Assembly: GCA_964016885.1 (NCBI GenBank) | Contig: OZ024742.1 | Location: forward strand, 267,592,001 to 267,656,000 | DNA: 64,000 nt | Direction: 5' to 3' | From: Eledone cirrhosa | Lineage: Eukaryota | Shown: one piece after another, positions 1 through 64,000 of the stretch | How the letters are laid out: each line of letters begins with the position of its first letter | Position numbering within the stretch: position 1 is the stretch's first letter | Made by a program: the position numbers and the translations under genes | Notes under the pieces: generated by a model | What the model was told of the DNA's origin: nothing | The model's database searches: none | What the model saw: only the letters and a program-made list of their open reading frames with translations

Positions 1-270
1 TGTATGTAGCCAAGTGAATTTTGGTTGCTCAGGTTTATTGCCGTATAGTGTGTTCAAGTTGTATCTTTCTGTTGAATTTGCTTTTATTGTTGTGGGTGTG
101 GATTTGGTTGGGTTCGGGATGTTTTTAGAGTCTGTGGTGTTTGCTGTGGTGTTAATGGTGTTGGTTGCTGGTGTTGAGGGTAGTGGTAGTGGTGGAGGTG
201 GAACTGGTGATGGTGGTACTGGTGACGTTGATGTAGGGGCTGGTAATAGTTGTCTTAAGGCTGCAGCTGT
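1..270 (-). mobile_element. Pro/Thr-rich LINE ORF1-like fragment, second copy of the segment at ~920-1020
   Basis: Minus frame reads AAALRQLLPAPTST..., matching AKALRQLLPTPTP at ~960-1020; DNA 'tggtaatagttgtcttaaggct' vs 'tggtaatagttgtctcaaggct'. Confidence 0.4.
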
Positions 271-915
271 TTTGACCACCAGGGAAAATGCTCTCTCCCA
301 GCTTTCCCCCTCCAATCTACATGCGCATACTCAGAGCAGGCCCATTCTCTCGGGCCATGCTTACCTCTCTCACCCATCCTTTAGCAAATTGATGGGAAGG
401 AGCATTTCCCTCTGCACCCTTATTTTCCTTTTCAAATGAAATTAGAAAAAAGTTAATTAGGGCATCGCCGAAGAGGTAAGTGCTTGCCTTCAGCCCTATC
501 AAACGCGTCAACCACACGACCCCTTACGCCATGGCCAGCAGGCAGATAAAAACTGCCTGTCCTTCCCGGCTAAAGGAAGGTACGGTGGCTATGCCAACGA
601 TGGACTCAGCTGACAGCCGTATCCGTCCTACATGTGACAGTAAGTGTTCGACATAGATCCACAAGTCAGCAATGCTCGGAAACTGGACGAGTGCGTGAAG
701 GAGTGTTTCGTCACCCTGCGAATATCCCGGAGAGGTCCGGCACTTCCTTGCCCATGGAGTTTATCCCAAACTGCCAAAGTTGCCCGGTAACACTGCCAGG
801 ACAGTTATTTCTGGAAGTTATCCATGGACCCCAGCCTGTAAGTTCTCGCGAAGATATTCGCTAGTTGATTTTCGACACGCCCAGACTTTTTCAAAGGACG
901 TCGTTGATATTTCTC
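271..915 (-). mobile_element. L1/Tx1-like LINE ORF2 3' fragment (degenerate)
   Basis: Colinear with 4740-5300 (e.g. cttcagccctatcaaacgcgtcaaccacacga vs cttcagccctttcaaacgcgtccaccacacga); shares the MDNFQK motif with the copies at ~5219 and ~12671. Confidence 0.75.
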
Positions 916-1606
916 TCCACTATGATTTTGCGGTGTCTTTTGTGATGTTAATGGTGGTAGTTGTGGTGGAAGTGGTGATAGTGGTGTAGGTGTTGGTAAT
1001 AGTTGTCTCAAGGCTTTAGCTCTATTTTCTTCTTTGTTAGAGGCTGAAATCAGAGAGTCTTTTTCTCTTTTTCTTGTGAAAGACGGTTTTCCACTCGTTA
1101 CTTTCGTCAGAATTTGTATCCGATTGTGTGAAGTCTGGTATGGGTATGTTTTCCACGCACATGGATGTTGATGTTGGTGGTGTTGCTGCAGCTTCAATCT
1201 CTGTCGTGTTTCCTTCTCTTGCTGTGTGTTGCTGCAGGTTGGGTGTTGGTAATATTGCAAATTTACGTTCTTTTATTCCTTGCTTGGGGCAGAAAGCCCT
1301 TAGATGAATGTTTGCACCGCAGATATGACATCGAGGCCGCCTTCCTGCCACAGCTATGAACAGTTGTGTGCCATTTTGCGGCTTGATGATATCAGGAATC
1401 TTAGCTTTTCCTGATTCATTTGGAACAGAAGCTCCATTCCAGAACCTCTCCAGCTCACCTGGGATGATGTTTGAATTTGGAGGACATTTTCAAAATCCTC
1501 TTCTTCCTCCAGTATCTGCTACAAGAGAGGATATTTTTATTTCGGGCGGAACATTTTACATTGTAATCTGTGTTACATATTTGTTCATATATGTCGGGAT
1601 CAGCAG
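916..1606 (-). mobile_element. Gag-like LINE ORF1 fragment with CCHC zinc knuckle
   Basis: ORF 1037..1351 contains CHICGANIHLRAFC (CX2CX4HX4C), followed by a low-complexity region and a basic patch WKTVFHKKKRKR, as in L1/Tx1 ORF1. Confidence 0.65.
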
Positions 1607-2368
1607 GATCCCGACATATATGAACAATTCTTATTCTTTAAAGGTTTAGCAGTGTGTGCCTTCGCTTAGATTTTCGACCATCACTTTGCCACCATCACTT
1701 CTATCCTGCCACACTCCCTTCCTCTCGAGACAAAGGATCCTTTTCATATCTCACTTATTATATGTTGCGCTTCCTGCATAGAGGGTCGCCTCCGGCGTAT
1801 TATATGGAGATCTACACATTTATAGATACTTATACATTTCTGCTAGTTTTACTTTTATACCGTTTTTTAAATAAGAAACTTCGCTTCTCTGAAGGTAGTT
1901 AACTCCACCCCTTTGCTTGCGGCTGTCTTTGCGGCGACACTGTATTTACTTTTTCTTTGGTATCAATGTTGTTTTTGCTGTTGTTTTTATCGCCAATATT
2001 GTCGTTGGCGGCAGTGTTGGTGGTGGTGATGTAGGTGCTGGACAGAGTAGGAAACTCTAGCTATGTTTTGGTTATTGTTGTTGACGTCTTTGTTGTTGTT
2101 GCTCTTTTTGTCGTTGGGAGTACAGTTGTCAACAGCTTTATTGAGGGCTTCTAAAACTGCTGCGTCATGCCCTTTAGTCTTTTCAGCAGATAAAGTAGAA
2201 ACAAAATTTAAATGACTTACCATCGGCAAAGATAACGTCGCATTATCCTTCGTGCTAATTTATAAATAATAATAAGTGTTTCTAATTTTCGCACAAGCCC
2301 AGCAATTATCCCCGAGGTAATTATCAATATGCAGAAATGTATAATTATCTATAAATGTGTAGATCTCC

Positions 2369-4480
2369 TGATAACAAATGTGTGATCACCTGATAACAAA
2401 TGATCTATTTACTAATGAGAAGAAAGGGTGTAAACGAGGCTCGTATGGCTGTAAGGGTCAGCTTTTGGTTAACAAAATGATATTGGAAGATTGTCATAAG
2501 AGTCACAAAACTCTATCAATTGCTTCCATAGATTACAAAAATGCATTCGATAGTTTGTCACACAGTTGGATTGAAAAGTGTTTAGAGATTTTCAAAATAT
2601 CTCCCATTGTCAGGAGGTTCCTGTCATTAAGTATGAAGACATGGAAAACGACACTCCTTTTGAATAGTGAAAAAAAATCACTGGAAGCTGGAGAAGTTAA
2701 TATTAATTGTGGAATTTTTCAGGGTCATTCTTTATCACCGCTTTTATTCTGCATCGCAATTATACCATTAAGTAAAATGCTCAATGAAGCAAAACATGGA
2801 TATAAAGTCTATGACAAAACCATTAATCACTTGTTCTACATGTACGACCTGAAACTATTTTCAAAAATTGATGAGCAGTTCAGTGATGATATTAAAATGG
2901 AGTTTGGACTAGATAAATGCGCCAAAGCCACGTTCACTAAAGGAAAGCTGCTGAGAAGTTCAGACATTAATCTTGATCGGGGGAATGTGATAAGAGAACT
3001 TGATCACGAGGAATCTTACAAATATCAAGTGTTTGTGAAGGACACGGAATCAACCACACAACAATGAGGGAAATGATCAGGAAGGAATGTTACCGCAGAG
3101 TAAGAGCAATCTTAAGCACGGAGTTGAATGTAAGGAATAGGATCGATGCCATAAACACGCTTGCCATATCAGTAGTAACCTACAGTTTCAATGTCATCAA
3201 CTGGTCAAGCACAGAAATCCGTAGGCTCGATACAAAAATTCGAAAATTCTTAACCATGCACGAAATGAATCACCCTACGGCAGATACAGATATAATATAT
3301 CTCTCTAGGAAAGAAGGAGGATGTGATTAATCCAGTTAGATATTGCTTTGAAAACTGCGACAATTGGATTTTCTACATATCTAAGGGAAGCACCTGATTG
3401 GATGATCAAACTCGTTTTGAAACATGAAAGCATCAAAAGATCATACTCCATTACAAAGATGTACAAAGATACAGTAATGAACTACACATTTCAAGAGTTC
3501 CATTTACTGCTGAAATGAAAGACACAGAAAAGCAAAGCAGGTAAAAGTAACTGCAAAGAAAGAACTGCTACAGAAATGGCAAGAAAATCCTCTGTATGGA
3601 AAATACCCAGAAAGCGCTAAAAATCCTGATGTTGACAAAACTTTAACCCATCAGTGGTTGGCATCCTCTGGACTGAAATCAGTGACTGAAAGACTGATTA
3701 TATCAGCACAAGATCAGTGTCTGCCAACAAAATATTATGAAGCCAACATAATGAAAAATGGATGCAACCCATTATGCCGTGTATGTAAAAAACAACCAGA
3801 GACCATTGACCATATAATTTCAATGTGCAGTCCTATAGCGCCAACTGAATACCTAAACTGGCACCAAAGAGCTGCACAATGCCTACATTGGGTAACGGGT
3901 AAGCATGTTAGCCTGCTCCATCAAAAGAATTAGTGAGAGCATCAACCACCTCCCGTACTTGAAAAATATCACATTTCAATCTTGTGGAACTTTAGCATCC
4001 AAACAGACGGAAAAATAGATGCAAATAGACCTGATATAATACTGAAGGACTTTAAAAAGAGGGTATGCCTGCTAATTGATATGTCCGTTCCAATAGACAA
4101 GAATGTATCTATAAAAAACATTTGAAAAATTGAGCAATTATAAAGACCTGGAGATAGAGTTTGGAAAAATGGTTGTAGGCGCTCTAGGAATGATACCTAA
4201 GGGGTCTAATGATTACTTATCCCAAATCACAGGAAACCCGCGTATAGAAAAAATAAAAAAGATAATACTAATGGGAACTGCCCATATACTAAGGAAGATT
4301 CTGTCAATATAAATACATCACAAGTCTAAACACCTAAAGATACATGCAAGTGTGTATGTGTTCTTTCTTGAACATGGCGGACCTTGTTGTCTCTTGTGAT
4401 CACTGGTTGTGACTTTTGATAACTCGTATGAACATAAAGCAAGATAAATGAAATAACAATAATAATAAAAATAATAATAT
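2369..4480 (+). mobile_element. 5'-truncated R4/Dong-like non-LTR retrotransposon (RT, CCHC, restriction-like endonuclease), frameshifted
   Basis: RT motifs IDYKNAFDSLSHSW, GIFQGHSLSPLLF, HLFYMYDLK (decayed YMDD); CRVC..ETIDHIISMC; RPDII..CLLIDMSVP..YKDL; ends in an (AAT)n tail at ~4452-4480. Confidence 0.85.
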
Positions 4481-6960
4481 TTTCTTTATTAACACAAAGT
4501 ATAACATTAATGACAGCACAGGACGGTACAAATGAGCATTTCTTCGTGTAAAGAAAAAACAAAGGAAATTACAAAAAAAAGAAACAAAGGAAAATTCCCC
4601 AATATGGGGGAGACTCTGGGTGACACTCGTGGAGAAAGCCCATTAAAAATCCACGGCGAAGGCGACCTTGACCACAAGGACAAGTGCCCTCTCCGAGTTT
4701 TCCACCTTCTAAATTAGGCGCATACTCAGAGGAGGCCCATTCACTCGGGCCATGCTTGCCTCTAACACCCACCTTTCAACAAATTGCTGGTAAGAGAGCA
4801 ATTCTCCCTCCATCCTGATTCTCCTTTTCAAAGGAAATTAGAAAAAATTAATCAGGGCATCACCAAAGAGGTAAGTGCTCGTCTTCAGCCCTTTCAAACG
4901 CGTCCACCACACGATCTCTTTCGGCACGGCCACCAGGCAGATAAAACTGCTTGCCGTTCCTGGCTAAAGAAAGACAGTAGGCCAATCCTCACGGTGACTC
5001 AGCTGACAGCCCGATCCGTCAGCAGGTGTTCGACATAAACCCACAAGTCAGCAATGCTTGGACATTGGACGAGTGCGTGTAAGACGATTTCGTCGTCCTG
5101 CGTGCATCTCGGAGATGCCAGGCTGACGGCACTTCCATGCCTGTAGAGTTTATCCCAAACTGGCTAAGCTCCTCGGTAGCACTGCCAGGCCAGGCCAGGA
5201 ATTTCTGGAAGTTGTCCATGGACCCCGGCCAGTAATTCTCCCGAAGAGATTGGCTAGTTGATTTTCGTTGACGCCCAGAGTCTCCTCAAGAACGTCGTCG
5301 CTCTATCCATCCACTAAACCTCTATAGAACGCCAAGGTGGAGTTTCCACCGATCGCATTGCCCGGTTGGTCGAGGGCTGCAAGCGCCTGAAGACATTCCA
5401 GTCTCCAAGCGCTCCGTCTCGGTCTTCGCTTGAACCAGGATTGCAGCTCCACCAAGAAGACCAGCTTGGGAAATACGCGTCTATCAAACGGTGACCACAC
5501 CTGACCTTTGCGCATCATCAGCCACATGCCCAGCCGTCCACGTAGCGGGTGTTGACAGCAAACGAACCGCCTGACCATCGGAGCGCGTCCCTTCCACAAA
5601 AAACGACAGAGCAAATGCTTCAATGCAGTCAGGCGAGGCTTAGTACAAGACATGACAGTCAGGCGGTAGTAGATGACGGACATGATCTACGCGTTCACCA
5701 CCCCCGCTCGACCTTTCAGTGATAGCTTCCTCTCAGAGAATTTCTGGATGAGAGAGACCACTCTGCTCGTTACCTCGTCCTAGTTTTTTGTCCATCTGGA
5801 GGTCCGAACCGAAACAGAACCCTAGATATTTAACAGGTCCGTCCGTCCAGAGACAGATAACGCTGTTGGACGACATAGACTTGCCTCTCCAGGGGCCGAG
5901 CTGCAGACAAAGCGACTATTCCTGGTTAATCATCATTGCTCCTGTAACCGCCTCGTATTCTTTTAGTGTATTGCCGATCACCTCATATCTTTGGCATTCC
6001 ACACCACTACGGTGACGTCATCGACATATGGTGACATTGTTCTCCCGCATCATAGTTCGCACGGGACCCCACTCAACGTCTCCAGTTTGCGTAGTAATGG
6101 CTCGTGAGTCAATACGTACAACAGGGGCGAGAGGGGATATCCTTGGCTGACCGAGCGCAGGATGTTGAACGGTTCCGAAAGATGACCGTTGACTCTCACC
6201 ACAGAGCAGATGTCGCTTCGTATGGCAGCGATCTAGCCTCTGAACATGGGACCAAAGCCTGATAACGATGGTCGACCTTATCGAAAGCCTTTCGATTGAT
6301 CTAAATTGATCAAGGCCTCTCCCGTACTAGGTTCGTTAGCTACGCTCTACACGATGTATCACATTAGGTGGAGGTTGTTGTCGTTGGATGCGACTAGAAT
6401 GGCGCATGTCTGCGCCTCTCCCACCAGACCATCGACGACAAGCACCAACCTCTTTGCTAGCATCTTGAATTCTGTGTTTAGTAATGTTATGGGCCTGAAA
6501 TTATATATCTTGTCCCCCTTGTTCGGGTCCTTTCTCAGCAGCGCTACTGCTCCTCGACCCACAAAGCTAGGAATTCTCCTGTTCTGCTGCCAGTTGCAGT
6601 ACACGTTCGCCAAAATGTTGCCGAGCAAATCTAGCATGTGTATGTAAGGCTGGTAGGGCAGACCATCCAAACCAAGCGATTTACCCATCGTGCAGTCAGT
6701 CATTGCTACTCGTATTTCAGCGGATGTTATCGGTCTTTCGCAACGCGCCGCCTTAATGGCAGAGAGCAGCGGCAGTCAGTCGGGTAGGCACTAAATTCCA
6801 TCCTGCGATCCGATCCACCGCTTCCCCGGGACAGCTGAGCGAAGTGCCGCTGAAAAGCCGCACACGTTTGCTGGGGTTCGAGTATCATGCGCCCGTCGTG
6901 GGTCTCCATCGTGGTTCTCGTGTGTTGCCACGACGGACCTCCGTCACTCAGGCCTTTCGA
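4481..6960 (-). mobile_element. 5'-truncated L1/Tx1-like LINE, degenerate ORF2
   Basis: GLDGLPY, KDPNKGDKIYNFRPITLLNTEFKMLAK, FLWKGR, MDNFQK; AATAAA on the minus strand near 4490; homologous to 11383-13435. Confidence 0.85.
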
Positions 6961-7459
6961 AAAGCTTTTGTCCTGTCTCTTTCTCTTCCCTTACTGCCAT
7001 CCTCTTTTTGCTCTCTCCCTTCTCTCTCCCTGTACCTCTTACATTCATTCACTCCCTTTGCTAGTCACGCTCTCTCGGTTAGCCTCTTCCTCACACTTCC
7101 AATCACTCACTCTTTGCTACTCACCCTCTCTCACTCCCACCCGTTTGACCTGTGTGAAATTCTTTTCTCGCTCACATTTCGCATGGCTAGGATGCGTCTT
7201 TCGTCTTTCTCATCAATGATCCGCCAGATCTTATGTTCACTTGTATCACTGACTTGATTTTTTACCCTTTACGTTGCCTTACCATTCTTGTTTGTTTACA
7301 TGTCTCTCTTTCTCCACGCAATTATTTTTATCCCAATAATTTTATTTAGTTATTGCTGGGGCTGGCCTGAGGTATATGATCTTTAATGCGAAGAAATACC
7401 TATGATGGCCAGAAGCTCACTGATGATGGATAGCCCTGGCTTCTTACTTTATTTTTTAA

Positions 7460-8232
<773 letters not shown>

Positions 8233-8399
8233 GTGACTGTGTGTGTGGGTGTTTCTGTGTGTATGCGTGTGTGTGAATGTGTATTCTCCCAAAGAATTTG
8301 GTAATATATATATATATATACCAACATAATTATGTACCTGCGCATACACACACTAATATGTATGTGTATGTGTAACTATTGTGTATCTCATGTCTGTTG

Positions 8400-8735
8400 C
8401 GCTATGTGCCGTATGACGAATTCAATAAACCCCGTGCAATGGAAGAGTTTCAAAAATATTCTTTATGTAATAGTAAGTTCCCTTTATAGTCGAATGATAC
8501 GTTAGGAAGATGAAGATTTGTTGCCCGTTTCCTTCGTCACATTTGACAGATCGTAAACTTCCGATTGGTGTCGCTCTGGAGCGGAATTATCTGATTTGCA
8601 TGCTCTGTTATAATTAAAGAGGAATGCTGTATTCTCATCTGGCATTTGGATATTAATTCCAATTTCCTGTTTAAAACATCCGTTGTTACAGCTTGCTATT
8701 GGAATTCTCCGTCACCACAAACACTAGAAAATTGT
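8400..8735 (-). mobile_element. Old, decayed PLE 3' end (possible)
   Basis: Minus strand gives DVLNRKLELISKC, resembling the LN.R..L.S.CRH C-terminus of the GIY-YIG PLE proteins at 22391 and 49468; stops and frameshifts present. Confidence 0.35.
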
Positions 8736-8855
8736 TCCGTTAATACACACACAGATACACACATACATACACACACAGCCACATAGACATACACGAAGGC
8801 ATGTACACACAGACGCACCCAGACACACTTGCACACACATACATACATATATGTG

Positions 8856-8908
<53 letters not shown>

Positions 8909-9226
8909 ATATTAATACTTCCCTATTTTATTGTGAATGAAACAAATACACCTGCACACAAGATTTTGTCTTTCCTGCGTCATCTCTTTCTTTCACATTA
9001 CTTTTAACATTCCTGCAAACATTTGATATGTACTATAGAGGTTATATTTATGATCCGTTCTTCCCTTTTGTTTGATTATCATACATATAAACGCATATGA
9101 CCAATTAATATATATATATGTATATATAATATCCAAGCTTCTGCTGACACGGCGAGACTGAAGTCGGGACACTGAAGTAAAATTAGGTAATTTCTTATCT
9201 TCTTTGCTGTTCTAAATTATAAGTTC

Positions 9227-9322
<96 letters not shown>

Positions 9323-9409
9323 CAAGGATCGGAATTAGAGTATTCCGCAGTTCACAGTAATAATAATATTAACTCAAAGAAGAACAGAGAATGTTCAACT
9401 GAGCTCAAA

Positions 9410-9676
9410 TACAAATATATTACACAGAGAGAAGTGTGTTACACAGTGAGATGTGTATAAAGAATTATTACATGTGAGTTTAACCGTTACTATATGGAAA
9501 ATAACACCTACAGGTTGGCAATTAAATAGAAAGAACACTAAGTCAGAATCACATCTCCGAAGTAGAGTTTTAAATTACCAACCTTATAACTATAAGCTAG
9601 CTGATACGAATCTATTTCGTTATAATTCTTTACACACATTTCACTGTGTAACACACTTCTCTCTGTGTAATATATT

Positions 9677-9680
<4 letters not shown>
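9410..9680. repeat. Inverted repeat with ~59-bp arms between (TA)n arrays
   Basis: 9410-9468 tacaaatatattacacagagagaagtgtgttacacagtgagatgtg... is the reverse complement of 9623-9680, with about 2 mismatches. Confidence 0.8.
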
Positions 9681-9766
<86 letters not shown>

Positions 9767-9802
9767 AGTGTGTGTGTGCGTGTGTAAAATTATATACATA
9801 TA

Positions 9803-10552
9803 TCAAATTATAAATTCGAGGAAATAATAGACAAAAATATACCAATATTACTTCAATGACCCGACTGCAGTTTCGTTTATTGTTTTGCAGCAGTCTTGCA
9901 CAAGAAAAGTGCACCATCGCTGTGAGGGATTATAAAGAGACCCCTCAGTTTGGTGGTCTGTTCCCTGACCCGGCCGTTAAAAGTGAATATTTCTCGGGAA
10001 GGAGGAATTATTATATGATACAGCGGTTACAGAAGCGAGGTGAAGGCAGGACAGTTAGCGAGTACCATACTTGCTAAAAAAAAGTAGTTAGCACCCGCTT
10101 GTTTAATTCTACCATAAGTGAGTTTGGGACAAAATCATAATGAGATACACTTACAGAAAGAGTTGAGATAATTTTCAAATTATAAATGCGAGGAAATAAT
10201 AGACAAAATATACCTATTTTTCTTCCAAGTCTTGACTGCAGTTTCGCATATTGTCTTGTTCAATCCTGCACAAGAAAAGTGCATCATCGCTGTTAGGCTA
10301 TAATGCTTATCAAGAGACCCCACCTCAGTTTAGTGGACTGATTCTTGACCAGATCGTTACAAGAGTATATTTCTGGGGAGGGAGGCATTATCACGTGGTA
10401 AGGCAGTCCCAGAATGGAGGTGAAGGAACCACAAAGACATATACCTATCTATCTGTGCGTGCATCTCATTACTATTTTGTCCCAAATTTCCTTATGTTAG
10501 AGTTAAACAGGCGAGTGCAACATTTTTTTATAGCAAATATGATACTCGCTAA
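9803..10552. repeat. Diverged ~250-bp direct duplication combined with a ~100-bp inverted pair
   Basis: tcaaattataaat.cgaggaaataatagacaaaa at ~9802 and ~10175; 10058-10160 is the inverted counterpart of 10448-10552. Confidence 0.7.
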
Positions 10553-11382
10553 ATGCCCAGCCTTGAATTCGGCAGTTCAAGTGTTGATGTATGTGTGTGT
10601 TATTTTTAATAACATATTTGAAGATAGCAAAACTATATGGATGATTAAACCAATTATGATTTTCTACCTTAATTACTTTGGAGAGTGTGAGGGATACACT
10701 GTGTATACCAACTTCTCGCTTGTGTCTTGCTCTAATGGGTGTATGCCTTTTTTATACTCATATGTTCGATGATCGTAATTTTTCATATTTATCGGACTGG
10801 CTAATTTCAGAAGTTTAAGTGCACATCTTATTACAATCTTTAAATCAGGAAATTTTTGCTGTTTTCCATTGAATGTACTAGTCTAGAATATTTTTAAAGC
10901 CTACAAGCATATATGCCCATGTCATATTTTAAGTTAAGCTATCTATACTTATTTTTGACATAATAAACAGATAAGTAAATGAAAAAAAAATGTTTTTCAT
11001 CATTTCCTCCGAGTCGTATCTCAATTCGTCTGAAAAAGGGTGTTCAATCAAACGTCGTTGGAGAAATACTGTCTCAATTATATTTTGCTGAAACAAGACC
11101 TGTCTCAGCGCTAAATATGTATTTACACATTTTTTTTTTTTGTTTTTTTCATGAAAATTTTCTAATTCTTTAACACCTTTCGATATTTATCATGTTTCTA
11201 AATGTCACAACTCTAAATAACATAAAACATTGTTACCTATATATCGAGCAATTTCTGGCAATATATCCCGGATTATTAAGGCCTGATTGTGATCAGATCA
11301 ACTCGTATATGTGTAAATACTAGTAGTAATAATAATAATAATATTAATGACATATACATAAATCTATCTATCTATCTATCTA

Positions 11383-13536
<2,154 letters not shown>

Positions 13537-13607
13537 TGTGTGTATGTGTTTGTAGGTGTGTGTCTGTGTGCGTGCGTGTGTACGTGTGCGTGGATATGTA
13601 TATGTAC

Positions 13608-13669
<62 letters not shown>

Positions 13670-13673
13670 GTAC

Positions 13674-13705
<32 letters not shown>

Positions 13706-14225
13706 GTCTCCACAAACGCACACATGTACGTACATACACACTCAAGTATATATAGGTGTATATATATATATGTCTTTCAATTTATTTTACTTCCTTTTCT
13801 TTCTTCATTCCTGTTCTGTATTAATTGAAAATAACAGCAGGTGTTTGCCGTGTCTATCGATCTTTTGGCAAACCGAATCATGTTGACAGGAAGGGCTTGT
13901 TGAAATATAATAAGCCAAAAACACCATTCCAGTGTTGTTGTTAAATTGGTGTCTGTGAGTAAACATCGACTATTTACTCCTGTCCTCGACCATCAATATC
14001 ATTAATCACCACGTGATATTTGAACAGTTACCATGAAATAACACATCTTATATAACTTAGAAACCACTTCGCAAACAAAAATTTAATGGAAATTTTAATG
14101 AATTTCTGAAAGACTTCAACGATTGATACGTGTTGGCGTATGACACACCCCAAAATACACATACACATGTTTGCAATAAAACAGTATATGCATACACACA
14201 CACACACCCACACACACATATATAT

Positions 14226-14273
14226 AATAGCCGTCGAAACGGCTTGAGCTCTGCCGTCGGTGTCATACTCTTT

Positions 14274-14276
<3 letters not shown>
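14226..14276 (+). repeat. Short fragment of the U3A8-HHR pseudo-LTR family (3' half of the ribozyme)
   Basis: atagccgtcgaaacggcttgagctctgccgtcggtgtc matches 16526-16565 and 56387-56423. Confidence 0.75.
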
Positions 14277-14316
<40 letters not shown>

Positions 14317-14981
14317 TTAAATATATATATATATATACATATATACACTGTCATACACATGCACGTAGAAAAACACTCACACTCACGCGCACAAACACAC
14401 ACAGACGTGCACATTCACGTGCACACACACACACATACACGCATACGCACACACACACACACAAACAACGATTTGCGTCACTTAGGTGGGTTATTTAGAT
14501 GACTTTTTTAGAAATTTGAATTTCTTCTAATCGATACTAAATTCCCATTTTTTTTTATTGTAAAACTAACGATCAGATTTTCAGCGATTATTTAAGCTGC
14601 GCTGTTTTTCTGCTTATCAGTGTTAGTGTACATATTGCACAGAGAGTATAATGGGAGCCCAAATACTAGTATATATATTTTTTATTTCATTGGTTTGTAT
14701 GAGATAATTATCCGATCATCGCATGAAATATGTTATGCGAATTAATCATTTGTCTTGTAACATTTAATCAGACTAGTGTTCAGTTTACAGAAGAATGATG
14801 AAGCCTGTTATAAGTTGGTAGAAGTAACCCATTAATCAGTGTAATCTTATCCTGAGATCTACTATCTGAAAGTATAAATTTTCGTTTGACCCTCGAGCTG
14901 GAGTAAGAATTCATTGAACATCTCTTCGTACACGGAAAGCTTCCTCTTTCTCTCATTCTCTCTCTTTCTCCCCCCCCCCCC

Positions 14982-15018
<37 letters not shown>

Positions 15019-15026
15019 GGCGTGTG

Positions 15027-15084
<58 letters not shown>

Positions 15085-15896
15085 TACATGCACATATATG
15101 TGTGTAAACATACATATAGGCATATACTTTTATTTGTCCGTGTATTATAACGAATTCCCGACAACGCCTTGACTTGTTTAGTTATTTCAGTTCATTTCTG
15201 GTTGATAAGAGATCTAAACACTGATTTGCTTTAAGTTCTGTTTATTGACACAGAAGTAACTTTATTTACTTTCTAAAGAATATCAATATGCTATGTAACG
15301 TGTAAAGGTAATGATATATTTTTTCAAAAGATATGAAAAACAAAGTATTTGAAATTGTATATGCATTGACAGTGAAAACATTTATTTAAAAAAATGTAAA
15401 TACAAGTACATTAAATTTTTATAGATATTCTAATAGATGCAATGTTATGCATACGTCTATATTTAATTAACCACACAGCAATCGAACGCATAATGTACCC
15501 ATTAGAATTGTCATTTTAGCTATGCTCCGGTTTTCTATGAGTTTCCTTTGATATTTCCTGATGAAAAGACAATATTTCATGAATTATGTAAAGAACATCT
15601 TTATATTTTTCTGTGCACGTAGATAATACAAACTTATTTACATGTATATTCTTTTACTCTCTTTTTTCGGTTGGTTTCCTTTCTTTGACTGTGGTCTTGC
15701 TAGTGCGGGTAGCCAATATCGATCTATAAAATCTGAAATAACTGACGAGCAACAGACACATTCAAAATCTATCGATAACCTAATCCACCCTGCACTTCAA
15801 TCTTTCTTCATACATACATTAATACATAATCCATGATACAAATATATATATATATTGTTATATTTGGGGAGGGTCATATTGTTATAATATTGCCAG

Positions 15897-16288
15897 AAAT
15901 AATTGTTTCTACTTTTGGCACAAGGCCAGCAATTATTCCAGTACATTACTGGTACTTTATTTTATCGACCCAGTAAGGATGAAGGGCAAAGTTAACTTCG
16001 GTGAGATTTGAACTCTGACCATAAAGGGCCGTAACTCTTTGCTGCAAAGAAAGGTGTCCGACCCTCTACCGATGCTGCCAATTCACCGCCAGAAATAATA
16101 ATTGTTTCTACCTTTGGCACAAGGCCAGCAATTACCCAGTGTATTACTATTCCTATATTTTATCGACCCCGTAAGGATGAAAGGGACAGTTAACCTCGGC
16201 GGGATTTGAACTAAGAATGGCAAGGGCCGTAACTCTATGCGTCAAAGCATGGCGTCCGACCCTCTACCGATACTGCCAATCCAACGCC
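15897..16288 (-). mobile_element. Two tandem tRNA-derived SINEs with a Nin/Deu-like central domain
   Basis: Copies 15897-16090 and 16095-16288; minus strand shows A-box tggcag.atcggt, B-box agttcaaatc and cttcatcctta.ggggtcgataaaata; agaaataat is repeated at all three junctions. Confidence 0.8.
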
Positions 16289-16466
16289 AGAAATAATAAT
16301 AAAACACACCCACTATTTGGTTTGAATTGGTTTTCGCTTCTGTATCTTTTATATCTCTATAGTTAATTTATCTGGTAATCATTGTTTATCGTTGATTGAC
16401 CAATGGTTAAAAATATCGATAGAAATATATATATATATATATATACATACATACATATATATATAT

Positions 16467-16742
16467 ATAGGAAAATGTTTGACCCCGACGGCAGAGCTCA
16501 AATCGTTTCGACGGCTATTTCTAGAAATAGCCGTCGAAACGGCATGAGTTCTGCCGTCGGGGTCATACATTTTCCTATTACCCACTCTACTTCCCGAATA
16601 CACCAGAGTACTCAATACTTAGGGTAGTAGAGTGGGTAATAAGAAAATGTTTGACCCCGACGGCAGAGCTCAAGCCGTTTCGACGGCTATCAGAAATAGC
16701 AGTCGAAACGGCTTGAGCTCTGCCGTCGGGGTCATACATTTT

Positions 16743-16748
<6 letters not shown>
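16467..16748. repeat. Four alternately oriented pseudo-LTR fragments forming nested palindromes
   Basis: Approx. (-)16467-16520, (+)16524-16590, (-)16623-16690, (+)16694-16748; same family as 55861-56435. Confidence 0.85.
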
Positions 16749-16792
<44 letters not shown>

Positions 16793-16795
<3 letters not shown>

Positions 16796-18330
16796 TCTTT
16801 TACTCTTTTACTCTTTTACCTGTTTCAGCCATCCGGCTGATGCCATGCTGGGGCACCGCCCTTGTTGCTACGAATTTTATCTCCAGCCTGTAGAGGTTGG
16901 CCACTGGTGTAAGAGGGAGTTTGTTGCTGCTGCCCTTAGGTTTCCCTCGTGTCTTGCTGTCGGCTCATCCGGGATCCTGGATAACAAGGCGTCGAGATGT
17001 TTCTTAAAGACATCCACCTCCACGTCATGCAAGTCTCTCAGATGCCTCGGCAGCCTGTTGAAGAGTTGAGGGCCCTTGAATCCCAGGATATTGCAATACC
17101 TGCTCCTTATTCTAGATGTGGAAGACGGGACCTTTGGCACCACACAGTGACGTCCTGTTCGGCGGTTTGTCCAGCTCCCAATGCCAAAGTTTGGTGCTAG
17201 TCCCTCCAGGATTTTCCACATGTAGATCACTGCGTATCTCTCCCGTCTTCGCTCCAAGGAGTAGAGGTTCAGTTCCTTTAGCCTCTCCCAGTAGCTTGTC
17301 TCCCTCATCTTGGCAATCCTCTTGGTGTAGCTTCGCTGGATTGCCTCAAGCTCCGTGGTTAGTTTGACACTATGGGGTGACCACAACTGGGAGCAGTAGT
17401 CCAGGTGGCTTAGGACAAAAGTCCTCCACAGTATCAACATGGTGTCTCGATCTCTTGTCCGGAAAGTCCTCAAGATCCAGCCAGCGAGTCGTCTGCACAT
17501 TGTCGCCACTTTCATGATGTGTGAAGAAAAAGATGCATCATCGCTCATGTCTATGCCCAGGTCTCGTATCGATTTTGACACGGGGATATCGGTCCCTCCT
17601 GGTCCTGTGTAGCTGTGTTCCACTATATTTGTGTTTGCAGGTTTGTATTGTAGGGCTTGGAATTTGCCAGCATTAAACTGCATGTTGTTTTCTTCCGCCC
17701 ATCTGTATATGGCATCCAGATTCTGCTGTAAAAGGGCAGCGTCAGCCGGGTTTTTGATTGCCTGTGCTACCTTAGTGTCATCAGCATAGCTAGTGAGGGA
17801 TGTTGTTGCATGCACCACAGAGGGCATGTCCGAGAGAGCCACCAAAAACAGTAGTGGTCCCAGGACTGTCCCCTGGGGCACCCCACTTGTTATCGGTGTT
17901 TCCCTCGAGAGGGCCCCATTTGCTGCGACTGCCTGGCTTCTGTCCCTTGGGAAGCCATGCAGCCACTCACCTACTTTTCCAGTTATGCCGAGTCCGTGTA
18001 GTTTGTGACATATCATTCCGTGGTCGACCTTGTGAAAGGCCTTCGCAAAGTCAAGATATATCACGTCCACATGTGAGCTGTCTAGTAGTTGTCTCAGTAC
18101 CCAGTTGTAGTGATGTAGCAGCTGTGTAAGGCAGCTTCTTCCTGGGCGGAAGCCATGTTGCGTGCTAGTCAGGCGGTCATTTCCTTCGAGGAAAGTGATT
18201 AGTTTCTTTCTGACGACTCGCTCCATGACCTTACTGATATGCGACGTCAGAGAGACTGGCCTATAGTTCTTGGCCTCCGCTCTACTACCTCCTTTATGGA
18301 TAGGGCATATTGTGCCTTCTTTCAGCTCCC
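16793..18330 (-). mobile_element. 5'-truncated CR1-group LINE, RT domain in open frame
   Basis: ORF 16877..18457: NYRPVSLTSHISKVMER, QHGFRPGRSCLTQLL, YLDFAKAF, SGVPQGTVLGPLLF, YADD, LYSLERRRER; (GTAAAAGA)n tail. Homology starts near 18330. Confidence 0.92.
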
Positions 18331-19392
18331 AAATATGTAAAATTTGGCTTCGTTTATTATAAATTATAGATATACTGCTATATATATTTCGGTGACACCC
18401 ATCATTGGCTGTGAGTACTTGAGGCAGTATGAATTGGTGTGGGAAAGACAGGTACACATGTACTTGAAGTGTGTTTTACTCCGTCAATATGTCCATCTCC
18501 TGGTTGTGTTGTTATTCTTCTGAGGAACTGGAATCATATGAGTTGGAACAAACGAATTTAGGCGTCATTGGACACGCTCGCATCCCATTTTGTCAGTTTT
18601 GAGATTATTCCTCTGTCAAAGGTCTACAGAAATTTTTCTGAGGCAAGACAATCTGTTGTAGTTGTTTTTGTTTAAGTACAGCTGACCTCCTCCATTGTGT
18701 TGCTAGTGGTAGTGGTGTTAAGGGGTCAGCTGGCAGGTCAGCTTTAGTGTGTTGCTGCTATGTTCTGAAGAATTTGTGTGTGTAGGTTGGCATCCATCCT
18801 ACCACCATTTCACGTGGTGGGGGCTGCCAAAAAAAAAAAAAATGCGTGTGTGTTACAATATCAAAATTTGAAAGATTTGAAACATATTAACTGAGGTAGA
18901 AACCTAGTAGAATCGACAAGTGTAAAGAATTACAATTCTTATTTTATCATCGAGTGGTGCGTTTTAAGAGCAAATGAGATTAAAGTGGAGTGTAAACACC
19001 ATAAACCTGAGTGTCAAAATCCGGAAATGCAAAGGACTACAGTTCCTATTTCCGCATATGTGTGTATGTCAACGCACAACGTTGCAAGCAAACACGCACA
19101 AACACGGGCTCAGGTGCATTCCATATATATATATATCATTTCTGAAGAGAGCATATATATGTGAAGGTATGTATATTTCCTCTGATAGTTTGTAATATAT
19201 ATACATAGATCTATATGATATACATACCAACACACATATATATCCTAGAAACGATCGTAAAATGATGAATTTTTTAATATAAGGAACTTGTTCTTTCTTT
19301 TTATTCATTGTTTTTATTAATTTATATATATATATATATATACACCCACACATACACACATTATATACACACACATACATATATGTATACAT

Positions 19393-19443
<51 letters not shown>

Positions 19444-20086
19444 CACATACTTGTAAGTATCCATGTTTGTATAATTTTAAACAACAGTATCTATGTATTT
19501 GGCGAAGTGTAACCTAGAAAGCAGGGCATGCAGTCCAATCGCCATGGCGGAAAGTGGGCTGTGCAGCCTTACCATATTACCTCTAAATGACCCTCCCGGT
19601 CAAAGCAGCATGTAGTGTTATCTAGTGTGTGTGTGTGTGTGTTATGTTTTTATGTGTCTAAGATTTAGTAAGCAGCCACAATTCTGCTTGCTTCAACCGA
19701 CGCTGTCGTGTGTTTGTCTGTATGTGTGTGTGTGTGTGTTTTTATCTTTTTATGTGTCCACGGTTTAGCAAGCAGCTAACATTCTGCTTGCTTCATTCGA
19801 CGCTGTCGTGTGTTTGTGTGTATGTGTGTGTGTGTGTGTGTTATCTTTTTATGTGTCTACGGTTTAGCAAGCAGACAAAATTCTGTTTGTTTCAAACGAC
19901 GCAAATTGATCAACTCAATATTCTATAACACATGCACTGCATGCGTTGCATGCACGCACCCTTCGCCCCTGGTATGTACATATGAATAAGTATGTGTTAC
20001 TATAGGAGTCGATCGAGGCAGCAGTAGGGGTGGTGAGTGTGTAAGGGGTGGTTTACCTTGGGCTCGGTGTGGCGGGACTAGTGTCC

Positions 20087-21422
20087 CTATAGCTTGAGGA
20101 AGGTCCCTGCCCTGAGGTGTCTACATGTATTGAAGAAGTCGGTCCTGGGGTTTATTAGGCTGCTTCCACCGCTGAGTATCTCGAGGGTCTGGCTCAGACA
20201 TAGTTTGCAGATGCCAGATCCCCCTCTATCAGGTAGTACTTTCCTGATTTGGGACCAGGCCAGAGAGTATTGGGTCCTGTCCAGCTTGAGCTTCCAGATC
20301 AGTTCGGAAAGAGCCGTACTTTTCCTTTTGTCCTCCATATTAAAGCAATGGTTATGGTTATACCCTCTGTTTTTGAAGCTCGTTGATGTGGCTCCCATGT
20401 AAAGGTGCTCAGAGTTGGGTTTTTTTACTCTACATCCGAATATTAAGTCTTTCCTGAGGCATTCATTACTAAGAGGGCATTATGTGGGGGTTCTGCAGTT
20501 GCAGGAGGTGGCCAACCCCGAGTGCCTAACGTGGGGTTCCTGTTGTATATTATAGGGTGGTCTTCTTCTGGGCTCGGTGGGCGTCCCTGGGTTTGTTTGT
20601 CTTCACAGGGTGGGTACAGGGTCCACCCTTCCTTCCCTCAAACATAGCTCTGCTGGGTGCTTATATTGCCAGCTTCTGGTTGTGTGTAGTTTCTAAGTCT
20701 ACCCCTATTGATGCTAGCTATGTGCAGGGCTACGTTGCGCGTGGTAGAATACGAGAGCTTCTCAGCGTGTCTCTTGAGTATCTTGTATCTATGCTCCCTC
20801 GGGAGCATTTGTCTAGCGCTCTAAAGAATACCAGGATGTTCTTCTGGTCCGCTGAGTAGGGTGGGTTCTACCACGTTATTTTTCTATGTCTTTTCCTGAT
20901 GTGGGATGTTGGGGAGTTGGTGGGTTGCTAGTGGTTCCCGCATTGTTTCCTGCCCTTTGGGCGCTATATGGTTTGCCAGCTTCCCGGCACGTACCTGTGG
21001 GGTGGTTGTTACCCACGCTGGGGGATCTACAATGGTATGGTGCTCCATCTTTCCCGCTTCGTGTCTTGCGGTTGGGTGAGGCAGGCCCGGGGTGGTTAGT
21101 ATCACCCCTGAGACTGCTCCTCGTACTGGGTTTCCTTTTCGCTAATGTGGTGGTGTCGGGTTCATGGGATTTAGTGGTTTCCACTCTGCCTGTATTGTTA
21201 GGGTTCCCCCCTTCCGGATACCGTGGGTCGGGGGGTCCGATAGGCTATCCCTATCTTGGTGCCTCGGATTATATAGTTTGGCCGTGCTCCGTCTTATTTA
21301 GAGCTGCTTTATACTATTGTGCGTTGCTATCGAAGATCTCCTTATTGGCAGACAGGTTGGAGATCCTGTCCGAGACACTCTTGAATGTGGTGCTGTCGGG
21401 ATCATGGGGTTTAGTGGTTTCC

Positions 21423-21425
<3 letters not shown>
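20087..21425 (-). mobile_element. Degenerate PLE 3' fragment (thumb, linker, GIY-YIG)
   Basis: YMGATSTSFKNR..NH..STALSELIWKLK..CKLCL..INPRTDFFNTCRH; CNCRTPHNAL near 20480-20505; RISNLSANKEIFD thumb motif near 21340-21370. Confidence 0.8.
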
Positions 21426-22234
<809 letters not shown>

Positions 22235-22237
22235 CAC

Positions 22238-22338
<101 letters not shown>

Positions 22339-22390
22339 CATACATATATGGTGGAAGAGTAAGTCAATTTTATAGTGTGTCTATTATATA

Positions 22391-23263
22391 GTGTCTATTA
22401 TATGTGTCTATATATATTACAATCAAGCGTTAGCTAGAGCAGGATATAGAGATAAAATTAAGTACATCGATAATAATAAGCAAACTAACCAAAATAATAA
22501 CAATTTTAATTACGGTAACAACATTAACAACTATAATAGAAAACATTACAATAATTCCAAAAGTCGAAAAAGAAATAGAACTAGAAATATATTATGGTTT
22601 TCCCGCCCTTTTTCACTAAATATTAAAACCCATATTGCTAAACTATTCTTTAATGCTCTTGACAAACGCTTCCCTAGAACACATAAATATCACTCAATTT
22701 TTAATAGACACACTATAAAATTAACTTACTCGTCCACCAAAAATTTAGCACAAAATATTAACAGAATTAATAATAGGAATTTAAAACCTAACCAAAATAC
22801 CAATAATAACCCAAACAATATTCAATTAAATAACTGTAACTGTAGAAATAAATCTAACTGTCCGTTAAATAACAACTGCTTAGCTAAAAATGTAGTGTAC
22901 AATTGTAATGTTAAAACTAATTTAAATTCTTTCAACTATGTTGGTTCCACCTCGACAGAATTTAAACTTCGCTTCAATAATCATAAGAATTCTTTCACAG
23001 ATCCAAACAAAAAATCCTCAACTTCGCTATCAAGCCTACTCTGGCACCTTAAACGAGATAATGTTAAATGTTCGATGTTTTGGAATATTGTCTCAAAAGG
23101 GATTCCTTTTAATTCCTCATTAGAGACTTGTGATCTTTGTGTAGAGGAAATATTCTTTATATTAAAGTCCAAAAATTCCCTTAATTTAAGGAGCAATTTA
23201 TTCAGTTGCTGCAGACATAGATTGAACTCAACATTTAAGTATAAATATAAATTTAAAATGTAG
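22391..23263 (+). CDS. PLE C-terminal region with GIY-YIG endonuclease (5'-truncated, probably Nematis-type)
   Basis: [10 protein letters not shown] thumb; [15 protein letters not shown] linker; [19 protein letters not shown]; CDLCVEE; LNLRS..CRH. The listed start codon is not the real one. The 3' UTR and pseudo-LTR run to ~24885. Confidence 0.88.
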
Positions 23264-24690
23264 TATAATTAATTAAGAAGTTTAGTTAATATATGAAACC
23301 TGACGATAAATCATTTGATTCCTTCACCTTTTTCTTTTTAAACTTTCTTCCTAAATATTAACAAGGATATAATAAACTACTCTAAAATGTATATGCTCCC
23401 AATGTATTAAATAAAATTTACGTAAGATAAATCTCTATACTAAATATAAGGGCATCCGTAGAATCACTGGGTCTTCTAAATTTTTAAAATAATATTTGTT
23501 TTTTTTATTTGTTTTTTGACTCTGATAGCTTCTAATAACTTCCATATGTCTACCCTTGCAATATCTTGTTTGAGATATAGGTAGGATAGATTTCTATAAT
23601 AAATATATGAAGCATATTGTTTTGGCTTGAGATACTCTATAGTGTGTTAAAGATATTATAATGCTTTGATATTTCTGTATTAATATATTGATATTTGATT
23701 ATCTCTATACAAAGGCCATTTGTGAGTATTAACATGCATATAAAAGGTTTATAGAGTTTATTTATGTGTTCGTATATATGTCTGTATATGTGCATAACGA
23801 TGCTGGAAAACTCATGCAGATATTTATACATATATATATGTATGGTTCTGTGTGTATATGTTGATATGTGGTGCAGATGTGCATAATATTAAATACATGA
23901 ACGGTAATCATGTATGTGAGGACATGAATATTAATCGTATGTTTTATGTATATATACTGTGGAATTTTTATAACACATGAAATGTATAGATTTGATCAGG
24001 TGAAATCATTTGTATGTCTATATTGACTAGAGTAGACATAATTTTCCCTTTTTTCTTTTTTCAGAACGTACTTATGCGTGTATATATATATACATATATG
24101 TATCCGTATTTTTATAAATAGGGTAATTTTTGAAGGGTTTAACTCAGATTTTGGTATATTGACCTCAGAGTTTTAAACTAAACATATGGTCATTATTGAA
24201 CAATGTTATTTTCTCATATTATATATCTATGTCTCATTCATGAATATTGATATTTGCATTTTCATTATTCATTTCATATGAATTGTTAATTCAACTTAAT
24301 ATGACATGACGTAAAGTTGTCACTGTATCCTCTTCTCTCTATATAGTACTTCCTCTCTCTTGAGTTTCTCTATCTGTATGATGAATTATTATCTCTCTGT
24401 TGCTTTCTTTTGCCTTTCTTATTTCTTTCTTTTTTCTTTTTCATTTCCTCCTATCTATTTATATATATCTTCCTCTCTTCTCTCTCTCTCTCCTTCTTTT
24501 TCTCTCTCCTTCTCTCTCCGTTTTTTCTTTCTCTCCATTTTTTTCTCTTTCTCTCCGTTTTTTTCTAACTGTGCTTAACACTATAACTAATAAAATAATT
24601 ATAAACATCTCACTATCCAGACAGCTTCCAAAAATAATGGTCGCCTCTAATAGGGTACGTCAAAATTATTTATAAAACTGTTTATATATT

Positions 24691-24757
24691 GTATTTTATC
24701 TGAGGAAGGCATGCCATATTTTAATTTGGTATCCCTGAAATATGTATAATGAAATAT
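24691..24757 (+). ncRNA. Type I minimal hammerhead ribozyme in PLE pseudo-LTR
   Basis: Stem I gtattttat/atgaaatat; CUGAGGA 24700-24706; stem II agg.atgcca/tggtat.cct; GAAA 24737-24740; minimal stem III tatgta; UA cleavage site ending at 24748. Confidence 0.85.
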
Positions 24758-24884
24758 ATATGGTTTTATAAATATAGTTTCCATTTATTTAATATCGTAT
24801 ATCTACTCCAAAAACTTGTCGAGTGCTTTATATCAGTTATAAAATATTTACTTGTTGTTTCCCAACAATTTTAAATAAAACTTT

Positions 24885-26366
<1,482 letters not shown>

Positions 26367-26634
26367 TATGTGTTATAAGGTAAGGGTCGACACAAACAAG
26401 AGATGGACAGTTTCCGGTCGTCAGCTGTTTCCTACGGCTCACTGATGTTTCGTGTAGTTCGACTCCTTTCAACCTGCACACACTTCAATTTTACTGTTTA
26501 TAATGCGCCGAAACATATGTGACCCGTAGTAAACAGCCGACGAAGGGAAACTGTCCATCTCTTTCTTGTGTCACCTAACCTTCTAACACTTGTAACCACA
26601 TAGTCTCGCCTTCCTAAACCCATAATTTTGTGAA

Positions 26635-26750
26635 GGCCTGTGGCTGAGTGGTTAGAGAATTGGATTCGCAGTCATGAGATTGTGAGTTCGATTCACCGAC
26701 CAGGGATGCATTATGTTCTAGAGCAAGACATTTTATTTGACATTGCTCCT
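26635..26750 (+). mobile_element. tRNA-derived SINE 5' part
   Basis: A-box tggctgagtggtt, B-box gagttcgattc, then tgttctagagcaagacattttat. Confidence 0.7.
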
Positions 26751-26872
26751 TCTACCTGGAGTTGCGACAGATAGATAGTATTAGCAATTAGAAAGACCAA
26801 TGGAAACATTGTTTCCTCGGTCCGATTCGACGAAAGTCGATCGTTGCTTCCTTATATATATATATATATATA

Positions 26873-27812
26873 TGTATAGTGAAAACTGGAACGGGAACAA
26901 AAACAGAGAGACATTACAAACAAACGTTTATTAGTTTCACGCTCTTGAGAGGGTGTATGTTTCGGGCATAAGCCCTTCGTCAGGAGAAAAGTGGGTGGGA
27001 AAAGAGTTCCGAGGGTGTTTGGGGGAGTGGTGGAGAGACATTTAGAAAAAAGGGGCGGGCGGTAGAAGGGGTACAAATAAAAATTAAAATAAACATAAAG
27101 ATAATCAAGTGGTGGAAGGGTGTGGGGCGTGTAGGGGTGATGGAGGGTGGAGAAAGGAGGCGAGGGGTCCGAGCGGGGAGGGCTGAAGGGGGCGTTTTTG
27201 TATGTGTGTAGGTGTACGTGTGTCTCTGTGTGTGTGTATGTGAATGTGAGAGTTGGGGCAAGAACGAGCTTCCATGTTCAGAAACAGGTGTGTGTGGGGT
27301 GGGGTGTAGGTCGGTGTCCGCGTGCGTGTGGATGGGGAGGGGTCAGATGGGTGGGGGAAGGGGTGTGAGGATTCCGGAGGCTGAGTGTGTATATGTGGGG
27401 GTACGCACGTGTGTGTTGGTGTTTATACGTGGTGTGGATGTAGGTGGCGTGGTTCGAAAACAATTTTTAGTGTATGTCCGTGGGTAAGTTCCTAAGGTAG
27501 TTCCGAGGAGTCTGCGAGGAGTGCCGGATATTTTCCATGATATGGAGTGGATAGCTGGAACGATGAGCGGTGGTGTGTAATCCGTTGGTTGTGCTGGTCG
27601 GAGAGAGGTGGTGTTATGTGGGGTGCGCGCGAAACAGGAAGTGGTCAGAGAATCAAGGCAGGATGAAGGCATAGCAGTAGAGGAGAATAAAAGGTGGAGA
27701 AATTCAGTGTTTGGTGAGGACTGTGTGTCTGTGTATGCGGAGAAGTGGTCAGAGGGTCAAGAAAGGATGAAGGCATAGCAGTAGAAGAGAATGACAGGTG
27801 GAGAATGTCAGT
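26873..27812 (-). mobile_element. Decayed PLE-like 3' end with HHR-like core
   Basis: Minus strand CTGACGA-a-gggc-ttat-gccc-GAAA at ~26960-26983, then AATAAA and (TA)n; stem I not evident; a ~75-bp direct duplication at ~27637/27742. Confidence 0.45.
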
Positions 27813-28593
27813 GTGCGGTACCTCGGCCGATTAACTCACTCGATATGCAAATTGGGCTGCTCAGCCGTTAATATGCATAAGGAAAGTATATACTTTCAGT
27901 CGTTCAATTATCTAGCAGGAAGGTATACGTTGCTGACGATAGCTAATAAGCTTGAAACTAGTACAGCGTTCCTTTGTCAGGGTTGAAATGAGCAACGATG
28001 GTTGCTAGATACTGTACGGCTTAATTCGCGATGTTTATTTACAAACACACGAAGCATTATAATAAATGTTCGGTGAATCCATACGTACATATATATATGT
28101 GTGCATGTATTTATATATATATATATACATACTACTGTACGTCTGTATACATATATGTATGTACGTATACATACTTATATCTAAGTAGCAGCCGTACTAA
28201 GAGTGAGAAATGAAATTTCGTTTCATTTTTTGCGTTTATCGTTTTCGGTACCCCGGCCGATTAACTCACTCCACATGCAAATTAGGCTGGTCAGCCGTTA
28301 ATATGTATAAGGGAGGTATATACTTTCAGACGTTCAATCATCGGGCAGGAAGGTATACGATGCTGACGATAGCTAATAAGCTTGAAACTAGTACAGCGTT
28401 CCTTTGTCAGGGTTGAACAAACGAGCAACGATGGTTGCTAGACACTACGGCTTAATACGGGATGTTTGTTTTCAAACACACCGGGCATTATAATTAATGT
28501 TCGGTGAATCCATACGTACATATATATATATATGTGCATGTATGTATATATATATACATACTACTGTACGTCTGTACACATATATGTATGTAC

Positions 28594-28620
<27 letters not shown>
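27813..28620 (+). repeat. Tandem ~430-bp unit of an unclassified dispersed repeat containing ATGCAAAT
   Basis: Units start at ~27815 and ~28246; further pieces at 29430-29600 (-), 47918-48165 (-) and 48190-48415 (+); diverged relatives at 33710-33970 and 35180-35480. Confidence 0.8.
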
Positions 28621-28632
<12 letters not shown>

Positions 28633-28671
28633 CATATATATATAAATATATATACATACATATATATATAT

Positions 28672-28808
28672 AGTTTTAATATAGATGAGATTCCACAGGA
28701 CTAGAACTGTTTCATTCTTTAGAAATCATCAGGAATCTCAGATATTCCTGATGATTTCTAAAGAATGAAACAGTTCTAGTCCTGTAGAATCTCATCTATA
28801 TTAAAACT
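28672..28808. ncRNA. Palindrome of two divergent hammerhead motifs (65-bp arms)
   Basis: Plus copy: attc-CUGAUGA(28748)-tttctaaagaat-GAAA-cag ttctagtc ctg-UA-gaat. The minus copy is identical except UG at the cleavage site. Confidence 0.75.
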
Positions 28809-28874
28809 TCTATACTCTGCAATGTATTGAGTACCTTACTTACTGTGGTTACCTGCGACTCAATCCGGAATAAC

Positions 28875-28957
<83 letters not shown>

Positions 28958-29176
28958 TATATACATATATATATACATATATATAGTAATAATAATAAAT
29001 TTGAAGACTAAAATCCAAAGAGGGCTCGATAAGGATAGATATATATCAAATATATAAGAACCGTAGAGCAGATATTTATTAAAATAACAGATTAAAGTTT
29101 AAGCAAAGAATCGCTGCTTTCACCCTTAACGGGATCTTCTGAAACTAACAAAGTCAATCTGTAAACGCAGAAATGG

Positions 29177-29207
<31 letters not shown>

Positions 29208-29232
29208 CATATATATACATATATATATATAC

Positions 29233-29301
<69 letters not shown>

Positions 29302-29302
29302 C

Positions 29303-29347
<45 letters not shown>

Positions 29348-29356
29348 CATATATAT

Positions 29357-29421
<65 letters not shown>

Positions 29422-29637
29422 TTGTAATGGAATGAAACGAAATTTCATTTCTCACTCTTAGTACGTCACTTACTTATAATAAACGTCCGCTAAACTGATA
29501 CGTACATATATATATGTGTACCTGCATGTATATATATGTATATATATATATATATGTGCATGCTACTGTACGTCTGTATACATACATACTTACATTTAAA
29601 TATATATGTATATAAATATATATATATATATACATAT

Positions 29638-29723
<86 letters not shown>

Positions 29724-29764
29724 TTATACATATACATACATATATATATATATAAATGCATACA

Positions 29765-29860
<96 letters not shown>

Positions 29861-29896
29861 TATATATATATATTTATATATATATATATATATATA

Positions 29897-30362
29897 TATC
29901 AACTAGAAACATAATGACATACATATATATAATATAAACATATGGAACAACCACAGGGAATAATTTTGTACAGTATGTAAGCAAACATACCTAGGTAGGT
30001 AACCAATTAAAGTTTATACTAGAACTTCAAATATATCTACCTTTTTAAATGATTAATCTCCTTTGTATATATTTCTTTAAGTAAAAAATATATTTCACCA
30101 ATTAATCAGTAAATCACAGTAGTCAAATTTAGGATGGTCACCAAAGGAGAAGAAATAACTATCTGCGTTTACAAAGCAAATTCAAATCTGTGAATGACTC
30201 GAACCACATGTTGCATTTTATTTCTATATTTGAAGTTCTAGTTAAACTTTAATTGGTTACCTACCTAGCTATGTGTGCTTACATTCTTTACAAATTATTG
30301 CCTCTGATTGTTTCATATGTTTATTCTATATATACATACGTCAATCTATTTCTATTTGATAT
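29897..30362. mobile_element. MITE-like fold-back element with ~135-bp imperfect arms
   Basis: 29897-30035 is the inverse of 30226-30362 (ctaggtaggtaaccaattaaagttta / taaactttaattggttacctacctag); another arm copy at 32446-32580. Confidence 0.65.
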
Positions 30363-30453
30363 GAAATGTTCGGATGTATTCATTGGGATCTTTGAGCTTA
30401 TTCTGCAAAGGATATGTGGCATGTCTCTGAGAAAACCCTTAATTTAATTTTGG

Positions 30454-30492
<39 letters not shown>

Positions 30493-30616
30493 CATACACA
30501 CATATAAGCTTATCATATTATTTGTGGTATAAACACGTTGATATTTGATGAAATAAATCACTGCCAATACTGGAATTGAATATTGAAAACAGTAGCGGTA
30601 TGTCACATATCAAATC

Positions 30617-30685
30617 ATATATTTTGTCTGATGAAAACGTACTTAAATAACATTGTACCTTTGAAATATGTATAGTAAAATATAT
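30617..30685 (+). ncRNA. Type I minimal hammerhead ribozyme (solo pseudo-LTR)
   Basis: Stem I atatattttgt/gtaaaatatat; CUGAUGA 30628-30634; stem II aaa.gtac/gtac.ttt; GAAA 30663-30666; tatgta; UA. Confidence 0.8.
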
Positions 30686-30829
30686 ATTTTGATGATGAGA
30701 ATATTTTTCATTTATTAACATTTTGAATAATATTAAAATCTCCAAGAAAATCCTTGTTGAGTGTTTCTAATCTATTGTAATATTGTATTCGTTGAGTAAT
30801 CAACGAATCATATTAATCTTTGGTTATAA

Positions 30830-30869
<40 letters not shown>

Positions 30870-30880
30870 ATATATATATA

Positions 30881-32366
30881 TATACTATAAAGCTGACGGC
30901 CGTATGTAGGTAACAATCTTTCCGCCAAACGGCTGGACCAAATAGCACCAAATTTGCACCATAGATGTAACTTTTTCCAAGTAAAACTGAATTTTCTTAA
31001 AAGTTTAAAGACGTTATTTAAGTATTCACGATAAAATAAAGTACCGGTAATGCACTGGGTAATCGCTGGCCTTGGGCCTAAAGTAGAAACAATTATTTAA
31101 ATATTCACTTTTTTAAAATTTCAAATGTCACCACTTCCGGTTATACGTCATTCCTCACTTTTCCTTATGACGTCGCACAACATTCCCCTCTTTTTCTAGT
31201 CTGTCTTTTTAGATAGATACATAGATATAACGTAGCGCCCTTATAATATGTATCTGTATGTCTGACTGTCTGCATTAGATAACGTTTTTCGAAATATTTA
31301 CTTCTTCGTTCACAGACGGATTCTTTTAGTTTTAGAAGATCCCGGTAAGGCTAAAAGCAACGATTTTTGCTGAAACATTAATCTGTTATTTTAATATATA
31401 TATTTGTGTACAGATATTTTTGCATACACAAAAACAAAAACCTATTTAATTCACGAAAGCACAGATGGCTTATCGTCATTGTTACTGTTCGCGGTTAGAG
31501 GACCACAGTCTTTCCAAGAACTGAGAACCATCAATGGCCATTAATGTTCCACTTACCGTTTGGCTTGCCAGATGCGTGGTATGTTACACGATGACAGCAA
31601 TTGGCACCTCACCCTGCAAGAAACAGCAACTGCTAAAGTCCCTCTCAGCTGCGAAAAGCTTTTGCTATTATGCTACACAACTGCGATCTCGCCGACCCCC
31701 TCGCACTGTAGAAGAACCACCGCGAAATTATAGCTGAGGACATCCTCCACCGCACTCACAGACACAATATAAACGTAACATACGATGTTGTTTTCAATGA
31801 GGCGCTCATTTGTCTTGAAAAGAGTGTCCTGGAGATTGGTGGTAGGCCTCTAAGGCACTACAGCTTATCTGCTCCTGACAGAGTGTCCAGATGTCAACGT
31901 CTACAGAGCTTCTCCGCGAGATCAGTGATTCTCCCATGGTCAATTGTATGTAGGATGCTCTAGGGTGAGCTCGCCAAACAATCTCTTCATCTTTGCTCCG
32001 GAGGGCCGAACAAAAAATAGTGTATACTCTGAGGCTCTAACAATGTAATTTAAATATTTTTTGTTACTTGGAATTTCCATTAAGGTTGTACAAATTATTG
32101 TTTGTTTGTTAAAAATGTGTTCTCTGTTCAGCCTTTATTGTTGTAACTATCAATTTTATTTAACGTACTGGCTGCTGAACTAGGGAATTCTAAAAACTAT
32201 TCAAACCCAACATCAGAGCACTTTAACACCCACCAGACGACCCACCCCACCCAACCTCGCAGATTTGAGAGGGCGTGCGGTACCTTTGCAGTGGAGTGGA
32301 GGGGGGATTCCTGAAAAGATAAAATGCCGGTCTACCTAGCCGGGCGCCAGCCGGACGCGTCAGCTA

Positions 32367-32367
<1 letters not shown>
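30881..32367 (+). mobile_element. Internally deleted Helitron with RepHel remnants
   Basis: ~31470-31760 reads LLLFAVRGPQSFQELRTING..ACQMRGMLHDDSNW..; ~31929-32048 reads FSHGQLYVGCSRV..TKNSVYSEAL (Pif1-type motif VI); GC-rich hairpin then CTAG at 32364-32367 followed by T. Confidence 0.88.
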
Positions 32368-32448
<81 letters not shown>

Positions 32449-33029
32449 TCTAGAAATTGATTGACATATAAATATATCTAAAATAAACATATGAAACAAT
32501 CACAGGGTTTAATTTGTAAAAGTGTGTAAGCACACATAGCTATGTATGTAACTAAATAATGTTTAACTAAAACTTCAAGATTAGATACCTTATAAATATA
32601 TATATATATATACTAAGAGGATAGGAGACAAATTTACACACTTAGTCGCTCTCTGTTACTGATTCAACAAAATGTTTCGGAGGCAGATGCGATCATAGTA
32701 ATCGGAATGCTTGCTAAATGTATATTTGTAACGAGGCAATAGCACCCAGAATAAGTCACTGACCCAATATGGGGTTCTGAAAATGCACATTGCATCAAGT
32801 GTTGCAAGGTGCAATCAGTTACCTGCAGAAGCAGGTTAAGTGCAATTACACCTTCCAGAAAATAGTGCATTTACTTCATCATCCGATGGTAAAAGCTGTT
32901 ATAAGATAGTTCTGACCGTTGTCCCACCATAGTGAAAAGTCACCGACTACTACAAGTTCCTAGATGCTGCTGTAGATAGTAACGTCACATGAGGAAGAAA
33001 TAACGAGCTGTGGCTTATCAAGCGACGGA

Positions 33030-33632
33030 ATATTTGAAATATGTTTATAATTCATATTTATAAATCACCACGATGTCAACAACAAGAACTAGAGGTATCA
33101 AGAACATCGAACAAAGTAGAAAATTACGAGAAATCTCCAACCAATATAAATTTACTACACCGGAAGGACTATAAGATTCCCTAAAAGTCTTTTTAAAAGA
33201 AGTATTAACGAGATTAAAAGCGAGATATCTTCAAAAATCAGTTCAATTATAATTAAATTACGGTGTCTGCGCCAGTATGGTGTGTTTTGTGAGACATTTA
33301 CAAGCTTATATTCATGATTATATGTATTTTTTCATTCATGAATATAATCATGAATATAAGCTTGTATACCTCTCACGAAACACACCATATGGGAGCAAAC
33401 ACCATAATTTAATTACATTTAAACTGACTAGTGAAGATGATGTTTCCATTTTAATCTAGTTGAAGCTTTATTTGCAAAAGATTTTAGGGAATCCTATTGT
33501 CCTTCTAGTGAGGTAAATCTCTTGGAAATTTTTCGTAATTTTGTACTTTCTTCCATGTTCTTCATACCTCTAGTTGTTATTTTTTTTATCGTTGTAATTG
33601 ATATATATGAGTTATAAACTCATGTGAAATAA
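33030..33632. mobile_element. ~600-bp imperfect palindrome (old fold-back/MITE)
   Basis: Centre ~33332; tacaagcttatattcatgattata / tataatcatgaatataagcttgta; aactagaggtat.aagaacat / atgttctt.atacctctagtt. Confidence 0.75.
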
Positions 33633-33970
33633 TGATATGCTAAAATAAACACTCAGGATGCCGATATTAAACCAATTCCTGAAATAAATTTGGGAAAAAT
33701 ACTAATATTGTTTCATTTTTAGTAGTCGACAAAGCCAGCCGTAGAATCGCTCGGTATGCAAATTAGGCTAATCGGTCGGTGTGTACTTCAGAGAAAACTA
33801 TATATTCTCAAGAGTTCTAGAGAGCGCCAGGAGAAAGATACACAAGCTAAACAATATTGTTGTTGATTGTTTCACTCTCACCGCTAGAACAAATGGATGG
33901 CGATGGTCAACTATAAAACATAGTGTCATGAGGCTATTTGCTTGCAATCGAATCTCGAATATTATTTTCA

Positions 33971-35140
33971 TCTATACATATATATAAAACTGTAGTTCTC
34001 TGTGTGTGTCCTCTCATTTTTGCAAAGTCTATACAAATCCACATTTCTACTCCGATTCACTTCAAACATGCATTTATATATTCCTTGCGGTCTAAAGATA
34101 TTAACTGCAACTTTTATTTTTCAATTTTCTGTTGTTAAAGTGGTGTTAGGCGCCGGTTATCCATCTCCGTCGCGCCCTTATAATATCTGTCTGTATGCCT
34201 GGCTGTCTGAATTACGACATTCTGACAAACATTGATGACGTATTATGTTCGCTATTTTCCGTTCATTGCCAGGGAACGTCTTCACGAACCAAAGTATCGT
34301 CTTCCTGTTTTCCTTCTGTTACAGCGTTTTTCGAAATATTTACTTCTGCGTTCACAGATTCATTTTTTCAGTTTCAGAAGATCCCGTTAAGGGTGAAAGC
34401 AGCGATTCTTTGCTTAAACTTTAATCTGTTATTTTAATATATAATATAAGCGGGGCAAGCCAGCCCAGTTGCACTTCTTGCCAATAAACATTAACCCTTT
34501 GTGCGCCATTCATCTAACTGTAGACCAACAAATACCAACTAAACGGAACGTTGACAAGAACGATGGCGAATGAATCTTCGAGGTAAGCAGTTTCTTCCCG
34601 AGCTGTTATTCACGCTGGATTCTCTGCTACACCTTTTCGTAATAATACCGAACAACGTACTGCTGGTCATTACTTCCTCCAAAAGCCATACAAAGCGGAC
34701 ATGTGCATCGGGCAGATGGATCGGGTGAAAATCTACACCAGACCTACGCGAGAAATTCGCAAGGAACTGCACCGAGAGGGATAGAGAGAAAGAGTAACTT
34801 AGTGGAAAGATTACGAATGAACTTTTGAGGTAAGTAGCCTACGCCTTACTTCTATGACACTGGAACCTTCTGCTAACTTAACCTGTGACTTTCTCTTTCA
34901 CATTTACTCCAAAAGGCCAAAACAAAGGAGTATGGAAAGAAGGAGCTCAACAATATTTCTATGAATAATGCACGTAGACAGCTAAACTTTAGTTTCAACT
35001 TCTTAATTTTATCCAAATAAAATAAGTTTCCTGTCGGTATATTTTCGTGAGTTTTTAACAGGCTCTCACAAATAAACATCTCTCATTGGAGGTGCTATTA
35101 CTAATGTTCTTACCCGTGCAACGCCGGGATACACTGCTAG
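33971..35140 (+). mobile_element. Complete non-autonomous Helitron
   Basis: A|TC start (tctatacatatatataaaactg), 3' hairpin cccgtgcaacgccggg and CTAG|T end; no TSD. Confidence 0.85.
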
Positions 35141-35501
35141 TTCTATATAAAACTGACGAATGCATATAAATATACACTATGTTAGAGCGAAAAACGAAAT
35201 TTTAATTTTGTTTCCTTTTAATTTTCGGCATGTCCAGCCATATAATCGCTTGGTATGCAAATTTGGCTAATCAGCCGATGTATACTTTAGAGAATACTAT
35301 GTATTACCATGAGTTCTAGTGAGCTACAGGAGCATGATACACAAACTTGACAAAAGGCAATATTATTATTGTCGATTATTTGTTCTGCCAACGCCAGAAC
35401 AAGAGGATTGCGATGGTCATCTATAAAACATAGCGTAATGAGGCTGTTTGCATGCAAACGAATAGGATATTATTATTACTCGATATAAATTTCACGTAAG
35501 C

Positions 35502-35566
<65 letters not shown>

Positions 35567-35650
35567 GGAGGTGAGTTTTATTGTAGTACAATAAAGCAAT
35601 GCAGATATCGGATAAGAAGCACTCTACAGTTTGTGGGACTGGAGTATGCA

Positions 35651-35894
35651 TAATATAAGATCAAAAGATGGTTAAAGGAGTTCCATATATTTTATTATGC
35701 GCATTTCAAAAACAAACATCATCATGCAATAATATTTGTGTTTTCATCAGATAAAACAGGAGAACATGATATGAAGGCTAAAAAACACTTGTGGATAGTG
35801 CAGTTTTAAATCAACATATCAATATGATATGTTGATTTGTTTTTGAAATGCGCATAATAAAATATATGGAACTCCTTTAACCATCTTTTGATCT

Positions 35895-35900
<6 letters not shown>
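35651..35900. mobile_element. Inverted solo pseudo-LTR pair of the 49468-51535 PLE family; HHR on the minus strand at 35689-35757
   Basis: 35651-35811 is the reverse complement of ~51377-51537; 35836-35900 is a plus copy of the 3' end; joined by the hairpin aaatcaacatatc-aatat-gatatgttgattt. Confidence 0.88.
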
Positions 35901-35989
<89 letters not shown>

Positions 35990-36732
35990 ATAAATATATA
36001 TACGAAGTAGGTAAAAGAGAGGGGCAGAAGTGTGTAATTTGCAGGGAATAGATAATTTGCATCTCTAGTCATTTCGACTTTAAACTATGAAATGAAGGTG
36101 AAGATGGAAACAACTAAGAATAGCAATACTTAAAGAAGCTAGTCTTACTGTCTTCAGTTTCAAATGTGTTGGGTAATGATAGATGCGCTGAAGCAAAGTG
36201 TAACTTTGTTTGCATCTCATTAACGCTGTTATAGCAAGTGATGGCGGCAGATAGAGTGGTGGGTGGTTGTTTCCATATTTACAGTGAGAAAATGTTTTAC
36301 ATAACTCAAATTTGTATGTGATTCCTATATAATGCAACCGTTACTATGGTTAAGAATCGATGAAATTCCATAAGAAAGATGTTGACTGTGAAAGCAGCAG
36401 TCGCGGTGATGGTGGTTACGTTGGTAGCTGTAGAGTTTATAGTTTTAATTAAATTAACATTGTTGGTATACTACCTTCAGGATAGATACTGCTAAAATTA
36501 TTCCATATTTGGTGTATTAATTTGAATAAATGATTTATCAAGGAAAGATATGTACGTGTGTATCTCGAATTTCAATTATTGTGTTCCTCAAAATATTTCC
36601 CCTCCTATACTTGAACCGATGTTTATAAATAAGCCTTGGATGTATTTGCTCTTTTTACTTGCTGATTGTACAAAGACATGGGGCTTTAAATCCTCTTGTA
36701 TAATAAGGTTGATAACTCAACTTTTAAACGTG

Positions 36733-36778
<46 letters not shown>

Positions 36779-37175
36779 TTATATAAGAATATCATTAAAA
36801 AAAAGATGCTGATTTACATAAATCATTTTATTCATTATAATTAGTTCAATGGTTTCCTTATGCAATCCAAGACGTAAGGTATGCATTTGTTGTTGCTATG
36901 GGAACGATATCTTTCGATTAAAATCCGATTGTATATGCAGCAGGAAAAAAACAAAAGCAAAAAAACATCTCCTTCTTCTTGTGTGTCCGGCAAACATCGA
37001 GCACACAAGTAGAAGGACACATTGAAATATTTATAAGGAATAAACGATTCATTTAATATCGGCATCTTTTAAAAATATTATTCTTATACTCAATTTCCAT
37101 CGTATCTGCATACTAGGAGTGTAGGGAGCTTTCTCCTGCGTACAACTGATTTTTTACCGAAAACATGTACTGAGC

Positions 37176-37235
<60 letters not shown>

Positions 37236-37238
<3 letters not shown>

Positions 37239-37675
37239 AACGAACGGTAATAGTAGTTATCGTTAGAATAGCTGGTTTACTTTATATATAAAAAGGTTTA
37301 CTGCACTTCACTTCATAAATTAACAAAGAACAAGTTATTAAGAGTTATAAACGGTTGAAGGTGTTTTTCATGTTGTTTCGTGATGCTGGTGTAGTCTGAG
37401 ACCAGGAGAAAGCGATTAAAGGTCTGTGGTTATCTATAGACCCCAGTGTCCTGTAGTCATAGGTGAATATTTTTCACATAGATATTCTCTGACGTACGCC
37501 TCCGATCTCTCTGTCCTAGAAGTGGGATGATACAGGCTTTTTATACATGTCGTTTTCTGTTTCCCGCCTCGAGGGATCGCCCACGCACGAACTTGTTGAC
37601 GCCGAAAAGGAGGTGACCCGGAATTTGCCCGTTCTGTGTCATCCAGGGTTCAATGCGTGGAAAGATTTTACTACA
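37236..37675 (-). mobile_element. Probable solo LTR
   Basis: TGTA...TACA termini, 440 bp; minus-strand TATAAAAA at ~37538-37546; no internal domains; TSD obscured by microsatellite. Confidence 0.55.
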
Positions 37676-37694
37676 TTATATATATATATATATA

Positions 37695-37934
37695 AGTAAT
37701 TGCAAAGACACCCTTCGGTCACGAATGACCATGGGATTAGCACCTAGAAAATTCACCTCCGTGGCGTAAGTCAGGGCAATGTTATTTGTGGAAAACCAGT
37801 AGTCGCCCATGCATACCAGTCTCCTCCTACCACGCCATCGTTGTTGTCTAAAAGAAAGCCAATAGCCGATGCAGCTTGGCACCATTGATTTCGCAACTCA
37901 TTTCTACAGCTGAGTAAACTGAAGCGACGTGAAA
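37695..37934 (-). mobile_element. SINE body/3' fragment
   Basis: Minus strand atttcacgtcgcttcagtttactcagctgtagaaatgag resembles a SINE central domain; the tRNA head is absent. Confidence 0.5.
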
Positions 37935-38188
37935 TATATATATATATATAAGATTATAGAATGAAGTTAAAATTTCACAATCATCCCCTATAATTTAATG
38001 AGCCCAAGGAATATATTCGGGGTTCTTTTTAAATCTGCATATGGAAAGAAGTACACATAGAGATATGTGTTCAATAATAGGGGACCCAAAACACCAGATT
38101 GAAGAACATATTAACTACGGAAGGAATGGTGAATATAAGTCAATTAAAAGAATATATTAAAGTGTACTAACCACCCAATTATAACTGT

Positions 38189-38273
38189 AACATCCGGACA
38201 TGCTCAGATTATAGTATGTTTCGCTATAAAAAGTGAATATACATATTGTAGTTGTAGGTCATCGGCGGATGCC
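38189..38273 (-). ncRNA. Degenerate hammerhead motif (U4C)
   Basis: Stem I ggcatccg/cggatgtt; CCGAUGA; weak stem II; GAAA; stem III cat.ct/ag.atg; GUC site. Confidence 0.55.
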
Positions 38274-40023
38274 TATTAATACGATTAACACTTCTAAATA
38301 TATAGTAAACTCGCAGCAGGACCCGGCGTTGCACACGGTATGAAACGTGAAATAGCAACACGCATATGCAAAGATTGAGGAATGTAGCTGTGTACTTTTT
38401 GAATTCCCTTATTCTCAGGGAATGATTGTGCATGTACTGGAAACGTAGAACACCAGCAAGCCGAATCCAGTAGTAGCAGTTTCAGTGTGATGATTGCGGA
38501 AATCCTGTATGCGAAAGGAGTAAGTAAGTGTTGTGGGGCGATGTATGTCGCAAGTCTTCACGAATTACGTCACGGATAGGGAACACACGTCAGTCTGAAG
38601 GAGGGATGTAGTCAATTTTGTGAAAACCAAGTAGGGATGTACGTTCAAGTAGGGATATTGAGATGATGAAATCAACGTGGCAACGCACCTGTAGCGGAAG
38701 GGGGTCATAGTGCAATTATCACAAACGCTGGGCGGCAGTGGTTGTACTGCGTTCACATTGCAACAAATGTGCGACAAAAGAGCTCACCGCAGAATTAACA
38801 CAACCGCTGTTCGGCATACATGCGGAGGGCGTTCATACTGCGGTGTAGGTGCAAGAAAAGGGGTCTTAGTAGAAGTAGCACAGACGTGAGTTTTACGGTG
38901 TCAATAACACGGCAGCGTACACAGGGCCCGGATTTGCGCGTGATGAAAGCACGAAATGTCAACAGGGCGCCGACAAAAGTTTTAAGCTCCTCCTCATTTC
39001 CTCAATCCCCCGAAAACGGTCCTGCTTAAAAGTAAGTGTTGTGTCCTCTGTTAAATAATCCAAATTTTTAACGAAATATTATACGCTACGTACGATGTTT
39101 AAGTAGCGTTTATATTGAAAATGAAAATGGCATGTAATGCCCAATGCTAATTCGTAAATTTCCTAGAAACCATTAATGGAATTGGAAATGTGTTTTGTCC
39201 GCAGCAATGTGATGGGGACTACCTAATGTGTGCTGCAAATTTCGAGGATTATCTTTAAGTTACGCCTCAAAAAAGCCTAACAATGCCTAAAAAACGCGGC
39301 TTTTCGCCTAAAAAGTTAAATTATTTTAGTCCATTGAACTTCAAGAAATTTAAGAAATATATGTGTAAAGTTTGAAAAATATCGGTAGGGTACTTCTCAA
39401 GGTTTAGGGATTTACACAGACAGACATCCTCTATTTTATATATAGCAGAAAACCACCATAAATGCGGTTTTCTGCTAGTCTATATATCTAAAACAGAGAA
39501 TGTCTGTCTGTCTGTCAGCTCACTAAAACTTGAGAACCATCCAACCGATTGTTTTCAAGCTTATGACATGTAATACTTATGGTCCTGTGAGTGTTTTGAG
39601 CAAAAATTATTTCAAATTTTCAATGCCCTAGGGACCGCATTAGGCGATTAAGCGTTCTCTCTATATAATTCTTAGTCTTTCTTTTTAGATAGATACATAG
39701 ATATAACGTTGCGACCTTATAATATCTGTCTGTATGTCTGGCTGTCTGCATTACGTCATTATGACGCGCTCAGCGCGATTCCCTCGGTCTCAGTGACCAA
39801 AGTCAGTGGAGAGGGGAAGGTAATGTTTCTATAGCACGTGTTTTAGCGTCTATTCACTCTCTCTCTCTTCCCTCCCGCTATCCCCCTCTCGTAGTCCGTC
39901 TCTTTCTTTCACTCTCACTCTCTCTCTACGCACGTGTTTCCACTGTCGGACAGACAGAGAAATTGCTGGTTATATATATAAGTAGACTAGCAGAAAACCA
40001 CCCACCGGGTGGTTTTCTGCTAG

Positions 40024-40245
40024 TATATATATATATTACACAAACAGAAATGTATATATATTTCTGTGTGTATATATATATATATTACACACACAGAAAT
40101 GTATATATATTTCTGTGTGCATATATATATATATATTACACACACAGAAATGTATATATATTTCTGTGTGTATATATATATATTTCTGTGTGTGTATATA
40201 TATATATATTACACACACACAGAAATGTATATATGTTTCTGTAGC
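40024..40245. repeat. Hairpin-unit minisatellite (~41 bp), also at 42345-42605 and 43165-43362
   Basis: Unit tatatatattacacacacagaaatgtatatatatttctgtgtg, with internal inverted repeat cacagaaat/atttctgtg. Confidence 0.85.
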
Positions 40246-42724
40246 ACTCCTCAATTCCCCCCTCTCCCTCCCGCTATCCCCCTCTTGTAGTCTGTCTCTT
40301 TCTTTCACTCTCACTCTCTATCTACGCGTGCGCAAAAAACATTCGCACGCGCGCACGTGTTTTAGCGTCTATTCACACTCCATCTCTCTCTCCCTCCCGC
40401 TATCCCCCTCTCGTAGTCTGTCTCTTTCTTTAACTCTCACTCTCTCTCTACGCGTGCGCAAAAAACATTCGCACGCACGCACGTGTTTCCACTGTTGGAC
40501 AGACAGAAAAATTGCTGGTTATATATTATAAGGAGATTACATATACATATGTAACTATGTATATCATCATCATCATCCCCATTATATATATATATATAAT
40601 ATGGGCCGAAGCCGAAAAAACTTTTGTTTGGCAGCTCTAATTACGCCTTAATTTTATTCAAAAAATTGTATACTAACATATTCGAATACCAGGCACTATT
40701 GGAATCAACAATAGCAGCGTCCTGAGGGTCATTACAAAACACAAATTCGCAAGAATTAGTGTTTAAATCTTGGAAGGTGGTAAAAAAAATCCACAAAATC
40801 TTCTATTCTTTAAAAAAAAAAATTTATTTTTAATAATATTTAAATAACTGGCGGTTAGAAAAAAATATTCCTATGAAATTTTAATCATACCATTAGGTGT
40901 GAATAAGGAAATATTTTTTTATTGTCAAAACAAATGTTCAAAAGTTAAACTTCAATTTTTTGAATTATTTCCAATTTTTTCATGAAATTGAACACTGGAC
41001 ATTGGCTGCTGGAAATGGAAATTAAATCGTATTTAATTGTATTTAAATTTCTAACCTTATTTTATTATTTATATTTTTTCAATAAGAAATTAAAAAAAAC
41101 AACAAAAAAAATTGAAGAAAAAAATTGAACAAATGAAACGTAGGTTATGGAATTGCGCAATCTGATTAATAAATTACCTCATCAGCAGCAACCTTCTTCA
41201 AATGGTCCTTATTATCAGCAGCAACAACCACAAATTCAATGGCAATCTTCTTCAAACCACATGGTGTAAAGTCAGAACCGCCTCGAACTGGTTACTTCTG
41301 GCTTGTGCAAGGTGTCTCTATAGCAATCAGCGATTCCTTCGGCCTCAGTGACCAAAGTCAGTGGAGAGGGGAAGGTAATGTTTCTATAGCACGTGTTTTA
41401 GCGTCTATTCACTCTCTCTCCCCCTCCCGTTATCCCCCTCTCGTAGTCCGTCTCTTTCTTTCACTCTCTCTCTACGCACGTGTTTCCACTGTCGGACAGA
41501 CAGACAGACAGAAAAATTGCTGGTTATATATATAAGTAGACTAGCAGAAAACCACCCGGTGGGCGTTTTTCTGCTAGCAAATCTAGTGTATATACTGATA
41601 TTGTTGAGATTTGGATGAAAAATGTTTTCGGCACCACATGTTCACCATCTCTTGGTGTGTCTTTTATGCATGTATAAATATATATGTTATCTATACGGTG
41701 AAATCTTTGAAATAAATATATGTTAAAACGAAAAAGGAGAAAAAGAGATTAGTGACGGAAATATAAACGTTATGATACATAAACGTTATGATATAACGAT
41801 GGAAATATATAAACGTTTACGATAAAACGATGGAAATAGAAACGTTTATATATAATGATAAGCCGAAACACTCGTAAGCCGAAACACTCGTAAGTCGAAA
41901 CACTCGTAAAGCGAAACGTATAAATAAAGATTAATGTAATGAATTTGAAAAGCATAGAGATTTGAAACCGCGTCTATTTGTTTCCTTGGCATTTTTTACA
42001 GACGGACAGACAGACAAACAAACAGAGAAATGCCCATTATATATTATAAGTAGATTCAATGGCAACCTTCTTCAAATGGTCCTTGGTATGGTGTCAAGTC
42101 AGAACCGCCTCGAACAGGTTACTTCTGGCTTGTGCAAGCTGCCTCTATAGCAACCAGCGATTCCCTCGGCCTCAGTGACCAAAGTCAGTGGGGAGGGGAA
42201 GGTAATGTTTCTATAGGGACAGTGTTTCTCTTGGTAGTAACAAAGTGGAGAAAGGAAGGGGAAGGTAATATTTCTGTAGCACCTACATTTGAGTTTAGGG
42301 AAGGACAGACAGACAGACAGACAGACAAACAGAGAAATGCCCATATATTACACACACAGAAATGTATATATATTTCTGTGTTTGTATATATATATATATT
42401 ACACACACAGAAATGTATATATATTTCTGTGTGTATATATATATATATTACACACACAGAAATGTATATATATTTCTGTGTGTATATATATATATTTCTG
42501 TGTGTGTGTATATATATATATATTACACACAGAGAAATGTATATATATTTCTGTGTGTGTATATATATATATATATTACACACACAGAAATGTATATATA
42601 TTTCTTAGAACAAAATTATTATTAATGTTTTGCTGTTCATAACAATTGGAATTGAAAAATTACTTTTGAAATTATTAGTTATTTTACTAATGCTTAGATA
42701 TGTAAAAATGAAGCAATGTTTCTA

Positions 42725-42915
42725 ATAATTATTTCTACTTTTGGCACAAGGCCAGCAATTACCCAGTACATTACTGGTACTTTATTTTATAGAGCCCGTG
42801 AGGATGAAAGGCAAAGTTAACCTCGGCGGTATTTGAACTCAGACCGTAAAGGGACGTAACTCCATGCTATGAAGCATGGTGTCCGACTCTCTGCAGATTC
42901 TGCCAATCCACCGCC
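42725..42915 (-). mobile_element. tRNA-derived SINE, same family as 15897-16288
   Basis: tttctacttttggcacaaggccagcaatt ... tgccaatccaccgcc; B-box gagttcaaatacc on the minus strand. Confidence 0.82.
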
Positions 42916-43624
42916 CTAATGTCTGTACGTAATGGGGGGGGGGAGTGAGAGGGGAGAGAAAGAAAGGCAGAGGTGAAGTGACGAAGTGACTCTCTCCTCC
43001 TCGTCCTCTTCCTCCATCTCCCCATTCGTCACAGCGATAGAGGGGCGGAATGTTAGTGTGTTACAAAGAGAAAGAGTGAGAGTGAGAGAAACAGACAGAC
43101 TAAATGAGAGAGATAGCTGGAGAGAGAGAGAGATAGCAACAGATACAGTACAGTAGCTAAGGGATGTATATATATTTCTGTGGTTATATATATATACATT
43201 TCTGTGTGTGTAATATATATATATATACACACAGAAATATATATACATTTCTGTGTGTGTAATATTTATATATCGATATATACACACACGGAAATATATA
43301 TATATTTCTGTGTGTGTATATATATATATATTACACACACACAGAAATGTGTATATGTTTCTGTAGCACTCCTCAATTCCCCCCTCTCTCCCTCCTGCTA
43401 TCCCCCTCTTGTAGTCTCTCTCTCTCTACGCGTGTGCAAAAACCATTCGCACACGCGCACGTGTTTCCACTGTCGGACAGACAGACAGAGAAATTGCTGG
43501 TTATATATTATAAGGAGATAAGTAAGAAAACAGGCATGGTATAGAGAAAAGACACGTGCGTTATATAGCCCATGGTGGAGCGAATAGGCCAAAAGAGCGC
43601 TAATATATATATATATATATACAA

Positions 43625-44123
43625 AATTTAAGTGAAAAAAATCTATGGGAGTATAAGCCAGACAGACCAAAACACATTTTAGTGTATCTCATTTATATAT
43701 GAATCTCCCTACCATGGTTTTATTAGTGGAAGAAGAAAGTTACGGAAAATACCAATATTTGAAGAGTTCTGATTTGTTGCGCTGTCAGACGTTCTGCTAT
43801 TTCTAATTGTATTATAATCCTGTCAAGTAGTCCTAATATCAATAGACATATTGCTCATGTAACGGTTCAATTACACAACGTGGATTTATACATCAGGCTG
43901 GATAGGCGACTGGTATGTAGATTTTCATGATAAATATGATCCCTAAATTGAAGAATACTACCTCGATGATTTCGTGAATTCTTCAAATATTGGTATTTTC
44001 CAATAGTTGCTTCTTCCACGAATAAAACCATGGTAGGGAGATAGATATATAAGTGAGATAGTCGGAAATTGTTTTTGGTTGCTCTGGTATATACTCCCAA
44101 ATAGTATTTTTTCAATTAAAATT
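43625..44123. mobile_element. MITE-like element with ~140-bp imperfect TIRs
   Basis: atctccctaccatggttttatt..ggaaaataccaatatttgaaga is the inverse of tcttcaaatattggtattttcc..aataaaaccatggtagggagat. Confidence 0.7.
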
Positions 44124-44206
44124 AATATGTAATATTGCTTCGTTATCTATATATTTTATCCAAACATTGAGATGTTTTAGTATTAGATACTAATTGAATA
44201 TTTAAT

Positions 44207-44346
<140 letters not shown>

Positions 44347-44799
44347 CTGGTGTCTTAGTAACGCCAGCTTTTCAAATAAAATGAAGACACATATGAATCA
44401 TATTGGTATTTGGTTATGAGTTTGCAAATCAACATAACATCCATTATTATTGAAGGTATTGATTCTGGAAGGGAAAAACATTCCGTATAATTATCAGCGT
44501 AGTGGTTTGTGAAGAAAATACATACATCTAAATTACCCTAAAGCTGATTAAAATATTTATGTCAATATCAATTTGCAAAACTTGGGTTTTCAAATGGAAA
44601 GAATGTTAATGGGTTCGGGAAAATACAGGACTAGCCTTTCTAAATAACTTTTCATTACTTTTCACTACAATATTTTCTCCAAGCAGTTGAACGGTCAAAA
44701 TAATTTAAGCAAAAATCATTCGATTGAAGGTGATTATCATAATATGTTATAGGGAACGTATAATTTCATTTAGTAAAGGGTGACTGACTGGTAGAATTA

Positions 44800-46778
44800 C
44801 ACCGTGTAACATATTTTTTGTTCCCCGTTCTAAGTGTCATTTCATGGTTTGTTATATCCCATTATTATTTTAAAAAAACACTATTATTTAATCAGAAGTT
44901 TGGGTTTGTGGTCAGGAGTTTGATATTAGGAGATTTTCATATTTTTCAAGAAAAAAATTTATCAGTTCATATAATTAAATCAACAGAGTATATATTTATT
45001 TTATTACACAAGCTTATCAAAAGCAAACAAGTAAAAACAAATAACACTTATAAAGCAACTTATACACGTCAGAAATGACTGGATTTCCTGGATTTACGGT
45101 TGTAGTCCAGGTCGCATTCCCGCACTAGCCCCCAGATATAGTCCTCCATCATATTTTCATTGTAGTGGCCCTGGTACCTCCGCTCTATCTCTTTCACATC
45201 TTGGTGGAATCGTTCGCCTTGTTCTGAGTAGGCGCCCATATTTTCCTTAAACTTTTCCAGGTGAGCGTCCAGCACACGGAGTTTAAGCGACATCCTGCAT
45301 CCCATGGCGCCAAAAGACTTTATCAGATCCTGCACCAGTTGCTGGTAGTTTTCAGCTCTGTAGTTTCCCAGGAAGACCTTAACAACTGCCTTGAAACAGT
45401 TCCTTGCTGTTCTCTCAATCCTATTGAGCTTATTGGAGAACTCGGTAGACTCAATCACCTTCTTTATGTGAGGTCCAACAACAATTTCACCTTTGATTTT
45501 GGCCTCAGATAACTTGGGAAGAACTCAAGAAGGTACTTAAAAGCGGCTAATTCTTGGTTGAGAGCCTTCACAAACTGCTTCATCAACCCCAACTTCATGT
45601 GCAGTGGCGGCATGAGCACAATCCTGGGATCAACCAGCGGCTCCCACATGACGTTCCGGGTCGCAACTACAAATTCTGTTCGCTGCTCCCAGTTCTTTTT
45701 TTTTGCAGGGGTCAGAGGTGGCTTTGCTGTCCCAAAGGCAGAGGAAGCATTGGAATTTGATAAAGCTTCTTTGGAGTCCAAGTAGGATAGCCACCATCTT
45801 GAAGTCTCCAATGATTTCCCAATTGTACTGGTTGTATTGCAGAGCTTACAAGAGTACTTTTACACTGTAGTAATCTTCCTTCAGGCAGACTGAATGGGCT
45901 AGGGGCAGTGTCGGGAACTTGTTTCCATTGTGGAAGAGGACAGCCTTCAAACTTGTGGTGGAGCTGTCTATAAATAGCCGCCACTCTTTGGGCACAAACG
46001 GCACCCAAGAACGTCAAACAGTCCAGGCACGTCATGGCAGAAGCAGAGGCCATCCCTAAGATTGTAAAAGCCTGAGAAAGGTTCGTGTCGACTTCTCTGA
46101 CGTGTCACCTGCACTTCCTCCTTGACCAAGTTCCAGTCCTTCATCCTGGAGACGAATAGCTCTGCATTGGACTTGGTCGGACCTATATCCCTGAATAAGT
46201 CATTGACTTCTTTTTGGTTTGGGAAGTGAGGTACTTTTTCTGGTACCTCAGGCAGGTAATCCAAGTCTTCAGCATCCATCTCCTCCTCTTCATCAGAATA
46301 CTTGTCTTGGAATATAAATTTGATATGCAATACAAAATAATTATTGGAAAGGGAAATATATATTTAAATAATATAAAAGAACACTAATCGTACTAATTAA
46401 AATTCGTGCTTAAAACACGACTTACCCTTTATTCAGGGTGCGAAAATCCAGTATCAATAAATCACTTTAATACACTTTTTAACAATTTTATACTTTATTG
46501 CACTTTTATAATTTTCTTTAGGTATTACTCTTTACTTTATAATTTTAATTTAACCTGAAACATTTATTAAAAAATCATTTAACAGAAGCAAATTAAACTT
46601 ACATACAACGTAAAATCCAGCATATAAATAATTCTAGAGAATAGCTGAAAATATTTACAAACCCAAACTTTTAACTGTTTAACAGCACTTTTTTTATTTA
46701 GTTGGGACCTAAGCAACACAAAAAGGTGATTACAAGCCAGGAACAGAGAAACATTTTTTTTTTTTTTGCTACACGGTG
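44800..46778 (-). mobile_element. Chapaev3-like (CMC) DNA transposon with frameshifted transposase
   Basis: TIR CACCGTGTA at both ends; TTA on both flanks (44797-44799, 46779-46781); protein pieces PPLHMKLGLMKQFVKAL and MSLK..HL..F.EN.GAYSEQGERFHQD..ERRYQG. Family assignment is from recall of these motifs and the CAC/TWA ends. Confidence 0.8.
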
Positions 46779-47256
46779 TTATTAGATCGTAAATGGGGCC
46801 AATTTTGCCTTTCATTCTTCAGAGAAACAGAAAAAGGAAATTTTTGATAAGAATCAATATTTATTGTGCTGAAACATAAATGTCCGAGCAACTCATAATT
46901 ATATTGATGACGAATCGTTGATAAGAGAAGCTAAATATTTCGAAATCCACATAAATGTGCCCTGGTTTACGGGTATGACTCGTTGCACATCTCCATTATT
47001 CAGTAGGGCACATTAATTATAAAATGACACCAGCTTTCAATTATATCACTAAGAAGTCTTTACATTTTTGTTTATTTTAATGAGTTTCTGCCAGAGGTTG
47101 CTTACGGTAGAGGTAACATGTTTTGCCTATAATTTTAATTCCTAACTATGTTATCGATCATTGGCTTGGCTAACAAAATTTTAAAAATTTCAAACGTCTT
47201 ATCACTGAGCCGTGAAATAATTTGTCTCCCTCTCTTTTTCCCCGCTATATATATAA

Positions 47257-47259
<3 letters not shown>

Positions 47260-47326
<67 letters not shown>

Positions 47327-47386
47327 GGGGGAAGTCTCCCTCTCTTTTCCCCCGCTATATATATATATACATATAAGAAATATATG

Positions 47387-47458
<72 letters not shown>

Positions 47459-47482
47459 GAGAAATATATGTATATATATAAT

Positions 47483-47539
<57 letters not shown>

Positions 47540-47857
47540 TATTTAAGAAATATATGTATATGTATAATATATATATATATATAATATATATATATAATAT
47601 ATATATATATCATATATAAGAGATATATGTATATATATAATATATATATATATATCATATATAAGAAATATATGTATATATATAATATATATATATATCA
47701 TATATAAGAAATATATGTATATATATAATATATATATATATCATATATAAGAAATATATGTATATATAATATATATATATATATCATATATAAGAAATAT
47801 ATGTATATATATTTAATATATATATATATCATATATATGAAATATATGTATATATAC

Positions 47858-47923
<66 letters not shown>

Positions 47924-48411
47924 TATGTACACGTACATACATATATGTATGCAGACGTACAGTAGTGTGTATATATATATACATGCACACATATATATAT
48001 ATATGTACGTATGGATTCACCGAACATTTATTATAATGCTCGGTGTGTTTGTAAACAAATATTCCGTATTAAACCATCGTTGCTCGTTTGTTCAACACTG
48101 ACAAAGGAACGCTGTACTAGTTTCAAGCTTATTAGCTACCGTCAGCAACGTATACCTTCCTGCCAAGTAAGTATATATGTTCAATAATCTGGCAACACTA
48201 CGGCTTAATACGGGATGTTTGTTTACAAACACACCGAGCATTATAATGAATGTGCGGTGAATCGATACGTACATATATATATGTGTGCATGTATGTATAT
48301 ATATACATACTACTGTACGTCTGTATACATATATGTATGTACGTGTACATACTTATATTTAAGTAACAGTCGTACTAAGTGTGGGAAATGAAATTTCGTT
48401 TAATTTTGTCC

Positions 48412-48462
<51 letters not shown>

Positions 48463-48812
48463 AGATATATGTATATATATATCATATATAAGAAATATAT
48501 GTATATATATATCATATATAAGAAATATATGTATATATATAATATATATATATATCATAAACAAGAAATACATGTATATATATTATATATATCATATATA
48601 TATATAATATATATATCATATATATCATATATATATATATCATATATATCATATATATATATATCATATATATATATATCATATATATCATATATATATA
48701 TAATATATATATCATATATATCATATATATATATATCATATATATCATATATATATATATCATATATATATATATCATATATATCATATATATATATATC
48801 ATATATATATAT

Positions 48813-48859
<47 letters not shown>

Positions 48860-49060
48860 AATCATATATATATATAATACATATAACATATATATATATA
48901 TAATATATATATATCATATATATATATAATATATATATTATATATATATATATAATATATATATATAATATATATATCATATATATATATATAATATATA
49001 TATCATATATATATATAATATATATATATATATATAATATATAATATATATATATATCAT

Positions 49061-49095
<35 letters not shown>

Positions 49096-49098
49096 CAT

Positions 49099-49130
<32 letters not shown>

Positions 49131-49269
49131 ATATATATATGATATATATATATAATATATATATCATATATATATATAATATATATATCATATATATATA
49201 TAATATATATATCATATATATAATATATATATATATCATATATATAATATATATATATATATAATATAT

Positions 49270-49320
<51 letters not shown>

Positions 49321-49321
49321 T

Positions 49322-49360
<39 letters not shown>

Positions 49361-49404
49361 TATATATATATGATATATATATCATATATATATATAATAT
49401 ATAT

Positions 49405-49435
<31 letters not shown>

Positions 49436-49467
49436 CATATATATATATAATATATATATATATATAT
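47260..49467. repeat. Complex (TA)n arrays with a ~35-bp higher-order unit, surrounding an inverted pair of the ATGCAAAT-family repeat (47918-48415)
   Basis: catatataagaaatatatgtatatatataata repeated; 47918-48070 is the inverse of 48205-48362. Confidence 0.85.
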
Positions 49468-50427
49468 AATAAAGAAACAAATTCTAGGAAAACTTACAGT
49501 AGAATAATTAATCATGACCATTCCAATAATTTTAATAAAAGACCTAGATACAAAAACATAATCTGGTATAATGCTCCTTTCTCCATCTCTATTAATAACA
49601 ATATTCCTAAATTATTTTTTAGTGCCTTAAATAAATGCTTCCCTCCCTCACATATCTATAGTAAAATATTTAACAAACACACCATCAAATTTTCGTATTC
49701 TACATCCTCCAATATTTCCAACATCATCTCTAAACACAACAACAAAATATTAAATACTAAATCTCTTCCATCCAATATTGAATTTCATAATAACAGTAAT
49801 AGTACTCCCGACGTCATTGTAAACCCTAGGCTAACTTCTGTAAACCCAAATACAACGTCAAACACAACTTCGCTAAATGTTCATAATCCAACTCTAAATC
49901 AAGAAACTATTATTCCTATTATTCCTATCGCAAACAACTTCTCCAATCCAATTCCTTCTATAGATAACACTAGATCACTCATTAATAATCTCTCTAATTG
50001 CAACTGCCGCATTAAAAATAAATGTCCTCTCAACAACCATTGCCTCGATAAAAACTTAATTTATGAATGTAAAATTATAACTAGCACCAATTCCTTCACC
50101 TATTTTGGCTCCACTTCCACCTCTTTTAAAGCTCGTCTCTATAATCATCATTCATCTTTCAAATACAAACTTAAAAGAACTAACACTGCTCTCTCAGAAC
50201 TTATATGGTCCTTAAAAGACAAAAACATTAAATATACCATCTTTTGGAAGAAGATTTCTTCTGCATCCTCATACTTGAACAGCTCCCTATCTAAAATCTG
50301 TAATCTCTGCCTAAATGAAAAATTTACCATTATCTCTAACCTAGATTCTATAATAAATAGACGCTCAGATTTGTTTTCTATCTGCCTGCATAAATTCCAT
50401 AGAACTTTTCACAAAGTATACAGTTAA
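49468..50427 (+). CDS. Start-less open frame: PLE linker and GIY-YIG endonuclease (not in ORF track)
   Basis: Hand translation shows no stop: NIIWYNAPFS..CNCRIKNKCPLNNHC..LIYEC..YFGSTSTSFKARLYNH..TALSELIWSLK..CNLCLNEK..INRRSDLFSICLH, TAA at 50425-50427. Confidence 0.85.
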   Translation, partial: NKETNSRKTYSRIINHDHSNNFNKRPRYKNIIWYNAPFSISINNNIPKLFFSALNKCFPPSHIYSKIFNKHTIKFSYSTSSNISNIISKHNNKILNTKSLPSNIEFHNNSNSTPDVIVNPRLTSVNPNTTSNTTSLNVHNPTLNQETIIPIIPIANNFSNPIPSIDNTRSLINNLSNCNCRIKNKCPLNNHCLDKNLIYECKIITSTNSFTYFGSTSTSFKARLYNHHSSFKYKLKRTNTALSELIWSLKDKNIKYTIFWKKISSASSYLNSSLSKICNLCLNEKFTIISNLDSIINRRSDLFSICLHKFHRTFHKVYS

Positions 50428-51430
50428 TATTCAATTCTTTATCAATTTAGAATCTTTTCTCAAAGGCACATATACATACACCTCTTTAAAATATACCCAT
50501 CTACCTTACTTTAAAGGGCATTATACACTGTATAATACTCGTTTACTCATTACCCTCATTCTATCTTCTCGTAAAATAATAACATTTGTTTTTGACATTT
50601 TGAATATTCATCCGCAATCATTATTATTTTTTCTCTCTATCATAAATCTTTTTAATCTCAATTTCATCCTTAATTTATTATTATTTTTTTCTCCCCATCA
50701 ACGAACTCATTATTAATACACATTAACTCTTTATTCGCACATATTATCAATTCAATATACAAACTTTAACTTCACATTATTTTTCTCAAATCCTTCTACA
50801 CACAAACCTTAACAATTTTTCTCTTCGCTAATTTTGAAATTGCCACAATACATACATTTCTTCTTTTGACGTTAGAATATTCACCCACAATTATTATTTT
50901 TTTCTCTCTATCTTCATACATAATTTCCCTTCGTTAATTTTCAAATTCCTTTAATTTATACATTATCTTCCAACGGTTCCCAACCTCTCTATATTAAAAC
51001 AATATATCTTTTTCTCAGTTATAAAAACAATCTCTTTCTCTCTATCACCCATCTCTCCCTCTCCACCTTCACTCTCATCTCCTCCCCCTTTTTTTCATCC
51101 TTTCCACCCCCCCTCCCTAAATAAAATATTTTTTCCTCGCACATATCCTCCCTTCGTTAATTTTCAAATTTTTTAATTTATCCAGTATCTTCCAACGGTT
51201 TTCAACCCCTCTATGTAAAAAATATATCTCCTCTCAGTTATAAAAACTATCTCTTTCTCTCTATCACCCATCTCTCCCTCACATCTCCTTCCCTTTTCAT
51301 CCTTCCCCCTCCCCTCTCTAAATAAAATATTTTTCCCAATATCACACATCAATCTAAAACCACTTTTCATATGTGTATTTAAAACTGCACTATCCACAAG
51401 TGTTTTTTAGCCTTCATATCATGTTCTCCT

Positions 51431-51499
51431 GTTTTATCTGATGAAAACACAAATATTATTGCTTGATAATGTTTGTTTTTGAAATGCGCATAATAAAAT
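51431..51499 (+). ncRNA. Type I minimal hammerhead ribozyme in PLE pseudo-LTR
   Basis: Stem I gttttat/ataaaat; CUGAUGA 51438-51444; ~15-bp stem II with GCUU loop; GAAA 51481; palindromic AUGCGCAU; UA site at 51492. Confidence 0.9.
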
Positions 51500-51601
51500 A
51501 TATGGAACTCCTTTAACCATCTTTTGATCTTATATTATATAATATATATATCATATATATATATAATATATATATATATAATATATATATCATATATATA
51601 T

Positions 51602-51633
<32 letters not shown>

Positions 51634-51667
51634 ATATATATATATATAATATATATATATATAATAT

Positions 51668-51724
<57 letters not shown>

Positions 51725-51789
51725 TATAATATATATATATATATCATATATATATATATATATATACATATATATACATATATATATAA

Positions 51790-51836
<47 letters not shown>

Positions 51837-51955
51837 TATATATATATATATATATATCATATATATATATCATATATATATATATATATATATCATATAT
51901 ATATATATCATATATATATATATATATCATATATATATATATCATATATATATAT

Positions 51956-52166
<211 letters not shown>

Positions 52167-52193
52167 CATATATATATACATATATATATATAT

Positions 52194-52282
<89 letters not shown>

Positions 52283-52944
52283 GAATTAGTATATCTACAC
52301 AAAACACGCACACACACAAGCACACAAATAAACATACGTATCTTTACTTTCTTTATTCAATAGAAAATCTGAATTCTGACACCCCAGCGAACTAACCATA
52401 TTCACTGAACCAGAACAATTCTCCCTTCCAATTTCTCTTCATTATTATCTTTTACTTGTCATAAAATTCTCTAAAAAGGCTACAGAATAGATTTCCAAAT
52501 AAGGGCGCGAAAATTTAATTGAAACTTGTTCACGTGACAGCAATAATTTCATTTATAACCAATCAAATTATGTTTATTAAAATAAAGCCTCCGTGAGCCC
52601 CTTTTTTAAGTAAAAAGAAATTCAAATATTTAAAAACAACCTGTGATACCCCCCTCCCTAGTTTGAAGAACTTTGTAACGCGAACTGGCGCGACATTTAT
52701 TATAATTATTGACCTACCAATCAAATTACTTCTCGAAAAACCTGGCATTTCGAGCCACTTTTTCCATATAAAACAAGTAACATTCAGAGACCAACCAGAT
52801 GTGACAAAAAATACAGACCCCTCATCTCAACTCTACTTTTGAAAAGCAGTAGAAATACGAAACCGGTAAAGGAACCAAATAAATATATATATTTTTTTAG
52901 AAATAAGACTCCAGTTGCATTTTCGATTTCATGTTTTTTTTCTT

Positions 52945-53003
<59 letters not shown>

Positions 53004-53037
53004 TATAAAATATATATAATATGTATATCATATATAT

Positions 53038-53086
<49 letters not shown>

Positions 53087-53109
53087 TATAATATGTATAT
53101 CATATATAT

Positions 53110-53152
<43 letters not shown>

Positions 53153-53175
53153 TATATATATAAAATATACATATA

Positions 53176-54470
53176 TATAAGTGCCCACCTAAATATATTC
53201 TTACATGAATATATATTAGGCTTCTACATAAATTGGAAACGTTCTCCCAACTTGTAGAAAACTTATAATGAAACAATTGTTTGGAAAGAGATATACTTTA
53301 ACTTTAATTATATCTCATAAAATAATACAACTGGTTTTTCCACATTATACATATTGTTAGCATCCCAAACACTAAAATTGGGTTTATATTTAAATATAAC
53401 CTAATGTTTTTTGAGTGAGATGGTTACCAGTCAAAGTTTAGTTTTAAACTATCTCTGTTATCGTATTAAATATTTACTCTTGATTGGCCAGAAGTGTTTA
53501 TTTCCAGGTACCTTATGAATTTGACTTTCCGTATTTATTACTGTTGTGAAATATTGTGGCTTTTTTTGGTTGTAACTTCTCTGATTTTTAGCCTAAGAAA
53601 ATATATATATATGCCTACGTATATAATTACATGCATATACTTATTTATTTTCTTTTATTAATTGAGTTCTTTACACGAGGAATTAATATTGGTTTTGAAA
53701 TAACTAATTAACCCGCGTGTGTTTTATATTTTACTCTTAATTCGGCCGGAGAATTATATTCCCATTTGCCCTTTATAGCATAACTTTCTGCATTTACTGC
53801 GGTTATGAGAAGCGGTTCTTATTCGGGTACAACTTCTGATTTAGCCTAAGAAAATATCTATATGCGTGTGTAATTTATACAAGCATATATTTATTTTTTT
53901 ATTTTCAATTGATTTCTTAAACACGTTGGATTGATAATGTTTTCAAAAAACTAATTAACCCGCGTGTATATTATTTTTTTCCCTCATTTCGTGTATCGTG
54001 GGTAGTCTGCCCTTCCCGCTTCGTGTCACTATGATACTTCCCCAGCCAAAAACTGCTGGAATTTCAAATTTGGCGGTCATTCGAGGCGAGAGAGAGTAAC
54101 TTTACGGACACGATTTTTGACAGCGGTAAGAAATTATTTTCTTATATCAAAGTTTAACGGGCTTCCACTGATGATTTATAAGTGCCCATATAAATATATT
54201 CTTACATGAATATATATTAGGCTTCTACATAAACTGGAAACATTCTCCCAACTTGTAGAAAACTTATAATGAAACAATTGTTTGGAAAGAGATATACTTT
54301 AACTTTAATTATATCTCATAAAATAATACAACTGGTTTTTCCACATTATACATATTTTTAGCACCCCAAACACTAAAATTGGGTTTATATTTAAATATAA
54401 CCTAATGTTTGTTGAGGGAGATGGTTACCAGTCAGAGTTTTGTTTTAAACTATCTCTGTTATTGTATTAA
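53176..54470 (+). mobile_element. Non-coding element with 294-bp terminal direct repeats and an HHR-like motif
   Basis: 53176-53469 matches 54177-54470; internal ~250-bp diverged duplication; CTGATGA at 54168, long hairpin, GAAAC at 54237; (TA)n on both flanks. Confidence 0.7.
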
Positions 54471-54526
54471 TTATATATATATATAATATATATATATGTA
54501 TATATATATATATAAAATATATATAT

Positions 54527-54579
<53 letters not shown>

Positions 54580-54794
54580 AAATATATATCATATATATAT
54601 ATATATATATAAAATATATATCATATATATATATATTATATATAAAATATATATCATATATATATATATTATATATAAAATATATATCATATATATATAT
54701 ATTATATATCATATATATATCATATATATATATATATATCATATATATATATATCATATATATATATATATATATATATCATATATATATATAT

Positions 54795-54862
<68 letters not shown>

Positions 54863-54879
54863 TATATATATATATATAT

Positions 54880-54993
<114 letters not shown>

Positions 54994-55039
54994 GATATAA
55001 AATATATATAATATATATATATATATTTATAGATATATA

Positions 55040-55079
<40 letters not shown>

Positions 55080-55115
55080 GATATATAATATATAATATAT
55101 ATATATATATATATA

Positions 55116-55159
<44 letters not shown>

Positions 55160-55205
55160 ATATTAAAATACAAATATTAATTAAATTGACGTTCTTTTGA
55201 TCAAT

Positions 55206-55264
55206 TACATTTTATTATACATATTTCGGATGTACAACAATACGTCCTCATCAGACAAAATATA
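55206..55264 (-). ncRNA. Type I minimal hammerhead ribozyme (solo pseudo-LTR)
   Basis: Minus: tatattttgt-CUGAUGA-ggacgta ttgttg tacatcc-GAAA-tatgta-UA-ataaaatgta. Confidence 0.87.
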
Positions 55265-55701
55265 ATTATACATGACATACCCTGAGATGTTAAATGGTTA
55301 ATATTTAATCAAGGTGGTGATTAACCCAAGAAAAATTTAACATTTATACCCTAATAATAAGAAGATGCGAAAACGTAATAAATTCAATAGAGAAAGTGCG
55401 AGTAAGAAAAACGTTGCTTAATGTAACAATGATATAGATATTAAGATGTGTAGTACTACAATTTATGAATAAAGGGTGTAATATGCTGAAGGAGATTTAT
55501 TTTTGCCGAAAGTTAAACGGGTAATTTAGAAAATATTTAATTTATGGTATTATAGGGGAAAGATTCAAGATTTTGGATTTTTAAAAAACAAATATATATA
55601 TATATAAGAAATATATGTATATATATAATATCTATAATATATATATATAAAGCGATGAAATGCCTAGGACGGTTGGAAGGCCACTGATGAAGGACTTACT
55701 T

Positions 55702-55774
<73 letters not shown>

Positions 55775-55775
55775 C

Positions 55776-55810
<35 letters not shown>

Positions 55811-55895
55811 TATATAACGAAGGAAATGTGGTAAGGAACCAGGTGGACCATAACGCACCAAAGTACTCAATACTTGGGGTAGTAGAGTGGGTAAT

Positions 55896-56435
55896 AGGAA
55901 CCAGTAAGACCCCGACGGCTGAGCTCAAGCCGTTTCGACGGCTAATTTTGGACTAAATGAACATTTTTCCTGGTATTTAAATAGCCGATCTTCTCAAGGG
56001 GTAATTCCATATATGGTCAAAGTGATTGTCAAAAGTCAGTGGTAATTCTGTGAGTGCAAATTAGTAGGGGAGATGGTGGCTAAACCTGCCAGTAGGAGAA
56101 AGAGGGGAAGGGGTGGAGTAGACCCAATCAAGCGTTGGTAGTGCCAGCTACAGCTGGGCATGAGGAATCATGCCCAGCTGTAGCTGGCACTACCAACGCT
56201 TGATTGGGTCTACTCCACCCCTTCCCCTCTTTCTCCTACTGGCAGGTTTAGCCACCATCTCCCCTACTAATTTGCACTCACAGAATTACCACTGACTTTT
56301 GACAATCACTTTGACCATATATGGAATTACCCCTTGAGAAGATCGGCTATTTAAATACCAGGATAAATTTTCATTTAGTCCAGAATTAGCCGTCGAAACG
56401 GCTTGAGCTCAGCCGTCAGGGTCTTACTGGTTCCT
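55896..56435. repeat. 540-bp near-perfect palindrome (268-bp arms, GGAA loop)
   Basis: Arms 55896-56163 and 56168-56435 differ at only a few positions. Confidence 0.95.
55909..56002 (-). ncRNA. Hammerhead ribozyme with U3:A8 variant core (mirror copy on plus strand at 56329-56422)
   Basis: acccc-UUGAGAA-ga(t)cggcta...tagccgtc-GAAA-cggc ttgagctca gccg-UC-ggggt. Confidence 0.78.
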
Positions 56436-56849
56436 GGGCACCATGTGCATGTCTGGCTAAGGGTCACTTCTTTATTATCGGACGGAACCCGTTGATAAAG
56501 CTCTTCCGGTCCAGTCCTTCTCTAGAAGTCTTATATATTTTTTATGTGGGCTGATAGTGAATGGATTAAGTAATTGCAGAAACCCAAGAAGCTAGATTTA
56601 ACACCCTTCTAGCGGGTCCGGGTAAGTTTTTTACATTCATTTAAATTATTGATATTTTATTTGAGTGACCCGAATCTTCCTGGTCGTTCTTTTTCGGCTG
56701 TACGGGTGATTTTAGGCATAATCTCTATGTGTTGGTAATTTAACGATGGTTATAGCTCTGATTTATCCAAATTATTGAGCCCTCTGCCACTCATATCGGA
56801 TATTGTTTATCGTTAATTCATGAGCTGATTTTCCGATACTCGATTATTC

Positions 56850-56984
<135 letters not shown>

Positions 56985-57116
56985 TATATATATATACATA
57001 ATATATATATATATATATACATAATATATATATATATATATATACATAATATATATATATATATATATACATAATATATATATATATATATACATAATAT
57101 ATATATATATATATAC

Positions 57117-57154
<38 letters not shown>

Positions 57155-57230
57155 ATATATATATATATATATATATACATAATATATATATATATATATA
57201 TATATACATAATATATATATATATATATAC

Positions 57231-57376
<146 letters not shown>

Positions 57377-57402
57377 CATAATATATATATATATGTATAT
57401 AC

Positions 57403-57456
<54 letters not shown>

Positions 57457-57458
57457 TG

Positions 57459-57509
57459 AGATTCTACAGGACTAGAACTGTTTCATTCTTTAGAAATCAT
57501 CAGGAATCT
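57459..57509 (-). ncRNA. Hammerhead motif, same family as 28672-28808
   Basis: agattc-CUGAUGA-tttctaaagaat-GAAA-cag ttctagtc ctg-UA-gaatct; abuts (TA)n. Confidence 0.75.
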
Positions 57510-58056
57510 GGGTATCAAAAAATAAGTATGGTATTTATAGGTCTCTACAAGTGGTAGGAGAGGGTGGGGAGTGGGATGGGTGTAGGTCATTGGTTGACAG
57601 AAAAGGGAATTCATTAAAAGCTAATTCTACAAAGCTATAGTTTATTTTTATTTATTTTTGTTTTTAGAGTAACAAAGGCAGACAGAATTCTATAAACAGG
57701 TTCAGGATGGTATGCCATTCCTTGTTATTAAGTTTCTCTTAAGCTAACAGGTGTCTATAAGATCAGTGGGGGGTCAGTCATGGTAGATAGATTTAAAGGA
57801 AAGGGAGATTCTTTAAAAGCTAAATTCATTAAGGTTCTATTAAGTGACAAAGGTTTAGAGAATTCTGTAGACAAATTCAGAATATTGAGAGCATATCTTA
57901 CAATTATCTTCAAATTTCTCATAAACTATTCAACTATATGCCAGAAATCAACAGACACATTCACAAAACACACTCACTCACACACTCGCGCGCAACCATA
58001 AACACACATACACATACACATATACACACATAAAAACACACACACACATATAAATA

Positions 58057-58137
<81 letters not shown>

Positions 58138-58173
58138 ACATATACACACAAACACAAATACACACATAAATAC

Positions 58174-58240
<67 letters not shown>

Positions 58241-58311
58241 TATATATATATAAAAAAATATATATATACATATATATATATACACACACGCATACACATA
58301 CACTCATATAC

Positions 58312-58344
<33 letters not shown>

Positions 58345-58461
58345 TATATATACATATATAAGGAAACATTGAACGGGAACAAAACAGAACATATATATAT
58401 ACACACACATACACCATACATACATATATTTATATATAGAGATACACCATTCATACATATA

Positions 58462-58505
<44 letters not shown>

Positions 58506-58574
58506 TACATACACATACACATACAAATACATATATACATATATATATACATATATATATATACATATATATAC

Positions 58575-58621
<47 letters not shown>

Positions 58622-58962
58622 TACATATATACATATATATACATATATATACACACACACATACATATACACATACATACACATACATATACACACACAC
58701 ACATACACACACATACATATATATAAATATATATATATATTTCGTTTCTGAATTTGTTTAGCAAGATTCTTTATCTGAAATCGTGTGTTGTAACCGATAT
58801 TGTTATACTTTGGGAGGGTCATGTTGCCAATAAGAAACACACGCACCAGTTGCTTTCACTTCAATTTATTATATATTTATAAATTTATAAATTTACAAAT
58901 CTACAAATTTATAAATTTCTGGTTGGTTGGTTGGTTCCACAACCAGATAGTTGTTTATATAT

Positions 58963-59007
58963 AGTCATAGTCCTTTCGTCACACACTCTGTGACCTCTTC
59001 AGTGACT
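58963..59007 (-). ncRNA. Minimal hammerhead motif in the 3' pseudo-LTR of the 59216-61260 PLE
   Basis: agtca-CUGAAGA-g-gtcaca gagtg tgtgac-GAAA-ggac-UA-tgact; one extra nucleotide before stem II. Confidence 0.72.
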
Positions 59008-59215
59008 GGGGATTCCTTTCTTTGTTTCTGTGCCTTTCCTTTCTTGTGTCCTACGCCATTTTGTTTCTGTGTGTGTGTTGTGTGCTCAGTTTGCGCATGC
59101 GCCACATCCGGGTGTCTGTGTGTGTTTGTGTTCATTTATCTATTTGTTTATTTATTTATTTACATGTTGTTGGTTGGTTGTTTGTTCTATGTGTGTGTGT
59201 GTTTTCATTTTGTCC

Positions 59216-61260
59216 TTAATTGTAAGTTGTGATGTTGCTGTTCCACTCATATTTTCTATTTAATTTTGGTTGTAATTCTTTTATGTTTACTGCCTCTGTA
59301 ATTTGTCTAAACATTGCATCTTTTCTGTGTGTAGATTCTATTTTTATTTCTATGTTCTCTAATTTACCCTTGTGTTCTATCTTAGCATGTTGGTAGAGTA
59401 CAGATGATTCTTTATTATCTTGAAGGTCTCGCCAGTGTTCATTTATCCGTTCCCCTATACTACGAGCTGTCTCACCTATGTACACTCTATTTTTGTTTCT
59501 ACATTGTCCTTCAGTACATCTTATGCTATACACTACATTTCTAGTTTTACAGTTAATATGGGGGGCTTATTTTACAGGTTATACATTTCTTATCTATACA
59601 TGAGGGTCTTTGGAACGGGTATGTCTTGCTAATAAGTGTTCTTACGGAGGTACCTGGTCTTTCTACTATCTTAATATTGAGTTTATGTTTATTTAGGGCC
59701 CTTCTAAATTTGTAGGCTAGTTCGCCTCTAGGGGTTGTACCGATTAACATTACACTCTGGAATTTGTTGCTATCATACCATAGGTTTATTCTATTGGCCT
59801 TGTTCCTAGTTCTTTCTATTCTATTCCAAAATTTGCTCCTATTTATGTCATTATTTACCATTTTTTCCCATTTGGTTCTGGCTCCACTATACACTCTGAT
59901 TCTATCTCTCTGATTGTAGCCAGAGAACTGCATACGGTGGATGAAGTGTTGTATGTGTCTCTCTAGTTCTTCGGGGTTGCACATGCGGGACACATTTCTC
60001 ATCACCCGTACCAAATCCGCAATCAGTATGTTGATTTTGGTATGGTCCGAAATGGCCGAGTTTCGGTGGATCAGATGTTTGGAAGTCATAGGTTTGGCAT
60101 AATGGGAATGGAGGATTTGTTTTTGGTTGTTAATGGTATCTAACCAGAGCTCTGTGTCTAGTACAGGTAATCGATGGTTGGGGTGTCTACTTGGGTAGTC
60201 TATAGTAACTCTAATGCTCTGGTGGATGGAGTTTGCTATTTGCTGGATGCTTTCCATTGTATTTTTCTCTAGTTCCTGACTGTTCTGTAGTGGGGGTGTC
60301 TTAACTACGATGTTTATATCATCTACGTAGCGGGAGTACATTATCAGGGTTAAGCTGTCTTCTAATTGTTCTTTAAGTTTAAGTTTAAGTCTACTGTCCC
60401 ACCATACCATGAATAAGTTAGCTATTTCGCCTGCAATGCTAACACCAATGGCTGCTCCTTCCTCTTGGGCATATGTTTTTCCATTAAATTTGAACATATG
60501 TTCCTTAAGGGTTAATTTTATGCTGGCCCCTACCGCATGTGCAATCATTTTCTTCAGTTCAACGTGGTTTTCGGGTGTCCGTATGGCTATGGTCCACCCG
60601 TTCCATCTATCTGTGTGGGTTTTCTTGGCCATTGAGGTAATGGTAGGTACTCTCCCTCTTGTTAGTCTAGTAGGGCACAGGTTGCTAAGGTCATAAGTTT
60701 CTAGGTAACTATTACTTTGGGTAAGCTTAAGTAGAAGTCCCAGCTCACTGGTATCAATCCCACGGAACTCAACCTGGCTCTCGCTGATCATTTCTACGCA
60801 TTTCTCCACAGCAAAATCCACGTCAATAGATGGATACAGGGACACAACATCCATACTGCCTATTATGCAGTTTGTTAGGTCCCCAGATCGGTTACTCACG
60901 CCGTTTCTGCTGAGGAGGTCCTCCGTGCTGTCACATACTTCTGGGGACATCTCAATGATGGGGCGTATGATCAGGGAGAGGAAGTAGGAAAGTCTGTAGT
61001 TACTAGCAATGTTAGCTCCACAGACTGGCCGTGTTGGTGGTCCCGCGACAGGGTCACAGCCCGTTTTATGGTCTTTTCGAAGCCCATACAACGCCGTCAC
61101 GTCATTGTTCCAAGCCTGGAAGTTGTTGGCAGTCCTTTTGTTGGGGTGCATTATATTCGTCCACATCACCATATGGGCATTGAGGGCTTTTTCTCTATCC
61201 TCATGCTCCTGTGGTGTTACCTCTCTTGTGTTAGTGATGTGGGGTTGCATTGCCTGGATG
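59216..61260 (-). mobile_element. 5'-truncated PLE: RT plus C-terminal GIY-YIG, with one frameshift
   Basis: [46 protein letters not shown]; CIDKKCITC linker; VVYSIRC..VYIGETARSIGERINEH..QITEAVNI..LNRKYEW. The N-terminal part of the listed ORF is microsatellite. Confidence 0.92.
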
Positions 61261-61552
61261 TATATATATACACACTCACACACGTATACGTACACACATC
61301 TATATATATATATATATATACACATATATACACATATATATATATATACACATATATATATACATATATATATATATATACACAAACACACACAAATATA
61401 TATATATATATATATACATACATATATATATATACATACATACATATATATATATACATACATATATATATATACACATACACACATACATACAAATATA
61501 CACACATACACACACACATATATAAACATATATACATACATATATACATACA

Positions 61553-61584
<32 letters not shown>

Positions 61585-62050
61585 CATATATAAACATATA
61601 TACATACATATATACATACATATATATATATATACATATATATATATACATATATACATATATATACATATATATACATATATATATATACATATACATA
61701 TATATATATATATACACATATATACATATATATATACACACATACACATGCACACATACACACATACACATATATATATATACATACATATATACATATA
61801 TATATATATACATATATATATACATATATACATATATATACGCATATATACACACACACATATATAAACATGTACATACATATATATATATATACACATA
61901 TACATACACAGATATATGCATATATATATACGCATATATACATACACATATACGCACATATACACACATATATACATATATATATACACGCATACACACA
62001 TACACACACACATATATATATATACACACTCACACACATATATATATATA

Positions 62051-64000
62051 TAACTTTGAATAACTTTGAAATGTTTTGGCCAGTATTGGCCCAGGCCATG
62101 TCTAACTTAATAGCACCACCTGGCGAAGTCTTTCAATTCAGGATTTGGGCACCATGGCCCATTCGAGAAGAGAATTACTGTTTGCGGAGACATATCCGGG
62201 TGTGGGTGGTTTGTCCGGGATTACTTGGAGGAATTTGTCAAAAGACTTCTTGAATTTTGTGTGGTCAGTTTCTGTTTTGACGTCTCCTGGTGTGATGTTG
62301 AAGAGAGCAGGACCGATTGAGGTGAAATAATTGTGCCGTATTGTTGTTATGAGTTGCGATTTAGATTTTTGAATGGGACGGATAGCACGGGGCCCAAGCC
62401 TTGGGTGTATCTTGAAGGCGATGCCAACATCATTTGGGCAGTGATGATGGAACATTTTCCACATCATGCAGATAATATAACGCTCACGGCGACGTTGGAG
62501 TGAGTAAAGTTTCAGGTTTTCTAATCGACCCCAGTAGTCAAGGTCTGACATGCCATCTATCTTTTTCGTGATTGCCCTTTGAGGAGCTTCAAGTTTCATG
62601 ATACTTTGTTTCGTGTGGGGAGACCACAGTGGACAACAGTATTCAAGGTGTGGTCGGGCGAAAGTAGAGAAGAGAAGGATAATGGTGCGGGAATCTCTCG
62701 ACTGGAAGGTTCTGAGGATCCAGGAACACATTCTGCGGGCCATGTCAACTTTGCTGCTTATATGCGTGGTCCAGCTTATGTTGCTGTCCACGGTTACTCC
62801 CAAGTCTCTGATGTTGTTAGATGCCACGAGAGTTTCCCCGGAGGGAAGGGAGTACGGGAGTTTCAGAGCATCCTCTTTTCCAAAGTGGATCAGTTCGAAT
62901 TTGTCTTCGTTCAGTAACATGTTGTTCTTTTCTGCCCAATGGGTAACAGCCAGTAGGTCTGACTGAAGGCTTATCCGGTCATCCACGCCATTGATGACCT
63001 TTTGGAGCTTGGAATCATCAGCGAAAATTTTAATGTTGCTGTGTTTGATGATGTCAGTGATGTCATTAATATAGATGATGAAGAGAAGTGGGCCCAACAC
63101 AGTGCCTTGTGGGACCCCACTACTGACTTTGGCTGGGCTTGATTTGACTCCCTCAACTACAACATGTTGGGTTCTGTTTGACAGGAAGCTCTTGATCCAC
63201 TGCAGCAGCTTTCCAGTGACACCAATATTGGACAGCTTTCGCAGTAGAATGTTATGATCAACCCTGGCAAAGGCCTTGCTGAAATCAAGGTAGATAACAT
63301 CAGTGTTGGAACCCTCTCCCAAGGTTCTCAAAATGTCATCAAAGTGATGCAGTAGCTGCGTCAGGCAATCCCTTCCATTACGGAATCCATGCTGGTTGGA
63401 GTTCAGCATATTGTTACTCTCAAGGAAGTGGGTCATTCGCGATCTCACCACTCGCTCAAATACCTTAATGATATGAGAGGTGAGTGAGATTGGACGGTAA
63501 TTCACGGCAAGGGATTTGTTTCCCTTTTTGAAAACTGGGACAACAGACTGGGATAGAAGGTTTTCTGGCACATATCCAGCATCCAGTGAGTTCCGCCACA
63601 GATTGGTAAGAGGAGATGCAAGTTGGTGTTGACACGCCTTCAAGACACAAGCAGGGAACCTATCGGGACCTACTGCTGAATTATGCTTGATTTCCTTTAT
63701 TGCCGCCAAGGCATCAGGGGCGCCAAACGTTATGTCCGATAAGGTGTAATGGGGAGTAACATCGCCGATACAGCCCAGATCGGCCATATCAGGATTGCTG
63801 AAAACAGAGCAGTATTGTTTCTGCAGTATCTCACCCATGGTTTTAGCATTGTCTTGAAGAGTGCCATTTTCATCAATTAGAGGGCCAACAGTAGAGCCAG
63901 TGATTTTGTGTTTTTTTGCAAATGAAAAGAACACTTTGGGATTGAGTTTGATCTTCTCAATGGCCCAGGCCTCTTCAGCTCTTCTCTGATTGTTGATGAG
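62051..64000 (-). mobile_element. CR1-group LINE, RT ORF open to the window edge
   Basis: ORF 62138..63934: NYRPISLTSHIIKVFER, QHGFR, YLDFSKAF, SGVPQGTVLGPLLF, FADD, LYSLQRRRER; (TTCAAAGTTA)2 tail. Confidence 0.93.

Follow-up and report, generated by a model that had tools for sequence, protein, structure and literature searches.

Inverted 3' ends of a Penelope-like element with U3-A8 hammerhead motifs in Eledone cirrhosa

RESULTS

A palindrome made of two element ends

The window, i.e., the whole stretch of 64,000 nucleotides analyzed here, lies inside a (TA)n-rich genome of 3.0 Gb. It contains a palindrome whose two arms of 268 bp (55896-56163 and 56168-56435) flank a center of 4 nt (GGAA) and differ at four sites (55913/56418, 55948/56383, 55962/56369, and 55967/56364). 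Pairing between the arms ends at 55895/56436, and the left arm runs 78 nt past the palindrome, a stretch that corresponds to the "tail" of the element described below (Table 1). The 540-bp palindrome with a hammerhead motif on both strands, reported in the initial annotation, is thus present in the assembly. RAD read ends at 55947 presumably reflect a restriction site (AATT).

No contig or read bridges the center of the palindrome, as might be the case for an assembly or fold-back artifact. However, four sites differ between the arms, the flanks are unlike each other, and the asymmetry of the outer ends follows the family rule (see below), which is not expected of a fold-back artifact. Near-perfect pairs are known elsewhere (in L105, the stops lie at q3021/q3022), and many such junctions occur in independent contigs. 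We consider an artifact extremely improbable.

Table 1. Features at the palindrome locus. Positions are those of the window; q numbers are family coordinates, with q1 at 56002 on the minus strand.
Feature	Position	Strand	Basis
(TA)n microsatellite, insertion target at the left (tailed) end	55706..55816	.	Sequence; nearly all loci have (TA)n next to the family ends
78-nt PLE "tail," long end, q110-q192; only on the left arm	55817..55895	-	Family long/short rule
Stretch from stem I to the short-end position (q94-q109); putative second reverse-transcription start site	55896..55909	-	Short ends at q109; reading after the available parts of PMC11167929
Type I hammerhead motif, left arm	55910..56001	-	Predicted fold, monomer stem pair probabilities 0.94-0.99
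Stem I, left arm	56001-55998 / 55913-55910	-	Type I hammerhead motif
Core UUGAGAA, left arm	55997-55991	-	Type I hammerhead motif
Stem II, left arm	55990-55982 / 55944-55937	-	Type I hammerhead motif
GAAA, left arm	55936-55933	-	Type I hammerhead motif
Stem III with GAGCUC palindrome, left arm	55933-55915	-	Type I hammerhead motif
Predicted cleavage, left arm	between 55914 and 55913	-	Type I hammerhead motif
TTAGT in loop II, A = q49 = 55954; putative transcription start site	55952..55956	-	Invariant across subfamilies; mini-copy 5' ends pile up at q45-55
5'-truncated pseudo-LTR (3' UTR) upstream of the left-arm hammerhead	56002..56165	-	97% identity to full-length copy L043
Head-to-head junction of two 5'-truncated copies	56164..56167	.	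Arm ends at most 2 nt apart; 56166-56167 unlike family
5'-truncated pseudo-LTR, right arm	56168..56329	+	Family match
Hammerhead motif, right arm; core 56334-56340, C17 = 56417	56330..56421	+	Private G1.1A at 56418 breaks the pair beside the cleavage site
Right-arm short end, untailed	56422..56435	+	Family match stops at q107
5'-truncated copy of an unrelated repeat (~624-bp unit), ending in (TA)n	56434..56850	+	Joined via 2-nt microhomology

Several other repeats lie in and near the window. The unrelated repeat joined to the right arm (best 40 of 2,978 candidates scored) is abundant, is also seen in L032-L042, has a 624-bp tandem unit in L036, and ends in (TA)n. It contains CUGAUGA with no obvious completed hammerhead, adjoins the present family again in L035 and L039, and may be a non-autonomous derivative of a Penelope-like element (PLE). 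At 55680-55705 (+), CUGAUGA and a short stem start are cut off by the (TA)n tract that received the element; L037 has a fragment like it ahead of (TA)n. A canonical minimal type I hammerhead, probably another PLE's, lies at 55216-55254 (-), with CUGAUGA, GAAA, a 5-bp stem I, a 3-bp stem II with a long loop, and a near-palindromic short stem III. Three mini-insertions of the present family, from an older subfamily, were seen at 14228-14332, 16413-16594, and 16601-16793, two of which are mini-palindromes truncated in loop II. Fragments of ORFs from other PLEs, at 20081-20915 (-), 22415-23233 (+), and 49546-50409 (+), are 34 to 47% identical to the family protein. Finally, the regions 59216-61200 (-) and 62138-64000 (-) were labeled by eye as PLE-like reverse transcriptase (RT) plus GIY-YIG of another type and as a long LINE-like RT frame.

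The arms carry a type I hammerhead motif

Read on the minus strand, the left arm contains stem I (CCCC/GGGG), the core UUGAGAA, a G10.1-C11.1 pair, a loop II of 37 nt, GAAA, a stem III of 5 to 6 bp with UGAGCUCA, and a GUC site with C17 at 55914. The core, stems I to III, GAAA, and GUC were therefore read in this copy as annotated, and the loop II of ~37 nt and the self-complementary loop III (a GAGCUC palindrome) were found as described. The annotation had further opposed a fully paired minus copy to a plus copy with G replaced by A at position 1.1. Indeed, the minus copy is fully paired, and the plus copy has A at 56418, a CpG-to-CpA type of change that we saw at 6 of 412 sites (fetched loci, overlaps included).

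The motif shows the sequence elements of type I hammerheads, namely GAAA, an NUH site, and a core N3-U4-G5-A6-N7-N8-A9 whose positions 3 and 8 form a Watson-Crick pair. The left copy can form the three helices with G10.1-C11.1 and A15.1-U16.1, with a computed pair probability of 0.94 for stem III, and the 1.1-2.1 pair of the right copy is broken. The predicted fold of the right copy is poor (stem I probability, 0.16; alternative hairpin, 0.35). Because stems II and III share sequence, an inactive alternative fold also arises, computed at 6% in the left copy and 35% in the right one. Folding z-scores of -0.87 and -1.28 were unremarkable, with no significant excess stability. A strict descriptor, composed after the motif was seen, matched once in the window (the minus copy) and never in 150 simulated 64-kb sequences (order-2 Markov), each scanned on both strands. 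An Rfam scan of 50000-64000 (E ≤ 5) gave no hammerhead match and only microsatellite or hairpin miRNA noise; this says little about the palindrome, because the canonical hammerhead at 55216-55254 was missed as well.

We also compared the motif to minimal hammerheads that act as obligate dimers, in which helix III is absent or has 1 to 2 bp with a palindromic loop and an extra nucleotide lies between A9 and G10.1. Here, stem III has 5 to 6 bp, and G10.1 directly follows UUGAGAA. A stem III dimer is favorable in silico (-30.7 versus 2 x -7.1 kcal/mol), and GAGCUC in loop III is the majority sequence in all groups compared. Overall, the motif has the sequence and predicted structure features of a type I hammerhead and falls outside the minimal obligate-dimer definition.

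The motif belongs to an EN+ Penelope-like element

The arms match a large repeat family (best 40 of 745 candidates scored). In related full-length loci, an ORF with RT and GIY-YIG lies upstream of the motif in the same sense, in good agreement with the annotated position of the motif in a PLE pseudo-LTR (pLTR). A protein search gave 117 scored matches, 40 of them with open frames of 770 to 819 codons, and the ORF has 1,545 homologues at E ≤ 1e-30. The full-length unit measures ~3.53 kb, tandem copies are spaced by ~3.53 kb, and the ORF is a 784-codon frame encoding ~717 amino acids from the first ATG, at q280. The end of the element's 3' UTR holds the hammerhead, in the sense direction. Cleavage is predicted at q89/q90, and the copies have two fixed 3' ends, q109 (short) and q192 (tailed), which lie 20 and 103 nt beyond this site.

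As in EN+ PLEs, a single ORF combines RT with a C-terminal GIY-YIG endonuclease (FDIESYY, YRDDG, and YIG..R..H..E..N). Partial-tandem and inverted pLTRs, 5' truncation, and a tail at one end, all features of PLEs, were found too. Furthermore, the protein has Hydra-type motifs: HSDKTG (DKT), CNCPDRSIC (the CxCX5C linker), no CCHH, CNLC..CKH (CxxC and CxH flanking E and N), and one Cys in the GIY-YIG core, with the RWK of the Hydra diagnostics reading RWR. A Neptune-type label was rejected, as the diagnostics of the Hydra clade fit. Because the ORF had no match in Pfam or PDB, the PLE/Hydra assignment is motif based (motifs read by eye plus structure). Our reading is that of a young, autonomous PLE that targets (TA)n and has protein motifs of the Hydra clade.

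At C1:437.2 Mb and C1:91.48 Mb, at least 4 full-length units follow each other head to tail, their 5' UTR segments being identical; these arrays are candidate source loci. L044 and L045, ~0.75 Mb apart on C1, share the same PLE insertion and the same Ty3/gypsy-like flank, suggesting a segmental duplication. Sequence words of the family also occur in read runs of 14 coded organisms (A-N), and contigs of organism B have the older-type core.

Most inverted pairs have one tailed and one untailed end

Among the 53 divergent pairs in the fetched loci, whose ends were classed by regular expression, 46 were long/short, 2 long/long, 1 short/short, and 4 unresolved; the "short" end of L069 stops before the usual point. 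Of the 49 resolved inverted pairs, 46 thus combine a tailed with an untailed end, and the pair in the window obeys this rule, being tailed on the left and untailed on the right. Several young pairs showed no arm difference over 1,400 nt spanning 67 polymorphic sites. The idea of two different source RNAs per pair was unsupported, as the young arms of a pair carry common subfamily alleles (same source subfamily).

In the Anolis PLE, the tail is set by two RT start sites, nicking and extension take place on both target strands, and the hammerhead is protein assisted and dispensable for TPRT, as stated in the available parts of PMC11167929. Inverted 5'-truncated PLE copies with a tail at one end are described in the accessible text of PMC8557442. 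Since one tailed and one untailed arm fit the two-start-site data from Anolis, we infer twin priming. A protein dimer would nick both target strands, and reverse transcription would start at two sites, q109 and q192, on uncleaved RNA, each strand using one of them. The two cDNAs would then be joined at their 5'-truncated ends, in the present case at nearly the same point, leaving a perfect palindrome.

In our opinion, it is quite probable that the locus consists of two 5'-truncated head-to-head 3' ends of an autonomous PLE, likely from one insertion that primed both (TA)n strands, with U3-A8 hammerhead motifs that are predicted to cut after GUC, probably weakly or with the assistance of protein, and that are not needed every time the element inserts. 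The palindrome is a usual by-product of insertion, at an ordinary locus.

The annotation had also proposed that a read-through transcript would form a 268-bp double-stranded RNA. In agreement with this, the modeled duplex greatly exceeds the ribozyme fold in stability (-537 versus -23 kcal/mol). With the 5' ends of the arms joined to each other, read-through from either side would make the antisense arm first. The ribozyme would thereby be sequestered in any read-through transcript, and its working context would be the tandem full-length transcript rather than the dead palindrome copy. Given the computed stability of the duplex and the matching siRNAs that Penelope inverted repeats yield in transgenic Drosophila, as reported in the accessible part of PMC3681739, the locus might be a functional hairpin-RNA or siRNA gene silencing the family. 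However, the structure is a routine insertion product (the 53 divergent pairs of the fetched loci, and mini-palindromes in the tens of thousands), its arm divergence of 1.6% is as expected for its age (subfamily pooled, 0.87%), and the putative promoters of the element point outward. We regard such a silencing gene as very unlikely.

The U3-A8 core is conserved in the family

An exact pattern of the core region allowing Y3, N7, and R8 matched 6,874 times in the genome: 5,154 matches had U3-A8, 1,689 had C3·A8, and 31 had G8 (10 C3-G8 and 21 U3·G8, scattered). The U3-A8 motif is thus conserved in thousands of copies. However, direct covariation between C3-G8 and U3-A8 was not seen in the family, G8 being sporadic, and a large C3·A8 subfamily has a 3:8 pair that is not Watson-Crick. 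Among the first 100 of the matches listed, N7 was any of the four bases and position 8 was A only; as N7 takes any base, the alignment register is fixed. Among the first 100 C3 matches listed, 95 had G7.

Young copies in 60 loci selected by RT similarity had UUGAGAA in 126 of 129 motifs and a G·U wobble in stem III in 121 of 129. In the sister family, which is older, ~35% diverged here, and endowed with a different loop II, U3-A8 was present in 81 of 87 matches.

Covariation was analyzed on 22 selected copies, i.e., on few changes in two related families. Three pairs of stem II were changed on both sides between the family and the sister family, this stem is 2 to 3 pairs longer as judged by covariation, and stems I and III were invariant or showed wobbles. 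RNAalifold found all three stems unprompted. Of all cells, 91% paired, compared to 28 to 47% in slid controls; the number of doubly changed pairs was not above chance, as 481 of 500 shuffles reached it.

Five loci (L001, L002, L009, L019, and L053) carry the same two loop II changes (q36 and q41) together, on one arm only and in different subfamily backgrounds. This is due in part to query selection, and gene conversion, templated mutation, or polishing errors may also be involved. A-to-I editing at q55, considered for A/G differences between arms, was rejected as query selection, A55 being below the polymorphism threshold among the RT-selected young copies.

An excursion to a mismatched core pair

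A tree computed from ORF DNA, with 38 rows and 994 columns and one sister-family copy as the root, formed a ladder of old U3-A8 copies, then 14 C3·A8 copies, and then a young U3-A8 clade (99/96) that takes in currently intact elements. The 14 C3·A8 copies span at least 7 successive nodes (6 starred). Their monophyly was rejected (p-AU 1.5e-6; 14 versus 23 rows) in a test that left out L265, an independent C3 copy; L199 is absent from the 38-row tree. In smaller tests, 7 rows again led to rejection (p-AU 0.0045), and the 4 longest rows by themselves did not (p-AU 0.34). The tree requires two changes at position 3 and six at N7, and A8, UGA, GAAA, and GUC are fixed on it. Divergence between arms gives a matching order of ages, being 0.87% in the youngest class (19 pairs), 3.4% for C3·A8 (8 pairs), and 8.6% in the sister family (3 pairs), and the old U3 pairs, which are few, have an overlapping range of 1.2 to 5.7%.

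The order of copies on the tree indicates that the master lineage kept spreading with great success during the time its 3:8 pair was mismatched, and that it regained U3 afterwards. Such an excursion implies either that cleavage is dispensable or weakly selected or that a C·A pair or a slipped C3-G7 register keeps activity. G8A strongly lowers hammerhead cleavage, and a literature search on the activity of G8A or N7-deleted hammerheads returned nothing usable. Selection on position 3 is not proven, because U to C, where a run of C ends, and C to U both arise easily by mutation.

The motif might also be hammerhead shaped and catalytically dead, and kept for its overlap with the promoter and the region of RT binding and initiation. 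In line with this, 1,689 exact-match C3·A8 copies were amplified across these nodes, the cleavage site is upstream of the two RT start sites, and no pile-up of 5' ends was seen at q90. Moreover, C3G and G8C, which mismatch the 3:8 pair, abolish the Anolis PLE hammerhead and leave insertion in vitro unaffected (PMC11167929, available parts), and Naiad PLEs thrive without hammerheads (PMC8557442, accessible text). However, position 3 went back to U, restoring the pair, A8, UGA, GAAA, and GUC stayed fixed while N7 changed six times, stem II covaries, and one copy (L103) starts within 1 nt of the cleavage site. On balance, we consider a dead motif unlikely.

Most half-copies stop inside loop II

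Exact matches numbered 54,367 for the 3' half of the motif (q61-82), 27,951 for q49-71, and 6,874 for the 5' half (q3-23), with patterns that differ in degeneracy. We placed the ends of 56 half-copies by x-drop extension in 40 regions taken from the first matches listed, minus those with a known complete core. Of these, 49 ended at q45-55, 3 at q57-61, and 3 at q35-43, and 1 was complete. In the sister family, 7 of 20 copies ended at q48-49. TTAGT (A = q49) is the sole conserved run in loop II, with the same majority letters in the young, old, and sister sets. We take TTAGTY to resemble the initiator consensus.

Since most 3'-half copies stop at the invariant TTAGTY and not at the cleavage site, transcription may start inside the ribozyme. 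The 5' end of the element RNA would then be the initiator-like TTAGTY in loop II, and the mini-copies would be run-off cDNAs. In Penelope, the promoter and start site lie in the pLTR, according to the available parts of PMC2377424.

The near-full-length copies behave differently from what a simple linear-mRNA model predicts: 49 of 62 read through the upstream hammerhead into the upstream pLTR, and only 1 of 62 ends at q45-55. This calls for templates that are circular or multimeric, unless the stop has a different cause. The pile-up could thus stem from RT stalling, RNA breakage, or microhomology joining beside the adjoining self-complementary stretch AGCCGU-CGAA-ACGGCU, and, in addition to the near-full-length copies, the spread of ends over q45-61 and the short homologies often present at junctions speak for this. 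Against it, the concentration of 49 of 56 ends at q45-55 leaves only 4 further upstream, the sister family ends at q48-49 in 7 of 20 copies despite its different loop II sequence, TTAGT is the only conserved run, and the exact counts drop toward the 5' half. We consider stalling, breakage, or joining a real possibility, though somewhat less than an even one.

A start at the cleavage site was seen in 1 of 62 near-full-length copies (L103), which is not significant. In vivo cleavage could not be deduced from 5' ends either (1 of 13 ends within q2-q240, not significant), and a cap-derived extra G at q49 ends was confounded by microhomology.

DISCUSSION

U3-A8 cores, opposite-strand hammerhead pairs, and inverted-repeat siRNAs are already published for Penelope elements, going by the accessible parts of the reports. 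The PLE-derived motifs of Schistosoma include ~1,300 U3-A8 matches, with opposite-strand pairs 100 to 700 bp apart, and a passage of the supplement contains UUGAAAAA (Cervera and de la Pena 2014, PMC4209133, available parts). A natural U3/A8 core covariation, stated to be active in vitro, was described by Perreault et al. (2011, PMC3088659, available parts). The initial view of an overlooked ribozyme family is therefore overstated. The report of Perreault et al. has the same compensatory pair, and its available text has no amplified C3·A8 mismatch lineage.

The Schistosoma Cercyon hammerheads are clearly similar to ours, as far as the accessible parts of PMC4209133 go: they share the type I topology, U3-A8, G10.1-C11.1, a short helix I, a long helix II, the palindromic loop 3, the pLTR location, and dual opposite-strand motifs 100 to 700 bp apart. 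However, loop II has ~37 nt here instead of 4 to 9, the extra nucleotide between A9 and G10.1 is missing, and the copies form a young, homogeneous family whose ORFs are intact. Stem III is also stable here (5 to 6 bp), so that the monomer can fold, unlike the Cercyon motifs.

EN+ PLEs of the Hydra clade (Craig et al. 2021, PMC8557442, accessible text) have in common with this family DKT, CxCX5C, CxxC and CxH around E/N, no CCHH, (TA)n targeting, tandem and inverted pLTRs, and a tail at one end. They differ in RWK (RWR here), a unit generally below 3 kb (3.53 kb here), a tail of 30 to 40 nt (78 to 83 nt here), and hammerheads stated to be canonical (a U3-A8 core with a long loop II here). Three family-specific motif strings had no match in the available supplement of that paper.

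PAc, the Poseidon element of Anolis carolinensis (Frangieh et al. 2024, PMC11167929, available parts), likewise has two RT start sites that define the tail, nicks and extends both strands at AT-rich DNA as proposed here, and carries its hammerhead upstream of the start sites, where it is not needed for insertion. It belongs to a different clade, and its ORF begins inside the hammerhead, whereas ours begins ~190 nt past the cleavage site. Strict one-long/one-short pairing and a loop II pile-up of 5' ends were not found in the accessible text on PAc.

In the mostly non-subscription literature that we searched, the C3·A8 excursion, the strict long/short pairing, and a transcription start in loop II were not found. 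PLE hammerhead variants are reportedly the subject of Lunse et al. 2016, which may bear on novelty.

A start in loop II, if real, would leave a half-ribozyme at the mRNA 5' end. Pairing along the long covarying stem II with the 5' half present at the RNA's own 3' end would complete it in trans. Double cleavage and ligation would yield a unit-length circle, which could be the template of the partial tandems, seamless as they are (49 of the 62 long copies show read-through), and transcripts of solo 3' ends would give only strong-stop cDNAs, the ~47,000 mini-palindrome arms. The passage from U3 to C3·A8 and back to U3 would then be a natural fitness test, in which a mismatched or N7-slipped C3-G7 core was tolerated for a long period and then repaired. 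This scheme is speculative, and we think it quite unlikely.

The role of PLE hammerheads and the regeneration of pLTRs are stated open questions (PMC8557442 and PMC2377424, available parts). The feature reported here is real. Its locus is unexceptional and its core variant was already known; what is added, observations open to test, comes from the family. A CUGANGA search that limits loop II to short lengths overlooks thousands of motifs in this one genome. Tens of thousands of truncated copies map the two RT start sites and the likely RNA 5' end at base resolution. Since the family is young, with dozens of intact near-identical ORFs and a natural ladder of core alleles, the need for cleavage is directly testable. 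Overall, the value lies in the family and not in the single palindrome, and with the family it can be tested if cutting is needed in PLE hammerheads and at which point the transcription of PLEs starts.
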